A stretch of 64,000 nucleotides of DNA from Ophelia neglecta. Lineage: Eukaryota. The notes below the pieces were generated by a model. That model made no database searches. It worked only from the letters and a program-made list of their open reading frames with translations, and had not been told where the DNA came from. How positions within the stretch are numbered: the first letter of the stretch is position 1; every line of letters begins with the position of its first letter. Location of the stretch: NCBI GenBank assembly GCA_965285935.1, contig OZ260663.1, positions 55,056,001 through 55,120,000 of the forward strand, given 5' to 3'. This document shows, piece after piece, positions 1-64,000 of this stretch. A program made the translations under genes and the position numbers.

Positions 1-1681
1 AGATGTACAAACACATTTTGTCTCGAGAGACAAAGACGTGGACTTCGCACCAACCTATACGCATTGTAAACTAACAAAGCTTGTCTCAAAATAAGCACAT
101 GAACCTTTTTAAAAGCAGAAGTCAAACCATATATATTATAATATTCACAGAAATAACACTGTTACTGTATTGAGACAGGCCTCTACCAGGGTTAGTAGAA
201 TCCAGTATACACTGCTGTTTTTGATAAATTCAAACCTGATTAATAAACGTTATTGAGATCTACTGATATTACTCACTGATATTTGTTTGAGACAAAAATT
301 AGATTCATACTAAAAATGATAATATTAGGTGTATATCTTAAATTGAAATTAATAAATATATCAGATGGACATAAACATGATGAGCAACCATATCAATGAG
401 ACAGACCATACAAAATTTTGATGCTACGGTGCAGTAAAAGTTTGGCCACTGTCTTATGTTATGTGTAAGTCACAGGGAAATGGTAAAGAATTTTGTGCTC
501 TATAAGGGATACACCTTTATTACTCTCGTAACTGCCACAGCAATACATGTTAAGTGAAAATTTGTACAATGTAAGTCTTACTCAATCATTTGAGCTAGGC
601 AACAAGAAAATATATATATATACTCCCATTTACATTTTAATAAAAGACTTAAAGCAATAAATATCTAGAACAAATATAATGTTTGGCTCTTTTAAAATTT
701 AAGTCTGAAATGCACATTACTTATTAGGCACAAGTTCAAATGAGACAGGCATATACGAGTACATACACACAGGTCATAACGCAATAAGTGGTTATATCAT
801 TTCAACTCAAATCTATGACCACACTTCAGCATATAAACATAGTACAATTATAGTACCAGGTTGGTGTCATATTGCTTCAGCAACTGTTCCTACACAACAT
901 GTGAATTACAATTGTAGGATTCCACTCAAACTGGAGAGTATTCAAACTAAGTACTCCTGTCGCTTGGTAAACTAGCTCCGTCTAACTCTACATAATAACC
1001 AAGTATCCATTGGGCATTTTTTCTTTGCACAAAATGCCTTCATCTTATAGAATATATTTAAAGTTAACTTATTAACAACAGTATGAAAAAGTAGTCTAGT
1101 TAACAGGATATCATTTCATTCAGTATGAAATAACTATATTGTTAATTTATGGCAGCACAGCTGGATTTATTTCGATGGCGGACAACAATGCTAGAGTGAC
1201 TTTAGTGAAATCAGAACACTGGTTCTGCTCCCTAGTCAAACGCCGGCGAAGGATTCCTTCCTTTTCCGGCCGAGTTCATAAACACAAGGTAATAGTCAAC
1301 TACCCTGTCTAGTGCACTTTAATGTGTATCAGTGCACACTTGATAGGTACCTTTCTCTCAATCCATGCGGGTAATGGTGCGATTCACCAAGGTGATGTTC
1401 TCAAATCCCGAGTGAGATCAACTAGGGTATCAAAACACTGAGACAGTCCTCAAATCCCTTACTATCCATTCAGTTGGTTGCTATTGGATAATAAAGTTCT
1501 TCTCCTTGGCTAACAAGATAAACAAACAATAACTGGCATGTCTTGAACAGTGACCACCATCAGTAGTAACTAATATGAGCAAGGGCAACTTTAAGAGACT
1601 TCACTTTTTTAGTCTGTATTTTCTTTCCAGGCAAGGCATGTGAATCATTCATCCTCTGAACAAGCGTAGTGTGATGTAGGT
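1..1681 (-). other. Probable 3' UTR with candidate AATAAA signals at 1166-1171 and 516-521
   Basis: AT-rich, no ORFs, downstream of both stop codons. TTTATT on the + strand at those positions. True end unknown. Confidence 0.5.
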
Positions 1682-2505
1682 CTAGCTCTCTGTGACAGAC
1701 TCATGGATGTTGGTGAGCACAGGCGGGGTGTGGGTGGCATCCTCTCCGTGGGTGTCTGGCTGTTGACTGGGGGGTTCTGGCGGTGAGACGGGATCTGTGA
1801 TGGGCATGACACTCACACTAGGATCCACCCCCAGTGCTGGAGCCTCCTCAGACCTGGTAGGCACTATCTCAATCACAGGTTCATGAGTGGGGACAAATGC
1901 TGGCGGATGCTCAGAGGCCGAAACAGGGGTAGATATATGAGGAGGACGCTCCAGATCTACTGGCTGAGCCATTGGACCTGGAACTTCAGGAGCCAGCTGG
2001 TCTGAAATCAGCACAGCTGACTGTATGGCTGTAGAGGGGGGGATTTCTGGGCATATAGTGGGCACCGCCGCATAGGACATGGCTACCGAGCTGGGTAGAG
2101 TAGCTACGGAAAGGGTTGTTGTTGTATACATGCCATCAGATTGGGGAATGTAGTACGCCGCCGGATATTCACTGGGGGCTGTCCCGTAAGTGCCCTGGGG
2201 CACCTGAACCATGTATTGCTGGTCTGAGGAGTACGCCATGCCTCCAGGGGCAGAGCCGCTGTGATAGGAGGCCACACCACCATCCAGCATCCCTGCCGTC
2301 ATACACGAGTCTCCCATTGGGGCCAGATTGTTGCTGCCTGTTACTCCAGACATATCCATGGAGGCCATGTGTCCTAAGCTATCCAATGAGGAGCCATCGC
2401 TCCCCGGGGACATCATGGCATAGCTTGTCCCAACATAGCCTGCAAGGCCACGGCTGCGGCCAGTGCTCGAACGTCTGCCACGATTCGATGATGAGTTCAC
2501 ATTAC
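1682..2505 (-). CDS. TCF12: Alternative long terminal coding region (~274-aa Ser/Pro/Met/Tyr-rich C-terminal extension)
   Basis: Part of the 311-codon stop-free frame 1682..2617, which is visibly more GC-rich than its flanks. Acceptor ctttgtattttggtgcag|GT at 2506/2505 is phase 1 and matches the phase-1 donor at 4201. Confidence 0.65.
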
Positions 2506-2549
2506 CTGCACCAAAATACAAAGGGCTGTTGTTATAGGCACTGTTAGCA

Positions 2550-2600
2550 TCATAGATGATGCCCCATGTCCATCGGGTATGGTGCCCTATTATCTGGTCC
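2550..2600 (-). CDS. TCF12: Short terminal coding exon [16 protein letters not shown]
   Basis: Acceptor gcctctttccag| at 2601, phase 0 from the donor at 4196. The MGHHL* ending resembles the vertebrate E-protein ending (..PMGHM*). Confidence 0.75.
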   Translation of the reverse strand, partial: GPDNRAPYPMDMGHHL

Positions 2601-5600
2601 CTGGAAAGAGGCAGCAAGAAATCTGCTCAGTTTTGGATTCAGATTAGATTTTAATTGTGTTAATAGCTTCATCTACTGATTACAATGACAAACATGCTGC
2701 TGTGGCTAAATTAGCTAGGCTGGGCTGGGTGTGTAGAGAACTGGACTGGAGGAGACATGGGGCAGTGACTTTTAGTCCTGATTCTATGGAACTCTGTTGA
2801 TTAGGCATACAGCAGAATTGACATAAAACCAGGTCTCAACATTTTAGAAATTTCAAATTTAAATATGGAAAAGAACTCACAGTTTTCCTGAAATAGTCTT
2901 AATTTAAAATCAACTAGATAAGATACCCCCTGAATACTGGGCTAGATGTGTATTGTCTCCACAAACTGAGATTAGTTGGGCATCCACAGGGTTATACTGT
3001 CAAAAAGTAAATTTAGATGGTTAGTAACATGGTATGACTATGTGATCATAGATACCAGCCACCAACCAAGTTCCCCCAAACCATAATCCTTATAATATAA
3101 AGACCACCAATCCAAAGGCCCACCAAAAGACCCTGTAAGAAATCTGCCCACCTCAGAAACCCAAGCCAAGCAATCTATTGCACCAGCCACCAGCTAATAA
3201 ATAGATTAGCATGAAAACATTTTGGTATGAGGTTATGAAGGAAATATTTTGATAATTATTTCTGAGGATGGGCAATGAATAGCATAAATATCTCTGAAAC
3301 ATCACTACATGACATATACTTCCTTCATAACTTCAAAATAATAACTAACATAAATAATGCTGGGTAATAGGATGCCTTAATACATTAAAATATGCAGACT
3401 TTTTCCAATGTTTTACAACCCATACCAAGTTGCAGACCACCCACAATTTCTCTGTAAAAATAAATAAATTCCTTCAAAAAGGAGGAGGTATCCCACCATA
3501 AAATCCACTTCCACCAAACCGTTGTTTCAAATGAGTTAATTAACATATGGCTAACAGCCTTCCATACTTAATTTAAATGAACACTAGTGATCTTAAAGTC
3601 ATCATGACTATTTTCCATCAGACCACACAAAACCTAATGCATCCTGTCACCCATTCATAACAAGCAATGTTTAATTTCATATAAATTTATGTAGAAATAA
3701 TCAACCATTATGTATCAAAATGGTTGATAACTCCTACACACATTGCACTAACATCTCATGCTTTTTTTGGTATTTATATATACAAACATAGTTACAGTTA
3801 AGAAGGTCACCAATGTGTCACTTTTCAGGTCAGCATGGGAGTGGCACATTTCTACACAACATAATAGTTTAAAAAAATATAAAAACAATTCTGCCTTCTG
3901 AACAGGTGTGCCTCTTGATGGCCAACCGATGGTAACACATTGATGACCAATGTTCACTATCATCAGAAAAACCAGGCTCCTAAGTATACACCTTGGCAAA
4001 AAGGAGGTTAACCTAAGATTTATAGCATTTTTATTTAGTGTGCAAATAAAATATGCAGATTGTAAATGGCATCTCCGGTGTTCTTAATGTTTGAAGTTTA
4101 ATTTTTTCTTCTTTTGCTAAGGTGCAGACTCGTGAGGAACTAGGGTATATTGTCTTACATAAAGATAGAGTTAAGTGTGTTTGCCTGATACATACCTTAC
4201 CGGCCATGGCAGCCTGCTGAGCAATGTCCAAAGGAGGTCCCAAGGACCTCCCTGGTAGCTCCTCTGTTTTCTCCTCCTCCCTACGCTTTAAGCATGCTGC
4301 CTTAGGGTTTAAGTTGCGCTCTGGAAATAAGCACACATTAAAATATGAGTTTCAAATTGATAAACTTGACAGATTACTAACTATCAAAACTGCTATTCAC
4401 ACCAAATAGAAACCAGATACACCTGAATATCTTATACTTTATTATTTTATTTATATATATCATACAATAACAATATTTAAAGAAATGTTCCATAGCATGC
4501 TTGAATACAGGCAGACATATAAATACAAAATGCTGTTAGGACATTTTTTTCTTCAATAAACCATAACCAGGGGTTAGTGGCCACTCTAGCTTAATTCTCA
4601 ATTAAAAGCGTTTACACACATAAAATATACACACTTGGGTTAACATAATATAATAATAAATGCTGTTAGTCCACAACAGAACATTACCTCTGACTTGCTG
4701 CTCTAAACTGGTTATTACTGACACTGCATGTTGCAAGATAGTCAGCTTTGTTTGGGGTTTGTCCGTGCTAAGGTGAAGTGAGCACATGCGACCCAATTCT
4801 TTGAAGGCCCCGTTGATATCACGCACACGTATCCTGTGGGGGAAGAGAGAAGACGGGAGTTTGGAGGTTGTTCATGCATGCACTCACATTCATACTAGCA
4901 GAGGTGGATTTAGAAACCATTGGGATAGAGGGGCGAGGGCATTATTGACAAAGTAGGGTTCCCAGGGTATTCCCATACGGACTTGGGTAGGATATGGGGC
5001 ATCTCTCGTAGGATTTTTTTTGGTCAGTGTCAGGGCTTGGGCCCAAGTCTTGCCGAGCAACACGGCTAGTACAATTCCTTCTGCAGCCTCTCAGGACTGT
5101 TCTGGCTTTTTCAAACATGCAAGCAAACCATGCAGAAGCATTCTGTGTCAAGGCCACTTGTAGATCAGGCAATCGGTTGCTTGAGAGTGGTTTTTACCTC
5201 GGACTTGTTGCTCAAGGGTAGTGATGACATTGACTGCCTGCTGCAGAATCATCAGCTTGGTCATCGGCTGACCATTGCTAGTATGGATAGAGATCATGTG
5301 ACCTAACTCTTTGAATGCTTCGTTTATGTCCCGTACTCGTAATCTGTTGGGCAATCCAGTGGCATTGAGAATTAGAATGGACAATACCTTAACAGCATAT
5401 ACAAGAAAACAAGCACAGTAAAAATGTCCAATCAACTGTTTATCATACACTATCAGCAACATAAGAAATTAATTTTCACTTATATTTACTTGTTATTTTT
5501 CCAATTTATATTTTCAGAAAATTGTATGTTCCTTGTTATTCTGTGTACTCCTGTGTCAACTTAGCCAACAACACTTTTGCTCTTTTCTCCGTAAACTTTC

Positions 5601-8600
5601 ATCAACACCAGCTGCCTTTAGCCTTACCTTTCTCTAGCATTATTAGCCTGCCGCCGCAATCGTTCACGCTCTGCTTTAGATTCTGGGCTCTCATTGGGAT
5701 CATCTTCCTCCTCGTTTCTGTAAAAGCCAAACAATCTATCACATCCGTAATAATGGGTGATGAAAATAATTGGCACAATGGCACCCTACCATAATCACAA
5801 GAATTAAAATGGGTTTTCCCAAAATGGACATTAATATAACTTAATGCATCCAGAAACCACATAAGGTGTTGAGAATGCTAAAAACAGGCAAATAATGGGC
5901 AACAGGGAGCTCTTAGAGTGGCTTGTACTAGCACATTCCGCATGTCAATGAGAAGGTTAAATAAAATATTCCCCTCATCACTTGAAGAAGTCCTGAACAG
6001 ATATTCTGATGTGAAATCAACTTACTCTGAATCAAGACTTGGTCCAAGCGAGTCCCTACAATCACAAGGGGAAACAAAAATAACATGAAATGGTAGAAAT
6101 AAAACAAGGTTTTGCCATACACTTTAGAAACCACTACTAGGGTGGAGAGACTGTGAAGACAGGGTGGTATATATGATGATAATGCTACCCTGCTTACACT
6201 GGCCCTACTATGACTTTAGCCATACAGAACATTGACATATTACCAAATGATTACTATTTTGTGCAGCTCATGTGCAAACAAAAGTTAATTAAATAATGCA
6301 AAGGATCCAAAATTTGGATGTTTTAATGGGTGACCTAGTCCATGTGGTCTTTTGGTTGCCTAAGGCTAGTATGTCTGAGAATAATATTAAAGCAAAGACA
6401 GCCATGAAAGCCGAGGAAATATATTAATACTGAGAAATTGTTCATTGGAGGCCTGGGGAAAAAAAGCATAATTTTTACTTAGTACTCTGACAAATAATGG
6501 AGCATTATACAACTTAACCAGTTAGCAAGCGAATCCAAAAAAACATCGAGAAATCAATATGGTTGGCATGCTAGTTTGAAGTGTTAAATACAAGGATATA
6601 TGCCTATATATAAATATATATATCAGGAGAACCCTATCCGTTCAAAGGAACAGATTAGGTTTTTACTGGCTATTATCTCTGAATCACTGAAGAAACCAAG
6701 TTGAAATTGGCTTGTATAAATTTTGAACATTCTGCGACAATAAATAAGCAAATAAAAAACAAAAGAACACCTTATACCAGCAGACTGGTTGGAATTGGCA
6801 TTTATACCAATTAATATCAAAACTATCAACTATATAGTCATTTCCTATCCATATAAAGTTTCTAGTATCTAAATAGAATTTTTATTTTCATTAGTACAAG
6901 TCGACTCAGTGTGCCAGTAGGTTTTTACTTACTGCCTTGATCTTTTGGATGGCGGAGCACCACTCTGTGGTGTCAAAGGAGAAGTCATATCTGACAGTGA
7001 TCCCGAAGTGCGACCAGATTCCTTCATTTTTTGGTCTTTCTTACTACTTTCATCGGCCGTTTTTTCAACTTTCAATTTTTCTATTTTTATGTGGCCATCC
7101 GTAGTTTGTTCTGTTGGTTGTTCATTTCTTAAGTCTATAAATGTGGGTACAAAATATAGATTAGGTAATGGAAATTGAAAGCAAATCAGTGCATGATGAT
7201 AATTAATATACTAGATACATGGTCAGTTTCTGGAATTCTTTATTGCAAGAAAGATATGTTCTTAATACATAAATATGAAGATATTTTATACACAAGGGAT
7301 GCTCCTTCTACACAGTTCTTGTAGATTGTTTATTAATCTATTTTAATGTAAATATATTCTTACTATTGACAGATGATTGATCCGGGCCTGTGTGTCTATT
7401 ATGTGATCGCTCATCTGATAATGATGTGTGGTTGCCACCCTGAAATAATTGAGGAAAATTAATATGTAAATATGATATGTATTATGAGAGCTGCCTGTGA
7501 CTGGGTTGAGTATGAGTGATGGTAGATTATGAGGGAGTGACAGCCTGTTATATTTGACCCTGGGTATATATCTGGCCCTGGGTATATGATGGTTGATTAT
7601 GAGGGAGAGATAGGCTGTTGACCCTGGGTATATGCTGTCCCATGTTACCCTTTTCATCGCCCCGCCTTGTCTGATGAGGCAGGCTGGTTTCCCTGACCCT
7701 CCTCCACCCGTGCCAGCCTCTCCCCACTCCACATGTGTGACTTGTTAGAGGACGCTCCTACTATTAACCACCCTCCCTCTTCACCGCAGTCAAGTTCATC
7801 CCTGGTCACTGAAAACAGGAATAAATGACTCCAACTTTGACCCACACCCTCAAATTTATCCACATGATATTGACTTCCACTGCGTCAGGCACTGCACAGT
7901 GACTTCTCCAATTTGACAGAAGGAGGCAAGAAAATTGCACCTTCAATCTCTCTACACCATTTGCCATCTGGTTGCATTATACAGCATAGGAGGGGACAGT
8001 TTTCAACACTTTGACAGCTACAGAAAGTGAAATCAGAGGCATGTTTTGTTGGAACTGGATACCTGCCATACACCATGATATTAGGTGATATGTGTCAGGG
8101 AGAGAGATGGCACCTGGGTGCGGGGTTGCTCCAGAGCGGTCCTAAGGAGGGCCTCACTACAGGTATGGGGAGCTAGCCATGATACAGCACCATGCCAGCC
8201 CCAGGCCCACTCACAAGCACCTGTTGTACTTCAGCTACTGCTCAGCTACAAGCTGGATACAGTTTCTATCACATCCTCCACATCTACACACCCCACTCCC
8301 ATCAGTATGGTGAATGTCAATTAACCCATCAACACAATGGGACTGGCTCAGACCACCTACAATCATGGATCTCTCTAAAAACCAAGCCAATCAACTATCT
8401 ACACTCATCATTCCATCATACCTACAGCAGCCAATCCTAACTCACACTTCCTCTTGTCATCTCTTTGTTAAAACCATACCTCGCTGCCACATAATGCCAC
8501 ACAGCACTACTTACAACTAGATTTTCTAAATGTTACAGAGAAGGCGTAAGCAAAGGGGGGATTAAAAGAAACTGATCTCCTACCAAATCATAATGGTATC

Positions 8601-11600
8601 CATAGAAGTCCTGTGCATTGGTGTATTGTAGACTGGTATTGTACGGCTGTACTTGGTTTCCATGATATGTATTGTAAGGTAGAGTGGTATTGTTCTGTAG
8701 AGAGCCTTGCTGGTCCTGAATGGCACTCGGGTTGTATTGTGCAGCGTTGTTGTACCACGTACCACCTGAGGCGTACCCCTGTTGGTAGGCTGGTGGGAAC
8801 TGGGATATATCCAGTGGAAACTGGGAATACCACATGGTGCCGTTTCTCACACCATTAGCCACTAAAATATATCCAAATAGCTAAAGGAAGCTAGGACTGT
8901 CAGTGGAATTAAGGCTCATTAAGTTTCCTTGAAGTCATCAAGGGAGGAGAGCTTTGCCAATAAAGATGGTTGTATGACGGGTCCTTAGCCTGCTCTGGCC
9001 CTTCCCCTTCCGATCCAAGCCTACTCCCAGCCTACTCCACTCTGAAGCTTTTTCCAAATCTTTCACGATATGCTGGCTTGATTTGTTCAAGACCTGCCCA
9101 TCTTGAAGTATTTTGTACCAGTTGAATATACACAGATGGAAAACATTGGAAACAATTATCTTTGAAGCAGCTCATTGAGCAATATTGACCAACAGTCATA
9201 GAGAGCAGCATCCAATCACAGGGGCACAATCTTACCATCAGAACTTGGAAACCCAACTAGCCAGATACTTGGGGGCTTTGGAAAGATAACATCTAGCATA
9301 ACTGGTTACATGTGGTTCACATTATCTATGATGTTGAGATATACCATCTGAGCACTCAACATGTAATTTTTTTGAACTTTTTCTTACACACCCTTATGCT
9401 AATGCCCTTGGCACAGTTTTAATTTGAAAGCCATGCAATCACACACCATTGCCTGGAATGCGACTTTCAAGCATTTTGGGCCTGTGGTTTTCAAGATGAG
9501 TGTACATGCCTGCTATGTGGGAGTGCGACCAGTGATTTTGCCACTGTATATTTTGAATGATGTGCGAGGACATCTGAGCAGGTATGATATGATGTATTTA
9601 TATTACCCTCCTCTGTTCCTGCCGTTTTTCTAGAACATGTTTGATCTGTTTTGACACAAGAAGCAGAGACTCCTTCCCACTCCTTCCCAGCAACAGTTCT
9701 ACCTTGACACATGTAGTTGCTATGGAAACCAGGGGATCAACCCATCAATAATTACTTTCAGAGTGATCTGATGGGCAGATCTGAGAGGCGGCTGATGTTT
9801 ACACTGGTGACTTTGTAAACTGTAGATTCTCAGGGAGGTGGGTAGGGTTCCCTGCCTTTGACAGTTACAAAATAAACAAAGTGGCCTCAGTAGCTCCAGA
9901 TGTTGTGTACATCTCTGGCAGATACTAGCCTTCTGTGCTGGTCCCAGTCTTCTCTACAGACTAATTAGCTCATTTAGATAATCTCTCATCAAATGTAAGC
10001 AGAATACTCCTTGAAATATCATGGCGTTCTCTATGATGAAAGTTGGCTCAGCTTGGGCTTCAAACGAGCAGGGTCATGTTATGAGAACACATCAAAATGC
10101 TCACCTGGTTTCAATCAGGATCATCCTGGAGTAAGACAGCTCAGCAAGCTTTATGAGCACTATTTACCAAATTCATCTTCACTATGTGATGATCCCAGCC
10201 TCTTTAACGTGCTAAAAGGTGTCCATGCCTTCCACTAAAGCATCTTTGGAGAGCAATTCTCTCAAACCATGATCTTGAAGGTCAGCACAAGTAATTTCAG
10301 ATAAAGAATTTATGGAACTACAGATTTTTATTGTATATTGTCATATTTCCCCCCTTAGAGCAGTCAGGGCCAATTATGGCCTCAATAATGGAGTAGTGTT
10401 TCTGATGTAAATAAATCACCTGCCCTGGCCAGTCTGTTATAGATGAGTAGTCCAGCTGAGCCCAAGTGTTCGTGTTCATTTGCTTGTATGACATCACTTT
10501 GTAGATGTATCCCTCAGCTGTGTCTAAAACCTGAAGCAGGCCTCCATTACAGTACAGCACAGGCAGCCGACCCCTGCAACTTTGGTCAATATTTTGAGAC
10601 AGTATAACCCCGAGGTATGGCACCTTGTCAGAGCCCTGCTTCCAATTGCCCCGCTATTTACAGAGAAGACCCTGTGTAATTTTCCCCATACTTTCCATAA
10701 TTTTCCCCATACTTTCCTTTCGGTAATTAGCCATTAAATCGAGATGCCCCTGTGATTTTATTGGCTCCATCTTTGCTAGTAAAGCGATTCCTGGTTGTTT
10801 CCTGCCCAGTTGTTCTGTGGGGTTTGTGTAGTGGCTACAAGAGAAGATTGGCATAAGGGCAGAGAGAAACAACAAATTTGCATTCTCCGGTAGACCACAC
10901 GCGCTTGGGGGTTAATTCTGCACAGGACTGAAGCTCAAAACCTGTGGTGAACTCTTATTGGAGGGACAGAGGACTGAGAATAAATTCTAATCATCAGTAA
11001 TTGTTTGATGACTAGACTGTCAAAATGAAATCACAGCCTACCAGTTTCATGTCAATCATACAATCTCTCTGACTTACATCTTACAAAACTGATGACAACA
11101 AAAAGGCAATTGCTCAAATGTCAAGCAGCAACATACTAAAACAATTATTTATTTATAATGTTTTTTTTATCACTGTCCAAAATAGTTTGTGTATAAATAA
11201 TGTATGATAAAGTTCTTGCACACAAAATTAATGACTCGTAGGTTTTCTTATTTATCGTATAAGCAGGCAATATCTTACCATGTGTGATTCCATCATGCCC
11301 ATGCCCGGCGGGTATGCTGTGCCCATGTTGCCGGACATGAAGCCATTGGAATGTGGTCCGGGCATCATCCCGGGCATGTGCCCAGGGGGCATCATTTGGC
11401 CTGACTCCGCATGGTTTCGTAAGACATGGATGGCATCGTCCAGCCGTTCCTCCATTTTGCTTTGCTATAAGAAAATATCTTGGTAATAATACGTTGACAA
11501 TTTATTTTCAGGCATTGTCATTTTTGTTAATGCCAGTTAAGTTGGAATCCTTGTTAGTAACATTGAAACATTTATATGTTTTACTAGAAGTGATGAGGTG

Positions 11601-14600
11601 CTATGTAGAAAAAGGTTTTATTAGTTCAAATTTATGTTGTAAATGCTACAAGGCCAGATATTTGATAGGTGTACAATGTGGTTAGAACTGGTCATTCTAG
11701 AAGGTTCCTTTGAGGAAATGTTTCGGACCCATTTATCAGATGAGACCGGCCATTTTCACATCAGTTTCAAGATACCTGCCAGGTCCTGAGATTCTCAATT
11801 TCTGCTCCAAATTAGCAAGACCTGCAAACTCAAATATCTCAGATTTCCTTTGGACATTCGAAAATGTAATGGGTAATACTATTCAGCAGTTGTCAATTAG
11901 TGGGAACCACATATCTCCAAAACTCCGGGGTTCTGGTGCCTACTACTGTGTGATGAGGCTTCCTGCTGCCCGAAGCTTGGCCAATACATATTTTCATGAA
12001 TATTTAGGATTTATCCCAGCAGGTCACTCTGGTTAAAATGTATTCTATTTCTTTGTAGAGCTGGAGGTGGCTCTGGCTTAAACTTGCCATTTTCTCATCA
12101 ATTTGGAGGTAGCTATTGAGTTAGCATCCTGATAGACCATTTTTACCCTGACTTTCACCCAAAGTGGTTGACGTCTGCCAGGATGGTATTGTTTATCTTG
12201 GCACCTTTTTCTTCCTCCCTCAGTAGATTTCTCTTCCCCCACCAAATCTGTTACCCATCTGATGTACAGGTAAAAAACTCAGGCTGGGTGCAGCCTATAA
12301 AACATCAGTGTTTGTCTTGTCAGAAAATGTTTCCACATGTGCAAGATGTGTACAAATGTCAAAACTTTTATTACCGCTGTTCATTTCAATAACAGACAGA
12401 ATTTTGGTGCGATCTTGCCTAAATATTGATAGGATTTGCCCAGCATGAAAGGTGACGATATGCTTTCCAGATATGCCTTGATCTGTTGTATTGATGACAG
12501 CTTCCCAACACTCAAATCTACATCTATGAGCCTTTTTTGAATGCTAACCACAGAAATACAAATCCAAGCAGAGAACTACACTAAAAGAGACTGACATATT
12601 ACAGGGCATAAATTAATTAAAAGCCAACCGACACCCAGCAGTCCAACACCTTTATCTAATATGCTAAACCACAGTAGTTCTACAAAACTTCTTTATAGGC
12701 TCTCTCACCATATCTCAGAAAGATAAAATGCATTTTCAAAAGCCAATGATGCCATCACCCTGCTCAAGCTACTCATTATGTGGTAATCAATCCGTGTGTA
12801 TTTGTGTGCACCATGCATCCCTGGACCTGTATCAGGTACTCTTAATAACAAGCCTTTAATTTATCTTTTCAATGCAAAGTTTTTGAGGTAAAATGCATCC
12901 GATGTTGGGGTTACCTCTGCCTGGTCCCGTAAATAGTGAATAGCATCATCTAACTTCTCTTCCATTCTTGAAGTCTATTGGCCAGTGTGAAAAAACACCA
13001 AAGATGATTTGCGATGGACACAACTCTTATTAATGCTTATTATGGTCATTTTATGAATTAGTTAGTCAGGTAACACATTAAGTGCCCAGAGATGAGACAT
13101 GTTTGTTTAACACCAGTGCCACAGGAATGTTAAAGAAAACTGTGAAACTTCCCAATTATTGCTGTGTGCCGACCAGTCAATATACTGATACACAAAATTA
13201 AATACAACATGCAAAAAAATGTGAACTAGAACTAGAATTAAAAGTAGCAATAACAAACTACAACCATCAAGTTATAAACATCAAGATGCAGGAGCAAATC
13301 TACAATTCTACCACTATCAATACTCCTGGACTGGCCATTCAGAGCTCGCCGCTATCACCAACTTCTTACATTTACACACAAGGCGTTGTATATATATATA
13401 TATATATGTATGTCTTCGCCTGTCCATGCTTGGTGAAACTTTACAAATTTACCAGATTAGAATCTACAAAATACCAGAATATGGATTTACAGGCTCTTGA
13501 CTTCTAAATTTATAAACAGATTGCAATTTAGGAAATACTATAATGCAATAGAAATTAAGTAGATGCTTAAGTAAATCAGAATGTATTTCAAAAAGCATGG
13601 TCAGAGCAGAACTGATTTACTAAAGAATGGGTGAATAAAAGTGTTGATTTACATTTGGCCGGCTTACCAGTGAGTGGAGGTGGCTTTCAAAATGGGGTGA
13701 GGTAGTGCTTGTGGTGGCTGGCCCCGGCCGCGCCCACTGCTGGCTTGGGGGACCTGAAACAATGGTGAGAACATGGTGAGATCAGGGAGAGGACATGGTG
13801 AGAACACAGTGAAAACAGGGTGAGAATTAAGTAAGGGTGAGAATAAGTTGGAGAAACTAAATGAGACTTGGTCGGGACTTAAAGATACTGAGAGTGGAAC
13901 ATAATATCAATTACACCAAATCTATAATATGAGCTTGTTTTTTCTGTTTTATGCACAGTTCATTTTCATCCTGAAAGGTTTGGGATTTAAACATAATTTA
14001 AAACAAATTCAATCAACAGGGTTTTTATTTTAATTAAATCAAAGTGTAAAAAACAGGGCACTTGCATATATTTATAATTAACGACTAAAACATGGATTAA
14101 TATCCTAAACAGATAGATTGCTTTTTCCCAAATTACAGAAATACTGAAAGGCACCGAAAATCGGAATGGCTCCAAAAAAAATCGGTCTTCGAAAACTAAA
14201 GTGCAGATTATTTATGACCAACATTTTGAAGAGTTTCCTGTTATAATGGTCTCTCTAAGTATATTGAGGATGTCTGTATCCACTAAACACAAATGCTCTC
14301 CAACTGGTAACAGCTGATCAGGTGATTAAGGGCAGCAAACACAACAAGGCAATTGTTTTCTTGCTCAATGGTGCATCAAAAGGGCCTCAGATGGTGGGCG
14401 TGGGGAAGTGCCCTCGGAGAATTAGGGCCAAGAAGCTGTGAATGAGGGACAGCTCTGACATACTGTTGCCAGGTAGTACACATGGACAAGTGTACTAGAT
14501 GGTTTGCTCTCACTGATCACCAGCAGACTAGGGCTGGTGGAATTACACAGCAGCAATTGTTTCTTGTCCTGATTCCCAAACAGATTTGTTTATACACAAA

Positions 14601-17600
14601 TGGAATCTACCAGTATTTCAAAATGCATCCATCATAAAGACACTAACTGGCATCTATTTCACTTTATAAGGGGTTTCATTGTGGAGTGTAAGCGCTGACA
14701 ACACCTATGAGTAGTACGTTACCAGTGGAAAGGAAATTGTTTGTGATGCTGCTTAGGTTTGGTAATAAATGAATTGACTGTTGACTGAGGAGATTCTTAC
14801 CTGACATGGGTGGTGGTGATGACACAGGCGTTGAAGGATTTGAGCCACCATAGCTGCTGCTTGTATGGTCTGTAGAATATATCTGAAATAAAGTAGTGTA
14901 GATATTAGTATATTATACTGGGAGAAATCACTAATGCATTTAATCGAAAGCTTATAAAATAGTGAAGACAGTTTTTGGAGAGGAATAATGAATTAGCCCA
15001 CTCATTGAGTTCTCTCCTGACTGTATCAGCCCAACCACCAATCCTTGATCTGCTCAAGATATTAAACCAAGATCTGCTCAAGGCATTAAACCAATGTCTC
15101 CATAACACAAAAGTCTCAATCTCTGATATTATTACAACTTCTCCAAACTGACTCACATCTCAGAGCTGTCCAAATACACACTAGTCAACTACTCTCGAGT
15201 CAAGCTACAAATACACATAAATTTGGGGCAAAAAGCATTGGAAAAGCCTGGACTGAAATTCAATGGAACCAGAACACAGCTCAATCATTTCGTTATCTGC
15301 CATGATGACTGGACAACCTTTCATGTACTATACTAACCCTATAATCCATGGACTTTTCCACTAAGGAGTTCCACATATAAATTCCTTCATTTAAACCATG
15401 CTTACAGTTACTATACTAAAAATAATTATAAAATATATGGACATATACCATGGAGAATAATTCAAAATTAGTCCTCTTCCTACTCCTGACTTTTTAAAAT
15501 GGGCGTTTCTGGTTGTACACACAGTAAAAAGTAAACAAGTGTTGTAGGTATGGATTTTATTTAAGATTTGCAGTTGTGGGTGTTGAAAGCTGTCAAGTTA
15601 AAGGCAAAGTTTAACAAAAAGCACACCCTGGATACAACAGGCGGCCGCAGACATCTCTCGTCAGAACTGTCCTGCCATCTGGTTTATACATTACTATATC
15701 AAATTGAGACACATAAATGCCTAGAAGCCATTGTTCAGTTGGATTGTTAAGTCAAATCACTAGTTAAGTAGGTAAGCGATACAGCATTCACCTACTCTTC
15801 AATCAGTAAATAGACATTAAAACTTAGATGAAATTTCAGGACAGGGACTCTTATATTTTGTCCAACACATTTAATGATACTTTGTGTGGCACAAAACATC
15901 CACCATGGTAAATGTCTACATAAATATGTAGGTGAATGCAGGCTATGAAGTTTATTTCAAGTTATTATTTCAGCACCTAAACTTTTTCAAGTAAATATAG
16001 GGCTTCTGAGGGCACATGATGGATTGTGTTAGGTTGAAAGTGTATTTGTTTAATCTAGCTTTCAGTCGTAGGCAAAGACGCAAAAAAAAATACGGCTGAG
16101 GAAAGTTTGATGGGATTCACAGAAGGACAATCGGGTGATTTGAGAGGCAGACATGCAGAGGTTAGTAAGATTTTTCTGTGATTGTGACAGAATTTGACAG
16201 ACAAGACTGAGCAGTGGGGCCCTGTGTCGACAGTGATGGTTTTATCATTTGCTGAAGGTGTCTTCTGGGACACACTTGATTGGAAAAACAGAGCCATCAT
16301 ATGACCACCAGTAATTAATTGATTACCAAGGCAAGTCCACTTCTAAACTTTCCCATCTATCTGAACACCAAACTGGCAACAGAACAGAATAATATACAGC
16401 CGACACTGACAGCAAAATTCATAACTTTTATCAGAATTTGAAGCCAATACCTGACTGTTGTACATAATATTGGAATGTTAAGAACCTTAATTTACAAGAC
16501 TAGAGGAGCAGTTTTATTCTGAAGCCGGGGGTATGATGTAAAACTCATAACCGACTGTTGTTATGGCTCTAGTAGATATAGCTGGTTGGAATGCAGGTTT
16601 CTGGTAGAAATTTATGCTGATGTTTGACATACCTAACCTGAATACCTAACTTGCTGATGGTAAATACTCGTGGGGAGCTTGTAGCCCAAGGGACTGATAA
16701 TGTTGATATTTTTATTGCCAAATCCTCCAAATCAGAGGTAATGACCAGCACTCTTTGACAATTGAGCCTTCAATCAGAAGCTTATTCCAAGAATTTCCCA
16801 CCTTTGACAGACATAAACCTGGCACAAACAGTTCCCTGGAGGATAGTTTACTACAGAATGCCTTGTCCCAGCTTCCTTGTTTGAAGTCTTGGGCTCACTT
16901 CCTCGGTTAGACTTGAAGAAAATAGAAACCTAAGGTTCAGTGATGTTTAACAGACACCAGCACATGTTCTGGCAGCTGTTGTCTCTCTTCAAAAGTCAAG
17001 AGTAAGGCACTTCCATTGTAGACCTCACTTACTTGGAGGTCCCTGGTTCCCATGGATTCTCGTCAGGCCAGGCCAGGACACCCTATCTCCCCTCTTCCTA
17101 TCTCTTTCTCTCTGATAAATCATGCCCAAAAAAGGGGTTCTTATAGACAACATACTTTAATTCTTACTTAACAGTTTAATATACATAATTTTGTTCAACT
17201 AACTTCCATACACTCCACACATTACACTCCATTTGTAAGTATTAAACCCACTAAACTGAATATGATTTGCTTTAAGTCATTGGTTACTGGTACTATGGAC
17301 TTATCCTCAGCCACCAGACACCGGCGGTGACCAAGGAAGAAGATAGCCGTATCCTCCGAGGCACATTACACGCAGGCAAGTTTCACACATTCTGTTCCAT
17401 TACTTGATTCACTGGTTTTCAATTATCAGTCGAAAATTAGGTATTATCCTCTACATTCAACAGTGGCCATTACTGCATCACAGCATGGCCAGGCCAAACG
17501 TAGGGCTCAACCAAACGGGACACTCCTAATGATATTCTATGTCACATAACAGTCTTACTTTAGAATAGTAATTCTATCATTAGAATCCCTTCGGCCTATC

Positions 17601-20600
17601 CATGAAAATAACAAGTAAGCCAGTAAAACAATATATCACTGATTAATTTACAATTTGACTTACAAAGAGACATATCTGTTTGATAAATCCTCATTTTCGG
17701 GGCATAACACTTTTATTTTTCAAAGGGCCAATGACACAGTACTGATGGATGCTGCTGTGGGTGATGATAAGGCTAGACTGACTAGTCATGTGGGTCTGGA
17801 GCTCCCAAGGCACTCTCATCTCTCTGCCCTGAGATTTCCACCAGTGTCTGGAGATTTAGGACAGATGTCTTGAGATTTGGGGTGGCTGTTGTTTGTCATA
17901 GACTGATGTGTCCAAGGTGACAAGCCATGCCGTTGAGCAATCTTTCACTGTGGCTGTCATCTTTCACCATGACTGTCACAACATTGGCATGTGCTATCAT
18001 GTTAAAACTTACTGTTCTAAGACTAAACACATACACCAGCATGATTAGTTAGGCCCTGCTTATGACTTAATTTACAAATACAGTCACATATATGTAGGTC
18101 ATTAAATAATTGAAAATCATTTAACATTTTTTCAACCTGGCTGCCAAGTTCTGTTAATGTTTCCACTTGCTAATTAAAGGTACATCAATATCCTGTCATT
18201 ATGACTGCTGGACTAGTTGGTGAAGGGAATCAATAGCACTGCTCATTGTGACCTACAGAACTGATAGAACCGAGAGGATGACTGAAAAGGCCAGACAAGA
18301 TATCCAGGTGTCAAACTGCTACACTGAGTGTAGCTTAAGGCAGTCAAACCCCTAAGAAAGCCATCCTGCTCAAGGGGGTGATTTTTATTTTAATGTACCA
18401 ATGTACCTGAGCCAGTGCCAGTCTGGTCTTCAGCTTTATCAATATATGTCCATTAGCAGGCAGAACCAGAGGCTACTGCTCGTCTCATAGACAGCAATGT
18501 GCAATTGTGAGCAACTGTTAAAGGAAGTAAATAGCCATTACGAAGGCCATGTATTTCTGGCTAAATGGGATCACTGAAGTGATGATCTGCACTAGCCTTT
18601 TTTAAATCACAGAACAATACATCAAGTACCCTAGTCATTATCTCTGCCACCCATCATGTATCAACAATTGACAGAGAACACATTGAAGACTCCAGGCCTT
18701 CTCTGATCTCAGCAATATCCATACAAGGAAAGGCTATCAGCAAATTGAAGAAGAACTACTATTAAGACTGCTAGCTCAATCACCAATGACACTGGTGTTA
18801 TATGAAATACATGGGCAAAGGCTGGCATAAGTATGAATGGACAGGTAAGAGCTTCAGAGCTTCACACTGACTGACACAAGGAAGATTCTCTAGAAACAGC
18901 CCAAGCATTCAGCAAGCCTGATACAGTATCTTGTGAGCAACTCTAGTCTGTCAGTTGGGTACTTGCACTATCACCAGCTTGGCATAACTCAGGGTTGCTG
19001 GCAAAATCCACCACAGCTACCTCAAATGAGTTGAACACTAGGTGGCCAGCCCAACCAGTGGCTATCATGCATCTGAGGTTAAGATGCTGATCTGACCTTT
19101 TGTCTGAGCTGATCCGGGTCTGTGCGGAAGGAATGTCTGGCATGGATGCCTGGGGGCATCCTGGGGCGACAGGCTTCTAGGTACCCGCCCCTAAGAGCCT
19201 ACCTGCTAGTTAGGTAGGCTACTGTCAAACTGCCCTAACTATTGTCACTAGGCTTTTTATCGTACATGTAATTTATATAAACAAAAAACTTCTGGCTCTA
19301 TACTGTGTAGATAAAATAAGTTGTAAAAATATACTTACAGATGCTAGGGCTTTGCCAAGGGCATCCCCAGTCTGTGAGCTGCCTTGGGGAGGGGGCCCTG
19401 TGCTTGGACCCCCTCCCACTCCCATCTCTGAGCCATTGATAGGGGGCGAGGTGCTGGAATAAGCTGAAGAGGAGGGAGGCATTTGGCCGCCTCTGAACGA
19501 AGACATGGGTGGAAGACCGCTAGCATTTTGTTGCATCATTTCATGGTTCGGAGACATAGGATGATAACCCTGCAAAAAAGTGTAATAAATAACACATCAG
19601 AACATATTAATACTGGTTAAAATCACATTGCCAGAATGCTTGTGGCGGAGTGCCTGCCGACAAGGCAAGTGGCTGTCAGAGCCTGGTGAGGGCTTGCTGG
19701 TGAGGGGGTTCTAGCAGAGAGGGCCAGGGGAGTGGGGACCATCCATCACCTACATCTACAACACAGGTCTCCTCCACAGGAGAGCAGCCAGGTCACTGAT
19801 GGATGTCTCCCTGGAGTCACATCCCTATTACAAGCTTTATATCAGGGTTCAACATCTACAATGCTGCTACTCTCCATCCCAACTGAAATCTGGCCAAACA
19901 CTATAACCTCCCGAGTTCCTAATTGTCCTGCCGTCCACATTAGCAATTGACACTGCAATCTAGATTGATTTCTACGAGATCCTGCCATAAGAAATGTAAT
20001 ATAAATGTCAAGTGATATCAGCAGAATGACCGTTGGCATCCAATAGAATTTACACCAATCACTGACAAACAAGAGAAATGAAATGTTGTATTTGAGTACA
20101 AACCAGTTAAGCCTGGTATTTGTGGAACAACCTACATGTTTAGGAAATACCATCAAAGAGAGGGATTGAGGATTGACTTTCTAGGTGATTTGAGCACATC
20201 CTTTTCCAATAATAATTAAATTGATAGTACCCTGAATGACAGACAATTTTCAATGGTGGTGAGGGGCCAACCCATGGGTATTCAATTTAATGAGCTCCAG
20301 GCTAAAGACTCTGGGGTAGCTATTTTGAATGATTTCATTCCGGGCTCATAGATCTGGGCTCCTACGAAGGAGATTGAATATGGCCAGCACAATAAGCTGG
20401 AGTGCTTTTATACAACTAAATTGATCCAAAACCAGCCCTTCCCTGTCACATCACTGGAAGAGAGAACAATTTCTTATATCAGCTTTATCCCTCAAACCCA
20501 TCAGCAAGATGGGCAATGTCCCATGAATTAGAATGTGGCCCAGTCATCTGCTACAAATCATGGCCAACCTCACGCTTGACTGGAGACGGAAGAATATTGT

Positions 20601-23600
20601 TCAACTGGGAAGACAGCAAGAGTCAAAGATAAATCACTAAATAAGAAGACAAATTCGATTAGTATGGCTTGTTTTTCTGTAGTCTGCTCTTTATTTTGCC
20701 AAGAGAAGCAATTCTCATCTTGTGAATCACTTTCAAGAATGATTTGGAATGCTAGACTTATTACGTTTTTCACTTTGTGGGTGGTATTTCTAGTGAACAG
20801 CTTCTGAAGCTGGGAAGCGAGCTTTTTATGTGCTCTAAACAACGGTAGGGGCAGGTTAAGTCTCCATTACAGTGTGACAGGCCTTCACCTCACTGCTCAA
20901 ACTAATGGCATTAACGTAGTTTTCAAGGATAGACAATGGTAGAATATGCCATACCTTGACTCAATTAATGTCATTATGAAAGCAGGGAGTTCAATAGATA
21001 ACCACTGCCTCTATTGACACTGTTTTAATTTTATGACAAGCAGCAAAATGTGAAGTCAAGGATTCAAATGTGACTTTAAATAAAATAGGAAATCTCAGAA
21101 ACAAATCCCCTTGACCTTGTGAAACATATCACAATAATCTAAAATAGTAGAGATACTGGATCTCTAGGTGGGTTAACAAAAAAAACTATCAAAACTAATG
21201 AAATAGTTTGGCCAAAATACTAGTTAAGGATTGGACTATACTGGACCCAACTAAATGCCAAAATAGGAACCATTTTAATAAAAAATTCTTTTATTTGAAG
21301 AAATGTGATTTATTTTACTTTCATAATAAAACAACTGTGATAACTATTTATTTGTCCCCCTAATTTAGCCAATTCCCTATAAGATAAATTTCATACATTT
21401 TACATTAAAACAAACTGGACTTACCATATGTTCTCTGGCATGAGGCATGTTATAGGATGAAGCTTGAGAATACTGTCCACTATTGTGCAGCATGGAGGAT
21501 GGGTAACTCGATGTCGGTATGCTGTTCGTCGTCATCGACCAAGGGTCTGGGCCTGGACCTGGGCCGGGCGGACCATCTGATGAAACACAAAAACACTAGT
21601 AACATACCAGAAACGCAGACGCACAATACCAACCAGGCTATAACTTCTTCTGTGTGTTGATAATGTAGATTTTCTGGCATGGTTACTACCATACTAATCC
21701 TTTTAAATATATATATCCTTCTATTTCACATGAAATGCAGTTCAATCTGTATTGTACACAACTCTATATACTGTCAGTCTTTGACGGCCGTAAGATCTTT
21801 TGACCAGCCAACAATGTTTGGCTAGCGAGGAATGTCACTTCTCTGATGAGACTGGAGCAGTTCTCTGCGAATCCGACAGAAGACTAACATTCAACACGCT
21901 GCGACTTGACTGGTCATTGACAAGACAAGCAAACACTTCCCACCAGAGAAAGCCTCGCTCCATTACTAGTCTCCAACATCAGCTAATCCCCCAAATGGAA
22001 ATTCAAACATGCCCTCACAAAAGGTGCTAATCAGCCATGTTTCTGCAGGCCAGGAGCTTTGTGAGAGTGTTGTCCTGTCAGTAATACATCAAGACTGTCT
22101 GTCAGGCCAAACAAATGCCTCAGCATTTCTCCATATTCCATTCAGCATTCATTTAATCAATTTTTTGGAACTGCCTAACAAACTATTACTGCCAGACCAC
22201 TGGGACAATAAAGGTCCTGATAAATCAGGAGTCTACATAACGGAGGGCCAGGCCTGCTCACCGCTACCCTCACAAGGACTCTAGGTATATAGCTAGCCAC
22301 TGACAATAGTGTCCTGGACTGGGTCTCCGATTCCTGTGTATAATTTAGCGATTTGAACTCCGAGAGGGAGACACTTTCTATGAAGCAAGTCCCTGGTAAT
22401 CAATAAGTCTGTCAAGTGACATTGCCATTAAAGGTACTTGTGTATACCCATGGTTTCTAAATCATTCTATCTTTTATGCACTTGTAAGAACTAAATGGCA
22501 CCGCTGGACATAAACAAGTTGTCCACCGACATGTTACTTGTCTTTTCAGGTTTTTAGTAGATTCAATACACACCACTTCCTATCAGGGTTTTAACATGTA
22601 TTGAACCTGCCTAGCAGACAATGTAAAGCTACCACTGGCCACCAGAGTGGAAGGACAGTCAGGGTCACTACTTGGTGTATTCCTTTCATATTAGTGACCA
22701 GTACATTTTTTATGATGATCTTTATCCTTCACTGTATAGCTAACAGAATGCTTTGAAAATGCATTTGTTTTAACTTGACCTTTAGAAGAGGTCAAACAAA
22801 TTTATGTTCACTGCTGGATTTCTTTTTATCTTACTGATACAAATTCCAAAGAATTGCTTTTAAACTTGGCTATCCTAAATTAAAATGTACCCTCAGCTGT
22901 ATGTTTTTAATGATCTATGCCCACCCTGGCCAAAACATGTGCTGTTTTGTGTGACACAATTCCCCCACCTACAAGACAGTAGAAAGCTTTGGTAGAGTTG
23001 CAGATCAGGCTTTTAATACTACTTTTAAGTGAAAACCTGTGGGGTGAATTAAATTAATTATTTTTCTTTAACTACTTCAGATTAAACTCTGCCTGCATTA
23101 ACCATCATTTGGCGACTTAATACCAGAATCTAGAGAACTGATTCCACATCACAAACTGCTTTAAAGAAAATAATGGGATCTTAATTAATTGAGAGCACAA
23201 GGGGCCTTGATAATCTGCCAGTGATAGCTTTGCTAGGATGTAACATATAGGTGTAGGAGCTGGGTAGTCCTAGGTTCTGGCCACCCCTCTACCACAGCAG
23301 ACAAGATTAGACAGAGGACTGTCCTTTGAAGTCACAGATCACCTCTACTAAATTAATTACATCATCTCCAGCCAGATTGGAGCCTGTCTCTCATCTAGCC
23401 TGGACCAGATCAGGCTAATCTCGGCTAATCAGAGATGAGAAGTTTAATGATCCACTTAACTCCAGACTTAACTCTAGACTATCTTATAAAGACTAGCTGT
23501 CATCTTTCAGAAGATAAGACATTAGTTGTCTCAATTGAATTTAGTTGGTGTACCTTACTTTTCGAATCCATTTGCAAATACATAAATGCCTAAAACTGAA

Positions 23601-26600
23601 GGCCTTACATGTCTGGCAGATCTTTGACATTGGTAATTAGTTGTATGATCAATTGTGAAAATAAGTGACAGACATGTATAAACTACTGAAGGAGATTTCA
23701 TCACTGTAGGTGGTAGTGGTGTACACTTCACTCTTCACTGTTTGTGGATATGATTATGTATAATAACCAACTTCCTGCCACGGTGAAAGGCGACGGGTTT
23801 CGGTGAAAGGCGAACGAGTTTCGCCAACCCTCCCTGTCAGTATCATAATATTAGCGATCAAGCCCGAAGTGGTGAAAGGTGACGGGCTGTGCAGACTGGG
23901 CTGGGAGCCTTGCCTGATTATGGCAAGAAATATCAGAAATATCAGACTGTTGTTAGGCAAAACAAAATGGATCACCTTTCTGTCTTGGAATCTCCCTACC
24001 CCGCATCTCTCTCCAAATACTTGACAGACTATAGGTTTCAAGCTGCCTGTCGGATCTGATGCTTGACAATACAGGCCCTAAATTGCCATCAGCTACCAGA
24101 TCAATTTGCAGAAAGCTGCTATACTTTCATCTGGCATCAACTAATTTGGTTTCCAATACAGAGATGATAATTAACCTCAAGGTTTCTGCATACTTCCCAG
24201 AAATTTCCAAATATTTTTTTGACAAGACCTGCCAAAGTTTGGTTTAAAACAACATTTAGGCAATATACTATGAAGAAAACTAATTATTGCAATACCAATC
24301 TCTGTCAAATGCTTTAAAGTATGAAAGCTGAGGCCTGCACCCGTTTTAACTTGATATTTTTAAGTGACAACATATTCCAAAGTAATTACAAATTTCAGAT
24401 ACCAAAATATAAATACTTAAATACTATTAATTACAAATTCCTCATTCTATGGCATAAATGTACATTTTAAAAGAAGTTTCATGTACTAAGATAGTTTAAA
24501 GAAGTTCCAAAATGATAAGCAGACAAGTACAAACTGTTGCTCAAAAATTTCTTTTCAATTAAACATTTGCCTTATTTATTATTATTTTACCTGGATATGA
24601 AGCATATTCTCCATGATAGACGCCCGGCCCCCCTGTTTTGGGGGAGGGATATCGAGAGGACTCCTGGCTAAACTCCTCTGGGCTTGGTGAATATACCTGG
24701 AAAAATAACAAATAATTACTTGATACCATGAACATGGTTACAAACAAATTAAAGAAAAGGCCTATATATTTTCATCAGAGGCAAGCACTACATGTGGCAC
24801 ATACTCCCAATCAACATTACAATCGTTTCAAGGCTTTAGTAAGCCAGTTAATCTATATTACTAGGTACATATTTGTTCCAAGAATGGTCTTGTTTCAGAA
24901 GGAACCAGACTTTTGTAGTTATTGGTTGTATAATGCAGTCATCCATGCTGACATTTTGATAGCCACTTGCAAAGAAAATTGAGTGTGTATTTCTTTCCTG
25001 ATGTTATCATACAATGAAAACATATCTTGTCAGCAGGAGCTGCTGGATACATTCTCTGTTATCTCCCAGGCCATGCTACTTGCAGCTCATATCTCATAAG
25101 AAAGCATGACTATCACAACCCAGTATTTTACTTCTCTGCTATTTGTAACCATTTTTCCTCTGGGGGATATTCAACAGATATCTAACATTCAAAATGACTC
25201 GAACAAAATATTCACAAGCAAAATGAAATAAGAATATCCCCCTCAGAACATGCTGTTTTCCTATAGAAACTTTTGATGATTATTTCTCTGTTTTGTGCAT
25301 CCGTAACTTGCCATGTTTTTATACACAGGAAGACATCTCCAAGAGTTCAAAAATAGTTTGAATGACAAAGTTGATGAGAACCAGGCCTGTCAGATCCTGT
25401 TACACAACTTTAATAGATAGATATGAAGTACACAGGCAGTCTCCCTGGTGTCCATAGCCAACCTCTAATGGGAAAACTCTTATACACCACCTTCTAGCCA
25501 GTGTAAGGTTCTCAGCACAAGAGATTTGAGATTTGTATGACATCGGGGTGCTATGAATGGGCTCTTTTTTATTTTTAACTCAGACACAAGGTTTTTAGAA
25601 GGGTAGAAGCCAGAAGAAGTAGCAGGATAGATTTTGGGATAATCATAGCTACAGACTTTGCATCGTTTAGGACAGTGATTTCAACCTCCAATGAATAACA
25701 TCAAATATGAATGACTTTAATACTCTCTCGCCTCATCCTTTAGACCTAAATTTCTTCTTGGGGATTTCATGTGAAGACCTTTCTAATTAGATTTCAATCA
25801 GTAAACGCACACACTCCACCTCTGTCATTTGGAGATGGCTGGCAAGTAAATAGTGGTGGCTTACTAAACACTAAAGAGGGCACTGCCATCAGGCAACCTA
25901 CCATTGACAACTACGCTTCTAAATCAGAACAAGTCCTGTGAAAAATCCAGCATACAGATTGGCTTAACATACAGTTGATTAATCAAATTTTCCTCTATAA
26001 CTGGTCTACAACGAGCCCTGTTCCAGGTTATTAGAAAATTGGGCAGACTGATTTATAAGCTGTAGATTTCTGGTATTCTAATCATGTCCCAAGCATCAGA
26101 GGATAGGAGGTGCCTGAAAGTCAAGCTATTAGGAGCTGGCTGGTAAAGATTCCTAGGAGAAATCAGAACAATTACCTGCCGGGCACAGCTAATCTATTTT
26201 GGAAAACACCAGAATGTCAACATTGTTTAGTGCTACACAGGATATGGATGGAAATCAAATAATAACTACAAGTAATAGGTTTCATTAACTCTATTACTAT
26301 CTTATTCAGAATGAGGCCTTTTCTATGAAAATTAATTCTCACTAATATACATGTAAAGCATAATTATATTAGTAATTAACACATTTGAAAAATACCTGTT
26401 CAAACTACATACTTGCACAGACACTTCCATGTGAAATTACACTGTTAAGGGGGGAATATAATTCTAACCTTAAATCTGTTAATTGCTTTGAGATAACAGG
26501 ACCTCAATATTTAGTTTAGAATATTTAAAATAATCTATGATGTAATTGACAAGTGTATCCATTTCAATTAAATGAAGCAATTTTTTTAACTGTTAAAACA

Positions 26601-29600
26601 AGGGTAGTATTTCACAGAACCTCTGGTATTTGTAAGTGTTCAGAACAACTCATGGGTTCTCATAAACTATGTACGTTAGAGTTTGCAGTACTCACCAACT
26701 TCTATTTACAATTTCTAAATTTTCCACTTCCAGCAATCTTAACCTTTTTCTACAGATTTACACAGAACAAAGACAGATTTGTATACAACAATGTCAGACT
26801 CTATCTGGTGATAACAAGCACTCGGAGAGCCTGGTAAAGTGCAAGGATTTTGTTAATCTTTGGATCACTTTTCATCTACAGTAATTGCAGAACATTTACT
26901 GAGGAAAAAATAGTAGTTTTCCACACACAACCAAACTTTAATTGTCCAAGAAGTGTTTTCTTACTTTCTCTATATTTGTAACAAGTGGTAGGAAATAATT
27001 TACAGATTAGCAATGATTCCAGGTCTGTGCTCTTAAGAGCCAAGTGGCAAGAAGTGTTTATAAAGTACCATTTTTTGGAGTTTAGTAGGAGTCATACTTA
27101 CTGAGCCTAGTTTTCCGGGGACATAGACCAGAGGTCTGTAGTAGGGATATGTACAGAACATAACGGCTTTTCACGCACTCACTCAATCCACTAGGAAATG
27201 ACTCTCACTTCTCAAAGATCACCACACTTATCTCCTTCCAACAGTTTGTAACTGATAAAGTATTTAAATCTCCTGTGTGAGACAACTACATCCTTTCTAC
27301 ACTAATGCCTGTCATTCACACACATGGAAAAAACAGGCTTTGATGAAAACTTTTCCAATGCCCTGAGATTTGTTCCAACAACCTCAATAATTTTCTTACC
27401 AGACAACTTGCAATGTACACCAAATACTGTACACCACCCTAAAACTCATCACTTCCCCATCAGTACCAGTGGACTGCTCTATTTGAACTCTGGGGGTGCC
27501 AGCTTCCAAACTGTTGCTGTACACTATCAGCCAGTGTAATCACAAAGGGACACCCTCCAGCCTTTACCCTCTCAAAAGGTTGAGTCTATTATCAGCCAAG
27601 GGGTGACAGAGGCCAAAAGATCACCACAGTTATTTCACTGTGGGCACAAAGGCTCACCAAACTGCTGAAGACTTCCTGCTGCTTTATTGTTACAGTTCCA
27701 TTAAGTTTCCTTTTATTCATGCCATACTTTAAGGAAAAGCAAAAGCAACTTTGCTCATCACCCAATTACCGCCTACTCTGTGAAGTTTTATCTGATGTAA
27801 AAAACATATTCAAGATGGGGCATTAACACTCTTAGCTTCCTTGTAATTTGTCCTGAATGATATCTATTCACAATTTTTCCAATTATGAACTAATCAAAGG
27901 CATTACCGCCAGCTGCTGCTACAACAAATTATTGCGTGTGTCACTTGGGTCAAGCATTATTTGCAAATATTACCAGAAAATCAGCAATTTAATAAAGGTT
28001 AAATGCATTTCCTACATGCAACATTTGGAGTGAAATGCTTGATGAGAAAAGTATTCTTGATTATTTTGATTACAAACTCATTAGCTAACATCAACTGCTT
28101 TCTCGGAAAAACAGGTCATATCCAGTTCTTATACTGAGTAATAAAAATGCCTCCTATAAAAACATCATAAAAGTTTGCTTATTCCTGAAATCTACTTTAC
28201 AAGCAAGTTACTGAGTGATGTACAAGGACACAAGCCATCTAATGTCTTAACATTCTACCAAGTCAAAACAATGTCACCAACACTTTGTAGAGGCATTGAG
28301 ATGACAGGAAGCTATCTACCAGACTTCTGATAGAGATGAATTTTTATTACTCTCAAGCCTACAATAAATCGCTTTGCCAACAGAGGTTTTTGACTTGCCC
28401 TCTGTGGTATAGTTGTAAAGATTGTATGAATATCAAAGAAGTGGCTGTGGTAAGAGGATATGCCTTTCCCCAAATGACAAAACTTGCTAATTAATGACAA
28501 GCGGCAAATGGCTTTGACAGCGCAGCCAGAAAACCAGATGTAAGAGATCTGAGCTAATCCAGGACTGGGGGAGTGTGTTGCTCAACTCTTAATAATCCAT
28601 GCTTGGCTTGTGGAGAACATGATTCTCTCTGACCCCATGGAATAAGTTAATTCTACCCACCCTGCTGTGACCAAAGTCACCGCCTTTACACCACAATACT
28701 ACTATGCTACATTCGAGATCCTGGTAAATTCCTGTTGGCATGAGTTTCTAACGGGTTTGGTAATTCATGTGGACAGCGCCCTCAACAGATTTCTTTCTGC
28801 ACTGGTGACTTTGGGTTCTGGTTGCAGGGAAACCCAGCGCCGCCGGGTGATAGTGGTCACTATAGCCATTTGCTAGGTTATTTCTAGTTTGCCGTCTATA
28901 CTAATGTTCTTAACTCATTCATCATCTCTATCCACACTGGCCAAGGTTTATGTTCCAGCAATGTATGACTGCTTTTATGACTAGGCTGGTTGGTGCACCC
29001 AAGTAACACTAGATCTCTGCTCAAGTAAAAATGCATTTCCAAAGAAAGGTCATAAAGTGAAGTAAAGGTCCACACATATTGATTGGTAACTCACTGTAGT
29101 AACTCACCAAGTCAGGAGTTGACCTCTCCCAACTCACCCGTGGCAAGGCTAGCTGACTTACTTCAAATTGCAACAGTGAAAGTTTTTATATCAATAATCA
29201 TTTCAAGACTTCTTTGGCAATAAAAGTCATTGACTAATGGACTGATGGACAGCTTTCAAGGTCCAGAAGTTGTGCGAAAGGTGAGCAAAATATCACCATT
29301 GATAATAAATGTTGATTGCAGAAACCAGTACGTTTTTCTCCAAATGAAAAATGACAAGTTTAAGAGACAGAGAGTAATATAACTCATCATTTGTACTGAG
29401 AGCAGCCTATGTTTTAGCATCACATGCTATACTATTACAGGGAAGTCTATCTAAAAGATCATTGCTAGAGACAGAAAAATTGACATAGGTTACATTTGCT
29501 TGCCCGCCTCTTCCTGCCCAATCAAAACCAGGAGGGGCATTTCAGAAAAAATCAGGATAAACCTTCAATCTTACTGAATTTACCAAGCTTCAATCTCTGG

Positions 29601-32600
29601 CCTGTAATCTCTGCCAGGTGGACCATGTCAAGTAGAACTTTTTAGTGCCTCCCATCTCTTTTCCGGCAGCTCAGGTTTGACAGAGGCAGAGCACACAGCA
29701 GCATGCTGGAAGTGCCAGCTTTCAATCCTCATTCCAAATTAAACATGGATCAGAGACAGATGCCTACAAGTGCAGTGCAGAGGTTTTCTAGGAGCAAAGT
29801 GACTATATAGCTGCCTCCAATTGACTAATGCTGAGAAATCACGCTGGGATATTAGTTGAGTTCCTCCCCATTTTGCACCCCTCCTAGAGTTTTCACCCAG
29901 TTGGGTGCGCACCAAAGCACATGTTGGAATTTGCATTTAATAAACTACAATGTCAGTTTCATGGCCAATTGAGTCTGACAAGGGAGTACAGCTACCTGAA
30001 AACTTGACAGCAGGTAGCAAAACCCTCCGAGTTCAAAAATATTCATCTCTGAGACCCTTGTCTTCACCTCAAAATCAAAGGTTATTAAGTAGAAATTGAA
30101 GATGGATCTCAACTCCTCAGAATTGGATTTTACTTTACCCCATACTAGGAGCTCACAAGAAGTCAGTCCAATCCAAAAATAAAAGCTGACATCAAAACAA
30201 AATTGAAATGGATGGTTTCCTATTCTTTCAATAGGTGGGTATAAATTTTTTGAAGTTTTTGAATCCCTGACTGACAGGGTGGTCAAGGTTAGGTGGCTCC
30301 TGCTGGGTCACCCCATCACCCCAGCCACAGTAAATATGACACCTAAAATTACCAATCATTTCTAATAGAAATATCACAACATCAAATAGATTTCTGGTAA
30401 CTTCAGTGGAGCTAATGACAAGGATCAAAACCCCACTGGTGATTTCCCCTGCTGAGAGTGAGAGGGTGGGCCAGATAAGGCCTGAAACAGTACTGCCCAC
30501 CAGAGACCAAATCTCAAGGAACAGCTAGGATTTTGCTCAAATTGCCCAAGCCAAATATGAATACAGCTAATTCGTTAGCACCATGGGGCAAGGAATTATA
30601 TATTCCCTCAGGGCTGAAATTTGACTGGGAATCATCTCAGGGCATCAGTTGGATATGATGTCCAAATGAAACTTGGTGTATCCAATTTAATGAGAATCCA
30701 AAGCAAAGATAAGAAAGTGGGGTGAGTCTTAACATACATGAATGAAGGCAAGGCCACTTAAATCTGCCATTTATCTTAGTTGAAATCAGACAGGGAAAAG
30801 TGGGAGATCACTGAAACTTTAAACTTTTCTTTCCTTTCTCTTATTAGCTTTTATTACCTGTATCTTCAATTTTGGCAAGAGACTTCAACAACCTCTGGCA
30901 ATTATCTATGTTGTCAGCACTAAAAGATAGTGGAAATCTGAGGTGAACTTGGGGCCATATTTTAAAAGTTTTCTCTATGAGTATGATGAGGACTACTGCT
31001 GAAATAGGAAACTTTAGATAAACAGGCTGACCAAGTTGTTTAATCTTCAGGATCTAGTAAGTCTATGTGGGTCAGCCTCTAATAAGCCAACTGATCACTG
31101 CAAATAACTCAGGTAATGAATCATGCTACCAAGGCTGGGCTAAACTTAGGATTTGCTGAGGCAAGTTCCAGCCTATATGACCCATCTAACTCCCCATCTA
31201 AACAACCAAACCCAATGTAACGCACATCTGGTTTTCATCAGAATGCCACAAATCTGATTGGCTGAGAAGTCCTGGCAGGAAATGTTCCTCTTTCCCAAGA
31301 GGCTCATCACATCCAAACAATGAGATGGCACTGGCTGCCAAATTTAAACGAAAAGGCTGAATGTGTTAAATTTTGAAAAGCTTGTGAGGTGCAACAGGCA
31401 ACATAAACATAGGGTACCTTCTGCAAACAGTGAATATGTCCACAAATAAATATTCCTGCCAAAATGTCCACATCAAAACCCCTGATGACTTTCAATCGTA
31501 AATATCTGCAAGGCAAATTTAGACTGCAGCATCATTTGTATGACATATGTCCATAATATCCAGTTTTCTACATCATTAGATGTGTGTAAATATTGCCCCT
31601 GCATTTGACCCTCAACAAAGCATGACATTCTCAAACAAATACATCATGGGCCCTGCACTCTGGTTTTTACAGAGAAAGAACATTAACATGCATTTAAGTG
31701 TTTCAGGTTAGTGCCCTAAAGTGTAAACAGAGCAATGATGGCTTGGAACAGAAATCCATCTGGTTACCGTATTGTGGAGCTTTTAAGGTTTTCACCGTGA
31801 CACTTGAGCTGAATAATAATAGGGGGGAAGTAAGGAGACGGTTTTTAGGGAAAAGGGAGAAGTAAGATACACCTTAACCTCTTAATTTGCATCAGTACCT
31901 AAACTGGGATTGAAAAGATACAGCTAAGAAAATTATAAAATGAACTGTGTTTATGATGTTACAAGGGACTGAGCTTGAGGGGTGAGTTGAGTTGACCCCT
32001 GACCTTTGGCTGTCATAGTGAGGAGAGACAAGAAACGGGTGTGTTCACTGCATAAAAACTGTCTGAAATACAATAGACCACCCTGTAACCATACCAGGGC
32101 TAATCAACAGGACTTCTCCACACCATTTGGAAAGGCAGTGAAAGTTGGCATCCCGAGAATAATGGCCACTATATGTGTGATATTCAGGGAATGCAAGCCT
32201 GGAAAGTGTTTGTATGTTGGACATGGGAGCCAAAAAAAACTGATTGAATCTCCAGTAGAATACTATTTATGCAAAAAGGCACAATTATTTTGTACCAAAA
32301 TTAAGGAGTTGGTAAAAATAACTATGAATCAGTTAAACAATCCAGCAAATATAGCTTGTGGAAAAGATTGTTATTGGAACCTCAAAAACTTGATGTATGT
32401 TGTGAAACATAAATGTACATGTTTCAAGTGAAGGAAGATTATATTTGCTCATGTCATATATATATATATATATTTTTTTTTTGTTGGGCAGGACCATTGG
32501 TCTGCGGACCTCATATACATAATATACACAATGACATTAAGCTAGTTGATAAGACACCTATCTTTGATTTGCCTGCATGCAGTCAGTTAGTTAGGGTCTA

Positions 32601-35600
32601 TTTTCTCCACCTACTGAAGACACTATCTCACTATCATGTTATAAAATTAGCCCTTGACTTGATAGAATCGCCTCTCTGAGTGCCCTCTTTAGACAGCTAG
32701 GCACATAACCTAGGCTCCTTCAACCATAAAATCAGAGCTGCTAGGTCAGATATGCACCCAGATTTGAGCTTTATCCTTTGCAAATTCCCCACACAAGTAA
32801 CTTTTCACCCAACAAAATTTGTCAGTGTGTCATACAATACTGCTGAGTAATGGTAGCCCACTGTTGTTGCTACAGGCCCTTGCTGTGAGGGAGGATTTGG
32901 GACAACACCTCTCCAATAAAATATTGGGTAGGTTGGGCAGGCTACATGTTGAGCCAGTGCACCTTTGGCATACCAATCAGCCTTCACTGGGCATATTTTT
33001 GGCAGATAAAAGGTTTGCCACATAAAAATGGCAAAGTTTATCTGGTCAGCATATCTCAGTCTCTCAAGGTATATGTGTTTTCATCATTCCATCATCAACA
33101 GCAGTTCTCCGAAGATGCCATGTGGGGAAAACACATCAGATTGTGATCAACATGTACCATTTCAAACTACTATCAAATTAACCCAGGTCACTTCTAATAT
33201 GATAAAGAGACATTTTCTAGTAAACTTACCACATGTACTTCAATAGGACATGAAGTCATCAGGCATAAAAAAATAAGTAGTATACATTGTGATAGTTCTT
33301 CACCAATGTGCCAGCCAAACTCCTTTGAAGCTTATACATAAAAGCACTGAACAAGAGCTAAAAAAAAACAAAAAAACAGGATCTACTTAAACCAATTTGC
33401 CTGAAGCTATTTTATATATTTTAATCAGCTAAAGGTTGTTTATACTCCAGTAAACATACAGGTAAAACCTCGTCAGCCATCTCGGGGAGGATGAACCTTA
33501 GCAGGTATACATACCTGTTACTGTTTGATAATGTCTCAGCCTGTTTACTGAGAGGGCGTAGATGAAGCTATCTGGCTATCAGCCGGGCCTTGTCATCTGC
33601 CTCATTTGAGACACATTTTAGCCAAAGTGACTTGGAAACTATCTACAGGCGTTATAGTGATGAACAGCAGATACTTTGTGAATCACAGCTCACTAAACCA
33701 CGTGGAAAAGGTGTTTCGTATTTGCAACAAGTCGGTGAGGGTTTCCTGGGCCTCCCCTACCAGATGCCAAGAGGTGTTACTGGGGTATAGTACCTGAGGG
33801 ATGAGAAGGGCCAGCTTCTCACATGTCTACTGCCCCCTCCAAATAGGAAAGGTGTCAAGTCAGTACCACAGCAATGTTACACAATATTCTGACCAAAATT
33901 GCTTACAGAATCGCTTTAATAACCAGGATTTAGCAATGCATGTTGAAAATAATTCAGGCTCAAAATGGAATATTCCACACTAAACAGAGGGACATTTTTG
34001 TCAACCAATTCAGAAATTAACCATATGTTCCAGTACAGTAGAGAGATGTTTTTCACAGAACTTAATGTCAGAATACAAGATACACTGTAGTAAAACTAAG
34101 GGTATTTTGACTTACCAGTTAGGGTCAAGTTTGACAACTTCCTAGCTTGGACCACAGAAAACTACTACAATTTTTTTTCAGCTTTCCCAATGCTGTTGGA
34201 GTAATTTTCAACAGTGAACAGGGGTAGAAATATATCAGCACACTGTAAGTGGCCATAATGTTTAGCTTTTAAATAGCCTGCCACATGAAAAACTAAATCT
34301 ACTACTTCCTGATAAGAATGCTTTGTTTTGTCAAAACACTTCAAAACATCAACAGATGATCTGGAGTACAGTGATAATTGGGATGAAAGAAGTTCTCCAC
34401 TTCAAAATAGTTTGTGGTTTAACAAATAGAAAAGTAATTTTAAACATACAACTCCTGCATTAATGCAGTGTCTTGTTTTCACTCACTAAATGCAAGCGGC
34501 CAACTGTATTGATCTGCATAAATTGTGAGTTAATCAATTCTAGTAATTAAAATGCCAAAAAATGATTAACTTTCAACATGCATAACATATCCTGACACTC
34601 AATTGTAGCACACACCTACGCACAGCCTAATGTGGACACTTGTCAACGTCCTTAGCCAATAGCCAAGTTAACAGTTGTTGATTAGAGAGAAAAAAATCAC
34701 AAAATGATTACATATTGCTATATTGAATGACAGGGTTGTGTAGCCTTGATAAGGAGCAACAAGTGTTTTAAACCTGTATGTATGTGAGGGGCCAGGTGTG
34801 CAGCCAGTTGAGCCTGGCTGTGTCTGGAGGGAGGAGTAGAGGTTTGCCAGACTAGGGTCACTTCACTGTTCTCCTCCGGCCCACCTCTCAGCTGTTGATG
34901 GTTTGTGTAGCCAGTTGGTGAACCCCCAACAATCTAAACTTATCAACACATTTACTATGGAATTCACCAGACATAATACCCATGACACACTACAAAATTA
35001 CTGGCAAAAAAACAACTATCTACCACCAGAGTACCCAATGACTGAGTGAATGCTTGGCAAAAACAACCAGCTGATCATTTTTATGCAATACAATTAAAAT
35101 ATAGCATGCTAAAGCATTAAGTATCTTTTAAATGGACAATTTAATTCACTCAAAAATCACTCAAAAAAGTGACATTTACTTAAGAAGGCCAAAGGATGGG
35201 CCCACAGCTCAAGCATACATCTATTTAACAATTAAATATAAAAGTATAAATTTGTGGGAAGGCCTACAACTGTAGCATTAGACTGTGGTGGCATTTGATG
35301 AATAGGGGACCACCTGGATACTAATTAATGAATGTTAGTGTCATTACATAAAGGGATTCTCTAATGACTTAAATCCACTTGATGTAATATGTAACAATAT
35401 AAAGTTTAATCCTTTTATTATCCAAATTGATCATAGATATAGTGCTGATTTGGAATGGCAGTTTGACACGGAGTTATTTGTTGACAATCCCTTTCACTCA
35501 ATCTACAAAGTAAACTGTATTGTTGGACTCTTTAGTAATTATGACAATAGAATTATTGAAATGAATTATACTAAGGTAAACTGAGGCAGGCTTATACACA

Positions 35601-38600
35601 GCTGTCAAGCAAATTCAACATGGATATGAAAAATTCATATCAGGCTCTGGACATATAATATGTAAACATTCAAACAATGTCCTGGAACAAGTCAAATGAT
35701 GGGCATTATGGTCATAAAAGTTTAATAAACTTTTCTGATAACAAGATGAAACATGGATTCTTTTTATTAAGGTTACTGGCTTTTGTCTCAGTGTTAGTTT
35801 AAACTGTATTGTTCCTGGGTCATAAACAACTTGAACAGAGCACTAAACCAGAAAAGACGGAAACTAAACGCATCTGTCACAGCTGCAAATACTTGGCGTG
35901 TAATAAATGACTAAATTTAAAAGTATATAAATATGTGCACCTGAAATCTAGGTCTGCAGTAGTAGAACATAGGTCCGAAATTACTGTAGTTGTACATCGA
36001 AGCTGTTTAGCCAAATAGTTCTACAATCCGATGCAATCCAATCACAGGTTATTTAGTTTGTCATATGGTAAATAGCCACAGAGTTTACTCCAATTGCCCC
36101 AGCACAGTTTTCAGTGCAACACTTTACAAACTCCAGCAGATGTATCTCCACACGGATTGGGCAACAATGTGCAGGCCCGGTGTAGAGATGATAATCTACA
36201 CTCCAAAGTAAAAACAGACCGGAGAACTGGCTCCCTGAATGGCAGGGGACTGAATCAAGGCAGCTGGCTTCTCAAACTTTCTCCTTCTACCGGCACCAAC
36301 ACTTGTGTCTGTCATACACGACTTCCTACTCGTTGCTCACTACTTCACCGGCCAATCTTGTGTCTCTTGACTAGCTAGCCGCTCAGATGAGATGTTTATT
36401 CTAGGTTTTACTCACATTTGCACGCCACAACCCAAACCAGCTAAGTTCAGCTCACACTCATCTATATGCGTCACTCAAGCTCCCCTAAACTTTGTATCGG
36501 CTCTTGCCTGAGCATGAGAGATCAGTGCGGGGAGGACTTGGCACTGACTTGGCGGTGAAATCACTGGACTATACATCCACCCATCATCAACTGTGGCACC
36601 TCCAGCATTAGACTGACGGCACAAACCAACCATTACTGACACTCACAGGCTACTTGACTGGGTAGGCTTTTGCTATACTTTCTTTCTCTCATTGGTGAAC
36701 TCTTTAAATTAAGAAAGGTTTGTTTTTAGTACCTGAACAATCACATGCTGCTCTAAACACAACTTTTAAAGGAAAATTAATCCTTTGTTCTTGTTTGGTT
36801 CTCACCATAAACAAAACTACCGAGATAAATTGTACAAATTTACCATGTTTGAGCACGCAAGAAATGTTCAATATCCATGTACAGTTTGTAATTGACAGTG
36901 ACTTAACAAATAAGAAAGCCCAGACTCCTCGGAAACCCAGAGGAAGGGTCAAAGGTCCCTGGAGCATTCAAAGGAAACATAACACAGCCCTGCTCGTACT
37001 GTTGAAATCTCCAATTAATTCACACTCTAGACACAAAACATGTCTTGTTGCTGCTCAGGCAGGAAAATACTGAATTTTCCTCAACTGAGGATAATTTATG
37101 TATCTTAAATTTTCTTTATGCATACTACCAGGGTCAAAATGGTCAAAAACTGTGGTTATAACTTCAAAAATAAGGTTAGCAAAATTACTGGATATTGCAT
37201 TATTAAGTTATTAACTAAAAACATTATTGGTCTATACTGGCAGAACTAGGGCAAATTTAATACTTAACATATAAAGGATAATCATACATAAAATATAACT
37301 GTAGAAATATCAAAAGAATCAATCTTTATTATATTCTTAAATGGTTTCTGAAAACATCAATTGCATTTGGACATTTAATCTATTGTATACTCTGAATACT
37401 GATGAACAGTTTTTTCTCCATATCACATGTGTCTATATTGCCAGATGCACTGAAACTTAATACAAGTTAAAAGGATAAAAAGTAGTATTGTCAATTGATA
37501 TTTTTTCAAACTCCCAGGGCTAACTTAATATCACAATAGAAAAATTTTGATTCCATGTGGTTTCATTTCATAAAAAATTACCATAATTAAATACCAGCTG
37601 AAAAATATCTAAACAGTATAATATCCCATTCTTTTAATCCTAGTTTACAACAAGCCGAACTTAATGGAGAACCATGACATCATCACCCAGGGCAAATTTA
37701 GGATGCAGGTCATATTTGCATTTTAAAATATTCAGCCCATTATCGCTGTATTCAAATCGATCATACATCATTCGCCGAACAATGAAAAGCACAGGAGCGA
37801 AGAGAAGACTGAGGTTCTGGCAAAGGGGTCAACAACAGCAAGCCATATAGCATGCCTGGCTGCACATCTTGGCGTGTGCCCACATATACGTTGGCGGTTT
37901 TCATTCAATTGCACCAATGAATATTCTCCCAACAAAGACAGCTGAGCAAATAGCAAATACTGCGGGAAGGCAGACTTGAAAATGATAGGGAAAGTTTACA
38001 TTTATCTAAGTAGCAATGTTCAAGAATGCATCACACTTGTGTGGAAGCACAATTACGGGGAGAAGCAGAAATTCAAATTAAACCGTGTCCGGGAGCAATT
38101 TATAAGTGTTAGCCTGGGATCTAATCATAGATTATGAAAGAATGAAAAGCAAATAGGCAAACTTCCTGTCTGGCCTGAAAGCCAGTCAAAGGGCCAATGA
38201 GCAAATACCTGCATTGCACTTTGTACCAACAGCAGGCACACTTTCGAGTGTTATGAGCCTGCTTACTGTGCCTGGTGCTAACGTGTATTTGTTCTGGGGA
38301 TGACCTAGCCAGCTTTCCTGTGGGTAATCTCAACAGAATACACCTTTGATGTATCACTATGTGATGGGCTACAATCATAAGTCTATTGACAAACAAGTTT
38401 GAATTTTAAGTGCAACTGAAAAAGTTTAGTGATTGTGTTTAAAATGCAATATTGGAAGATCCTAAGATCCCTGGTGTCAGAAAATTAATTACCATTAAAA
38501 ATGTTCAACAAGTGGCATATTTCACAGTTTCTGTCTTATTTAATGTACATGTACATGGAGCAAGAGAGACACTGATACCAGGAGCGAGTTAGAGGTGTTA

Positions 38601-41600
38601 ATACAAATCATTTATTCTGCATTCTTTACAATGATTTAGAACAGTACTGTAAATTCACATACTACATGGAGGCAAACACTCTTACAACAATTTCATATAT
38701 TAAGATCTATATATCAATATAGTCTGTAAAATATGATATAGAGCGCCTGCATTTCCATAATTAATATATGAAATTCAACTACAGTTTCTACTAGCTAAAA
38801 GAAAGTACCATCACCATAATAAAAAGTAAAATTGTGAAAGTCACAGCGCTCTAACAGGCTACCACCACTGTCATCACAGACATCGCCACCGCCCTATTGT
38901 TATATTGTTATTACCTGCATCGGCTGTAATTCTGCATATTCCAGCGAATCCATGAATCTCATTGCGAGTTCTACCATGATTGAAATTATCTAGAAGTCAG
39001 TTGCACAACAATATCCAGAGCTCGGCGGTCTTCCACGCCAGTCAGGGACAGAAAAAGTCGAAAGTAAGTTCCAGCATGCGTTGGGCAGTTCTTCAGTGAT
39101 TAGACTGTGTCAGCATGCTGGCTGCCATACCTTTGTGTGTTGGTTGGTGTATGTGTTGTCCGGTGTGTACACTCAGGCTTGTGTGTGTTGTGTGTCTATG
39201 TCCTGTGAACCACGTGGCGACAGCTCTAGGCCCTATCTCTTTACCTGTGTGTTTAAACTAGAGAGGTGTGTACTTCATGACACAGCCCCAGGGCTTCAGT
39301 GAAACAAAAGCAATCAGCAGTCTGAGACAAAGCCCTTTTGCTAGAGAGATAATTGCGCGGGCTACCTTCTCCCACATACAAAGTCTGGCTGAAAGTGTGT
39401 GCGCCCTCTCCACGCTCCACTGGACTGTAACCAGTCAGTCCAGGACAATACACATACTACACAAGTGTGCCCTATGGGACAGCCGCAGTGTGCCTAGAGT
39501 GTGCCAATGTCACGCTTGGCTGCACTGAAATTCTTCCCGCAGTAATTACACACACAGCGATTTCAAACGACTATTTCAGTGTTCAAATACTAGAATCATA
39601 CCTGGTCAAGAATTCAATTCACATGGGATGTTTCAGTACTGAAGATATAAGGCCTGGGCAAATTGCACTTTAGTTTATAGGCCGTATAGGTGAAAGGGAC
39701 CTCTCCAGCAAGTGAGACCGCAACACAATGGCAGGCAAAATAATGCCTGTTGCTTCATAAGCCCCTGCTAGATTAGGAGTTGGTTATCGATTTGCGTTTA
39801 AAAACAAATTCTGACTCCACTGCATCTCTCGACTTAACTGTTTTGCAGACACCAATGAAGTGCTTTTGTCCTGTTTGCCGCTGTGTGCCTGAATAACAGA
39901 CATCGATTGAAATTGTGAAAAAGTCCACAATATATCACATCAAGCAGGAACAGTTCGATGCAGAACGTGGTTAGTCATGCCTTTGATGGGCCTTAACAAT
40001 GACACGGGTAAATAGGTATGGCTCAAAATTAATGAAAACCCATCTAAAATCAATGAAAGCGTTCAATACAACATTGTTTAAGCATCCCTATCCAAATATC
40101 GGCAATGTTAGCTAAAACTCAGCGTGCAGAGTTCCCCATCTATTTAAATCAATAACTGTTTCAATACCATTCTGATGAAACATTGCTGCAACACGGCTTA
40201 ATCATTTGAAAATTAATAATTGCAACACAAAAAAGAGCCACAAGTTGAAAGTCTTCTAAACTAGCTGGTATTTTATTTAAGCAGAAGCAAAAAATGGCCA
40301 ATTACATTCTGTGCTAGATTATCAGAGGCCCCTTTTGTTATTGTTTTCTGCATATCGGTTGCTTTTTGTTGTATGGTAGTGTTCTTTACCAAGAATAAAA
40401 TCTTTGACAAACATATTTATTTAACTTATTGCATACTATAATTTGTTTGTCGTTTAATCCTGCATTTTGACAAAATATTTACATGACATTTTGTCAGTTT
40501 CTACAATATTCAATAAAGTGACAACTAGTCAACAGGTAAGACATTCCTATCAAATACAACCTGTGTACATTTATATATTAAAATAGAATGTTTCTCATGG
40601 CCAAACATCCAACTTTCCATTTTGTGGGGTGTCACTCTGATATTCATAATCCATTAAAATGCTGAGGGGGAACAACATGCAACATGTTGCCATAATAGCT
40701 TGACGAGCAATAATATGCAAACGATGGCGACAGCTGGCTTGACGAAAGCTAGGTATTCATTTGTGTGTGTCACAGTGTGTCAAAACTACCTGCTTTTTGC
40801 ATAGTTCATCACTGTCTGACATATTAAAAAAAGATCTATCCTGTAGGGCAAAATTAAACAGGAACAATTGTTTTACCAGGTAATTGTCTCCAGAATATTA
40901 ATGCTTCTAACGATAACAAGACAGGTTAATAGTACAGTTTTTAAATATTGTTGTCCATAGCTAAGCAGTCACTTATTCCACTTCCAGCCTAGACTCTAGC
41001 TTTCCAGTGCAACAAGTTGAGATGAAGCAAACATTGCCTTATATTAGGTACTTGTGTGAGGCACAATAGTGTGCTGCACCCTGTTTGAAGAAGTTGGAAC
41101 TATTTAACATGCAGCAGCAAGTTGTGCTAAGCTCCAAATACAAGCAAATGGTGGGCGTTGCATACATAATTTACATTGAAAGCATGATAAATTTATGTTA
41201 ACACTTGCCTGAGCAGATAATTTTGTGAAACAGGCACAAAAGCTACTCATTTCAATAAAATATACCAGATTCCACAAAGGCACAATCCCCATATAGGGGG
41301 GTTGCTGTCCCCATAACCCCCACCCCACCCCACACCATGAAATACAGTTAAAGTTCTTATGCTTATATAAATCCCTCTTAAGATCCAAAAAGCAAAACCC
41401 ATCTGGTATGTGTTCTCATGGTTAGGATGGTATTTCTGTTACCATCTTATGTCAGTGGGTCGTATTTCATCACACCTTTTGACAATCAGGAATCAATTTG
41501 GACAATCAATCAGCACATTCTAGAAGCTTATAGCATGATAAAGGATCTACAACTTAGCCAAGCAGCTAACATGGGGAATGCAAAAAAATTTCGCTGACAA

Positions 41601-44600
41601 TTTGATGCCTGGCCCACAAATTTGTGCCTGAGCCCGTTGCTACTTTAGCCCATAGGAGTATCAATAAGCAGCCCAGGTAGGGTGATTGACTGTCACATGA
41701 AAGGGAGAGGGTTTTTCTCCTCTGTTCATACCACTGCCCTCCCCACCAGAGACAAGCACCCTAGAAGAACCGAAGCCATCAGACAACAGCCTTTCTTGTC
41801 TGGCAGTGCCAACTATAACTATCATTCATCCTTATAATGGCCTCTATTCCCATCTGAAAGTATTCAACTAGACCAAGTAAACCTATTCCCATATCCACAA
41901 ATTATCAATACACTGACAGAGTTCCCATGTTTTTGTGTCAGTAAAAAAGTCAAAGACTTTTCTTGCATTTTATAATGTTAAAATTATGTTTTTCAAAGTG
42001 TACAGATAAATTTTGGTGTGTGGCCCTTTCTGTAAACTGGCTGTACCCGTATTTCAAAAGAAAAGGCTCCAGAAATTCCCGTTTCGCGCCCTTGCCATCA
42101 CTGAACATATTCCATTTTGTTCGGGATTGAAGACTTCACCAAAGCACTTGCCAATGGGCAGTTTTTAGTTGCATATCTGCATAATTTGTGAATCAGTAAA
42201 AAAAAAGTTGGTAACGGTAGCCAATGATGTGTGCCAATACTCCCTGTCGGAGATGACATCACTAAAGTTCAGCTCCTAATGTTGCAGGGCACAGCACTGC
42301 ATATGACTAGTCTACAATTTAAGTAGAGCTATGTTATAATGTGCAAAGCCTTTTTATACATTAATCATCTTCACATTTTTTGTTCTAGTCATTCAAAGGG
42401 TTGAGAGAAAATACCAGTTAAACAAATTCTCCATCTTAAATTCCCTTGCACAGCTGAAAATAGCCGTACCAAACTAGCTGCCCAGTGACTCTTTAATTGC
42501 AATCAGGCTTTTAAGGTGAGAAATATGGCTGTTGTTCAGAGGTATGAAACATCTCCCGGTGGGCCCTTTTGATGGACAAATCTGACATTCTATAAATTAA
42601 CAATTAACATCCAGCCGTGCAGATGCATGGATTGCAAAGGAGAAGGGTTTTCATTGGGAATTGGAAAGGTAGTGTAATAGTAATTAATGCAATAAAAATA
42701 AATGCAAACAAAAGGATGGTACACTAACAGCCAGTCACATTGGCTTTTGGTGTTTTTAGGACACGAATGCCAGGTTTTGGTACTTTGCTGACTTGGGAGT
42801 CCATGTACATTTGAGGGGTGATATCTTTGTGATTAAAGGGGCCTTGGAAGCTTTTGAATGATTCCTGGTTTTCAATGTATAGCTCTTTTCAACTACAACA
42901 GGTGTACTAAACCTGATTATGCGCTTGCTTCTGATGGAAAATATGATAGGCTCATTATTATTTAGATGAAAGAATAAAAAAATGAAAGCATTTAATATTC
43001 AAATATAAATGACTGTAAATATTAATAAATATTCATCAAACTATAGATATTTCCATGAAGAAAAACCAACTTACTGAGCCACTTTTTCTTCTTTTTGGTT
43101 CGGGAGTGAACTTTCCTCCACGGCCTGGAAATAAATATGTTCACATTGGTGTACAATGAACGAGCCCAAATAAAAATATATAACAAGACTTCCACTGACT
43201 TTTATACACATATTTTAGAGGTTACAGGAGGAAAATATTCAGTTGAGTAAAATTTTAGAAGTCCACTAGATTGATTGGCAAGGTAAAAAAAAAAGTGTAG
43301 CTATGTCACGGGTAAGCCTAGAGCTTAGTTTTGATGGGTATTAATTTGTCCTAGGAGACATTTATTTCATGTCATAGGTTTTCTGAATTTCAGGTGTAAA
43401 GAGTCCGGAAAAACTAGTTAACCTCTTGCCATATACACTGGCCGATTGGTAACCAGCACACCCGTTTTTCTGACACATAATTTGTCCTGAATCATTTCCT
43501 TTAGTTTTGATGTGAGCAGCGTGCCAGATGGCGTTTGGCCTTTTTGACTGACCTCTGTTGTGCAACATTTTTTCAGTGACTGTCTCATTTATCTTCCATA
43601 TATATACTGTCACAAAAACAAGAGTACAACAATGCTATGACGTGGACAATTGGCATGAAATCCTGGAGGTGAAGTATATTTGCCAGTGTAATAAAACAAA
43701 CAAATTTAATAAATTGTTCATTTTTTTGTCCAATGCCTATTTTTAAATGTACAAGTCACAAATTATAATTTATTAGCAAACTCCAATGATTTAGTACACA
43801 TGACTCTGGCTCCTCTTCTTGCTCATATTTTAAACTTTATTTCAGACCAAAACTGATCTGTTTAAAGCATGTGCAAACTAATTTGAAAAATCAGGTAGAC
43901 AGAAAAAAAATGCTCTAATATACTATAATGTGGTAATGGTATTTGGCTTGCTCTATAGAATTTTCATTGCAATTTATATCCTACAAATTTATGATATAAT
44001 GGCTAGCTCTAGTCATTTTATTGCAATTCATATCCTACTTTTCATATGTGATATGATATGATATGATGGCTGGCTCTAGTCACTCAATTGCATTGGGTGG
44101 TGCAGACAGTAAACAGTTCATCTTACATTTACAACATACAAAAGATACTTTAATGGAGTCTTATGTATTAATCTACCAAACACCTTAAGCTAGAGGTAGG
44201 GAGCAGTCCTAAAGAGTACATTAATGTCTATATAGTGTCTGTGTATTCTAGTAAAACGATAATGTAAAACAGTAATATAAAAAAAAACATGTTTTTTAAC
44301 TGGTAATTTAAGGCATCTGTGTACCATTTATTTTTTAATATATCTTCTGTATGATTGTCTGCCATGAGGTTCAAGGATTTAGGAGCAATTTAATAAATAA
44401 TTGGATAGTATACATTCTATGAGAGAATATTGATTGATTGATTTATATTTATGTAATTACATGATCATATATTTCCTTGTGGATAAGTAGGTTTCAAAAT
44501 TCTTTACCTCGCATTGATTCTTCTAACTTCCGACTACTAAATGGGTAATAAGGGGAGCCCGGCTTGTTACTCTGCATGTCAGGAGACATTGGCATATTAT

Positions 44601-47600
44601 TCATCATTCCCTGAAAAGATAAGATATAATATTACCAGTCATACATTCTGGGAAATGGTACACAAAGCCATTCCATAATGATGGTGGCAGTGCAATGATG
44701 TCCAGTTAACACTCAATGCTACAAAGCTAATTTGACAAGACAAATAAATAATAACACTTTCTAATCAGGTCACCATGCTGAAATCATTGGATAACTTTTT
44801 TCCTTTGTTGTTCCAATCCAAAAATATTTTCAGGTGCCATTTGGGGAAGGAAAATGCACATTGCATTGATTTTAAATTTATTTGACTGGAACCAAGGCAC
44901 TATTAAAATATGTTTATTCCAAAGGGAGAAACCTGGAGGTAAATGCTTGTTAACATTTTTTATAATAAGAAGCCAATACAATCTAAGTTGCCAGGACAGC
45001 GATGAATGATCTCGGAGGCTATCATAGAAACAAGACATTTTGATTGTAAAGGACATCATGATCTAGATATTGCATGACGACATAACATCAAAAGAAGTTT
45101 TTGCCTATAAGGAACTGTTAGAGCTGATAAAGCTAGGTATGTGATCCGAGTGCGGTACAACTACCTGGGGCAGGATCATACTAATCAATACACAACTGGG
45201 AGCAGATGGATAAAATATCAAAAGCTGTCCAAATGCTTTCACCAGTCAGGGAAACAAAATGACACGGAAGGCAAATGAAAGGGGTGCTCTTTAAACAATG
45301 ATAGACACAAGATCTTCTTAGTAAGGGCGAGAACATGGCATGACAGACTAACTTGTTGTAGATGTGGCGCAGGTGCCTCATGGCAGAGATCAATGCTACC
45401 TTAGGGCTAAAACCAATCCAACAAGATCACAAAATATCGTAACAGAGCTGGTAACTTTATCCCTGGCAGTGAAGTCTGAATTAGTCTGATCTTCTGACTG
45501 ATACGAGTCCCACAATGGTATCCCCCTCTGTTATTGTGAGAGTCACACATGCTTTCATACACTAAATTTGATCTTACATCAAACATCAACAACAATGCAT
45601 CTGAATATACTAACTTTTCAAAACTTCCACACTACATAAACAAATTCAATGACAAAATAAATTAATTCTTACTTGTGGCACATATATCCTTGGATAGAGA
45701 TATATCCAGTTATGACAAATGCTTGACATTGGGTACATTACCAACTTTACTGCTGGATCAAAAAAAAAAAAAAAAGCAGCCAGCAGGATTTTTAAAAAAG
45801 AATATATGTCAGTAATAATCGTTTCACTTAGAGCAGCCCTGTACAAAGCATACAGTTTCAGATCCGAGTGCTGTCAAAAAGGCAGTCAGCCTCAGGACAC
45901 ATCTTCCTATGACTTCCTGCAACTCTCTTTTAGGTTCAGATGTCCACTGTGGGCTTTCCAAGTAAGCTGAACAAAAGACTCAGCTCAAACAGTCCTTAGC
46001 TCTCATTTGTACCTCACTATATCAAAAACATACATTTATCTCGATGCATCAAAGATCTGCCCTGCACAACAGAGAAATTTATCACACTACGGCAAATAAA
46101 TGGTGATGGTGGTTGGACGTTGTTCCCCCTGCGGCCCGTATATCATTGCCTAAGCTCAGGTGTGGCTGATCTTTTAATAATCATCTCTCATCCAAAGGAG
46201 ATGCATAATCATCACTTCTGTGACACAGCTTCTGAGGCAGGCAAGATATTTATTACCATAATCAGGCCTTTGATTCGTTGACATTACTGTTCCGGATTTT
46301 TACCTGCAGGATAATTATGGTGTTGCCCAACATTGTTGTAGACAGTAGCTATCCTCGGACATTACATAAAAGGCCACTGATTAAAATAAGGTGATCTAAT
46401 CATAGGGATGGACACAATTGATTACTTCTTGTCGCCTTAATTTCATTAAAAGTCAGGCAATTTTTTCTACCTGTTTATTATTTCTTGCTTGATTTTGACA
46501 TAATTTTCTGCCAGCTACCTATCCATTTCTTTATTTCAATAAAAAGATCAAAATAGTTTCATATGTGTAATAAAACAGTTTCCTTGTTTCATGTAACAGC
46601 ATACATAATAATGCCTGTGCTGAATAATCATCAGTCCATGAATAATATTGACAGAACCTTCATGTCTAAGATGTAAACGTGTCCTTGCTGTTAAAAATGA
46701 GTACTTGCAAGCTGTGACAGATTCCATCTGTCACCACTGACCACTTCTTCTTGATCCTCCCAACTGAAGACAAACTACCATCACTGTTATATAAAGTTAA
46801 TGACTCCACCCAAAACACTGCTCTACAGTATACTAGTAAATATGTCATAATGAACTGAGTCTGACATTAAACATATTAAGTATTAAACTAAACAGGCAGA
46901 GACAACAATTTCTTTGATTTCATGATGAATAAACCTTTTTTGACTCGAGAGGTAATTTCTGAGTAAATTTTTCACTGTAAGAAGGAGTAAATACAAAGTG
47001 GTAATTTTACCAGAAATATAACAGATTTAGGAAAATAGTATATTAAATTATTACTATAATTTCTCTCCCAAAGACAGACTATGCTATTCATTATTTCCTA
47101 CTGGTCAATCTTGCAGTGTTGAGGACAAAGCCAGGATCAGGAGGGCATACTGCCCCAAACCACTGCAGCCACCACTCTTTGGTGGCTTCCCTCCGGCTTC
47201 TGGCCATCTAAACAAACATATCACCTTTACTACTGGAACTTTGATAGGTAGTTTGGGCAATATGGCACGCCATGTACATAACCATATCAAAGGCCCTCCT
47301 CCCAGAAATATTGTATACCACCACAATAATATCATAATCTGCACCATATGTCAAAACAAAGCCCTGTAGAGGTGTTTATTTGGATTTTGTCACTGCAGAG
47401 GAGGACAGGCCAGATTCAGCAAGATTGGAGGCTGCTCCCCATGTAAATAAAGGGTATGGGGGGTCCAAAGGGTGCAAGCCACACACATACAATTAAACTG
47501 CATTCTGCTAGAAATGATCATATGCTACCCAGACTAAATTTTCTATTTTCAAGAAAAAGAAGTTTATTCAAGTGTTCACAAACAATCTTCACTGATAAAT

Positions 47601-50600
47601 TAACCTTTAACAATAAGAGGAAATAAGCACTCTTCAGGTGAAAATGATTAGAATGAACAAAAAAAAAACATTTAGGAAAGAATACCACATTTTTCACATT
47701 TTCAGTTAGAATAAATCATGCTTTCAATCCATTAAGCCAAGGCTACAAATTTAGTTTATATAATTTATTATTTGTTATTTAATGCAAAACATGTCTGGTG
47801 AGTTGTGCATTTGTACAGAGAATAAATCTAAGTTTACACTAAGCTGTAGTTAGACGCCAAGTAAGCAGACGATGAAAGCCGCTTTCTGGACTCAGGTGTG
47901 CATGGCCATTACTTAATCTAATTAAAGGAGGCAGAGCGTCCTCACTCCAGACCACACAATGCCTCCAAACTCCTCACCAAATCCTTTATCACACAAATTA
48001 TTGATAATTCCCTGTTTCAATATATCAAAGACTTATTAGCTGCTCCTTTAATATTTGTTTCTTTATGATATCAGGACCTGCTTTACGGGTCTGAAGGAGC
48101 ACGTTATTAGGCTTAGAGGGTCGATTTTCTCTGGTAATAGTATCTAATTTGCGCACCCCTCAATCAGCCGAGCGACCTATTCGTTTTCAAAGAGCATTCA
48201 TTGTTGACAGCGCATGATAAAAATAACAATTACCAAACGACAACAAAGCCAATGGACTGCGCAATGGGGAGATGAGCCAGCTATTGTCCTGCCATTTAAT
48301 TGGTACTTGATTAAAACGCTTCCGAACGCTTCCAAACGGATTCCGGATGAATAGTTTGGGAAGAAGAGGACTGACTGTGTAGAAGCTGTAAATCACCCAG
48401 TTAATCAGAAGGGGCGAGGGTGGATGATGCTAATCTCAATAACTACACTGATTCACCCAATCATATTCAATCAAACTAAGCTACCAGTGAGGTCAGCCGG
48501 TGGGGTCGGCCGACCAGTCATTATCAATCCAGTCAAAGTGAGGAGAAAACAACTCTGATTATCACCCTCTGATTGATGACAATAAATTACACTTCATAAA
48601 CCATAATTATACTGACAAAACTTCCCCATTGTTGTCAAATAAAAGTGGCACTAATTGTCTGCATACAAATAGTCTTAGGTAATAAAGAATTTTCTGGAAT
48701 AAGTTTTGTCAAATTGATAGGTACTATTTTGTGCTTTAAATATAGCATGATTCTGAGGTTTTTTATCCTCTGTCAATACTGTTTTGTATGAAAATAAAAT
48801 GACAAAACATTAAGAAAACTTTACAGTGTGATGGTATCATTCATTGGCCATACAAGCTGAGTAGAGTGTGTTGCCAGCGAAAGCTTTGCACAGTTTTGTA
48901 AGTTAACACTGTAATGTGCTGCCCTCTGGAGAACATCACTATAACCAGTTTGTTAGAGGTAGTAGTATGCAAGATTCACAACACTGTCAGGGAGTTTGCG
49001 GCAAGCCCGCTCGTAGGGAATCCAAATTCTAAAGATAAAACTTTCTGAAACTTGGAAGATTAAAGATTTTTTTTTACAAAGAACATAAATGCATATTAGC
49101 TAGTCCATTTCTCTCCACAAGTACCTGTTCCTATACATACATACATGTATCATGGCAGTTGTGAAGCAAATTTAGAGCTAAGGACTGGGGACAGATTGCC
49201 AGTAAGTGACCTTATAAAAGTCAAGTGATGGGTTTCAAGTAGCCTGGCCAAAGATCACACAAGTGTGATCTCCACTTGGCCCTCAGTGGGAGTAGTATTC
49301 ACCCTTGGGGCTGTGAGATAATAAATGTCAAGAAGAAAGTTCTCATACTGCACTGACCCCATCCCCCACCCTCCGATACACACAGTTTACTTGCCATATG
49401 ACAACTGACCACTGCTCCATGACAGTGTTTTCCCAAGTGGTTTTACAGTAAGGCACATTATAAACAGCTCCATTGTAGGGGGACCCCTCCCTGGGTAGTG
49501 GCTCCTTACAACTGTCAGACTCTAGTAAATACTAGCGAGCAGGCCCTGGGGCAGTGCTGTAGTATAGTGGCAGCATGGGACAGATAAACAAATACAGGTA
49601 ACCCCAGCACAGGCCAAGTATCAGGTGCTCCCCCTCTACAAGCTGCCACTTGTAAAGCATTGAGACAGCTGTCCCCACACTACCAGATAAACACACAGTT
49701 CTCATAGTGCCAAGACATTGGCAGACAACAGACCCAAGTACATTCAGTTGGAAGTAAATTCAGAACTTAATTCAGTTAAGTACATTATGTAGCTACAGGT
49801 AGCCATTCTTCCTGGTAACAGGCATTTATCAATATTAAGGATTCAATATATAACATTATTATATGATAAAATGATACCATACCCACCTGCTTACTTCAGT
49901 GCCTATTGAATAGTTTTTACAAACATCATTAAAAATACTCCTTCTGATCATGATTGGAACAAATTCATATTGAGCATAGGGTACATTTCATATGCTGAAG
50001 GACAACAGGACTAGCATAAAGCATGTCAGGGAGATACAACAAGAATGGAGCCAGGCCCCATCTGGTTGTCCAAGGCCAAGCGACCAGGCTCAACGAGCCT
50101 AAACCAAAAAACAAACCAGTTGCACACAACCTTCTACTTGAAAACTGTCGAGAGTGATGGGAAAATATTCATATAATACTCTGACATCTTTGGAAATTGG
50201 TGAAGGGTTTATCAGCAGGATAAAACATCCATTGTGGAGACAAATTATTTGGGAGAGAATCTAGAAAACATTGATAAGTATGAATGAGAAGGGGTTGCAA
50301 TCTTATCGTGGCAAGTGCAGATGGAGTACAAGTATTTGACGTGGCACAGAGCTTGTGATCACTAACACTTAGGGGGGAGAGGGGTGCTCCAGGCTACAGC
50401 CAGGGCCATGTGCTGTAGTTGGAGACCTGACTTTGTGCAGATACCAATCCAGTCCTTACCCACACGGCCATATTGGAATTGTCAGCCCAGGCAGGCCTAA
50501 CAAATCTACACAGATTGCTGCCGATTACCCTCCTAACACTGGTGCACACACCAGCCAGCATCTTGAGATGGCCTACTTTTAAAACTCAACTGGCATAGAC

Positions 50601-53600
50601 CAGCACTGCATCAGAGCAGGCCTGTTTAAAAAAACACTGGTAAAAAGTTTGAAACAGACCAAACTTGTGTGTACAGCAGTACAAACTCCAGACTCTGATC
50701 GCCAGCAGTCTTAACAGAGAGCAGTCGCTGAGACAAACGGAAACACTCCACCGAATTGGCAGAAAACAAGTACCTTATCTCGGCAGCCGTAAATGAAAAT
50801 ATCAATGGAAAGAGTGGGGTGCAGGTGTTTGTGGCTAGAAGCCTGTGGAAATGCCACCAAGCAATGAAACACAGGTAATATGAACAAAATTGCAGCAAAT
50901 CTACAGGAGTTGGCCATCACCATGTAAATGAAGCCTAGAGAGCACACATGGCATGAGGAGGAGGAGGCCTCCTCTGTATTGCACCTGAACATCCCAAGAA
51001 GCCGACACATTTAATAGATCTGAGGTCTGTTAGCAAATAAATTACCAACACTTCGCACTCCTTGACAAATTTAACTGGTTTCTTTTGCACCAAGTCTGTT
51101 TTTATATCTGCCAAAAATCAACGTTTGCCCCCTTGAGAAAGGTTGTTTAGAAATATACTTCCTTGGTAAATGTTTTAAAAATATGATGTGATACAAATAC
51201 CAGTAAAATATTAACACATAGCTCAAGAGTTATTTTAAGCACAAACTATATTAGTTAAGGATTATTTAATCGAAGCCATCTGTCATTATCCTAAACACAT
51301 CATGCACCAGGTGCCCAAATTGATAATATCAATATGTTTTCAAATCCTGTTTTTATGATTTGGTAAAAGCTGGGCTGATTAAAGATTGGCATTTCCCTGC
51401 CTGGCCCCGGCAGAGCTACCAGGAGAAGACAGCGTGCAAACAAATATAGTATTAGATGTATCACTTATGTTCTTCCTGCACAGAAGATAGTTGTGTTAGC
51501 TCTATGATGTGGTTACTATCTATAATTCATGAACAGATTATGTAAGAAGAATCCAATGATTTCATTTATTTCAAGGCATTATCACCCAGCACCATCTGCA
51601 GTGTGCACTTTATAAAAAGATATCGCAAATTTACTGAAGAGAACTTGATAGTTTTATGAACTGATCCATTATAAAATCATTTTTCAGACTGACTTCAACC
51701 AGTGACAACTTTCAGGGAGTGCCCTGACAAAAGATAACATCAGTCTGATGATTAAGGAGCCTGGGTATTACTTCTCAATCTAATTGCATTTTCATCAGTT
51801 AGTTTTGTTTTCTAACTTGTGAAAAATAAATAGAAACAACACTAGATGGTATTGTATTGAACAAATACCATTGTCTGCTTTCTTTGTGACTCACGTACAA
51901 AAAAAAAAAAAAAAAAAAAAAAGTAAAAATGAGACATATATAAAATTCATACTTTAACTTCAATTTTTCAACAACATATATTGTAAAAAAAAATTGTTCT
52001 TTTTTCAAAGCAACATAAATATTAATTTGGTTTAAACTTACCTGGGGGTCTCTAGAGTATCTAGATGTATAAGGCATCTCATTATTACTTTTGTTATCTG
52101 AAAAATAGAACCAAGTTTACAATGATTAGGAACAAGAGGTCATTTATGAATATGAAGACACCCCTTCAATAAATAAGAACATGTACTAATAAAAGATAAT
52201 AATAAGGCATGTCATATTTCAAAATATTTAAGTTATATGGAGATACTGAATGAATTTACAAGTTAACAAATTTATTCCAGACATTAACATTTCCCCTGTT
52301 TATTGATTAGCTTTGCACAAGATACTTGGTTGTAACATTATACTGGTGCCAAATAAATAATAATATCTGGATTAGGTTAATGTCATGGATTCCCTGGCTC
52401 TGCCCATTCTCAAAATATCACACATTTGAAGGGGTAAGGGTTAATGATGACAGTGTTCATTGGTGCGGTTTTGGTTGTATTGTTTCACCAGACATAGGAG
52501 CCCAGGGAGTGGAGCAAGTTGGAGAGTGGAGCAAGGCGATAGGCACATCACCCCAAACATCTATCACCCCTCCCCAGCTCAGACAATGACAAAACAATCT
52601 AAACCTAAACCAATTACGATGACAACCAAACATGATCGATTGGAAATTTATGGCTTTTTAACCAGGTTTTATTGCCCAGGACCAGCTAGAGGGAAGGGAC
52701 ATTTAGGCCAAGACAAAACATCATTATACCCATTGAAAATTACCCATCTTGATATGAGAACATCATTTCTTCCACCCTCCTGCTGGATCTAATTATCAGA
52801 GGGCAGATTTCTGATCAAATACCCACACATTCTTGCTGATAATCAGTTTATCAGTAATAAATTATATCTTTATTGCTGAAAAGTAAGACACTTTATTGTT
52901 GACAAATGGACCATCTAGATTCAACACAAAGAGGTATTCCTGATTCTGTTTGGTTCCTACCACAGTTGGAGAGCTCACCATTTAATCAGGTCAAAAGAAT
53001 GTGCTCACTGCTCCCTACTAGGAAAATTACAACTGCAGTGGGGAGTTATGAAATATAAATATGAAATAAACTGTCCCTTGATGTAGACAGAAGGCCAATT
53101 AGCTCGGTTAGCCTCCTTAAAAACTACGATGTTCATTTGCAGTGCCATCGCAGTGGGACTATCTGTAAAATTAAATAAAGGCGGTTTGCATGTTGGGAAT
53201 AGAGAAGAGTGTCTGTACAATGTTTGGTCCAATTTGCTGCCAGCAGTCTGACAAGTTTACATGACCATCTCCACTGTGGCCAACCAAGTAGTGTCATAAA
53301 ATATTACTGCCGGGGCACAATGTGCCCACCTAAACCTGACTAACACCCACCAGCCACCATTATTAACCTGCAAACTAGTGGCACAACAGTAAACTACCAG
53401 TGTGATCAACACACCCCAAATACAGGTCACATAATTGCCTTGCTTCGGAACAAACTTGGACTAAAACTTTTCCCAGCAGACTGCTGGGAAAGTAGTCTGC
53501 ACAGGTTTTAGATTGTGTTTTACTGTGTTATAACACAAATCAGGCAGGATGAGCAACTAGCGCTGGCTGTAATGGGCTCCAGAACAATAAACAGCCTACC

Positions 53601-56600
53601 CGGCAATTCAGTTTTCTCATTGGTTGCAATCTTCCAAACTGATCATACAGAATTATGGCTAGGAGTTGATCTTCCAAAAGCTAAGCCACAAGCATTGTGT
53701 TAGTCAGTGTACCTTGTAGGCTGGGAGATTCGCCCTGTTCTGAGCACCAAGTTCCCAAAAAACAATGGCCCAAGTTTCATTAAATCTTGCGCCAACAGAA
53801 GAAATCATTTCCACATATCAATAATTTATGAGGCAGCCTGATCAGGGTCCACCTTCAATTTCCTGTGACTCATGAGACCTCTAGGCCTACAGGCTCCACA
53901 CATAGACACACCATAATTTGCAATTGGAACAAAAACTAGCTTCCCCTGGCCACCTCAATTGACAGGGCTGTCAAAGTCCGGTCCAGGGGTAATCCGTGGG
54001 GGAGAGAGAAGGGGAGAGCTAATCTCCCAATGTCGCTGAACAGAATCACCAAACTTGCCACAAACCTGGCAAATCCCCAAGGCATTATTATCAACTAGAT
54101 CAAGGCCCAGTCAAACATACTCTTGAAGTCTTGCTTCTTACAGATTGTAATTCAAAAGTTTAGGCACACTGGAGTTATATCTTTAAAAAGCCTTGAATGA
54201 TCTGTATATAGATTAAATTGTACCTTCAAAAGACTAGTCAAATCCATAGCATACACAGGGCAAACTCATGGTATACATGTTATATATAAATAAGGACACA
54301 CATGGACAAAATCTGAGCTGGGCCTCAAACATTTCCTTTGTGTAAACAAAACTAGACATCGTATTTGACAAGATAAATGTGAAACTCTTACTCATTAAAG
54401 AAGGCATATCACTGGTCATAAAAGGGCTCATGTTGTCATTTGGCATCTGGCCGTTGTAGTTCTGATTTTCATATATCTGGAAAAGTAAACAGCATTCATA
54501 GGGCACAAATTTCTATGTTCAAACAATATCCACAGTCAATATTATTCATACCAAATGGAATTAACAAAATATGGATGAAAGGCCTTTCAAAAAATGTCAG
54601 AAATGCTTTTGATAATAATTATGAGAAAACACAGACAGGTGGTGGGAATTTTAAATCAAAGCTAGAAATAAATGAAATGTGCAATATCTTATTGATGAGC
54701 CAAGATCTATAGGTAAGCTCCCATAATTTAGCACCTCTTTTCATTGGAACTGGTGGTTGCAAAAGCACTCGGTTTCCTACTTATTTCACAAATGCTTTCA
54801 CATCATGTTTTTTTTATAAAATGTAAGACAATCATTATTTTTATATGCATAGCTTCTTTCCATAACAACTCATTTAACTGTGTCTTAACGGTGATTTATT
54901 TGTTATAAGCTGTGTCAGCCAGCCTCTGCTGTACACTTACCCTCTGTTCGTAGCTGGGATTCTGGTGGTTCCAGCCTGGTCCAGGGCCATCCCCTCCTCC
55001 ACCACCTCCCCCTCCAGGTCCACCCCCAGGTCCACCTGAACCATCACCCATACCTGCAACATAAGAAATCACTGGGTAATGTTCATGTACATAAATTAAA
55101 TATCCACCATCTGTATGACATAATGGCAGGCTTCATATCTCCATTATAGTCACCTTAAGTTCTAAATATATTTTAACAAAATCTTGTTATACATATATAT
55201 TTTGCAGATAACACATTTTGTTTGAATATATAAATATTTTAATGTTTTACATTTTTTTGCAAACATTAAAACAAATAGTTTTTTAATGTCATTTCTTTTC
55301 AAGCTTGATTCATACAACAGGGGATATATGTTCCCAATTCTAAAACAACTTTTGGTTCTTATCAGTTATAATAAAGACAGTTTTTATGTGTACCCAAGTC
55401 TGGCTTAAACATTTATGTGAAATGTGCAAATATCAGATGAGAGTGGATTATCAGCCCAATAAAACAATACATTCTTACACCAGTACATCAAAGGGCAAAG
55501 GCGAGCAGCACACTTCTCATACACCTACACAAATAACTTATTTGCTTTGGGCTCAATTGACAAACTAATCTGGCCATCTCAGGTCAAAATCATCCTATGT
55601 CAGAGTCCAACACTGACCGGCAGACAAGGAAGGAGTTATTAATACTGAAATCCTCATAACACATAAAGCATATTTCTAACCATGTAGACAGACTTTATGA
55701 AATTCATATAAACCTGCATACATCATATCCTTGAGATATGCAGCAGACGATGCCGTCGTCAATACATAATAAGCAGTACATTATGTTCAGCGGAAGCATA
55801 CAAAGTTTCAAAAATTATCGCATATATTTCTGGAAAATTTTGCTTATCTCAATACAGTTATTTGATCTCAGCAAAAGCTGCAAAAAGCAAAAAAACGGTA
55901 AATCAGCTCTACTCAATTCGTGTTAGCTTAGCTTTGTTTGCTGGTTTCTTCATTTTAAGGCTCATACAGAAATTAAATTCAAACCCATTTGTTAATTTTA
56001 TACATGTCAATCAGCCTAAGGGTGTTTTAGCTGGTTACACATAAACAACTATTTTTTCATGTGAGAGCCGTTTAATATTTAAAAAAAAAACTATAATGTA
56101 TAACTGAGCATAATTAATAATACATATTATTCGTAAGGTATGTATAATGATAAATATCACATGCTATTTGTTGTCCCTTACACACAAAAATACCTGTGTT
56201 TCACCAAGACAACCCAAATGGGTAAAAACTAGATAATTGTAACTACGTGATCTATTCACATGTTGTAAAAATGTCAAAAGAATTCAACAATGTGTCTAAA
56301 GACTCAGAGGTTATGTAAATAACAAAACAATTAATGCATTTATGGGTTTTATTTTATTTGTTTGTCTGTAAAATTTGGCATTATACATGACATCATGTTA
56401 TTTCATTATTTCAAAGCACCCTTTATCAATCTTTTGTCACTGATTTTTTTGCAAAATGATCAGGTATCAACTATTGTACCAAACACAAGTTTGTAACAAC
56501 CCATTTTCAATTAAATTAATTCAATCTAAGTACATAGTGAGTCTTTTTTTAGGTTTTTGATCTGTTATAAGAGGATAGAGCTGGGCCGGATATTGTCTAG

Positions 56601-59600
56601 CGAGCTGGGCTGACAGAGTCAGGTGGTGTGTAGGGGAAGCATTGATATACCTGTGTGAAACACAATGTTTCCATCACAGCTTGAGGATTTCCTTGACGAG
56701 GATGCCATCTCGCCATCCATCAGTTTGAGAAATGGCTCAGTAAAGCAGATTCGAGTGGCCCAAATATCAGGGCATGAGCAAGCCTTGGGCAGGGGAGATG
56801 AGATGCTAGCAGGAAGGCCTGGGGGCCTCATGTCCACCCCAGCAGCCAGGAAATACCTCTACCGCCAGGGATTTAATTACAAAATGAGATTAGGCACTGA
56901 ATGTGAGACTCGCCTGAAATCAGCCATCACATCAATCCTGTACTGCCGCCATCCAGGATTAGGTCCAAATCACATTTATCCTAGAGAACAATCTACCTGT
57001 TTCACACTTTGTCATCTTTTTACTTGTCGTCCACGGGCGATGGAATGACAGCGAAAAATGCTGGCCCTGCACAAATTAATCTCTCAAAGCTTCTTGTCAA
57101 TAAGTTTCCCCCCATCATCTTAGAAATACAGCCCTTGGCTTCAAGCAAATGCTGCCTTTCATTAAATTGTCGCTTAATAACAAGACAACCTGACGTTTGA
57201 CAATCAGCAATAGGCACCACACAATCATGCATAATTTCTTTATTGATGATCACGAAATATCGTTTGTCTAACTGTACTTGGACTCAATCATGTAATTGAA
57301 ATGAGTGAATTTAAATGATTTGCTGGCAATTGAGTTTCCGATTGTGTGTGCAAGCAATATAATTGTGTGGAAATGAGCTTTGGAGAGGTTCGCCGGGAAA
57401 TCAACAGCAAATTTCCTCTCATTGCAGCACTCGGCATCGCTTCCTTATCTCAAGTGTTCACTTTGTACTCAGCAATTTTTCTCCATTTAAAGATCATTGA
57501 GGATTTTCGCTGGCTACAAAGGCAGAGGAGTGCTGGAGCATTTTGTCACAGAAAGGTAAGAGATGAAGATCACTTGATCACTGGCTTGGAGAAAGATACC
57601 TATTCATTTTAACACCAACAACAAGTCAACACCCAAGGGTAGTCCCCACTATGAATTGACAATCACTTTTCTGCAGCCATTCTGCAATAATTGATAATAC
57701 AAGAGCAAACAGCAAGCTGCAGTCTGGATTGTTTTCTGTTCCGTGCACAGCATTAGTCCACACTCCTGTCGCAATTGACTCAATCGTCCCCCATTACACC
57801 AAATTTTGCAAATCAACAGCATTGGCTCGGTCAAATATTAGGGCTATCGTCTGACAACAGAGACATTGTTGCATGCGGAAGCCGAGTCGTTGATTAGCAG
57901 CGAAGATGAACAAATCCTGTCAGAGAACAAATCGGCGGGCCTTGACAATTCCGTAATTGCATGCCGAGTAAATATTAGGACTCCTGCTCCGGCAATCTAA
58001 TAGACGCAGAGCCTGTGATTGCACACCACAAATGAGCTGCCTGGTTAACTGCAGAGTATCAAGAGGAATTGACTGGCATTAAATCTTGTCCTGCTTCTTT
58101 CTCGCCATTTTTTGGCAACAAGGGATGTTTATTTCCGCAAAGCAACACGACTGAAGGGCTTCTAGCATTGATGGATGCAAATAAAAAAACTAACAGTCTG
58201 ACTAAAAAATGCAGTGCATCAATAACTGTGACAGCTGCCAAAAGTTGTGGAATTTTATTTTAACAAATCATTCATGTGGAAGCAAGTGTTGCTAGAACTG
58301 GCCACAAAAGGAAAAGTAACCTACAGTATATTGAATAAGGATATCAAGTGGCATTCAGGTACACTATGGCTGACAAGAATAATCTATAAGATGCCACAAT
58401 TATAGCTTTTAGGTTTTGCTTTCATCAAAAGTTAAAATGGATTATTGTTGCCGACAATCCTTCCAGGTTAACTACATAATATATGTACAAGCCTAATGCC
58501 CGACCTCTGTCCTAGACTGCTGGTCTTACAGGCTGTCCAACAAAGGATCTCCTCACTATTTAGCTCATGTCACCCAATCTATTAGCCATATTAACTAATT
58601 CCCAGAAGCATGTTCCTGGTGCATAATAAAGATGCCTAATCCTCTGAGCTGAGCAATTGTATTTATCCATCCTGTCAATGCAGGTCCCCCAGGTTTGATC
58701 AACTGAAATGGTACAACATTCTTGTCAATCTAGAAACAAGATGGTGTATGATTTGTAAACATAAACAGGGGGCAGGGGGTATTACGCTCTTTAAAACAGC
58801 CTGAGTTTCTTGTCACTAATCTTTAACATAGCAGGCTACTCTTTATATGTTTATTGGGAGAATTGCATTGCAACATGTGCACATACAATTAAAACATGTT
58901 TAATATAAAGGCCTGTAATATCTGTGTTACACATACCCGGTATTCACTTGTGAGTGGTATGTTTGACTGTACTATTGGTACAGTCAAACTCATATGCAGT
59001 CATGTAATATTTGATATGCCATGCTCACATAATGGGAGCAATATTCAGCCATTTCCTATAATATTATCTCCCTTATTAACTTTAGCCTGCAATACAAAAG
59101 TGTTACCATTCTGACTTCTAATATGCTTCAGTAGACAAAAGATGATGGCTTAAGGATAAAACTATCACATGTCCAAGATTTCATACAAGGACTGGTAAGC
59201 CAATGATAGGCCATCAAAAGTTCATAAAATAGGTTTAATGTATGAAAAATCTGCTAGAGATTGAAAGGCTGTACTTAAATGACCCAGACAACTCAAGGAG
59301 CATAATACCACATTATTTTGGCAAATTGGCAATTTGGGTGTGGCTTACAGTGAAGAGGTATCAAAACTGTAAAAATACAACATTAAATCTAGCTCCACCT
59401 TCAGTCCGTGCCTCAGAGATACATTTAGTCTCCCCCTTCTGATTGGACAACTGTTTCCAGCAACACCATATTCGGCCCATCTTGGTAGACAGGTTACCCC
59501 GTACATAATGATTAATGCTGTAAAACACTTCATAATATTTACAACAGTGATGTAATAAATGCAGGCCTGATTAATAATTGCCTGTTTAAGCCACCTCAAG

Positions 59601-62600
59601 CAGAGTGGACTTGACATATACTTGTATAGTTAATATGGTAGATTAGTTTGTGTCCACTATGATTAACAATAACTGACAAAGACTTTATGTATCTACACGA
59701 ACATTAAGATGGTGTGTACTTTATCAGTTAACATTGCTTAAATGTAAATAATACAATTTTATCTGAAAATGAATAATAATAGTAAAGGCTTCTCAAAACC
59801 ATCAATGTTTACTTTAGACAATATTCATATTATAATATAAATTGATCCTTGTGCATGAAAAATTCATCAGTCTAGGTAGGCTCTGGCTCCTGTGAAATGT
59901 CATAATTGAGAAAATATGATGTCTACTAACACGAAGGAGACCTGCTAGGATCTTCCGGCAGTTTCATGTTGACTTTTGCGAGTGCCCAAAATATTAGTTC
60001 AACGACTTTAGCCACTATCGGTGCAGGATTGGTCACAAATCGGCAGAGAATCATGCCGTCTCGTAAACCTATCCTTGCCATTTAGCAGCCGGAGACATGT
60101 ACTTTACAAACAAGACCCGAGCGATGCTGCAGCAACAGGGAGGTAGCCAGGTTAAAGTTTCTCTAAAACAACAGTTAATTCTGTAGAGGTGAATGCTATC
60201 ACAGAACATCAGAACGTAGTGTCTGGCTCCTGTGACTTCGAAACCTTGAGAAAACTGCCCCAGGATAAATTTATATCCCTTGGTCAATGGAGAGAGTTGG
60301 GGGTTATGTGACTTGATAGTAGCTACACTGATTCTAGGGAGAACATTCTTGAAACCTATTCCATAGGTCAAGATGCACAAAAACAATCCAATCTGACAAT
60401 ACAGCACAGAATTATATATCCATTTACTCCAGATCTGACTATCTGTGCAATATCAAACTACATTTATCCATAGGTCATCAAAATAACCCTGATATTCCTC
60501 TCTCTCTTTCCCACCCTAAAATACAACTCTACCAAAATATCAAGATGTTTCAGTAGTGTAACAAATTCACCGAGACTTTGGTAGAATGGCCAGTTGATTG
60601 TTTAACTCAGATTTGTGATCCCAGAGGAGGCTATAAAATCTTGGAAACCCTGACTGCCCATATAACTATTGCTAATAGCGGGCTAAATCCATGGCAACCA
60701 TCTCTCATTTTGCCATAAATCACACATGCCTAGCTTGCAAGGTCTGAGCATGAAATTAAATCTACAACCTAGGCATCCATGTGCATTGTGCTGGAGAAAT
60801 GCTTCCTGTAAATGTGAAGTCTCCAAACCATAAACTACCTTATGGACTTTTTGTCTTTACGTAAATTTGTTTCATCTCATCATTGCAGGAAAGAAATAAT
60901 TTTCTATTTTTTTTTCTTCAAATACAAATTTCCTAAGAATTACCCATAAAATATTTTATATTACAAATGATCCAATGTGGTGGCAAACTGGCTATGCACG
61001 GAAGTAAAGCATACTGGTATTTAATTTTGAAAACTGAACTCTCAGTTTTCAACACATTGATAATGAACATTTTAAGTAAAACTGTCCAACAATGACCTCC
61101 AATCTATATCTGATCAGCTGAGGTTCCTCACATCAGATGCCCGGTAATTAACCTGAGGGAGGGCAATTCATGTATTCTACTAAGAATTAACTTTAAGCAC
61201 ATACTTGAAAGCCCTATTCCTGCCAAATTGAATGGAATTTTCTTATATATGTGTCAATATTTACACAGAATTATGCTGATGGTAAGCAGTTAGGCTTTTT
61301 GAGCTAATGAAGTGGGCTGTGTTCATTCACCAGAACAGAATCTCTTCAGAAAATGGCCCGTAAATCATACAGCTATTTACTGGCAACATGATTTCATTGC
61401 TAACCTCTCCGAGCAATTGGTGTGAAAATGCTGATCCAGTTATTCCTAATGAATAATCATTGAATGGCTATGAACATAGGCCTGACTTAATACTTTGTAT
61501 ATTTGTTTGATCAATCTTTGTAGTATGTACTTTTGACACAAGAAAGGCATTTAGTTGAACTCCCTACAGCCATGACTGAGCCTGCCCCTAATACAAACCT
61601 AATAAAATATATGCAATAGTGGAGACTGTGTGGTACACTTGAGACACCTTTGGCCTGTTGATTTTTCGTTAACTACAGGTACTTGTATTTGTATAAAAGA
61701 ACACACACAAAAAAGATATATGTGTTCATGCACTTTTACATCAGAAATATAACGAAAGGTTTTTAACTTACAGTAAAGAATTTTGATTACAAAATAACCC
61801 CCCTCAAAGCTTCAATAAAACTTGATTTCAACCACTCTAATTGTGTTGTTTGTTCATTCGTGAACTCAATTTCCAATTACTAAAATTCCATTAGCAGTAA
61901 TTAAACAAGATTTCCCTTGGTATTCATCATTTGTTCATTGGAGGATGGATATATTAAGAGAACTACCAATCTAAAGAATCATCTGGCCATATAGAGCATG
62001 TCAGACAATAAATGGGGATGAACAATACGTCTAGGAAAGTGTGCTGCAGATCATTAGGGCTGTCCATCCAAAAGGAGAGAACTGGTGGACAAAAGTCAAG
62101 TAACAAAAGGTGATTCCACCTGACTGAATGTCTAAAGGTGTCTTCCTATTTCAACCAGTCCAGCAGACCAATGAGACGTATTAAATGTTTAAATACAAAC
62201 GCCTGGTTATACTGGAGGGGAGTTGTGATAATATGTGTCTTTACATACGGTAATTAAGGGTTCAGGTGCCCTTTAGCCCCACTAGCACACAAGCCGTGAG
62301 AAGCTACCTTGAGGTGACTCAATTGGCAAGCCAACCAAACTATTACCTAGCGGGAAGTTCATATCGCCATAGCAACTCAACAAAAGGGCCTGCCTTCAGT
62401 TGACATTGACAGGCTTAAAGCTTTGACAAACAGTGAGGTTCACGTTCACGCTTAGCCTCCTCCTTGCATACCTATCACATTATTTTGCATATTCATGAGG
62501 CTCGGATCATGTATCTTTAAGTATAATGGCTGGTGACGAAAACTATCATAACTTTGTAATTCTTTATCAAACCAATTTTATTCCTATGAAAGTAATAGGA

Positions 62601-63003
62601 TGCACATGTGACATGTACTTTTCAGATGAGATAAGTTGAGAATTTGGCAAGTACGCCCAACAAGCAATCGAAATGTGTATAAAGTGATATTCCACTATCC
62701 TCCTCCCATGTACTAGTCAATCACTCATACAAAATGGCTGTTTAAATACCAGAGGCGCCAGGCAGTCTGGCTCGACTACCTCACTGGGCCAGCCGGCTAT
62801 TTTTAGTCAAGGCAATCCGCAGTGATCCCCAGAATTTCCTCAAATCTTACCAACAATGAATCACACTAGGAAAAAGATTTAATTTCAAGAAAATTAATAA
62901 GACTAGGAAAAGCAGATTACTCACGACATGAGCTTCGATAGTACGGATTTTGGTAATAGGGATGGTGTCCATGATGGTATGGTTGCTTTTGATATGGGTA
63001 CAT
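2550..63003 (-). CDS. TCF12: Multi-exon class I bHLH E-protein gene (TCF3/TCF4/TCF12/daughterless family); AD1-coding 5' end probably outside the window
   Basis: Chain of GT-AG-bounded exons with consistent phases. Encodes family hallmarks: [69 protein letters not shown]-(L/I)RVRDIN-AFKELG...[24 protein letters not shown]. Symbol is for the most similar-looking vertebrate paralogue; likely co-orthologous to TCF3/4/12. Confidence 0.96.
4196..4320 (-). CDS. TCF12: C-domain exon (E)[40 protein letters not shown](K); tandem donors at 4201 and 4196
   Basis: Acceptor ttatttccag|, invariant E-protein C-domain motif, donors CCG|gtaagg and AAG|gtatgt. Confidence 0.95.
4688..4833 (-). CDS. TCF12: HLH exon B (mutually exclusive): [48 protein letters not shown]
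   Basis: 146 nt, phase 2 in and 1 out. Acceptor tctctcttcccccacag|, donor GAG|gtaatg. Intact E-protein HLH. Confidence 0.95.
4873..5134 (-). promoter_or_regulatory. Four UGCAUG (Rbfox) splicing elements between HLH exons A and B
   Basis: CATGCA on + at 4873-4878, 4877-4882, 5116-5121 and 5129-5134. Confidence 0.65.
5198..5343 (-). CDS. TCF12: HLH exon A (mutually exclusive): [48 protein letters not shown]
   Basis: 146 nt, same phases as exon B. Acceptor cccaacag|, donor GAG|gtaaaa. Open frame, 34/48 aa identical to exon B. Confidence 0.92.
5628..5717 (-). CDS. TCF12: Acidic plus basic-region exon [29 protein letters not shown](R)
   Basis: 90 nt, phase 2-2. ttttacag| and AAG|gtaagg. E-box-reading RRxANNARER motif. 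Confidence 0.95.
6933..7134 (-). CDS. TCF12: Exon [24 protein letters not shown]...PPSKRSR(Q)
   Basis: 202 nt, phase 1-2. tttatag| and GCA|gtaagt. IKxE motif at the equivalent position to vertebrate IKTE/IKSE. Confidence 0.9.
7364..7439 (-). CDS. TCF12: Exon [25 protein letters not shown]
   Basis: 76 nt, phase 0-1. ttatttcag| and ATA|gtaaga. Required to bridge the phases of its neighbours. Confidence 0.85.
7500..7635. repeat. Degenerate local repeat
   Basis: ccctgggtatat x3 and gattatgagggag x2. Confidence 0.65.
8584..8880 (-). CDS. Candidate cassette exon encoding a 99-aa Tyr/Asn/Gln-rich low-complexity segment
   Basis: Open frame starts exactly at acceptor cttcctttag| (phase 0) and reaches donor TTG|gtagga (phase 0). 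Second acceptor atattttag| at 8861 (phase 1). Strongly biased composition. Confidence 0.5.
9716..9729. promoter_or_regulatory. RFX X-box GTTGCTATGGAAAC
   Basis: Fits the 14-bp X-box consensus GTHNYY-AT-RRNAAC. FOX-type motifs nearby: TGTTTAC 9796-9802 and ATAAACAAA 9872-9880. Confidence 0.45.
10677..10717. repeat. 21-bp tandem duplication
   Basis: taattttccccatactttcc(a) x2. Confidence 0.8.
11279..11464 (-). CDS. TCF12: AD2 helix exon [30 protein letters not shown]...MESHM
   Basis: 186 nt, phase 0-0. ttcttatag| and ATG|gtaaga. Conserved [12 protein letters not shown]. Confidence 0.95.
12915..12974 (-). CDS. TCF12: 60-nt cassette exon, duplicate AD2 helix [20 protein letters not shown]
   Basis: ccaatag| and GAG|gtaacc, phase 0-0. 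13/20 aa identical to the start of the next exon. Absent from the ORF track. Confidence 0.88.
13668..13753 (-). CDS. TCF12: Exon (G)[28 protein letters not shown]
   Basis: 86 nt, phase 1-0. gtttcag| and CTG|gtaagc. Resembles TCF12 SQWPRPGG..SPSYENSLHSL. Confidence 0.92.
13762..13855. repeat. Degenerate ggtgagaa repeat in the pyrimidine tract upstream of exon 13753
   Basis: Repeated (g)gtgaga(a) units, UUCUCACC in the pre-mRNA. Confidence 0.55.
14290..14492. promoter_or_regulatory. Intronic E-box cluster (8 CANNTG)
   Basis: CAAATG 14290, CAACTG 14301, CAGCTG 14311, CAGGTG 14319, CAATTG 14350, CAGATG 14388, CACATG 14479, CAAGTG 14487. Confidence 0.4.
14801..14882 (-). CDS. TCF12: Exon [27 protein letters not shown]
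   Basis: 82 nt, phase 0-1. tatttcag| and CAG|gtaaga. Resembles [22 protein letters not shown]. Confidence 0.94.
15047..15094. repeat. 24-bp tandem duplication
   Basis: gatctgctcaagatattaaaccaa followed by gatctgctcaaggcattaaaccaa. Confidence 0.85.
19339..19569 (-). CDS. TCF12: Exon GYHPMSP...[10 protein letters not shown]...[15 protein letters not shown]
   Basis: 231 nt, phase 0-0. tttttgcag| and TCT|gtaagt. Conserved LPPMSSF, PPING and [10 protein letters not shown]. Confidence 0.95.
21425..21576 (-). CDS. TCF12: Exon (D)[50 protein letters not shown]
   Basis: 152 nt, phase 1-0. tttcatcag| and ATG|gtaagt. DG..DPWS motif as in TCF4. Confidence 0.9.
23756..23890. mobile_element. Possible non-autonomous transposon fragment with internal repeats
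   Basis: CpG-rich patch in a CpG-poor intron. ggtgaaagg(c/t)ga x3 (23782, 23802, 23871) and hairpin ggcgaa/ttcgcc. Family not identified. Confidence 0.35.
24591..24696 (-). CDS. TCF12: Exon [35 protein letters not shown]
   Basis: 106 nt, phase 0-1. tttttccag| and CAG|gtaaaa. Resembles VYAPSP..RESPSYPSPK. Confidence 0.93.
27102..27161 (-). CDS. TCF12: Alternative first coding exon [20 protein letters not shown] (HEBAlt/TCF4-A 'Alt'-like)
   Basis: ATG-initiated 20 codons ending at TCA|gtaagt, phase 0 into the VYSPS exon. Same position and similar start to vertebrate MYCAY(P/T)...YYYNGK. Confidence 0.82.
43075..43124 (-). CDS. TCF12: NLS exon (G)[16 protein letters not shown]
   Basis: 50 nt, phase 1-0. 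tatttccag| and TCA|gtaagt. Basic cluster at the position of vertebrate KKVRK. Confidence 0.88.
43944..44093. repeat. Degenerate minisatellite, about 3 copies of a 55-65 bp unit
   Basis: tggctNgctcta...attgcaattYatatcctac repeated, with an internal (atatg)n run. Confidence 0.65.
44508..44610 (-). CDS. TCF12: Exon [34 protein letters not shown]
   Basis: 103 nt, phase 0-1. tcttttcag| and GAG|gtaaag. KPGSxYY motif. Confidence 0.9.
51899..51922 (+). repeat. Poly(A) tract
   Basis: About 24 consecutive A. Confidence 0.85.
52042..52097 (-). CDS. TCF12: Exon [18 protein letters not shown]
   Basis: 56 nt, phase 1-0. tttttcag| and CAG|gtaagt. YSRD motif as in TCF12. Confidence 0.85.
54392..54476 (-). 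CDS. TCF12: Exon [28 protein letters not shown]
   Basis: 85 nt, phase 0-1. cttttccag| and TGA|gtaaga. Resembles SPTPFMNSNLM. Confidence 0.87.
54941..55053 (-). CDS. TCF12: Gly-rich exon [37 protein letters not shown]
   Basis: 113 nt, phase 1-0. gttgcag| and AGG|gtaagt. W...PSY..R ending as in the vertebrate exon. Confidence 0.88.
62925..63003 (-). CDS. TCF12: Probable alternative first coding exon [26 protein letters not shown] (in-frame upstream ATG at 63030 also possible)
   Basis: 79 nt, donor GTC|gtgagt, phase 1 matching the exon at 55053. Non-random Tyr/His/Pro composition, no upstream pyrimidine tract. Confidence 0.65.
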
Positions 63004-64000
63004 TCTCGACCAGCAAGACTCTCCTATCATTACTATGTGTAAGCCACGCTCACTTTCAACACAGTTCCTGCTATTCCAATACACACTTCTAATTATCCAA
63101 TAAATCAGTGACAAGGGAATTCCATGCTCAAAATGTCCTATGTAGAGTTCCTCGGCAAACTTCTGGCTGTATTTTTGCTTGTCCTCTGTGGCAAACTATG
63201 TACAAGTATGAATGCAAACAGAGCTGACTGCACGTTATCGCACCTTTCTCCTCTGGCCGCGAGGGAACCCCAGGTCTCAATTTAAATATTTGTTCTTTGC
63301 AGCTATGTTTATCTACGTCACTTGAGTCTGTCATATAACATAAGAATTTATCCTTTTGCCCTCAGCCAATAGCTGTCTTATCATTTGCAGATCTCCGAAG
63401 TTATAAACTATGCGCAAGGATTGCCTGTTCGAGGGGATCATTCACAACTTTTATCACTTCAAAAAAGTTGCTTACACCAATCCATTTTTCAACAGGGAAC
63501 ACCAATAACACAAAGCAAACTTTTTAACAGCGAATATACGTCTATTAACACAAACTGGTAAACATGCTTTACAAGTTACAGACGACTTACATACACAATT
63601 AGGGGCTAAGGGTACAAAAGCAGTGATTCCCTCAAGATTGTTTGGAATGCCTCTACCTTTGCCCCCACCCACATTAGGAGATTCCGCTGTACAGTGTGTG
63701 AGAGGGCCCATAAATTGTACCCTTGTGTCACACAAACAAAGGTCCCTGCCTCTCCGAGGGTGTAGAGTTGCACGTTCAGGTCATTTATCACACATAGAGA
63801 GGTATTCCCTGGTGCCGCTATGTCTAGCTGGGCAAACTCTTAGCCAATCAACAAATAGTTGTGACTCAGCAAGCATGACCGAGTTAGCTTGGCTTGGTAG
63901 ACATGCTGGCGCCCAAACAACCCAATACATAATACAGCTGCTAGTAAAATGCATGCAATCTAGGGACTCTCTCTTATCTGAGACTTGGCTAGTAAAAAAA

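What the first reader, a model, noticed from the sequence alone, without database searches (positions are those of the whole stretch)
1682..4201. Dual-frame last exon: splice-site choice switches between short tails and a ~274-aa C-terminal extension
Seen: the C-domain exon has two donors 5 nt apart (4201 phase 1, 4196 phase 0) and the last exon has two acceptors (2600, 2505). 4196>2600 gives the family-like [16 protein letters not shown]. 4201>2505 enters a long stop-free frame (GNVNSSSNRGRRSS...YYIPQSDGMY...EPPSQQPD...VTES*), giving a ~948-aa protein. The cross combinations give GTR* and VM*. Known: vertebrate E-proteins end a few dozen residues after the HLH. Inference: what looks like 3' UTR encodes an optional Ser/Met/Tyr-rich then Pro/acidic (PEST-like) module, possibly an extra activation or degradation domain.
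Basis: partly seen in the sequence, partly recalled or inferred. Interest (0 to 1): 0.82.

Follow-up and report, generated by a model that had tools for sequence, protein, structure and literature searches.

The report
Hidden coding tail of E-protein gene
What looks like the 3' untranslated region of this invertebrate E-protein (class I bHLH) gene holds a real, evolutionarily conserved coding tail of about 273 residues.

Summary
The sequence features are all present as described: donors at 4201 and 4196, acceptors at 2600 and 2505, the four reading outcomes, and a stop-free 273-codon frame at 1685-2503 (minus strand).

The long frame is truly coding.
- Orthologous open frames of 273-325 codons lie directly after the E-protein short tail in six other sequences. 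One is the annelid Paralvinella palmiformis.
- On alignments made from nucleotides only, omega is 0.13-0.35 in this frame. It is above 1, with many stops, in the other two frames.
- All 10 indels between the two closest relatives are multiples of 3.
- Constraint starts exactly at the conserved acceptor. The spacer upstream varies freely in length modulo 3 and holds no usable ATG.

Two spliced transcript contigs from relatives prove the short isoform (...K|GPD...MGHHL*) and carry the tail as 3'UTR. No transcript with the long junction was seen, and no RNA run exists for this genome.

The twin donor is missing in four relatives that keep the tail. All four genomic loci have a micro-exon of 3n+1 bases between the C-domain exon and the last exon. 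A public automated Paralvinella model (KAK2157195.1, 1017 aa) uses that micro-exon.

Verdict: a real optional C-terminal module.

The parts
5628..5717 (-). Basic-region exon of the E-protein gene (...[21 protein letters not shown]), ending in phase 2
   Evidence: Direct reading. tblastn match to the relatives' E-protein CDS.
5198..5343 (-). HLH exon A (146 nt, ends in phase 1); first of two duplicated, probably mutually exclusive HLH exons
   Evidence: PF00010 match, E 3.7e-9. Same pair of exons in L001 and L006.
4688..4833 (-). HLH exon B (146 nt, ends in phase 1); this is the type used in the relatives' transcripts
   Evidence: PF00010 match, E 1.2e-8. 78% identical to the HLH of the L005 transcript.
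4196..4320 (-). C-domain exon ([30 protein letters not shown]...AAMAGK). The phase-0 donor follows 4196. A second possible donor (phase 1) follows 4201.
   Evidence: The phase-0 AAG|GT donor is conserved in all relatives. The relatives' transcripts join ...PK directly to GPD.... The G|GTAAG donor is present only here and in L001.
2971..3068 (-). The only conserved block inside the last intron: TACTAAC branch point, pyrimidine tract, ACAG acceptor and the first 27 nt of a candidate micro-exon
   Evidence: 83% identical to L001 across an otherwise unalignable intron. The acceptor aligns with the micro-exon acceptor of L004.
2927..2996 (-). Candidate frame-shifting micro-exon: 70 nt if the donor is GGG|GTATCT, or 34 nt (2996..2963) if the donor is TTT|GTGGAG. 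Both lengths are 3n+1 and both are open in phase 0.
   Evidence: Orthologous micro-exons are 40 nt in L001 and 31 nt in L004 and L006, with strong AG|GTAGGA donors. The Paralvinella model KAK2157195.1 includes it. The window lacks that donor, so the 3' end here is uncertain.
2550..2600 (-). Start of the terminal exon at acceptor A1 (2600): short family-like tail [16 protein letters not shown] plus TGA
   Evidence: Only two substitutions against L001, both synonymous in this frame. The same junction and tail occur in transcripts L005 and L007.
2506..2549 (-). Spacer between the short-tail stop and acceptor A2. It is 3'UTR in the short isoform and intron in the long one. It carries the pyrimidine tract and CAG of A2.
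   Evidence: 4-nt indel against L001. The A1-to-A2 distance is 91-118 nt and covers all residues modulo 3 in the seven species.
1682..2505 (-). Long alternative C-terminal tail, entered in phase 1 at acceptor A2 (2505): Gly junction codon, 273 codons, then TAG. Motifs: RGRR basic cluster, invariant MMSPG-S-(D/E)-GSSLDSLG, a Tyr/Met-rich middle, and a Pro/acidic end.
   Evidence: Open orthologues in 6 other sequences. Omega 0.13-0.35 in this frame only. All 10 indels between L005 and L006 are 3n. Constraint already acts upstream of the first Met.
1..1681 (-). 3'UTR common to both isoforms, with several conserved blocks (for example 1591-1356). It runs past the window edge.
   Evidence: blastn blocks shared with L001 and L003. 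L003 continues 3.15 kb beyond the stop and ends just after AATAAA.

Best explanation
The gene is the class I bHLH (E-protein) gene of an invertebrate, probably an annelid. Its terminal exon serves two products. The main mRNA joins the C-domain exon (phase-0 donor after 4196) to acceptor 2600 and ends 16 codons later with the family-like ...MGHHL. In that mRNA, 1685-2505 is 3'UTR. A second, probably minor, mRNA splices into the inner acceptor at 2505 in phase 1. It replaces the short end with a roughly 273-residue disordered tail that is conserved across distant relatives. Acceptor 2505 needs a phase-1 partner. The route conserved across relatives is inclusion of a 3n+1 micro-exon (acceptor at 2997|2996) after the phase-0 donor. 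In this species and in L001, the extra donor after 4201 could do the same job directly. Shown here: the tail is under protein-level selection, coding starts at the acceptor, and the short-isoform junction exists in relatives. Inferred: the long junction itself, which route is used in this species, and the function. I take the tail to be an isoform-specific regulatory or activation region built from short linear motifs: a basic RGRR-Ser cluster, an invariant Ser-Pro/acidic-Ser motif, an aromatic-rich stretch and a Pro/acidic end.
For: A relative, P0001, is 50% identical and lies 2 kb downstream of HLH exons on the same strand. Five more orthologous sequences were found, all directly after the E-protein short tail. 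All seven frames are open for 273-325 codons. On nucleotide-only alignments, omega in frame 0 is 0.13 (L005/L006) to 0.35, while the other frames give omega above 1 with 14-27 stops. All 10 of 10 indels between L005 and L006 are 3n. The 25-31 codons between A2 and the first Met show pS 0.69 against pN 0.06 (L004/L005), and L006 has an in-frame 3-nt insertion right after A2. There is no in-frame ATG between the nearest upstream stop and A2 in 6 of 7 species. Spacer length is free modulo 3. Micro-exons are 40, 31 and 31 nt, each with a TACTAAC branch point. This is the only conserved intron block in the window. The Paralvinella palmiformis model KAK2157195.1 joins the bHLH, the C domain, the micro-exon and the tail. 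That annotation used Maker2 with Augustus plus Trinity transcripts (PMC10414810).
Against: No transcript shows a junction into 2505 or its equivalents. The two spliced contigs from relatives (L005, L007) and the probable metatranscriptome contig L003 all run unspliced through A2. For this genome only DNA-like runs were found. The window lacks the strong AG|GTAGGA micro-exon donor of the relatives, and the available donors (GTATCT, GTGGAG) are weak. The Paralvinella model is imperfect: it lacks the basic region and retains 36 intronic codons. It may be largely ab initio. No other protein of 560-1780 residues with this tail was found.
Confidence: 0.75

Rival explanations
1. One reading: the long tail is reached only by using the upstream donor after 4201 (phase 1), spliced directly to 2505. 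The choice between donors 5 nt apart, paired with the two acceptors, is then the switch.
For: Both donors have good consensus (CCG|GTAAGG and AAG|GTATGT) and both are present in L001. The window has lost the strong micro-exon donor seen in relatives. The junction codon would be Gly, as in all other routes.
Against: The twin donor is absent in L004, L005, L006 and L007, which keep the tail under selection. GGT-AAG is simply Gly-Lys, read as coding in the short isoform, so its presence in two related species needs no special explanation. The micro-exon acceptor block is conserved in the window itself.
Confidence: 0.25
2. The long tail is reached by skipping the C-domain exon. Both HLH exons end in phase 1 with a G, so HLH>2505 is in frame and would give a bHLH protein that lacks the C domain but carries the tail.
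For: Phase-1 ends of the HLH exons occur in the window, L001, L004 and L006. The C-domain exon with donor 4201 is 120 nt, a multiple of 3.
Against: This does not explain the conserved 3n+1 micro-exon with its branch point. The C domain is the most conserved part of the family after the HLH. No evidence for such a junction was found.
Confidence: 0.08
3. The tail is translated on its own from the short-isoform mRNA (a downstream ORF starting at the invariant Met-Met), or belongs to a separate nested gene with its own promoter in the last intron.
For: The Met-Met is invariant in all seven species. The micro-exon contains an in-frame ATG in L001 and L004.
Against: There is strong purifying selection, with only in-frame indels, in the 25-31 codons upstream of the Met-Met, where 6 of 7 species have no ATG back to the nearest stop. 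The micro-exon ATG is GTG in the window and ATA in L006. The micro-exon has a conserved acceptor and branch point, so it is an internal exon. No other conserved block exists in the intron.
Confidence: 0.06
4. The open frame is non-coding 3'UTR that stays open by chance or through composition.
For: It lies in the 3'UTR of the only isoform seen in transcripts. The predicted product is disordered and has no Pfam domain.
Against: Seven open orthologues, omega 0.13-0.35 in this frame only, and 10 of 10 indels a multiple of 3. The chance of such an open frame is about 1e-4 or less in one species alone.
Confidence: 0.02

Closest known systems
Vertebrate E-proteins TCF3 (E12/E47), TCF4 and TCF12, and their splice isoforms
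   Same: Class I bHLH with an AD2-type LDDAIHVLR motif, the C domain [18 protein letters not shown], and a short end of the ...MGH(M/HL) type. Isoforms arise by alternative splicing, and this gene even has duplicated HLH exons like E12/E47 (PMC6795145 for TCF3).
   Different: From my own knowledge, the known vertebrate isoforms differ in N-terminal, activation-domain or HLH exons and end a few dozen residues after the HLH. None adds a tail of about 270-325 residues after the C domain. The tail has no detectable relative outside this group in the protein collections searched.
GenBank KAK2157195.1 / UniRef100_A0AAD9N569, a 1017-aa 'hypothetical protein / BHLH domain-containing protein' of Paralvinella palmiformis
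   Same: It contains the orthologous tail joined to the bHLH and C domain through the 31-nt micro-exon and the inner acceptor. L006 is the same or a nearly identical locus.
   Different: It is an automated, uncharacterised model. It lacks the basic-region exon and reads 36 codons of intron after the C-domain exon, using another phase-0 donor. It shares about 30% identity with the window's tail.
Drosophila Daughterless
   Same: A single invertebrate E-protein that continues for roughly 100 residues beyond the HLH and C domain (my own knowledge, not tested here).
   Different: That extension is constitutive. No similarity to this tail was found: the searches returned no arthropod or other named protein.
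Frame-switching cassette exons and alternative 3' splice sites inside terminal exons (a general splicing mechanism)
   Same: An exon of 3n+1 bases changes the phase, so a different acceptor and frame of the last exon is read. What is 3'UTR for one isoform is CDS for the other.
   Different: Here the mechanism is inferred only from conservation and from an automated gene model. No junction reads are available.

Membership tests
Class I bHLH / E-protein (TCF3/4/12, Daughterless) | bHLH domain (Pfam PF00010) | tested here: met
   Both window HLH exons score 35-37 bits against a cutoff of 20.7. The basic region [14 protein letters not shown] lies in the preceding exon.
Class I bHLH / E-protein (TCF3/4/12, Daughterless) | Conserved C domain directly after helix 2 ([18 protein letters not shown]) | tested here: met
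   Exon 4320-4196.
Class I bHLH / E-protein (TCF3/4/12, Daughterless) | AD2 / loop-helix motif (LDDAIHVLR) | tested here: met
   Window 11464-11300, with a second copy at 12971-12912.
Class I bHLH / E-protein (TCF3/4/12, Daughterless) | N-terminal AD1 domain | not tested
   The 5' exons were not mapped and may lie outside the window.
Alternative 3' splice site giving a second C-terminus | Conserved acceptor signal, with coding constraint starting exactly at it | tested here: met
   A pyrimidine tract plus YAG|GTAATGT (GTCATAATGT in L006, which has an in-frame 3-nt insertion) is present in 7 of 7 sequences. There is no constraint on frame upstream, and only 3n indels downstream.
Alternative 3' splice site giving a second C-terminus | Transcripts that carry the junction | not testable with these tools
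   Only DNA-like runs were found for this genome. The relatives' contigs show only the short isoform.
   Present in the window and L001. Absent in L004, L005, L006 and L007.
Frame-switching micro-exon | An exon of 3n+1 bases with splice signals, between the phase-0 donor and the phase-1 acceptor, in every genomic locus | tested here: inconclusive
   Clear in L001 (40 nt), L004 (31 nt) and L006 (31 nt), and used in KAK2157195.1. In the window the acceptor and first 27 nt are conserved, but the donor is weak and ambiguous (34 or 70 nt).
PEST / degron or activation domain | A demonstrated effect on stability or transcription | not testable with these tools
   Only composition (Ser 40, Pro 35, net charge -19, no Lys) and predicted disorder (mean pLDDT 46) are available.

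The most novel reading that the evidence does not exclude
Annelid-type E-protein genes carry an ancient, lineage-specific, disordered C-terminal module of about 275-325 residues, hidden in the 3'UTR of the canonical mRNA. A tiny 3n+1 'frame-switch' exon, or in some lineages a second donor that replaces it, turns it on. One bHLH hub factor would then exist in two forms with different regulatory tails. The module has no relative elsewhere and may have arisen from 3'UTR sequence.
Probability: 0.45. Interest if true: 0.6.

Novelty: new variant of a known kind. Interest (0 to 1): 0.5.

Why it matters
E-proteins are the obligate dimer partners of most tissue-specific bHLH factors, so an isoform with a large extra tail would change how a central developmental hub is regulated in a whole animal group. 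The case also shows that apparent 3'UTR can hide a strongly selected coding region, reachable only through a micro-exon that annotation pipelines and transcript assemblies usually miss. Finally, it offers a possible example of two interchangeable ways to reach the same splice phase: a micro-exon and a shifted donor.

Tried and rejected
- **RNA evidence.** When laid on window 1-5900, their contigs cover the introns without any joints, so they are DNA. Nothing can be said about expression in this species.
- **Domain and feature searches.** Pfam on the tail found nothing. The ESM Atlas feature search gave no usable hit.
- **Metagenome scan.** A scan of metagenome contigs with the tail profile produced 72 pattern matches, none confirmed. 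L003's own record was evidently not in that collection, so spliced transcripts were unlikely to be found there.
- **Search for long proteins with the tail.** Searching for proteins of 560-1780 aa that carry the tail, using P0007 residues 682-1017, found nothing. Long proteins can sit hidden as members behind short cluster representatives, as P0007 itself did. Absence is therefore weak evidence.
- **Origin by internal duplication.** Rejected: the tail compared with the rest of the E-protein gives no similarity.
- **Read-through or frameshift from the short tail.** Rejected, because the spacer length varies modulo 3 and L001 has two stops between the tails.
- **Earlier notes of this scan.** Nothing was recorded near this place.
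- **Literature.** Searches found nothing on such a tail.
- **Joined models.** Exons were searched separately by reference, and the total length of about 948 aa is unverified.
Full report
**1. What is in the sequence**

On the minus strand the window carries an E-protein (class I bHLH) gene.
- A basic-region exon lies at 5717-5628.
- Two duplicated 146-nt HLH exons lie at 5343-5198 and 4833-4688. Each scores above the Pfam HLH cutoff.
- The C-domain exon starts at 4320 ([30 protein letters not shown]...).

The C-domain exon ends ...GCC ATG GCC G|GTAAG|GTATGT. GT donors therefore follow 4201 (phase 1) and 4196 (phase 0).

The terminal exon has two acceptors.
- The acceptor at 2600 (ccag|GGACCAGAT) gives [16 protein letters not shown] plus TGA.
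- The second acceptor at 2505 (ttttggtgcag|GTAATGTG) opens a frame of 273 sense codons, ending with TAG at 1684-1682.

The frame has 57% GC against 39% for the window. It is very unlikely to be open by chance: about 8e-5 with its own composition and about 1e-8 with the window's. It is single copy in the 762-Mb genome.

**2. The long frame is a real coding sequence**

A word-based protein search found one relative, P0001 (50% identity). It lies on a 73-kb eukaryotic contig of an ENA assembly (L001), 2 kb downstream of HLH exons on the same strand. L001 repeats the whole architecture.
- It has two HLH exons.
- Its C-domain exon has the same GCTG|GTAAG|GT end.
- It has a nearly identical short-tail segment, the same inner acceptor, a 278-codon open frame and a conserved 3'UTR.

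The exhaustive profile search and a second word search added five more sequences.
- L003: a JGI contig of 4158 nt.
- L004: an ENA genomic contig.
- L005 and L007: Logan contigs.
- L006: an ENA genomic contig.

All seven frames are open for 273-325 codons.

I aligned the DNA without reference to the protein.
- The two closest sequences, L005 and L006 (72% identity), differ by 10 indels, all multiples of 3.
- Omega in the long frame is 0.13 for that pair and 0.24-0.35 for more distant pairs.
- The other two frames give omega above 1 and hold 14-27 stop codons.

It rules out a non-coding or chance frame.

**3. Coding begins exactly at the inner acceptor**

The distance between the two acceptors varies as follows (direct reading):

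| Sequence | Distance (nt) |
|---|---|
| window | 95 |
| L001 | 91 |
| L003 | 98 |
| L004 | 117 |
| L005 | 116 |
| L006 | 118 |
| L007 | 106 |

Every residue modulo 3 occurs, even among close relatives. In L001 the two tails happen to share a genomic frame and are separated by TGA and TAA. The 'dual-frame' geometry is therefore incidental. Read-through or frameshifting cannot be the conserved entry.

Downstream of the acceptor, constraint is immediate.
- The 25-31 codons before the first Met read N-V-(N/S)...RRGRR.SS.GRR...Y.
- They show 18 synonymous against 4 non-synonymous differences between L004 and L005.
- L006 has an in-frame 3-nt insertion directly after the acceptor.

In 6 of 7 species there is no in-frame ATG between the nearest upstream stop and the acceptor. 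Independent initiation is therefore very unlikely. The pyrimidine tract and YAG|GTAATGT (GTCATAATGT in L006, because of that insertion) are conserved in all seven.

**4. What transcripts show**

L005 and L007 are spliced mRNA contigs.
- Their E-protein reading frames (424 and 165 residues) run without introns through the basic region, HLH and C domain.
- They continue into ...GGPK|GPD...MGHHL (MGHPL in L007) followed by the stop.

Both contigs then continue unspliced through the inner acceptor and the long frame. The tail is therefore 3'UTR of the dominant isoform.

L003 starts two bases before the outer acceptor and ends just after AATAAA. It looks like a complete terminal exon from a metatranscriptome.

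No contig shows a junction into the inner acceptor. For the window's own genome, the only runs found are DNA, with contigs spanning the introns and no joints. The long isoform is inferred from evolution and has not been observed. It is probably minor in the samples assembled so far.

**5. How phase 1 is reached**

The twin donor is not the conserved answer. L004, L005, L006 and L007 end the C-domain exon with ...GGA CCN AAG|GT (Gly-Pro-Lys, phase 0). They have no GT 5 nt upstream. In the window and L001, the extra donor is simply the Gly codon GGT followed by AAG.

The only conserved block in the 1.6-kb last intron of the window is 3068-2971, at 83% identity to L001. It contains:
- a perfect TACTAAC branch point,
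- a pyrimidine tract,
- ACAG,
- 27 coding-like bases (YN..DAQLI, with two synonymous changes).

The relatives carry micro-exons at the matching position.
- In L001 this exon is 40 nt and ends AAG|GTAGGA.
- In L004 and L006 an exon at the same place is 31 nt and ends GAG|GTAGGA. Four of the five substitutions between those two fall on third codon positions.

All these lengths are 3n+1. That is exactly what converts the phase-0 donor into the phase-1 partner of the inner acceptor, and the junction codon is always Gly.

The public Paralvinella palmiformis protein KAK2157195.1 (1017 aa, P0007) surfaced as a hidden member of P0005's cluster. It joins the C domain, this micro-exon (ISEQELSWSG) and the tail. 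That annotation combined Augustus with Trinity transcripts in Maker2 (PMC10414810). The model has flaws, so it gives independent but weak support.

In the window, the strong micro-exon donor is missing (GGAG|ACAATA). Two 3n+1 alternatives remain:
- a 70-nt exon ending GGG|GTATCT, open in phase 0, inside a 10-nt stretch conserved with L001;
- a 34-nt exon ending TTT|GTGGAG.

In this species the donor after 4201 may therefore really be used, possibly as a replacement for a weakening micro-exon. Skipping the C-domain exon is also in frame, since the HLH exons end in phase 1, but it explains less.

**6. What the tail is**

It has no Pfam domain and no similarity to the rest of the protein. Apart from the six orthologues, no relative was found among the protein collections searched. 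AlphaFold2 with the seven-sequence alignment predicts no structure: mean pLDDT is 46 and there is no secondary structure.

Conserved elements, in order:
- a basic RRGRR-Ser-Ser-x-GRR cluster;
- the 15-mer MMSPGSDGSSLDSLG, which varies at only one position (Glu for Asp in L007);
- a GMMY..D.QY(L/M)V motif;
- an EY..YY(M/I) or EV.TYFL motif;
- a P(I/V)SP motif near a Pro/acidic end.

In the window the tail has 40 Ser, 35 Pro, 14 Met, 11 Tyr, no Lys and a net charge of -19.

My reading is that it is an isoform-specific regulatory or activation region made of short linear motifs. The Ser-Pro/acidic-Ser motif and the RxRxxS-like cluster would be candidate phosphorylation-dependent sites. This is inference only.

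**7. Identity of the organism and comparison with what is known**

The tail's relatives include Paralvinella palmiformis, a terebellid annelid. The E-protein exons are 60-88% identical to those of the alvinellid-like transcript. I therefore take the window to come from an annelid or a close lophotrochozoan relative. This is an inference.

Known vertebrate E-protein isoforms vary in N-terminal or HLH exons (PMC6795145, PMC3137626). From my own knowledge, they end shortly after the C domain. I found no description of a long alternative C-terminal tail. The module exists in a database only as part of an uncharacterised automated model. I rate it a new variant of a known kind: alternative splicing giving alternative C-termini in an E-protein.

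**8. Limits**

All searches were exon by exon, by reference.

Noticed in passing
window 5343-5198 and 4833-4688 (minus strand); also L001 7152-7403 / 7685-7894 and L006 about 448-597 / 1352-1497: Two tandem 146-nt HLH exons with identical phases, like the mutually exclusive E12/E47 exons of vertebrate TCF3. The relatives' transcripts (L005, L007) use the second type. Exon A is the more divergent (...[20 protein letters not shown]...). Whether this duplication is shared with vertebrates or independent is open.
   Followed up: partly
window 12971-12912 and 11464-11300 (minus strand): Two copies of the AD2 / loop-helix exon motif ([20 protein letters not shown] and [21 protein letters not shown]). 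They may be a second pair of alternative exons.
   Followed up: no
window 8880-8536 (minus strand): An open frame rich in Tyr, Asn and Gln (prion-like composition). A comparable Tyr/Asn-rich segment is present in the Paralvinella model P0007 but absent from the L005 transcript, so it is probably an optional cassette exon.
   Followed up: no
window 1591-430 (minus strand), L001 10826-12269, L003 1054-2387: Several 3'UTR blocks of 75-88% identity persist between species whose synonymous sites are saturated, for example ...ACTGATGGTGGT..TGTTCAAGACATGCCA... These are likely regulatory elements of the long 3'UTR.
   Followed up: partly
window 2932-2923 (minus strand), L001 9547-9556: A 10-nt CAGGGGGTAT stretch is conserved in otherwise diverged sequence, about 30 nt downstream of the micro-exon core. 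It could be the micro-exon donor in the window, or a G-run intronic splicing enhancer. hnRNP H/F G-runs control TCF3 exon choice in vertebrates (PMC6120717).
   Followed up: no
protein cluster of P0005: A 1017-aa annotated protein sat hidden as a member behind a 293-aa cluster representative. 'No long hit' results from the representative-based searches are therefore weaker than they look.
   Followed up: yes

Follow-up and report, generated by a model that had tools for sequence, protein, structure and literature searches.

The minus strand of the stretch of DNA analysed here (64 kb of Ophelia neglecta, hereafter the window) carries an E-protein gene (daughterless/TCF3/4/12) with two neighbouring exons for the HLH half of the protein. 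We regard it as moderately probable that these exons, A and B, form a duplicated and likely mutually exclusive pair between which Rbfox, acting at a cluster of UGCAUG motifs, likely chooses, with long-range RNA helices as at most an accessory. The exons of the gene follow each other in the order U, A, B, D:

5628-5717, minus strand: constitutive exon U, encoding the basic region (ending ...RQANNARE-R, with a phase 2 donor GTAAGG); the only copy in the window.
5198-5343, minus strand: HLH exon A, 146 nt, of the derived spiralian type, with a poor pyrimidine tract and a donor (GTAAAA) without a G at +5.
4688-4833, minus strand: HLH exon B, 146 nt, of the ancestral type, with a strong pyrimidine tract and a GCAUG at exon position +45.
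4201-4320, minus strand: constitutive exon D, whose 3' end is uncertain (donor after 4201 or after 4196).

The strength of pyrimidine tracts and donors was judged by eye. Pfam HLH has two matches in the whole 762-Mb genome (G000), which are exons A and B, and the gene in the window is hence the genome's single E-protein gene; most lophotrochozoans have one E12/E47 gene (accessible part of PMC5381572). Exon A also matches solved TCF4/E47 chains in the PDB. The two exons have the properties of mutually exclusive duplicated exons: they are homologous neighbours (71% amino-acid identity) of 146 nt each, entered in phase 2 and left in phase 1, with valid AG/GT splice sites. Because length and phases are the same, including both exons or neither would shift the reading frame. 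The pair is thus likely mutually exclusive, as the earlier note on this DNA had held, and encodes alternative HLH halves; for this species, the exclusivity and the tissue pattern are predictions from sequence. The A and B isoforms would read DNA with the same basic region; helix 1, the loop, and helix 2 would differ between them, a difference that likely affects the choice of partner or the strength of the dimer. Steric exclusion through a short middle intron was rejected on length, this intron having 364 nt. A search of positions 3500-6500 against Rfam returned no match at E up to 1.

A metagenome scan with an exon-A pattern identified 11 loci, all distant from the window; the pattern found no locus in genome_contigs and viral_contigs. 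The number of HLH exons varies between these loci: three in L001 (the same as L002), five in L003, two in L010, three in L011 (partial, close to L003), and one in each of L004-L009. Every complete HLH exon fits the 146-nt frame, the last exon of L011 being incomplete. The donor of exon A is without the +5 G in all four loci compared (window, L010, L001, and L003). Upstream of its HLH cluster, L001 has two alternative basic-region exons (L001:4150-4414), where the window has one; with such a pair, the choice of basic region could be independent of that of the HLH exon. In L004-L006 and L009, a single A-type HLH exon occurs with no B before exon D, and in three of these loci, 68-nt tandem repeats carry two to seven copies of the exon D acceptor together with the beginning of that exon.

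The intron between exons A and B contains two pairs of UGCAUG motifs:

5116-5134, minus strand: two UGCAUG downstream of exon A (+64 and +77 from its donor), through which Rbfox is predicted to enhance A.
4873-4882, minus strand: an overlapping UGCAUG pair ahead of exon B (-49 and -45), where its branch point is expected to lie; through these motifs, Rbfox is predicted to silence B.

The entire 64-kb minus strand has 19 UGCAUG, four of them within these 364 nt (Poisson P 5e-6). The intron after exon A has 4 copies in the window, 2 in L010, 3 in L001, and 2 in L003, numbers that are matched by 0, 15, 14, and 142 of 3000 shuffles, respectively; the four loci are not independent, as L001 and L003 share intron elements, and the last figure makes L003 weak by itself. 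This count excludes L004-L009 (single HLH exon), L002 (duplicate of L001), and L011, in which exon A1 and the part of its intron that bears the motifs are missing. Among all 4096 hexamers, UGCAUG is the only one present at least twice in each of the four introns after exon A; its antisense word has 1, 0, 0, and 0 copies there, and the remaining 12 intron stretches have one UGCAUG in 6339 nt. The placement seen in the window is repeated in L010, with UGCAUG at +47 after A and at -30 before B. No UGCAUG precedes the later exons of L001 and L003, so that the silencing of B is backed by two loci, the window and L010. The GCAUG at +45 of exon B recurs in three of the four loci and is partly forced by Arg-Met codons. 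The arrangement agrees with that of an FGFR2-like Rbfox pair: the motifs lie downstream of the exon predicted to be activated and upstream of the one predicted to be silenced; they are conserved (at least two after A in 4/4 loci, before B in 2/4); and the genome encodes Rbfox, with an RRM exon (G000:C8, L012) that matches RBFOX1/2 and ASD-1 in the PDB (E 7.5e-09). Neither this cluster between the exons, which is the strongest of the conserved signals, nor the frame constraint figured in the earlier note.

By the Fox-1 rule, downstream sites enhance and upstream sites repress; in calcitonin, a Fox site at -34 blocks SF1 at the branch point, and in FGFR2, Fox-2 activates IIIb and represses IIIc, being necessary but not sufficient (accessible part of PMC2777236). 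Our proposal for the window is that exon A would be skipped when Rbfox is absent and exon B used as the probable default, given the poor pyrimidine tract of A and the missing +5 G of its donor. When present, Rbfox would enhance A from the +64/+77 sites and, from the -49/-45 sites, block the branch point of B, so that A would be used. Transcripts with stray double or zero inclusion would be cleared by nonsense-mediated decay, which removes frameshifted forms. A predicted local 12-bp helix (4887-4876 with 4789-4778, P 1.0), the strongest ungapped helix of the region, joins the UGCAUG pair before exon B to the GCAUG within exon B and encloses the 3' splice site of B; this stem around the acceptor is weaker in L010. 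Since it covers the silencer motifs, the stem could compete with Rbfox and hide the -49/-45 sites.

The earlier note had proposed control by competing long-range pairings in the pre-mRNA, in which a docking-like stretch in the intron after exon B pairs either with the branch-point region of exon A or with a segment just after the exon A donor. All the complementary blocks that it listed exist where it had placed them on the minus strand:

5364-5398, minus strand: upstream arm of blocks 1-3, which covers the candidate exon A branch point; function putative.
5420-5429, minus strand: 10-nt block complementary to 4539-4548, with a net energy of -3.2 kcal/mol after opening costs; probably a chance pairing.
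5179-5190, minus strand: donor-side "selector" of the earlier note; chance-level.
4581-4602, minus strand: downstream arm of blocks 1-2, the docking site of the earlier note.
4530-4548, minus strand: downstream arm of block 3 and of 5420-5429, with a second copy of its core at 4660-4669.

Block 1 (5364-5374 with 4592-4602) consists of 11/11 Watson-Crick pairs, block 2 (5375-5380 with 4581-4586) of 6 bp including one GU, and block 3 (5383-5398 with 4530-4545) has 15 of 16 positions paired, with two GU and one mismatch. The block at 5420-5429 is paired at 10/10 positions, and 5179-5190 pairs with 4581-4590 over 10 bp with a 2-nt bulge. The CUAAU at 5375-5371 does fall inside the upstream arm, and the candidate branch A of exon A (5372, at -29) is within the 11-bp block. 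The three collinear blocks reach -26.0 kcal/mol, of which blocks 1 and 2 give -16.4 kcal/mol. After opening costs, the 11-bp block, both arms of which are locally open, nets about -7.4 to -8.3 kcal/mol and is the best helix between introns 1 and 3; block 3 nets -0.1. The three contig sets (from one sample) have allele differences at 5447-5462 and 5569-5619 and none in blocks 1-2; a change at 5391 in one of the three would break one pair of block 3, which is too little to infer selection. Two other helices, neither claimed as real, pair 5120-5110 with 4505-4495 (net -8.4, the best between introns 2 and 3, covering one UGCAUG; 67/300 shuffles in the single-helix test) and 5285-5276 of exon A with 4900-4891.

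We compared the pairing energies of eight region pairs with those of dinucleotide shuffles. For the 40, 60, and 100 nt that precede exon A, pairing with the intron after B has z values of -3.15, -3.06, and -2.85, each matched by 2/300 shuffles; among 300 unmatched genomic pairs, 32, 42, and 60 reach equally low energies. The branch-point helix is equalled by 2/132 real pairs matched for GC and, with accessibility counted, by 20/300 matched null pairs; its 11-bp block taken as a single ungapped helix is ordinary (77/300). Overall, the branch-point helix is modestly above chance, exceeding it in two of four tests with a nominal p of about 0.01-0.07; with eight region pairs tried, this is a suggestive rather than a secure signal. 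The pairing of the exon B acceptor with either flanking intron is at chance (155 and 190 of 200 shuffles). When the whole region (1.4 kb) is folded, the three blocks have a probability of 0.02-0.03, the 5420 block of 0.08, and the donor-side rival of 0.00004, low values that are weak evidence, as the ensemble fold ignores proteins and co-transcriptional order.

Related loci also have helices near exon A. A 14-bp helix between a site 37-54 nt before exon A and the intron after A is matched by 2/300 shuffles in L001 (4875-4888 with 5561-5574) and by 1/300 in L003 (25-38 with 510-523); it would loop out A and cover the branch region. Two positions are changed on both sides between these two loci, a comparison with n=2 and a palindromic core. 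The window and L010 have no such helix (101 and 151 of 300).

A first alternative is that a single long-range helix is the main control: 4581-4602, with 4530-4545, would lie over the branch point of A and keep A off with no competitor, and Rbfox or a fast co-transcriptional commitment would let A splice before the partner, some 760 nt downstream, is made. The z values near -3, the 2/132 GC-matched pairs, and the open arms of the 11-bp block speak for it, as do its net energy, similar to that of the relatives' helices (-7 to -11), and the location of the L001 and L003 helices. It is weakened by the 20/300 null pairs found when accessibility is counted, by the low ensemble probability, and by block 3, which adds next to nothing after opening costs and loses a pair in one contig set. 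The comparison with the relatives weakens it further: in L001 and L003, the partner lies in the next intron instead of after B, in sequences unrelated to those of the window; L010 has no such helix in the part covered, where its intron after B is cut off at 20 nt; and the paired arms of the window have no match in the distant related loci. We consider this alternative unlikely. A lesser role, in which a helix of 11-17 bp over the branch point helps keep A off, seems possible, if doubtful. The helices of L001 and L003, together with the docking site of L003 described below, raise the odds that the branch-point helix of the window acts similarly with a different partner, without showing it; along with the two tests above chance, these similarly placed helices mean that RNA structure may matter more than our preferred Rbfox reading assumes.

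The competing switch of the earlier note has poorer prospects still, and its specific form is probably not real. In this switch, 4581-4590 docks either with the branch-point region of A, leading to B, or with 5179-5190, looping out B and leading to A, which would enforce exclusivity. The two pairings are each possible on paper and are incompatible with one another. The second is at chance (z 0.04, 149/300 shuffles), nets -3.4 with a negligible ensemble probability, and, with accessibility counted, is not even the best helix of the 5179-5190 segment. A docking site common to both arms is matched by 97/300 shuffles, so no site in the window has two or more better-than-chance partners, and the two helices overlap by the 6-bp minor block only.

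Such a site does exist in the same gene of L003 (L003:1-4233), which is a clear Dscam-like system and stronger than anything in the window. Its docking site lies about 940 nt after the last HLH exon (about +936 to +959 after exon 5) and pairs with elements after exons 2, 3, and 4 over 13, 12, and 19 bp, respectively, with a sum of -79.0 against -53.8 in shuffles (z -8.1, 0/200). Two of the selectors lie in 20-nt blocks identical in L011, which is weak support given an overall identity of 84%. In L003/L011, the intron after L003 exon 2 has a further conserved element, complementary to the selector and some 100 nt downstream of it, which looks like a balancer or anti-selector. The selectors of L003 follow later, extra exons; pairing between its exon A1 and the docking site is poor (net positive), and L001 has no common docking site (63/200 shuffles), which makes docking appear to serve the extra exons. 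Hence, the docking/selector idea is apt for the gene family through L003, with its three selectors, and finds no support in the window, where we consider the switch quite improbable.

Repeated CUAAC/ACUAAC words occur after exon B (4660-4669, 4530-4540; 4573-4578) and resemble Quaking/STAR or branch-point decoy sites. The ACUAAY words at +18 and +110 and the CUAAC at +149 after exon B, of which the former are what we take to be a Quaking/STAR-type motif, explain the repeated CUAAC words used by block 3. Control by such STAR/Quaking-type proteins, by PTB/hnRNP as in vertebrate TCF3 (PTBP1 and hnRNP H1; accessible part of PMC6795145), or by splice-site strength with decay of frameshifted forms as the only agents is the least probable of the alternatives, as the ACUAAY words of the relatives are spread over several introns at no common position and the UGCAUG enrichment would be left unexplained.

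The protein comparison covers 237 proteins listed, of 877 and 1116 matches. Among these, both exon types recur in annelids, molluscs, and flatworms, again with the boundary after NNARE-R, and the closest named matches to exon A are Dimorphilus (88%) and Lamellibrachia and Ridgeia (85%). Of the 237, 15 join U, A, and D (among them Dimorphilus, Ridgeia, Mytilus, Haliotis, and one Logan contig protein), these being mostly gene models rather than proven mRNAs, and 71 are of the U-B-D type. Both exons are read through in gene models of Lamellibrachia, Macrostomum, and Schistocephalus. Magallana has three A-type copies, Mytilus and Haliotis use A, and Octopus and Lineus use B. Three crustaceans have a tandem HLH exon pair of their own. 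Tandem HLH exons of other types in crustacean, unnamed, and oyster proteins (P0025, P0029, P0030; P0001, P0003-P0005; P0121) suggest that the HLH exon was duplicated repeatedly across protostomes. The Lamellibrachia protein P0016 has two tandem MEERLDDAI segments, possibly a second exon pair; the window, compared with it at 11255-11464, has only one exact MEERLDDAI copy.

A tree built from 50 HLH halves unites the 20 A-type rows in a single group (support 89/97, present in 90% of bootstrap trees), a result that is partly circular because the group is defined by a motif within the 48 columns used. This group is apart from vertebrate E12 and E47, which group with other vertebrate E-proteins. In the vertebrate read-through proteins (22 among those listed), the duplicated unit includes the basic region, which is unduplicated in the window. 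The spiralian pair is thus not placed as an orthologue of the vertebrate E12/E47 event, as the A type groups alone; together with the difference in the duplicated unit, which supports independent origins, this makes the vertebrate and spiralian duplications look independent.

E-proteins are common partners of proneural and myogenic bHLH factors. Taken jointly, the observations lead us to a tentative scenario, to which we give limited credence: a spiralian E12/E47-like switch, older than the split of annelids, molluscs, and flatworms, would swap only the dimerisation half and be read by Rbfox (neurons or muscle versus stem and other cells), and RNA structure would have been layered on it repeatedly (a helix hiding the branch point of A, in the window and, with other sequences, in L001 and L003; docking at five exons in L003), a two-exon switch run by proteins turning into a cluster run by structure. 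If true, an old switch marked by Rbfox would provide at least two forms of the E-protein that differ in their dimer surfaces, a convergence with vertebrate E12/E47. The clusters of one, two, three, and five exons in one gene form a natural series for the origin of docking sites.

The likely either-or pair of HLH exons, which bears a conserved Rbfox signature, is apparently undescribed and ancient; the types of mechanism, an Rbfox-run pair and docking/selector pairing, are already known. The open literature, mainly abstracts, yielded no account of spiralian E-proteins with alternative HLH exons and none of annelid docking sites; the supplements of PMC5381572, PMC9741552, and PMC8373072 could list such exons. 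The accessible main text of PMC5381572 has no match for "splic", and the accessible texts of PMC9741552 and PMC8373072 have none for TCF3 and TCF12.

The duplicated exons, the complementary intron elements, and the candidate site downstream of the last exon liken the gene to docking/selector systems, of which Mhc is an example. The accessible part of PMC8791459, which has no match for Mhc, gives the exon 4, 6, and 9 clusters of Dscam1, 14-3-3xi, srp, RIC-3, MRP, dynamin 1, and CD55. L003 fits this type well, unlike the window, where the second pairing is at chance, the common stretch is 6 nt, and the arrangement comes from a single species. In human ATE1, helices hide the 3' splice-site regions of exons 7a and 7b, and a long-range helix biases their ratio in a manner that depends on elongation rate (accessible part of PMC7797038). 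The window likewise has two exons and a helix over a 3' splice-site region; in ATE1, either acceptor is hidden through one common element and the long helix favours 7a, whereas in the window only the acceptor of A has a partner. Vertebrate TCF3 (E2A), with exons 18a/18b and products E12/E47, belongs to the same family and reaches the same outcome, alternative bHLH isoforms through a duplicated exon; its duplicate includes the basic region, whereas the window swaps the HLH half only, and its control by PTBP1 and hnRNP H1 is unlike the Rbfox control proposed here. The systems to which we liken the proposed mechanism are FGFR2 IIIb/IIIc (Rbfox2), calcitonin/CGRP exon 4, and C. elegans egl-15 5A/5B, in which UGCAUG lies between the exons, the upstream exon is activated, and the downstream one is silenced, as predicted here (accessible part of PMC2777236). 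Unlike FGFR2 and egl-15, the window holds a spiralian transcription-factor gene, known from its sequence alone and with no ESRP- or SUP-12-like co-factor identified. The elements of calcitonin exon 4 at -34 and +45 (same source) resemble the -49/-45 UGCAUG pair and the GCAUG at exon position +45 of the window.

What the first reader, a model, noticed from the sequence alone, without database searches (positions are those of the whole stretch)
4688..5343. Tandem mutually exclusive HLH exons: an E12/E47-like switch built differently from vertebrate TCF3
Seen: two intact 146-nt exons with identical phases (2 in, 1 out) and 14/48 aa differences. Including both frameshifts to a TGA inside exon B; skipping both gives a TAA early in the C-domain exon; so exactly one must be used. 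Known: vertebrate TCF3 swaps a whole acidic+basic+HLH exon (E12/E47), while TCF4, TCF12 and daughterless have one bHLH. Here an extra intron splits the basic region at ARE(R)|, so the [10 protein letters not shown] segment and acidic patch are shared and only the distal basic residues plus the dimerisation surface are exchanged. Inference: an independently evolved partner-selection switch in a single-E-protein animal. I cannot check whether it is already described.
Basis: partly seen in the sequence, partly recalled or inferred. Interest (0 to 1): 0.92.

Follow-up and report, generated by a model that had tools for sequence, protein, structure and literature searches.

The report
Two alternative HLH exons, E-protein gene
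The only E-protein (TCF3/4/12, daughterless-type) gene found in this invertebrate genome carries two adjacent, interchangeable 146-base exons for the helix-loop-helix dimerisation domain. The pair is real, but it is an old feature shared by annelids, molluscs, ribbon worms and flatworms and already visible in public isoform annotation, so it is not an invention of this animal.

Summary
On the minus strand, a 90-nt acidic/basic exon (5717-5628) is followed by two 146-nt HLH exons, A (5343-5198) and B (4833-4688). Both have AG/GT sites and identical phases, and they share 34/48 residues. Using both exons, or neither, runs into a stop codon.

Each exon is under purifying selection (pN/pS 0.12 and 0.17 against a tubeworm). 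Synonymous sites between A and B are saturated.

The interpretation needs correcting. This is not a local invention:
- The same basic-A-B-C layout is in Ridgeia.
- A-type exons form one strongly supported group across annelids, molluscs, nemerteans and flatworms.
- RefSeq isoforms of Lineus longissimus differ almost only by A versus B.
- Spliced transcript contigs of relatives use A or B alone.
- The "extra" intron at ARE(R) is old: lobster has the same intron and two 146-nt exons.

Independence from vertebrate E12/E47 is favoured by the duplicated unit, exon order and taxon distribution. The 48-column exon tree cannot decide it.

No RNA data exist for this organism, and I found no paper describing the switch. 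My verdict is a conserved lophotrochozoan E12/E47-like switch: a new variant of a known kind, of moderate interest.

The parts
5628..5717 (-). Shared acidic patch and proximal basic-region exon (90 nt, phase 2 in and 2 out), ending ...RRQANNARE + AG of the Arg codon
   Evidence: It is the only copy in the window. It matches the basic exon of Ridgeia, Lamellibrachia, Haliotis and Tubulanus.
5198..5343 (-). HLH exon A (146 nt): the derived, lophotrochozoan-specific A type (GHM..H...GQPMTKLM). It has a weak, purine-interrupted polypyrimidine tract upstream.
   Evidence: It falls in the A-type group with 100/97 support. pN/pS is 0.12 against Ridgeia A. The defining positions are 15, 24, 25, 27 and 31.
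4688..4833 (-). HLH exon B (146 nt): the ancestral-like type (GRMC..HL...DKPQTKL), with a strong polypyrimidine tract upstream
   Evidence: It is 85% identical to Lineus B and 79% to Ridgeia B. pN/pS is 0.17.
4834..5197 (-). 364-nt intron between A and B, too long for steric exclusion and with U2-type GT-AG ends
   Evidence: No complementarity above chance was found.
4196..4320 (-). Shared C-domain exon ([17 protein letters not shown]...). It has two candidate donors 5 nt apart: the exon ends at 4201 (phase 1) or at 4196 (phase 0).
2550..2600 (-). Short C-terminal end of the coding sequence (17 codons including the stop), reached from the donor at 4196
   Evidence: The same C-terminal motif is in the transcript-derived proteins P0015 and P0246.
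11279..11464 (-). AD2 ([11 protein letters not shown]) exon of the same gene, which identifies it as a class I E protein

Best explanation
This is the bHLH-coding end of the only E-protein (class I bHLH) gene found in a spiralian animal, probably an annelid-like one. Exons A and B are spliced in a mutually exclusive way. Both join the same upstream exon, which carries the acidic patch and the first half of the basic region, and the same downstream C-domain exon. Exclusivity is enforced at least by the reading frame: double inclusion or double skipping creates an early stop and presumably leads to nonsense-mediated decay. The result is two isoforms with identical activation domains and proximal DNA-reading residues but different helix 1 ends, loops and helix 2 starts, that is, different dimerisation and loop surfaces. 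B keeps the general bilaterian E-protein sequence. A is a derived type fixed before annelids, molluscs, nemerteans and flatworms diverged. At positions that are otherwise nearly invariant, A has lost an Arg (15), an acidic residue (24) and a Lys (25), and usually the helix 1 Cys (17). The likely function is a partner-choice or homodimer-versus-heterodimer switch analogous to E12/E47. It most likely arose by a separate exon duplication from the vertebrate one. Shown here: the gene structure, frame logic, conservation, selection and use of either exon in transcripts or isoform models of relatives. Inferred: use of both exons in this species, decay of aberrant forms and the biochemical difference.
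For: Structure and frames. Both exons are HLH domains closest to TCF4/E2A chains. Only one E locus was found in the genome. Ridgeia has the same basic-A-B-C layout with the same phases, and a Lamellibrachia model reads through A then B. The A type forms one group with 100/97 support across four phyla, with five defining positions. Selection: pN/pS is 0.12 for A and 0.17 for B against Ridgeia, and 0.12 and 0.13 against transcript contigs, while A against B has pS 0.91. Transcript-level use in relatives: the intronless contig L004 (annelid, nearest Lamellibrachia and Ridgeia) joins basic to B to C, and L005 joins basic to A to C. Lineus longissimus RefSeq isoform X2 carries A and X1 and X3-X8 carry B, with the same flanks. 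Ostrea and Gigantopelta isoform pairs differ only inside this exon.
Against: There is no RNA evidence for this organism. The only runs found are DNA contigs, and they did not even cover the HLH exons. RefSeq XP models are automatic predictions, and I could not see their read support. In some relatives only one type is annotated: Dimorphilus, Owenia and Patella show A only, and Octopus shows B only. Usage may therefore be very unequal, or one exon may be lost in some lineages. The functional difference between A and B is inferred from sequence alone. The role of the helix 1 cysteine in E2A homodimers is recalled from Benezra 1994, whose title is confirmed, but the residue assignment comes from memory.
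Confidence: 0.8

Rival explanations
1. The A/B pair is homologous to vertebrate E12/E47 or to the crustacean pair. On this view a single ancient duplication in the bilaterian or protostome ancestor was later remodelled, by intron loss and re-duplication of the basic region in vertebrates, and lost in many lineages.
For: AU tests do not reject trees that hold A with E47 (p 0.59), A with E12 (p 0.63) or A with crustacean exon 1 (p 0.34). Lobster shares the exact intron position, the 146-nt exon length, the phases and the tandem layout.
Against: E12 and E47 group together (82/83), and the arthropod exons group together (96/89). None of the five A-defining residues occurs in E12, E47 or either arthropod exon. 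The derived copy is upstream in spiralians but downstream in crustaceans. Vertebrates duplicate the acidic, basic and HLH parts as one exon. Hemichordates, echinoderms, amphioxus, chelicerates, a myriapod and a priapulid show one type only in annotated proteins.
Confidence: 0.15
2. One of the two exons is a silent or decaying duplicate in this species, and only the other is spliced.
For: No transcript data exist for this organism. Exon A has a weak polypyrimidine tract. Several relatives have only one type annotated.
Against: Both exons are intact with canonical sites. Both show pN/pS of 0.12-0.17 over saturated synonymous divergence. Both have orthologues used in spliced transcripts or isoform models elsewhere.
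Confidence: 0.04
3. The frame-breaking combinations (A+B, or neither) are themselves the regulated product: unproductive splicing used to tune E-protein dosage, with A or B acting partly as a poison exon.
For: Both aberrant combinations give early stops. The 364-nt intron allows double inclusion.
Against: This does not explain the strong protein-level conservation of both exons across phyla. It could at most be an added layer. No supporting transcripts were seen.
Confidence: 0.05

Closest known systems
Vertebrate TCF3 (E2A) E12/E47 mutually exclusive exons
   Same: An E-protein gene with two adjacent homologous exons, one of which must be chosen. The choice swaps the HLH dimerisation surface, and the activation domains and C-domain are shared (PMC6795145, PMC6120717; read-through models P0007 and P0008).
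   Different: In vertebrates each alternative exon carries its own acidic patch and complete basic region. Here the basic exon is shared and only 48 residues plus the junction Arg codon are swapped. E12 and E47 both keep R15, C17 and K25, whereas exon A does not. The vertebrate pair sits in one of three paralogues, while here it sits in the only E gene found.
Lophotrochozoan E-protein isoforms already in public annotation (for example Lineus longissimus XP_064645673.1, A type, against XP_064645674.1, B type; the Ridgeia piscesae locus)
   Same: The same shared basic exon, the same A-then-B order and the same defining residues. These are orthologous exons.
   Different: None in kind: the window is another member of this set. 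Oysters have three A-like exons, and several molluscs, Owenia and a cephalopod also have alternative or extra basic-region exons, which this window lacks.
Crustacean daughterless orthologues with tandem HLH exons (Homarus americanus locus L007; Amphibalanus, Darwinula, Cyprideis models)
   Same: The basic exon ends at ARE+AG. Two tandem 146-nt exons have the same phases and a short intron between them.
   Different: In crustaceans the upstream exon is the ancestral arthropod type, as in ticks, spiders and myriapods, and the downstream exon is the derived daughterless type, which is the only one seen in insects. Neither shares the A-type residues. The tree places both arthropod exons together.

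Membership tests
Class I bHLH E proteins (E12/E47, TCF4, TCF12, daughterless, HLH-2) | HLH domain most similar to E-protein HLH domains | tested here: met
   Pfam PF00010 for both exons. The best solved-structure matches are TCF4 and E2A chains, E 4e-16 for A and 4e-18 for B.
Class I bHLH E proteins (E12/E47, TCF4, TCF12, daughterless, HLH-2) | E-protein basic region (RRxANNARER) preceded by an acidic patch, and the C-domain motif [17 protein letters not shown] | tested here: met
   Both motifs are shared with named E proteins of many phyla.
Class I bHLH E proteins (E12/E47, TCF4, TCF12, daughterless, HLH-2) | AD2 / loop-helix activation motif ([11 protein letters not shown]) upstream in the same gene | tested here: met
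   ORF at 11252-11455, and tblastn of Ridgeia, Haliotis and Tubulanus proteins.
Mutually exclusive exon pair | Adjacent exons of equal length and phase, homologous in sequence, with canonical splice sites | tested here: met
   146 nt each, 65% nucleotide and 71% protein identity, AG/GT sites.
Mutually exclusive exon pair | Joint inclusion or joint skipping is not viable | tested here: met
   Stops appear in both cases.
Mutually exclusive exon pair | Transcripts that carry one or the other exon, in this organism | not testable with these tools
   No RNA run was found, and the DNA contigs do not cover the exons. In relatives the feature is met.
Homologue of the vertebrate E12/E47 exon pair | The duplicated unit contains the acidic patch, the whole basic region and the HLH | tested here: not met
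   There is one shared basic exon, and only the HLH exon is duplicated.
Homologue of the vertebrate E12/E47 exon pair | A and B group separately with E12 and E47 | tested here: inconclusive
   The free tree joins E12 with E47 (82/83) and sets A apart (100/97), but AU tests reject no alternative. Only 48 columns are available.

The most novel reading that the evidence does not exclude
The 146-nt HLH exon of the E-protein gene may have been duplicated and turned into a one-or-the-other switch at least three separate times: in vertebrate TCF3, in Pancrustacea and in the lophotrochozoan stem. In each case one ancestral-like copy was kept and one lineage-specific copy was created. On this reading the lophotrochozoan A type is a second class I dimerisation specificity more than 500 million years old and not yet studied. 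The bHLH of insect daughterless would descend from the derived crustacean-type copy after loss of the ancestral exon.
Probability: 0.5. Interest if true: 0.7.

Novelty: new variant of a known kind. Interest (0 to 1): 0.58.

Why it matters
E proteins are the common dimerisation partners of the tissue-specific bHLH factors (achaete-scute, MyoD, Twist, NeuroD and others) and the targets of Id/emc. In animals with one E gene it is usually assumed that there is one E partner. A conserved choice between two HLH surfaces would mean that annelids, molluscs, nemerteans and flatworms have two class I partners from one gene. That affects how proneural and myogenic networks in these model animals should be read and perturbed, because knock-downs and in situ probes normally hit both isoforms. 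It would also be a clear case of repeated evolution of the same splicing solution at the same exon. For this particular window, however, it is one more instance of a feature already present in public annotation of related species.

Tried and rejected
- **Reads.** The look-up of sequencing runs returned only three runs of one sample, none on record as RNA. Read laying showed them to be genomic contigs covering only 5417-5800, with no joints. The tool did not refuse any place, and after that call I sent no window letters of this region to any database search.
- **RNA-structure control of exclusivity.** An inverted-repeat search of the A/B introns gave 11 pairs, about the number expected by chance for this length and seed. 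Ridgeia showed no matching arrangement. Rejected as unsupported.
- **Exon phylogeny as a test of homology with E12/E47.** A tree was built, but AU tests cannot reject A+E47, A+E12 or A+crustacean exon 1. Reported as inconclusive.
- **Deuterostome loci.** Look-ups for the Ptychodera and Dimorphilus proteins found no record. The amphioxus hit is an intronless gene and says nothing about exon structure.
- **Literature.** Searches of the library found only the vertebrate TCF3 work and no description of invertebrate HLH exon switching. The library is incomplete, so this is not proof of absence.
- **Earlier findings of this scan.** Nothing was relevant.
- **Spliced model.** All searches used single exons by reference or database proteins. 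The joined step was left out.

Full report
**What is there.** The gene lies on the minus strand. Reading:
- A 90-nt exon (5717-5628) encodes an acidic patch and ...RRQANNARE and ends with AG of an Arg codon.
- Two 146-nt exons follow: A (5343-5198) and B (4833-4688). Each is preceded by AG and followed by GT. Each supplies the third base of that Arg codon and leaves one G for the next codon.
- The next exon (from 4320) starts the conserved C-domain [17 protein letters not shown].
- The two 48-residue translations are both HLH domains (PF00010). Their closest solved relatives are TCF4 and E2A.
- Using both exons puts B in a frame that stops after 29 codons. Using neither stops the C-domain exon after 5 codons.

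A search of the animal's own 762-Mb assembly with exon B finds only these two places. One E gene is therefore likely, with the caveat that the tool's counts are lower bounds. Upstream exons, including the AD2 motif [11 protein letters not shown], map up to about 54.5 kb in the window.

**Neither exon is decaying.**
- Between A and B, synonymous sites are saturated (pS 0.91) while pN is 0.18, so the duplication is old.
- Against the orthologous exons of the tubeworm Ridgeia, pN/pS is 0.12 for A and 0.17 for B.
- Against two transcript contigs of other relatives, it is 0.12 and 0.13.
It does not answer it for splicing in this species.

**The pair is not peculiar to this animal.** An exhaustive profile search with exon A returned many gene models from other species that contain two HLH stretches, that is, read-through of tandem exons. 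Naming them shows the following:
- A-type exons, recognisable by G[HQS]M..H...QP[LM]TKLM, occur in annelids (Dimorphilus, Ridgeia, Lamellibrachia, Owenia), molluscs (Haliotis, Nucella, Mytilus, Solemya, chiton, limpet, oysters), nemerteans (Tubulanus, Lineus) and flatworms (Macrostomum, Taenia, Echinococcus, Cichlidogyrus).
- B-type exons (GRMC..HL...KPQTKL) occur beside them in Ridgeia, Lamellibrachia, Lineus and the flatworms, and alone in annotated Octopus proteins.
- In the Ridgeia locus the order and phases are the same as here: basic exon, A, B, C-domain exon.
- In a maximum-likelihood tree of 51 exon translations, all 21 A-type exons form one side of a branch with 100/97 support.
- Five positions separate A from every other E-protein HLH examined: 15 (Arg lost), 24 (acidic residue lost), 25 (Lys replaced by Gln), 27 (Gln replaced by Leu/Met) and 31 (Met). 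In addition, position 17 is almost always Cys outside the A type and Val/Ile in it.
- So B is the ancestral-like exon and A is a derived exon fixed before these phyla diverged.

**One-or-the-other use in relatives.**
- Contig L004 (4,257 nt, intronless) comes from an annelid whose nearest named relatives are Lamellibrachia and Ridgeia. It joins basic exon, B and C-domain.
- Contig L005 joins basic exon, A and C-domain.
- In RefSeq, Lineus longissimus isoform X2 carries A while X1 and X3-X8 carry B, with identical flanks.
- Isoform pairs of Ostrea edulis and Gigantopelta aegis have equal length and differ only inside this exon.
- Tubulanus X1 and X3 also carry different HLH exons between identical flanks.
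- These are automatic models, but together with the transcript contigs they make mutually exclusive use the normal state in the clade.
- For the window's own species I could not test it. The only runs found are genomic contigs of one sample, and they cover only 5417-5800.

**Relation to E12/E47.**
- The free tree joins E12 with E47 (82/83) and keeps A apart.
- However, AU tests reject neither A+E47 (p 0.59) nor A+E12 (p 0.63). Forty-eight columns cannot decide, and I report this as inconclusive.
- Other evidence favours separate origins:
  - The vertebrate unit carries its own acidic patch and full basic region, whereas here these are shared.
  - No A-defining residue occurs in E12 or E47.
  - Annotated proteins of hemichordates, echinoderms and amphioxus show a single type.
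- I put independence at about 0.7-0.8.

**The "extra intron" is old.**
- In the lobster locus (L007) the basic exon also ends ...ARE+AG. It is followed by two tandem 146-nt exons with the same phases.
- There the upstream exon is the type seen in ticks, spiders, horseshoe crabs and a myriapod. The downstream exon is the daughterless type, which is the only one seen in insects.
- Barnacle and ostracod models show the same pair.
- The tree places both arthropod exons together (96/89), and the derived copy lies downstream rather than upstream.
- A third, separate duplication is therefore the simplest reading, though AU does not exclude a shared protostome origin (p 0.34).

**How it most likely works.**
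- Shown here: the frame logic forces a choice between A and B. The two products share everything except the junction residue, the end of helix 1, the loop and the start of helix 2.
- Inferred: aberrant combinations are removed by nonsense-mediated decay.
- Inferred: the weak polypyrimidine tract before A and the strong one before B (the same tendency in Ridgeia) suggest that A needs activation.
- Inferred: the loss of Arg15, the acidic residue at 24, Lys25 and Cys17 in A changes partner preference or the homodimer-heterodimer balance. The cysteine idea rests on Benezra 1994 (title seen), and the residue assignment is from memory.
- I found no support for RNA-structure control.

**Novelty.**
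- Searches of the paper library found only vertebrate TCF3 work. The lophotrochozoan switch may therefore be undescribed in print.
- It is, however, already encoded in public isoform sets.
- For this window it is a further member of that set. As a phenomenon it is a differently built, probably independent version of the E12/E47 switch.

Noticed in passing
window 1682-2617 (-), with 4196-4201 and 2505-2507: A 311-codon ORF lies in the last exon, in a frame other than the short C-terminus. The alternative donor 5 nt upstream (exon ends at 4201, phase 1) joined to an internal acceptor (exon starts at 2505) would put 274 codons in frame and give a long C-terminal isoform. The annelid transcript contig L004 has a 306-codon second ORF at the same place, starting with a similar Arg/Ser-rich ...MSP.SD.SL.S motif. 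Molluscan isoforms (Haliotis, Solemya) also have long tails after AQQAA[LM]AG.
   Followed up: partly
window 12912-12971 (-): A small cassette exon encodes a second copy of the AD2 motif ([18 protein letters not shown]), upstream of the main AD2 exon (11279-11464). Lamellibrachia has both copies in tandem, and Dimorphilus isoforms differ by the presence of such a segment. This looks like another duplicated, optional exon in the same gene.
   Followed up: partly
L007:55833-63056 (Homarus americanus): The lobster daughterless orthologue has a basic exon ending ARE+AG and two tandem 146-nt HLH exons (62483-62628 ancestral arthropod type, 62911-63056 daughterless type). Insects show only the daughterless type, while chelicerates and a myriapod show only the ancestral type.
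   Followed up: partly
proteins P0157, P0220-P0233, P0211 (oysters); P0191/P0326 (Gigantopelta): Oysters have three tandem A-like HLH exons, used alternatively in RefSeq isoforms. The snail Gigantopelta has two A-like exons. No B type was seen in these sets.
   Followed up: no
proteins P0167, P0046, P0239, P0071, P0295, P0249/P0282, P0286: Several molluscs, the annelid Owenia and a cephalopod transcript have a second, alternative or additionally included basic-region exon. Examples are an extra ...NNARE segment inserted between the basic exon and the HLH in Haliotis X3, and two basic copies in scallops and a chiton. This window has only one basic exon.
   Followed up: partly
L006:3001-5061 (Branchiostoma hybrid assembly): The amphioxus E-protein model found is encoded by an uninterrupted 2,061-nt ORF. 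It may be a retrocopy, which would imply more than one E-type gene in amphioxus.
   Followed up: no
window 4530-4538, 4660-4668 and 5390-5398: The 9-mer TAACAGCAT (RNA sense) occurs twice in the intron after exon B, and its complement occurs once about 50 nt before exon A. Pairing would loop out both exons. The overall number of inverted matches in the region is at chance level, and Ridgeia shows no equivalent.
   Followed up: partly

What the first reader, a model, noticed from the sequence alone, without database searches (positions are those of the whole stretch)
8533..8880. Hidden prion-like Tyr/Asn/Gln module between AD2 and the bHLH
Seen: a 297-nt phase 0-0 candidate exon encoding 99 aa with 13 Tyr, 11 Asn, 13 Gln, only five charged residues and no Lys or Glu. 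It fits in frame between exons 11279 and 7439. Reading through the weak donor stops at 8533, giving a bHLH-less product. An internal ATG at 8835 could start a short isoform. Known: such composition resembles FET-family low-complexity activation/condensate domains, and I know no counterpart in vertebrate E-proteins. Inference: an optional condensate or activation module.
Basis: partly seen in the sequence, partly recalled or inferred. Interest (0 to 1): 0.72.

Follow-up and report, generated by a model that had tools for sequence, protein, structure and literature searches.

The report
Hidden second start in E-protein gene
An intron of an E-protein transcription-factor gene, in what is likely an annelid worm, holds a tyrosine-rich reading frame conserved in another species; it is likely the first coding exon of a short protein that would keep the DNA-binding part but replace all known activation domains.

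Summary
The gene is the E-protein (TCF12/TCF4/daughterless) gene of a probable annelid. The conserved unit is ATG 8835 to donor 8584 (84 codons), not the 297-nt cassette.

An unnamed protein (P0051, E 1.4e-18) matches from this Met to this donor. In 80 E-protein loci, a composition filter picks 4 sense-strand ORFs and 0 antisense. All 4 start Met-Trp and lie downstream of AD2. In L034 it is the same intron. Between L014 and L024, conservation starts at the ATG and ends at the GT. L034 and L024 have no in-frame acceptor, so a cassette is not the conserved mode.

Window and L034 also share a non-coding block 0.85-1.07 kb upstream, with forkhead sites and an RFX X-box.

Best reading: an internal-promoter isoform with a Tyr-rich, lysine-free N-terminus and the bHLH, but no AD1, AD3 or AD2. 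All human TCF4 isoforms keep AD2. No RNA was available, so splicing, start site, tissue and activity are inferred. FET-like condensate behaviour is untested, and this exon has no [G/S]Y[G/S] repeat.

The parts
8584..8835 (-). Conserved coding exon: ATG-TGG (Met-Trp) to phase-0 donor TTG|gtagga; 84 aa, 12 Tyr, 17 aromatic, 4 Asp, no Lys/Arg/Glu; likely first coding exon of a short isoform
8836..8880 (-). 45 nt before the ATG: open for 15 codons from a weak acceptor (8880), second weak AG at 8861; likely 5' UTR; no conserved counterpart in homologous loci
8533..8583 (-). Read-through tail past the donor (16 codons + TAA); unconserved, likely intron
9847..9902 (-). Non-coding block conserved with L034 at the same distance from the ATG (79% over 56 nt, E 6e-7; 20 nt identical); holds an E-box (CATCTG) and a forkhead core site
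9716..9729 (.). RFX X-box-like palindrome GTTTCCATAGCAAC, 894 nt before the ATG; L034 has GTTTCCATGGAAAC at -878
   Evidence: consensus from PMC4168999
9595..9602 (-). TATA-like TATAAATA about 115 nt downstream of the X-box; possible core promoter (inferred; L034 has its TATA at -63 instead)
9230..9238 (-). Strong donor ATG|gtaaga at 9236 (score 10.7); possible end of a non-coding leader exon (inferred); L034 has a strong donor at -190
11279..11464 (-). AD2 exon of the E-protein gene (upstream neighbour; phase-0 donor); would be excluded from the short isoform
7364..7439 (-). Next shared exon (phase-0 acceptor); predicted splice partner of donor 8584
6933..7134 (-). Shared linker exon ending in a basic, NLS-like stretch (NLS role inferred)
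5628..5717 (-). Basic-region exon of the bHLH
5198..5343 (-). HLH exon, copy 1 (Pfam PF00010)
4688..4833 (-). HLH exon, copy 2 (Pfam PF00010); likely used as an alternative to copy 1
4201..4320 (-). Exon after the HLH, shared with named E-proteins

Best explanation
The conserved Tyr-rich frame from ATG 8835 to donor 8584 is likely the first coding exon of a short E-protein isoform, likely made from a promoter inside the intron after AD2. Shown: conserved coding signature, conserved Met-Trp start, conserved phase-0 donor position, unconserved sequence before the ATG, and a non-coding block shared with L034. Inferred steps: (1) the forkhead/X-box/E-box block at 9902-9716 switches on an internal transcript, with or without a non-coding leader ending at 9236; (2) translation starts at ATG 8835; (3) 8584 splices to 7439 and on to the basic and HLH exons, giving about 298 aa or about 569 aa by last-exon choice; (4) the protein dimerises and binds E-boxes like the long form but lacks AD1, AD3 and AD2, and carries a disordered aromatic, lysine-free N-terminus instead. 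I commit to that N-terminus acting as a substitute activation and interaction module (about 50%), ahead of an activation-dead competitor (about 30%). The stated confidence is for the first-coding-exon architecture.
For: P0051 begins at this Met and loses similarity at the donor; its next residue is Val, whose codon must start with GT. L034 has the same exon chain and, in the same intron, an 83-codon Met-Trp frame ending TGG|gtaagt that joins in frame to the next two exons. L014 vs L024: DNA similarity starts at the ATG context and ends at the GT; mismatches by codon position 44/33/79 over 156 codons; 51 of 100 identical residues use different codons. AD2 donors are phase 0 in 4 of 4 loci, but open in-frame acceptors before the ATG number 0 of 4 AGs in L034 and 0 of 1 in L024, where a stop lies 2 codons upstream. 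A filter blind to start residue and position finds 4 loci on the sense strand and 0 antisense in 432,586 nt. A purine stands at -3 in 5 of 5 loci. The upstream block is conserved, while four other intron pairs share nothing. Precedent: human TCF4 has many alternative 5' exons; HEBAlt has a Tyr-rich alternative N-terminus; named abalone isoforms begin with Tyr-rich alternative N-termini.
Against: No transcript evidence either way. Peptide similarity of the window exon to L034, L014 and L024 is weak (16, 8 and 3 of 500 shuffles reach the score) and absent for L060 (376 of 500); those four rest on position, composition and the Met-Trp start. The next exon was found only in L034, not in L014, L024 or L060. 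Filter thresholds were set after the hits were seen. 19 of 20 loci that span AD2 to the basic/HLH exon lack such a frame, including four with 3.3-4.7 kb intervals. 0 of 48 named mollusc isoforms listed lack AD2 or begin Met-Trp. The window and L014 each keep a weak in-frame acceptor. A leader from the TATA at 9602 would hold 13-20 upstream ATGs. The strict X-box is absent from L014, L024 and L060. The genomic context of P0051 could not be seen.
Confidence: 0.76

Rival explanations
1. Cassette exon: 11279>8880 and 8584>7439 insert 99 aa between AD2 and the bHLH of the full-length protein.
For: Phase 0-0, open, joins in frame. Acceptor 8880 is at the 87th percentile of AGs; L014 has a similar weak in-frame AG 78 nt before its ATG. 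It could be a minor, lineage-specific extra use.
Against: Not possible in frame in L034 and L024. Conservation starts at the Met. Acceptor weaker than 16 of 18 real ones. AD2-to-HLH distance in 48 of 48 named isoforms is 181-213 aa, close to 179 aa without the exon and far from 278 aa with it; those are molluscs.
Confidence: 0.12
2. A separate intronic microprotein gene or a terminal exon: translation runs through the donor to TAA 8533 and gives a 100-aa peptide or a bHLH-less E-protein.
For: Donor 8584 is weaker than most of the gene's donors; the frame is closed by a stop 16 codons later.
Against: All six sequences have a phase-0 GT (or a Val codon) at the end of the Tyr-rich part; tails beyond are unrelated and 4-38 aa long; L034's donor is near-consensus.
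Confidence: 0.06
3. The upstream block is an enhancer for the whole gene, and the short isoform starts at a separate proximal promoter; the X-box then says nothing about where the short isoform is expressed. This rival concerns regulation only and is compatible with the best explanation.
For: The block lies 0.85-1.07 kb before the ATG; many upstream ATGs lie between. CCAAT-like sites at -126 (window), -94 (L034) and -125 (L024), and a TATA at -63 in L034, suit a proximal start.
Against: Distance to the ATG is nearly the same in window and L034 (1067 vs 1075; 894 vs 878) although the sequence between is unalignable.
Confidence: 0.35
4. Chance open frame with no function.
For: Open ATG-to-GT frames of this length arise in 134 of 1000 simulated introns.
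Against: 0 of 1000 reach this Tyr content; homologue at E 1.4e-18 with matching ends; codon-position bias in L014/L024.
Confidence: 0.03

Closest known systems
HEBAlt (TCF12) / E2-2Alt
   Same: E-protein isoform with an alternative, Tyr-rich N-terminal exon from inside the gene; lacks AD1; the Alt domain is needed for activity and its YYY motif is phosphorylated (PMC9385190, passages). L014 and L024 exons contain YYY.
   Different: The Alt domain is 23 aa, sits between exons 8 and 9 upstream of AD2, and HEBAlt keeps AD2. This exon is 83-164 aa, lies downstream of AD2 and would remove it. The window exon has no YYY.
Human TCF4 alternative 5' exons (TCF4-A, -D, -H, -I)
   Same: Mutually exclusive 5' exons spliced to the next internal exon give N-terminally shorter E-proteins (PMC3137626, passages).
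   Different: The paper states that all TCF4 isoforms contain AD2 and the bHLH; the most downstream 5' exons precede exon 10. None starts after AD2.
Sea-urchin E-protein alternative form (Schrankel et al. 2016, PMID 27265865)
   Same: By its title, a conserved alternative E-protein form in an invertebrate that switches regulatory state (title seen in a reference list).
   Different: Paper not held; the position of its exon was not checked. I recall it as the HEBAlt equivalent, which would lie upstream of AD2.
FET-family (FUS/EWSR1/TAF15) low-complexity domains
   Same: Tyr-rich, charge-poor, predicted disordered N-terminal region joined to a nucleic-acid-binding domain (FET features recalled; composition; model).
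   Different: No sequence homology tested or found; 84 aa; 0 [G/S]Y[G/S] motifs in the window exon and P0051, 1 in L034, 5-6 in L024/L014; phase separation untested.
RFX + forkhead promoters of motile-cilia genes
   Same: Palindromic X-box next to forkhead core sites, matching the published consensus (PMC4168999, passages); Rfx motifs are enriched in such promoters from cnidarians to humans (bioRxiv 085571, passages).
   Different: Start site unknown, so distance to it is unknown; many Rfx2-bound promoters are not cilia-specific; strict X-box seen in only 2 of 5 loci with the exon.

Membership tests
E-protein (class I bHLH) gene | HLH domain | tested here: met
   PF00010 over cut-off in both HLH exons; 36-38 of 48 residues identical to named TCF4/12-like proteins
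E-protein (class I bHLH) gene | AD1 with LDFS motif and AD2 | tested here: met
   LDFS exon about 26.5 kb beyond the window end; AD2 exon 11464-11279 hits named E-proteins; AD1/LDFS described in PMC6317319
HEBAlt/TCF4-A-type Alt isoform | Alternative first exon from an internal promoter | tested here: inconclusive
   Comparative anatomy supports it; no transcript data
HEBAlt/TCF4-A-type Alt isoform | Exon lies upstream of AD2 and the isoform keeps AD2 | tested here: not met
   Exon lies 2.4 kb downstream of the AD2 exon
HEBAlt/TCF4-A-type Alt isoform | About 23-aa Alt domain with YYY motif | tested here: not met
   84 aa and no YYY in the window; YYY only in L014 and L024
FET-type prion-like domain | Tyr-rich, charge-poor low-complexity composition (recalled) | tested here: met
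   Tyr 14%, 4 charged of 84, no Lys
FET-type prion-like domain | Repeated [G/S]Y[G/S] motifs (recalled) | tested here: not met
   0 in window and P0051; 1, 6, 5 and 0 in L034, L014, L024, L060
FET-type prion-like domain | Intrinsic disorder | tested here: inconclusive
   Mean pLDDT 43.6, no helix or strand, but from a 2-sequence alignment
FET-type prion-like domain | PLAAC prion-like score | not tested
   PLAAC is not among the tools
FET-type prion-like domain | Phase separation or transactivation | not testable with these tools
   Needs droplet and GAL4-fusion assays
RFX/forkhead ciliary promoter | X-box RYYNYY-N(1-3)-RRNRAC with nearby RYMAAYA, conserved | tested here: met
   Window -894 and L034 -878; forkhead cores at -967/-974 and about -1040 in both; not in L014, L024, L060 by the strict pattern
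RFX/forkhead ciliary promoter | Within about 500 bp of the start site and active in ciliated cells | not testable with these tools
   Start site and expression unknown

The most novel reading that the evidence does not exclude
Annelids carry an ancient RFX/forkhead-driven promoter inside their E-protein gene. In ciliated cells or sperm precursors it makes a domain-swapped E-protein in which AD1, AD3 and AD2 are replaced by a FET-like tyrosine low-complexity domain with a conserved Met-Trp N-terminus: a natural counterpart of FET-fusion transcription factors, built by promoter choice and kept by composition rather than sequence.
Probability: 0.2. Interest if true: 0.8.

Novelty: new variant of a known kind. 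Interest (0 to 1): 0.58.

Why it matters
E-proteins are the shared partners of the proneural, myogenic and other tissue-specific bHLH factors, so their N-terminus sets the output of many dimers. Known short isoforms (TCF4-A, HEBAlt) keep AD2. An isoform that starts after AD2 and brings its own aromatic low-complexity region would change that output in whichever cells use the internal promoter. It is invisible to annotation built on the long form. Five other sequences keep the Met-Trp start, Tyr content, lack of lysine and splice phase while most of the sequence has drifted, which offers a clean test of selection on composition in a disordered region. The conserved X-box gives a testable guess at the cell type.

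Tried and rejected
RNA evidence: no RNA holder listed; the three runs are contigs of one sample that cover introns evenly, so they were read as DNA. One allele in the exon (8587) is synonymous; n=1, not used.

Spliced protein with this exon: none among proteins of 175-2000 aa (22 candidates); only P0051 at 55-219 aa (9 candidates). Weak, because isoforms can hide in clusters; of cluster 6 (49 members) 15 were listed. P0052 is a tandem-repeat ORF and was rejected as a composition hit.

Direct metagenome scan with the exon alignment: 183 pattern matches, none confirmed. A profile of window + P0051 does not detect the L014/L024/L034/L060 exons. Pfam: no family for the exon. ESM Atlas gave no answer. 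Fold search not run, because the model has pLDDT 43.6.

First guess of a mollusc (nearest named proteins) was dropped: the genome has an erythrocruorin-linker match over cut-off. The mollusc haemocyanin search was blank but its control did not ring. The phyla of P0051 and of L014, L024, L034, L060 were not determined.

The loose published X-box consensus hits 78 times in the window, so it carries no weight alone; the strict pattern (1 hit, 0.02 expected) was written after seeing the site. Conservation in L034 is the real support. Earlier findings of the scan: nothing relevant. The splice-site scores come from small matrices (18 acceptors, 14 donors; 2 mis-placed donors dropped) and undervalue donors that are not GTAAG-like.
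Full report
Setting. The window holds most of an E-protein gene on the minus strand. The AD2 exon finds named TCF4/TCF12-like proteins of abalone, a bivalve and a chiton (12 hits among 16 candidates), and these map exon by exon onto the window. The LDFS (AD1) exon lies about 26.5 kb beyond the window end. Both HLH exons pass the Pfam cut-off. The 762-Mb genome has an erythrocruorin-linker match, so it is probably an annelid.

Observation. An open frame of this length is not rare (134 of 1000 simulated introns), but with this Tyr content it is (0 of 1000). The acceptor at 8880 is weak and the donor at 8584 is modest.

Conservation, close range. A search of 1.84 billion representatives gave 2 hits. 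P0052 is a repeat artefact. P0051, an unnamed ORF from a 73-kb contig, aligns from query residue 16, the Met at 8835, to the donor position: E 1.4e-18, 51 of 92 identities by BLASTP. Its next residue is Val, which requires GT at the same phase, and its tail is unrelated. Its upstream DNA could not be seen, so its start is partly the gene caller's choice.

Conservation, long range. A scan with the AD2 exon fetched 80 loci (the best 80 of 128). L034 has the same exon chain, with HLH exons identical at 45 of 48 and 40 of 48 residues. In the same intron it has an 83-codon frame that starts Met-Trp, holds 13 Tyr, ends TGG|gtaagt and joins in frame to the next two exons. L014 and L024 have 164-codon Met-Trp frames about 3.5 kb after AD2, and L060 a 109-codon one. 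A filter for ATG-to-phase-0-GT frames of 80 codons or more, Tyr at least 6% and Lys+Arg at most 2%, blind to start residue and position, returns these 4 loci on the sense strand and none on the antisense strand of 432,586 nt. The thresholds were chosen after the hits were seen.

Limits of that set. Peptide similarity to the window exon is weak for L034, L014 and L024 (16, 8, 3 of 500 shuffles) and nil for L060 (376 of 500). The next exon was identified only in L034. Of 20 loci that span AD2 to the basic or HLH exon, 19 lack such a frame; most are compact, but four have 3.3-4.7 kb intervals. None of 48 named mollusc isoforms listed has it. The exon is therefore restricted to some lineages or gene copies.

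First exon or cassette. Between L014 and L024, similarity begins at the ATG context and ends at the GT, with mismatches of 44/33/79 by codon position and gaps that keep the frame; the leader is unalignable. AD2 donors are phase 0 in all four loci. A cassette needs an in-frame open acceptor before the ATG. L034 has none among 4 open AGs; L024 has a stop two codons upstream and none; L060 has a stop three codons upstream and only two poor ones; the window and L014 each have one weak one. All five have a purine at -3. The conserved mode is thus initiation at Met-Trp. A cassette stays possible as a minor use in this species.

Regulation. Window and L034 share a non-coding block at the same distance before the ATG: 79% over 56 nt (E 6e-7), with 20 nt identical, and a second block around an X-box. 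Shared 8-mers on this diagonal number 24, mostly from one block, against a mean of 5.3 and a maximum of 16 in 47 other bands; four other intron pairs share nothing. The block holds an E-box, two forkhead cores and a palindromic X-box that fit the consensus in PMC4168999 (passages). The strict X-box pattern occurs once in the window (0.02 expected), once in 154 kb around the gene and in 2 of 80 loci. Rfx motifs mark promoters of motile-cilia genes across animals, but Rfx2 also binds many other promoters (bioRxiv 085571, passages). L014 and L024 share other upstream blocks without the strict X-box. The start site is open: a TATA at 9602 with a leader donor at 9236 (13 upstream ATGs if spliced), or a proximal start after the CCAAT-like site at -126.

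Predicted product. Joining 8835-8584 to the downstream exons gives an open frame through either HLH exon: 298 aa with the acceptor at 2600, about 569 aa with the acceptor at 2505. It lacks AD1, AD3 and AD2. The N-terminus is aromatic-rich, weakly acidic and lysine-free in all six sequences. A 2-sequence AlphaFold model has mean pLDDT 43.6 and no secondary structure, in line with disorder but not proof. From general knowledge (no call), spaced aromatics with a few acidic residues and no basic ones typify activation domains and condensate-forming regions, and a retained Met before a bulky residue can act as an N-terminal recognition or degradation signal. These steps are inference.

Comparison with what is known. 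Human TCF4 uses many alternative 5' exons, yet all its isoforms contain AD2 (PMC3137626, passages). HEBAlt has a 23-aa Tyr-rich Alt domain upstream of AD2 with a phosphorylated YYY motif (PMC9385190, passages). Named abalone isoforms also start with short Tyr-rich N-termini further upstream, and the window has a candidate of that kind at 63003. So the feature works like an Alt exon but fails membership on position, size and motif. It resembles FET domains in composition only. Searches listed no paper on an E-protein isoform starting after AD2 (listings and abstract starts only); passages of PMC6317319 and PMC5381572 (0 occurrences of 'isoform') did not mention one. The library lacks most subscription journals; Schrankel et al. 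2016 was seen only as a title; no supplements were read.

Verdict. A real, conserved coding exon (about 0.95), most likely the first coding exon of an isoform without the known activation domains (0.76). New variant of a known kind. Interest 0.58, held back by the lack of RNA and functional data.

Noticed in passing
window 5343-5198 and 4833-4688 (-): Two tandem HLH exons, 34 of 48 residues identical, each open in the isoform chain; resembles E12/E47 choice in TCF3 (recalled). L034, L015, L017 and L087 also have two; the 48 named mollusc isoforms listed use one type per species.
   Followed up: partly
window 12974-12915 (-): A duplicated 60-nt AD2-core mini-exon, phase 0-0, upstream of the main AD2 exon; joins in frame. 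Abalone isoforms have an optional AD2-like insert at this place; L011 and L015-L017 show a second AD2-like hit too.
   Followed up: partly
window 63003-62925 (-): Candidate alternative first exon: 26 codons with 7 Tyr, phase-1 donor, in frame with exon 55053.
   Followed up: partly
window 2626-1685 (-): 314-codon open frame after the last conserved exon, with several acceptors (2625, 2622, 2586, 2505 long; 2600, 2593 short), suggesting alternative long and short C-termini; no Pfam hit.
   Followed up: partly
L064 6348-6361: A perfect X-box 6 kb downstream of AD2, about 700 nt before the contig end; a matching exon could lie beyond the end.
   Followed up: no
L014 and L024, intron after AD2: Several highly conserved non-coding blocks (up to 95% over 98 nt, 89% over 148 nt) upstream of the Met-Trp exon.
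   Followed up: no
L041, L071, L073, L079, L080: HLH coding region split into pieces with a duplicated second half, a different tandem-exon layout.
   Followed up: no
P0015, P0017: Named abalone isoforms with an alternative N-terminus joined to the exon that I recall as matching HEB exon 9; possible molluscan HEBAlt equivalent.
   Followed up: no

Follow-up and report, generated by a model that had tools for sequence, protein, structure and literature searches.

E proteins serve as the common partners of tissue-specific bHLH factors (MyoD, NeuroD, Twist). Inclusion of exon 15 of TCF12, a member of this family also known as HEB, varies with the neuronal or mesenchymal state, with the differentiation of muscle and with leukaemia. 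The exon comprises 72 bp and encodes 24 residues within the activation domain, which have been termed ankyrin-like (PMC5852603, PMC12699894, PMC12034182), and it is used alternatively in vertebrates (PMC5852603, PMC12699894). Its inclusion was increased by the knock-down of PTBP1 (PMC12699894) and is repressed in human cells by QKI, a protein that binds ACUAAY (PMC13231128). Human exon 16, covering Gln421-Met489, belongs to the AD2 activation domain (PMC12034182). The AD2-1 peptide of E2A has a Kd of 17 µM for the MLL/PCET site of KIX, the L397A, I401A and L404A substitutions weaken this binding 5-6-fold, and cooperativity with the neighbouring AD2-2 motif was not detected (PMC4066744). Here, an E-protein gene, most likely of an annelid, is described in which a small exon in the same intron as TCF12 exon 15 encodes a copy of the AD2 helix itself.

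The analysed window is a stretch of 64 kb, in which one E-protein gene was found on the minus strand; all the window features located below lie on this strand. The gene was identified by Pfam HLH, which was matched by two ORFs of the window, corresponding to HLH exon a (146 nt, 5198..5343), the first of two alternative HLH exons, and HLH exon b (146 nt, 4688..4833), the second. In this respect the gene resembles TCF3 with its E12/E47 tandem exon duplication, as the duplicated 146-nt HLH exons must be mutually exclusive. With octopod (Argonauta), annelid (including Lamellibrachia), gastropod (including Haliotis), bivalve and nemertean E proteins as tblastn queries, at least 10 collinear exons were located on the minus strand from approximately 54.4 kb down to 4.2 kb. 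These include an exon with the last residues ...HLHSL and a following GTAAGC donor (13668..13753), the AD2 exon of 62 codons and phase 0/0 with the canonical AD2 helix at its start (11279..11464), and the exon part encoding the basic region (5627..5710). The AD2 exon has the same Q...M limits as human exon 16. The E-protein-type HLH domain and the conserved AD2, basic-region and C-terminal exons were all present, each window exon being compared individually. The closest overall E protein was that of the annelid Lamellibrachia satsuma (P0188), followed by that of Ridgeia. A search of the whole 762-Mb assembly returned one AD2 exon and one small exon with no further matches, which argues for a single E-protein gene; on the sequence evidence, the window gene is the sole E-protein gene (class I bHLH; TCF3/4/12, daughterless) of this genome.

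The candidate cassette exon (12915..12974) lies downstream of the ...HLHSL exon and upstream of the AD2 exon, and was recognised by its ORF, its splice sites and a helix profile. Read from 12974 to 12915, its 60 nt form 20 sense codons with ...ccaatAG before and GTaacc after them, and encode a 20-residue copy of the AD2 helix in phase 0/0. The 3' splice site (12975..13010) has its AG at 12976-12975 after an interrupted pyrimidine tract. The 5' splice site (12909..12914) reads GTAACC, in which +5 is not G, and the donors of the Lamellibrachia and Pinctada counterparts are equally non-consensus. As the length is 60 nt and the phase is 0 at both ends, the included and the skipped forms would both stay in frame, in agreement with the frame-neutrality claimed in the original prediction. 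The AD2-helix duplicate which that prediction had placed here is borne out by the open frame, the AG/GT borders and the identity to the start of the AD2 exon, although a recount gave 14 identical residues of 20 instead of the 13 claimed. The two peptides had also been described as directly adjoining; this holds once the exons are spliced, whereas 1,450 nt lie between them in the DNA. An exon of this size is of the kind that automated annotation can miss.

The small exon probably originated when the initial ~20 codons of its source, the AD2 exon, were duplicated in tandem, after which the copy would have gained its own donor just behind the helix. Unlike a pair of the E12/E47 type, the AD2 duplicate is partial and would be additive, and is consequently expected to behave as a cassette and not as a mutually exclusive exon.

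The cassette and the start of the AD2 exon share 36 of 60 nt, the identities at codon positions 1, 2 and 3 being 14, 15 and 7 of 20, respectively, and different codons were used for 10 of the 13 conserved degenerate residues. The preservation of 14 of 20 residues, against 7 of 20 third positions, indicates an old duplicate whose peptide has been under purifying selection, which points to the cassette being an AD2-exon duplicate kept by selection. A chance ORF was rejected as an explanation, since the next-best 20-residue match to the AD2 helix in all windows and six frames of the 64 kb reached 8/20. A recent duplication or gene conversion was likewise rejected, as the synonymous sites are saturated. 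With a profile that combined AD2 helices with cassettes, two sites were detected on the gene strand, the AD2 helix with 51.7 bits and the cassette with 44.6 bits; the next score was 8.8 bits. When the 2.5 kb that span the upstream exon, the cassette and the AD2 exon were compared with the Lamellibrachia DNA, the three exons aligned and nothing else did. The match between the two cassettes was 78.6% over 56 nt (E 2e-8), above the cross matches between cassette and AD2 exon (71-74%). The exon is accordingly a conserved island within an unalignable intron, with an orthologue in another annelid family. The ..LRDQ.. ending of its peptide is specific to annelids and is common to the window, Lamellibrachia and Owenia, which marks the gene as that of a lophotrochozoan and most likely of an annelid. 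That the stretch is an unused relic of the duplication, a pseudo-exon, is highly improbable, given that its frame, splice sites and peptide were all kept while the synonymous sites and the introns became saturated. It is probable, instead, that the stretch is a genuine and selectively maintained coding exon of the E-protein gene, a tandem copy of the ~20 codons with which the AD2 exon starts, and that its inclusion would most likely provide a second coactivator-docking site.

The motif of the cassette is L-D-D-A-I-H-Y-L and that of AD2 is L-[DE]-[DE]-A-I-H-V-L. Inclusion of the exon would thus place two consecutive amphipathic L-D-D-A-I-H-x-L helices in the protein, and skipping would leave one. 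Among 16 tandem-helix proteins, the Leu, Ala, Ile/Met and Leu columns were invariant or nearly so. In the AlphaFold models of the Lamellibrachia and mammalian TCF12 regions, both copies were helical with pLDDT values of 76-97. The orthologous region of Lamellibrachia was modelled as one continuous helix (residues 9-59, pLDDT 76-90), and the mammalian TCF12 region as helices 5-39 and 42-60 with a two-residue break between them (pLDDT >88).

The KIX binding of the AD2 helix, named in the original prediction, is indeed a published property, and the Leu, Ala, Ile and Leu positions that affect the KIX affinity of the E2A helix are kept in the window exon (PMC4066744). Unlike the E2A helix, that of the window exon comes in addition to the true AD2 helix and lies upstream of it, and it differs from AD2 by Tyr in place of Val and by Asp-Gln in place of Asn-His after the motif. 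Since the KIX-contact positions are kept, inclusion most likely adds a coactivator-docking site, and the simplest reading is that it would supply a second CBP/p300-docking helix; we infer both the KIX binding of the copy and the alternative use of the exon in the window species. A second docking helix could alter the activation strength or the choice of partners. A similar arrangement of two short amphipathic motifs side by side is found in the tandem KIX-binding motifs of p53 and FOXO3a (PMC4066744), and motifs placed in this way could engage both KIX surfaces or two CBP/p300 domains. In contrast to p53 and FOXO3a, the number of motifs in the E protein would be set by splicing. The motif-to-motif spacing is 20 residues in the window gene and 23 in TCF12, and the helix faces therefore have no fixed geometry, which suggests that the two motifs are independent.

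According to another explanation, the additional helix would not serve as a coactivator site; it would act on dimerisation or on DNA binding, or would shield the AD2 helix intramolecularly. The insert was found to lower the E-box binding and the homo- and heterodimer formation of rat REB by Klein et al. 1993, as that work is cited in PMC13231128 and PMC12699894, and its forced inclusion in glioma cells shifted the expression of 323 genes in both directions (PMC12699894). However, the cassette lies about 200 residues away from the bHLH, the positions kept are exactly those by which AD2 contacts KIX (PMC4066744), and HEB-beta was reported to enhance MyoD-driven activation (PMC5852603). Such a modulating role is considered unlikely as an alternative to the second docking helix.

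Relatives of the gene were gathered by a search with an HLH exon and by two subsequent region-restricted searches of E proteins. A helix-like segment was present at the exact junction ...LHSL | x | QS(K/R)MEERLDD in annelids (Lamellibrachia P0188:243-262; Owenia P0268), gastropods (Pomacea P0177:334-353; Haliotis P0179:431-452; Bulinus P0207), bivalves (Magallana, Crassostrea, Ostrea and Pinctada; oyster protein models P0190/P0201/P0202), nemerteans (Tubulanus P0194), spiders (Stegodyphus P0206:321-340; Trichonephila P0209) and ostracods (Cyprideis P0012, Darwinula P0007; loci L007, L008). Wherever the DNA was read, the segment was encoded by a separate exon with AG and GT, namely in Lamellibrachia (L005:18360-18419), Pinctada (L006:33269-33337) and both ostracods; the ostracod copy is an exon of its own that ends directly after the helix. 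Both forms are annotated in Haliotis cracherodii, with the exon (P0186) and without it (P0189). The caenogastropods and Lineus had versions of the cassette with helix-breaking prolines, and the octopods had an unrelated insert of 12-13 residues in its place; not every lineage therefore needs a second helix. It is rather likely that the protostome exons are of common descent.

For the comparison with TCF12, non-human vertebrate sequences were used. The 72-nt, 24-residue vertebrate exon that the original prediction had named at the LHSL|...|QSRME junction was found there in non-human TCF12 proteins and agrees with the literature descriptions (PMC5852603, PMC12699894, PMC12034182); the vertebrate junction is visible in P0167/P0168 and P0208. 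The insert was carried by non-human TCF12 proteins, by a hagfish homologue and by a second shark paralogue; the Pristis paralogue (P0291) is 62% identical to Pristis TCF12 (P0279). The presence of the exon in two shark paralogues and in hagfish indicates that it is older than those gene duplications. The hagfish TCF12-like gene has models with the exon (P0167) and without it (P0168), and the exon is thus annotated as a cassette in hagfish as it is in Haliotis. The window exon and TCF12 exon 15 (HEB-beta, rat REB) belong to the same gene family and have the same intron and phase 0/0, both being frame-neutral. In the alignment of the 16 tandem-helix proteins, in which the two Leu columns were invariant and the Ala column nearly so, the vertebrate insert fell in register with the protostome exons. 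TCF12 exon 15 and the exon of the shark paralogue keep the L..A(I/M)..L pattern, and exon 15, like the window exon, has an acidic residue where AD2 has Asn. In contrast, exon 15 has 24 codons against 20 in the window exon, about 7 identities are found between the two, and the literature calls exon 15 ankyrin-like, without naming it an AD2 duplicate. An ankyrin family match was not detected by Pfam at E up to 10 in the window exon, the annelid region or the mammalian TCF12 region; as the AlphaFold models are plain helix, an ankyrin repeat was rejected.

The presence of the exon in several protostome phyla supports the view that exons of this kind long predate vertebrates. All the phyla agree in the intron, in the phase and in an exon end that directly follows the helix. 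In 13 of the 15 tabulated cassettes, and in 17 of 19 overall, an acidic residue stands in place of the AD2 Asn; the AD2 helices examined, diverged ones included, never had it. A single origin is favoured by the acidic residue, the phase and the exon end that the cassettes have in common. In a leave-one-phylum-out PSSM comparison, the cassettes leaned to the cassette matrix, those of vertebrates by +8 to +20 bits, and the true AD2 helices leaned to the AD2 matrix by 7-18 bits, including diverged crinoid, cnidarian and mite controls; one diverged control, a bryozoan AD2 that is very diverged, leaned to the cassette side with +18 bits. The labels clustered in maximum-likelihood trees of 20 columns, with 3 changes compared to 11.4 after shuffling, but these trees are without power. 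Every constraint imposed on the 20 columns scored above the quick free tree and none was rejected, the p-AU being 0.88 with all cassettes in one clade and 0.90 with the vertebrate cassettes joined to vertebrate AD2.

The vertebrate and protostome exons could also be independent inventions, if the start of the AD2 exon was duplicated repeatedly and selection for a second acidic amphipathic helix produced the likeness. Two non-vertebrate deuterostomes were sampled, the crinoid Antedon and amphioxus. In the homologous 6.3-kb intron of Antedon, a helix-like ORF was not found with the helix profile (best score 1.7 bits), and the amphioxus E-protein gene is an intronless ORF of 2,061 bp and as such is uninformative on the exon. 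The vertebrate exon moreover has 24 codons instead of 20, its start can alternatively be aligned with the vertebrate AD2 start, which bears an extra RLD, small indels recur at this spot (Bulinus, Batillaria), and the constraint joining vertebrate cassettes to vertebrate AD2 had the p-AU given above. Against repeated invention stand the identical intron, phase and exon end across phyla, the acidic residue confined to cassettes, the age of the exon relative to the shark and hagfish duplications, the unrejected clade of all cassettes and the MAFFT alignment, which places the vertebrate cassette without the RLD insert. We regard independent invention as possible though less probable, and lean with some reserve towards common descent of the protostome and vertebrate exons. 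Of the idea that the vertebrate exon is a diverged AD2-type duplicate older than vertebrates, the shared intron and phase and the occurrence in several protostome phyla stand, while the trees on 20 columns reject neither descent nor repeat invention.

A consensus G at +5 is missing from all three cassette donors read (window, Lamellibrachia, Pinctada), in contrast to the GTAAG donors of the constitutive exons on either side; this difference fits a regulated use of the cassette. The exon might nevertheless be constitutive in the window species, as it is included in the Lamellibrachia, Pinctada and ostracod models. Besides the donors, the Ridgeia model, which is without the exon that the Lamellibrachia model contains, and the two-way annotation in Haliotis and hagfish speak against constitutive use, which we consider improbable.

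A UGCAUG about 100 nt downstream of the exon, which the original prediction had noted, was found at 12817..12812, 99 nt past the cassette donor. Its value as a sign of regulation did not hold up: the 1,450-nt intron has a single GCAUG compared to 1.4 expected, a chance frequency, and since GCAUG also occurs upstream, the motif was discarded as evidence of regulation. An RBFOX-driven inclusion through this element would be in line with the GCAUG at +69 in Lamellibrachia and the UGCAUG at +245 in Pinctada, so that (U)GCAUG lies within 300 nt downstream in three species. However, this is the background density, the upstream GCAUG is found in all three species, and the introns are unalignable between them; a role of RBFOX is thus doubtful, and more so than constitutive use.

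Upstream of the exon, paired ACUAAY motifs were observed at 80-230 nt in the window, Lamellibrachia and Pinctada, the counts being 2, 4 and 4, respectively. The background is 0.1-0.2 per 300 nt per locus, and the empirical window fractions were 0.019, 0.011 and 0.002 in the same order; the four motifs of Lamellibrachia sit in a tandem repeat of ~100 nt and are consequently not independent. In the window, the overlapping pair ACUAACUAAU (13057..13066), a STAR/QKI-type motif 83-92 nt upstream of the cassette, can serve as a lead. As a tentative proposal, TCF12 exon 15 could be the vertebrate survivor of an exon already present in the protostome-deuterostome ancestor, a partial AD2 duplicate that would switch between one and two CBP/p300-docking helices and that an upstream silencer of the STAR/QKI type, of the same age, may repress.

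Judged from sequence, the exon appears to be an old switch by which splicing sets the number of activation helices at one or two. A description of the TCF12 insert as an AD2 duplicate was not found in the literature search; in the papers of 2025-26 the insert is still called ankyrin-like and its effect on dimerisation is guessed. That the insert would be a second copy of the KIX-binding AD2 helix, of a kind that is conserved among bilaterian phyla, is a concrete and cheaply testable hypothesis, and regarding it as an AD2 duplicate would make the old question of HEB-alpha versus HEB-beta approachable.

Paired ACUAAY motifs of the STAR/QKI type were found upstream of the cassette at window 13057-13066, in the Lamellibrachia locus at L005:18160-18359 and in the Pinctada locus at L006:32970-33268. 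In each of the three protostome loci read, the pairs precede the cassette at a density well over the local background. The TCF12 exon is repressed by human QKI (PMC13231128). Alternatively, the pairs could be branch-point-like sequence or a repeat. In Lamellibrachia, approximately 100 nt immediately 5' of the cassette, pyrimidine tract included, were tandemly duplicated (L005:18160-18359), so that the acceptor region is present twice in nearly identical form.

The tandem HLH exons a (window 5198-5343) and b (window 4688-4833), both on the minus strand, are 146 nt each and identical in phase. As 146 is not divisible by 3, the two must be mutually exclusive, and in this they resemble the mutually exclusive exon pair of E12/E47. 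The orthologous pair was detected in Lamellibrachia (85% a-to-a and 79% b-to-b), whilst three a-type copies were present in Pinctada and a single HLH exon in the crinoid Antedon. Both copies are wrongly joined in many database gene models, including those of Lamellibrachia, ostracods, a tardigrade, a moth and reptile E2A.

The 'TCF12-like' gene of Branchiostoma floridae (L003:1001-3061) is one unbroken 2,061-bp ORF, i.e. intronless and retrogene-like, and encodes the form without the cassette. At the cassette junction, octopods (P0172, P0071, P0199) carry an unrelated insert of 12-13 residues. Degenerate, proline-containing cassette versions sharing an NPIH motif were determined in caenogastropods (P0175, P0176, P0178) and the nemertean Lineus (P0204).

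The hagfish isoforms P0166/P0167 and P0168/P0170 differ solely by one Gln at the AD2 exon start, as expected for a tandem CAG-CAG acceptor. LD or RLD insertions occur at one spot within the AD2 helix start in heterobranch and cerithioid gastropods (P0207 and P0174, respectively) and in vertebrate TCF4/TCF12. These insertions arose independently; therefore, the indel gives only weak guidance on the age of the vertebrate cassette.

Follow-up and report, generated by a model that had tools for sequence, protein, structure and literature searches.

A conserved alternative first exon in a lophotrochozoan E-protein gene and its probable identity with the vertebrate Alt exon

The closest described systems are the vertebrate isoforms HEBAlt, encoded by TCF12, and E2-2Alt/TCF4-A, encoded by TCF4. 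In HEBAlt and E2-2Alt, the Alt exon lies directly upstream of the exon that is shared with the canonical form (PMC3346973). The Alt domain of E2-2Alt is 80% identical to that of HEBAlt, and the domain of HEB and E2-2 has been called conserved 'through vertebrate evolution' (PMC3346973). Published work on it concerns regulation in T cells and in a neural context (PMC9385190, PMC3137626). TCF4 isoforms without the nuclear localization signal (NLS) enter the nucleus via their partners (PMC3137626). A full-text literature search retrieved no paper on an invertebrate counterpart of the Alt exon. An exon of this type is described here in a 64,000-nucleotide stretch of the Ophelia neglecta genome (contig OZ260663.1), referred to as the window. 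Taken as a whole, the statement that positions 27102-27161 (minus strand) are a conserved lophotrochozoan E-protein alternative first exon, the same as the vertebrate Alt exon, is considered probable.

Like HEBAlt, the Ophelia exon is a short alternative first coding exon (about 20-23 codons) located in the intron just upstream of the VY[AS]PS exon. In both cases, the junction is in phase 0, and AD1 and the basic NLS are lost while AD2 and the bHLH region are kept, which for Ophelia is predicted from the gene. The two tyrosine-rich peptides have a similar start, followed by an L-[MV]-Y block and, close to the end, a lysine. Unlike HEBAlt, the window peptide is three residues shorter, ends with K-L-G-S and lacks the YYY triplet and the PGMG middle stretch. 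The YYY phospho-motif is likewise absent from the other lophotrochozoan Alt peptides, as is the PGMG stretch from the invertebrate ones, and the window gene has no lymphoid context. The architecture is also shared with E2-2Alt/TCF4-A, from which the window exon differs in the same way as from HEBAlt; TCF4-A is set beside the window exon by description only.

The window carries most of a minus-strand gene for a class I bHLH protein (E-protein; TCF3/4/12, daughterless). The assignment is based on an E-protein-type HLH followed by a 16-residue tail, the LDDAI motif of AD2 and the LDFS motif of AD1. The AD1 exon, of the ELSDLLDFS type, is found at about 55146487-55146540 of the contig, about 26.5 kb past the window end. 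An upstream canonical exon with the basic NLS (KRRK) occupies 43075-43124, ends in phase 0 and is followed by a GTAAGT donor. The first shared exon (24591-24696) starts with VYSPSP and is predicted to take the splice from the NLS exon as well as from the Alt exon. Further downstream follow a shared exon ending in a 10-residue motif (19339-19569), two copies of an AD2-type exon, namely copy a with the LDDAI motif (12915-12965) and copy b with a 12-residue sequence in an exon that extends downstream (11396-11455), and two copies of the HLH exon (copy a, 5199-5342; copy b, 4689-4832). The last coding exon (2550-2600) encodes a short C-terminal form ending with MGHHL and a stop codon, and the same C-terminus is present in the annelid transcript protein P0017. 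All these exons of the window lie on the minus strand. The tandem duplication of the HLH and AD2 exons recalls the E12/E47 exons of vertebrate TCF3. Both copies of the HLH and AD2 exons are also held by the Lamellibrachia model P0164, and oyster isoforms show two HLH variants.

The original prediction had placed this E-protein in an apparent invertebrate, and the genome agrees with it. A search of the 762-Mb assembly with the HLH exon returned only two copies, both in the window, which makes a single E-protein locus and therefore excludes a vertebrate source. Compared exon by exon with 277 retrieved E-proteins, the gene agrees best with those of two siboglinid annelids, Lamellibrachia satsuma (P0164) and Ridgeia piscesae (P0165). 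The summed tblastn scores reach 799 bits for Lamellibrachia, 610 for Ridgeia and about 500 for cephalopods, with colinear exons. The window gene has its duplicated AD2 and HLH exons and its short C-terminus in common with annelid sequences. By this evidence, the gene belongs to a lophotrochozoan, most probably an annelid. The gene is a single pre-duplication E-protein and not TCF12.

The candidate exon, read from 27161 to 27102 on the minus strand, consists of an ATG (27161-27159) and 19 sense codons. It directly abuts a phase 0 GTAAGT donor (27096-27101), and the same donor is equally placed in Lamellibrachia (L004), Patella (L009) and Pomacea (L006). The encoded peptide starts with MFCTYP and carries tyrosines at positions 5, 7, 8 and 13. 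The exon scores 53 bits against the profile described below, is present as a single copy in the 762-Mb genome and belongs to no repeat. It sits in an 18.3-kb intron that is flanked by the NLS exon (43124-43075) on one side and by the VYSPSP exon (24696) on the other. This intron directly precedes the VYSPSP exon, with which the unique, short coding exon is in frame. The acceptor of the 24696 exon, a pyrimidine tract followed by cag, opens in phase 0 and matches the donor. Since the AD1 and NLS exons lie upstream of 27161, and the AD2 and HLH exons downstream, a transcript starting at the Alt exon would be without AD1 and NLS. The predicted gene layout thus gives the AD1-less, NLS-less isoform retaining AD2 and bHLH that characterizes the Alt type. 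Its length can be put at roughly 500-560 residues by analogy with P0165 (529 residues) and the Pomacea protein P0293 (545 residues). Re-reading of the minus strand reproduced exactly the coordinates and translation given in the original prediction. The in-phase fit to VYSPSP, at a junction that is itself predicted, and the loss of AD1 and of the PKRRK signal, both of which it had claimed, follow from the same gene layout.

In the siboglinid proteins P0164 and P0165, the Alt peptide is found at residues 11-31, joined to the equivalent next exon, and 17 of the 20 aligned residues are identical to the window peptide. These models begin 10 codons farther upstream; the corresponding stretch of the window contains stop codons. 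At the Lamellibrachia locus (L004), the Alt exon ends at a GTAAGT donor in phase 0, as in the window. In the gastropod Pomacea canaliculata, RefSeq isoform X10 (XP_025081085.1, P0293) begins with the orthologous 20-residue peptide, with 11 of 20 residues identical to those of the window, and its exon (L006:69939-69998) follows the canonical upstream exon and precedes the VYSP exon. The exons of Pomacea X10 and of the L. satsuma and R. piscesae models agree with the window exon in intron, phase and donor and are its direct orthologues. The database annotation of these models does not tie them to the vertebrate Alt isoform.

Four of these Alt peptides were combined into a lophotrochozoan profile, which was used to scan the loci. 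Matches were obtained in Patella vulgata (L009:66559-66618, E 1.5e-11) and in the oyster Ostrea edulis (L010:38501-38572). Both copies follow the NLS exon and precede the next shared exon; they lie on the coding strand and end in phase 0 at a GT donor. Outside the orthologous place, no profile match reaches E values of 1e-11 to 1e-14. The search of the orthologous intron across phyla with an Alt-exon profile, which had been proposed as a check, recovers new copies in Patella and Ostrea, and the motif is kept in the relatives of Ophelia, namely siboglinids, Pomacea, Patella and Ostrea. A second Patella match (L009:71252-71281) was rejected as spurious, as it consists of the VYSP exon's acceptor together with its pyrimidine tract. 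The Patella and Ostrea exons (L009:66559-66618 and L010:38501-38572) are missing from the retrieved RefSeq isoforms, 7 for Patella and about 23 of 32 for Ostrea.

For the comparison with vertebrates, Alt isoforms of hagfish (P0102:1-23), sharks (P0224:1-23, P0226, P0221), a ray (P0235) and mammals (e.g., P0241:35-57) were used. The retrieved vertebrate isoforms begin with MYCAYP, except for one shark with MYCTSP, and end with a lysine and one further residue before VY. In mammal, gastropod, crinoid, priapulid and mussel alike, the Alt-type and canonical forms diverge at the V of VY[AS]P, and the canonical upstream exon encodes the basic NLS. This junction residue is identical in six phyla-level comparisons. 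The joint alignment displays M-[YF]-C-[TA]-[YN]-P as one block and, colinear with it, [LF]-[MV]-Y then [GTS]-K as another. In each of the vertebrate Alt peptides, the first six residues are matched by positions 1-6 of the lophotrochozoan profile (9 bits, about 7e-5 per peptide), and the same comparison yields a colinear L-[MV]-Y match. Among 432 E-proteins, the only profile matches outside the training set are vertebrate Alt starts. On balance, the exons of Ophelia and vertebrates probably share ancestry. The pattern M-aromatic-C-x-Y-P...L-x-Y...GK, which the original prediction had read as shared, is retained in its start hexapeptide, its L-[MV]-Y and its late lysine; the vertebrate YYY is not kept. 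The accompanying proposal of an Alt isoform ancestral to bilaterians gains from the common intron, phase, junction and start, and loses from the shortness of the similarity and from the profile built on vertebrates only, which misses the invertebrate exons.

The main competing explanation accepts a genuine, conserved lophotrochozoan first exon but gives it an origin independent of the vertebrate Alt exon. The six-residue start would then result from chance or convergence, for instance through constraints on a tyrosine- and proline-rich tip. It is supported by the vertebrate-only Alt profile, which produced noise-level matches over five loci, with no invertebrate Alt exon among the best 25. Composition-preserving shuffles against the vertebrate Alt peptides gave p values of only 0.01-0.2 (0.013 for the window, 0.02 for Pomacea and 0.19 for Lamellibrachia). 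Several unrelated first exons use the VYSP acceptor in other taxa, as seen for crinoid X6, hydrozoan P0136 and Pomacea X8 and X9. New first exons therefore arise readily at this junction, and convergence is possible. The first exons at the VY[AS]P junction of crinoid X6, priapulid X4, the short mussel form and scallop X3 are different or strongly diverged. None of these four matches the Alt profile significantly. The exons of crinoid X6, priapulid X4, the scallop and the hydrozoan were considered as Alt homologues and rejected on that ground; crinoid X6 thus provides no intermediate. Nor does amphioxus. The E-protein gene of Branchiostoma floridae is intronless, with one uninterrupted exon of 686 codons (L007:2001-4061), whereas the genes of the other animals compared have several exons and span about 26 kb or more, most of them over 55 kb. 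It looks like a retrocopy which replaced the original gene. It cannot, therefore, carry an Alt exon, and no invertebrate chordate bridges the gap. Independent origin has to account, however, for the intron, phase, junction residue and length class common to both exons. It must also explain that Patella and Ostrea (MYCTYP) share five of their first six residues with vertebrates (MYCAYP), with a second colinear block, and that the Ostrea copy has its insertion where the vertebrates have a longer middle part. Furthermore, when 186 first-exon-like open reading frames from five loci were ranked by their score against the vertebrate Alt peptides, the window exon took first place, with the Pomacea exon following behind a real AD2 exon. 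An independent origin is, on balance, rather unlikely, although it keeps by far the most weight among the alternatives.

A second alternative denies the sequence the role of a first exon. It would instead be a conserved non-coding element, such as an enhancer or a regulator of splicing within the intron, or else an internal cassette exon. Two observations speak for it. The promoter of the Alt exon is presumed, and in the molluscs the similarity also takes in a few in-frame codons ahead of the ATG. The region 27162-27270 (minus strand) is the putative 5'UTR and core promoter. It contains an Inr-like TCAGTT at 27255-27250, where the original prediction had noted one, and an A/T-rich TATA-like octamer at 27268-27261, about 15 nt upstream of the Inr-like A. 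This octamer is too near the Inr-like A for canonical spacing, and neither motif alone is promoter evidence. In the alignment of the window with Lamellibrachia DNA, the flanks do not align and no conservation is seen upstream of the Alt exon, including the promoter region. The conserved stretch runs from the ATG to the donor and ends exactly there, which argues against a non-coding element. The same holds for the codon periodicity. Between the window and Lamellibrachia, 12 of 20 third codon positions differ but only 4 of 40 first and second positions, and the corresponding values for Pomacea and Patella are 10 of 20 and 5 of 40. As third positions changed and first and second positions were kept, the comparison points to purifying selection on the 20-residue Alt peptide in annelids, gastropods and one bivalve. 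As for a cassette exon, the window has TGA stops in the same frame, 4 and 8 codons before the ATG at 27161. These would terminate a reading from upstream, so that translation of this frame starts only at that ATG, and the other open frame would put the VYSPSP exon out of frame. Pomacea RefSeq X10, moreover, uses the orthologue as its first coding exon. A non-coding or cassette role is thus very improbable.

Short ATG frames followed by GT are common in introns, but a chance frame beside a chance GT with no coding role is hardly credible here. The 18.3-kb intron holds only two candidates of the form ATG...GTRAG in phase 0 with 12-35 codons, one of which is the exon itself. Two phyla share the peptide, its third codon positions being saturated while the first and second are conserved, and models of three species have it as their annotated N-terminus. 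It gives its strong profile matches solely at the orthologous place, and its start motif (M[FY]C[AST]YP) occurs once in the 64-kb window, both strands included, and in 0.07% of 3000 first-order Markov resamplings of the intron. We are therefore highly confident that 27102-27161 is a real, conserved coding first exon.

If the exon is what it appears to be, the transcript would start from its own promoter within the 18-kb intron that separates the NLS and VYSPSP exons, and splicing would join 27102 of the Alt exon to 24696. The short protein predicted from this junction would keep AD2 and bHLH and lose AD1 and the basic NLS, which is the architecture of HEBAlt, E2-2Alt and TCF4-A. By analogy with vertebrates, it may enter the nucleus by dimerising with partners that bear an NLS (PMC3137626, PMC9385190), and the tyrosine-rich tip of the Alt peptide could serve as a regulatory site. 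The promoter, the expression in Ophelia neglecta and the function are all presumed, the last of these from vertebrate work. Should the exon be homologous to the vertebrate Alt exon, the isoform would date back to the protostome-deuterostome ancestor.

Other first exons seem to share this intron. Two assembled transcripts, one from an annelid (L003) and one from a hydrozoan near Clytia (L011), have a unique first exon joined to the VYSP exon, with an in-frame stop upstream. They are therefore evidence at the RNA level that AD1-less isoforms from this intron exist outside vertebrates. The ending [DE][YF]xELxPxQ is common to the first exons of the annelid transcript P0017 (residues 1-28), Pomacea X8 (P0292:1-30) and Babylonia X5 (P0397:1-35). 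A profile of this ending points, with weak scores (E about 0.7), to 38977-38915 in the window and to L009:55297-55323 in Patella. Both places are in the same intron, upstream of the Alt exon, and fit in position, strand and phase. The window candidate, here called Alt2 (38915-38977, minus strand), has a start codon, 21 codons, an end in ELQPMQ and a GTAATA donor in phase 0. In Pomacea, a second candidate alternative first exon is also present at L006:62622-62711. A broader and more tentative idea, which we would not yet favor over its opposite, is that, in E-protein genes, the intron preceding the VYSP exon already served as a hub of alternative promoters before Bilateria arose. At least two distinct first exons, the Alt exon with MYC[AT]YP and the one with [DE][YF]xELxPxQ, may then have been inherited from the lophotrochozoan or bilaterian ancestor, and the Alt peptide might be a regulatory tip, itself conserved, with a role older than lymphocytes and the vertebrate nervous system.

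If the Ophelia and vertebrate exons are the same, the E-protein isoform without AD1 and NLS is an ancestral bilaterian feature and not a vertebrate innovation. The conserved residues, i.e., the M-Y/F-C start, the tyrosines and the late lysine, would become candidates for the core function of the Alt domain. Tractable invertebrates that have only one E-protein gene would also lend themselves to tests of Alt function. At the level of annotation, the exon is one that the isoforms retrieved for Patella and Ostrea do not include.

Some further observations were made at the locus. On the minus strand, an open frame of 311 codons (1682-2617) overlaps the last coding exon in a different frame. Its product is rich in serine, glycine and proline, and its length exceeds that expected by chance at 39% G+C. 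No significant similarity was found between the 311-residue product and either the long C-terminal tails of molluscs or the 306-residue second open reading frame of the annelid transcript L003. The ends of the NLS exon (43075-43086) and the Alt exon (27102-27113) both read K-x-G-S followed by GTAAGT, the last two codons being identical. This likeness could be due to chance, to splice-site constraint or to a partial duplication of which it is a trace. Among three genomic DNA runs, no differences are listed in or around the Alt exon, and dense polymorphism is seen in the intronic stretch at 22750-23150.
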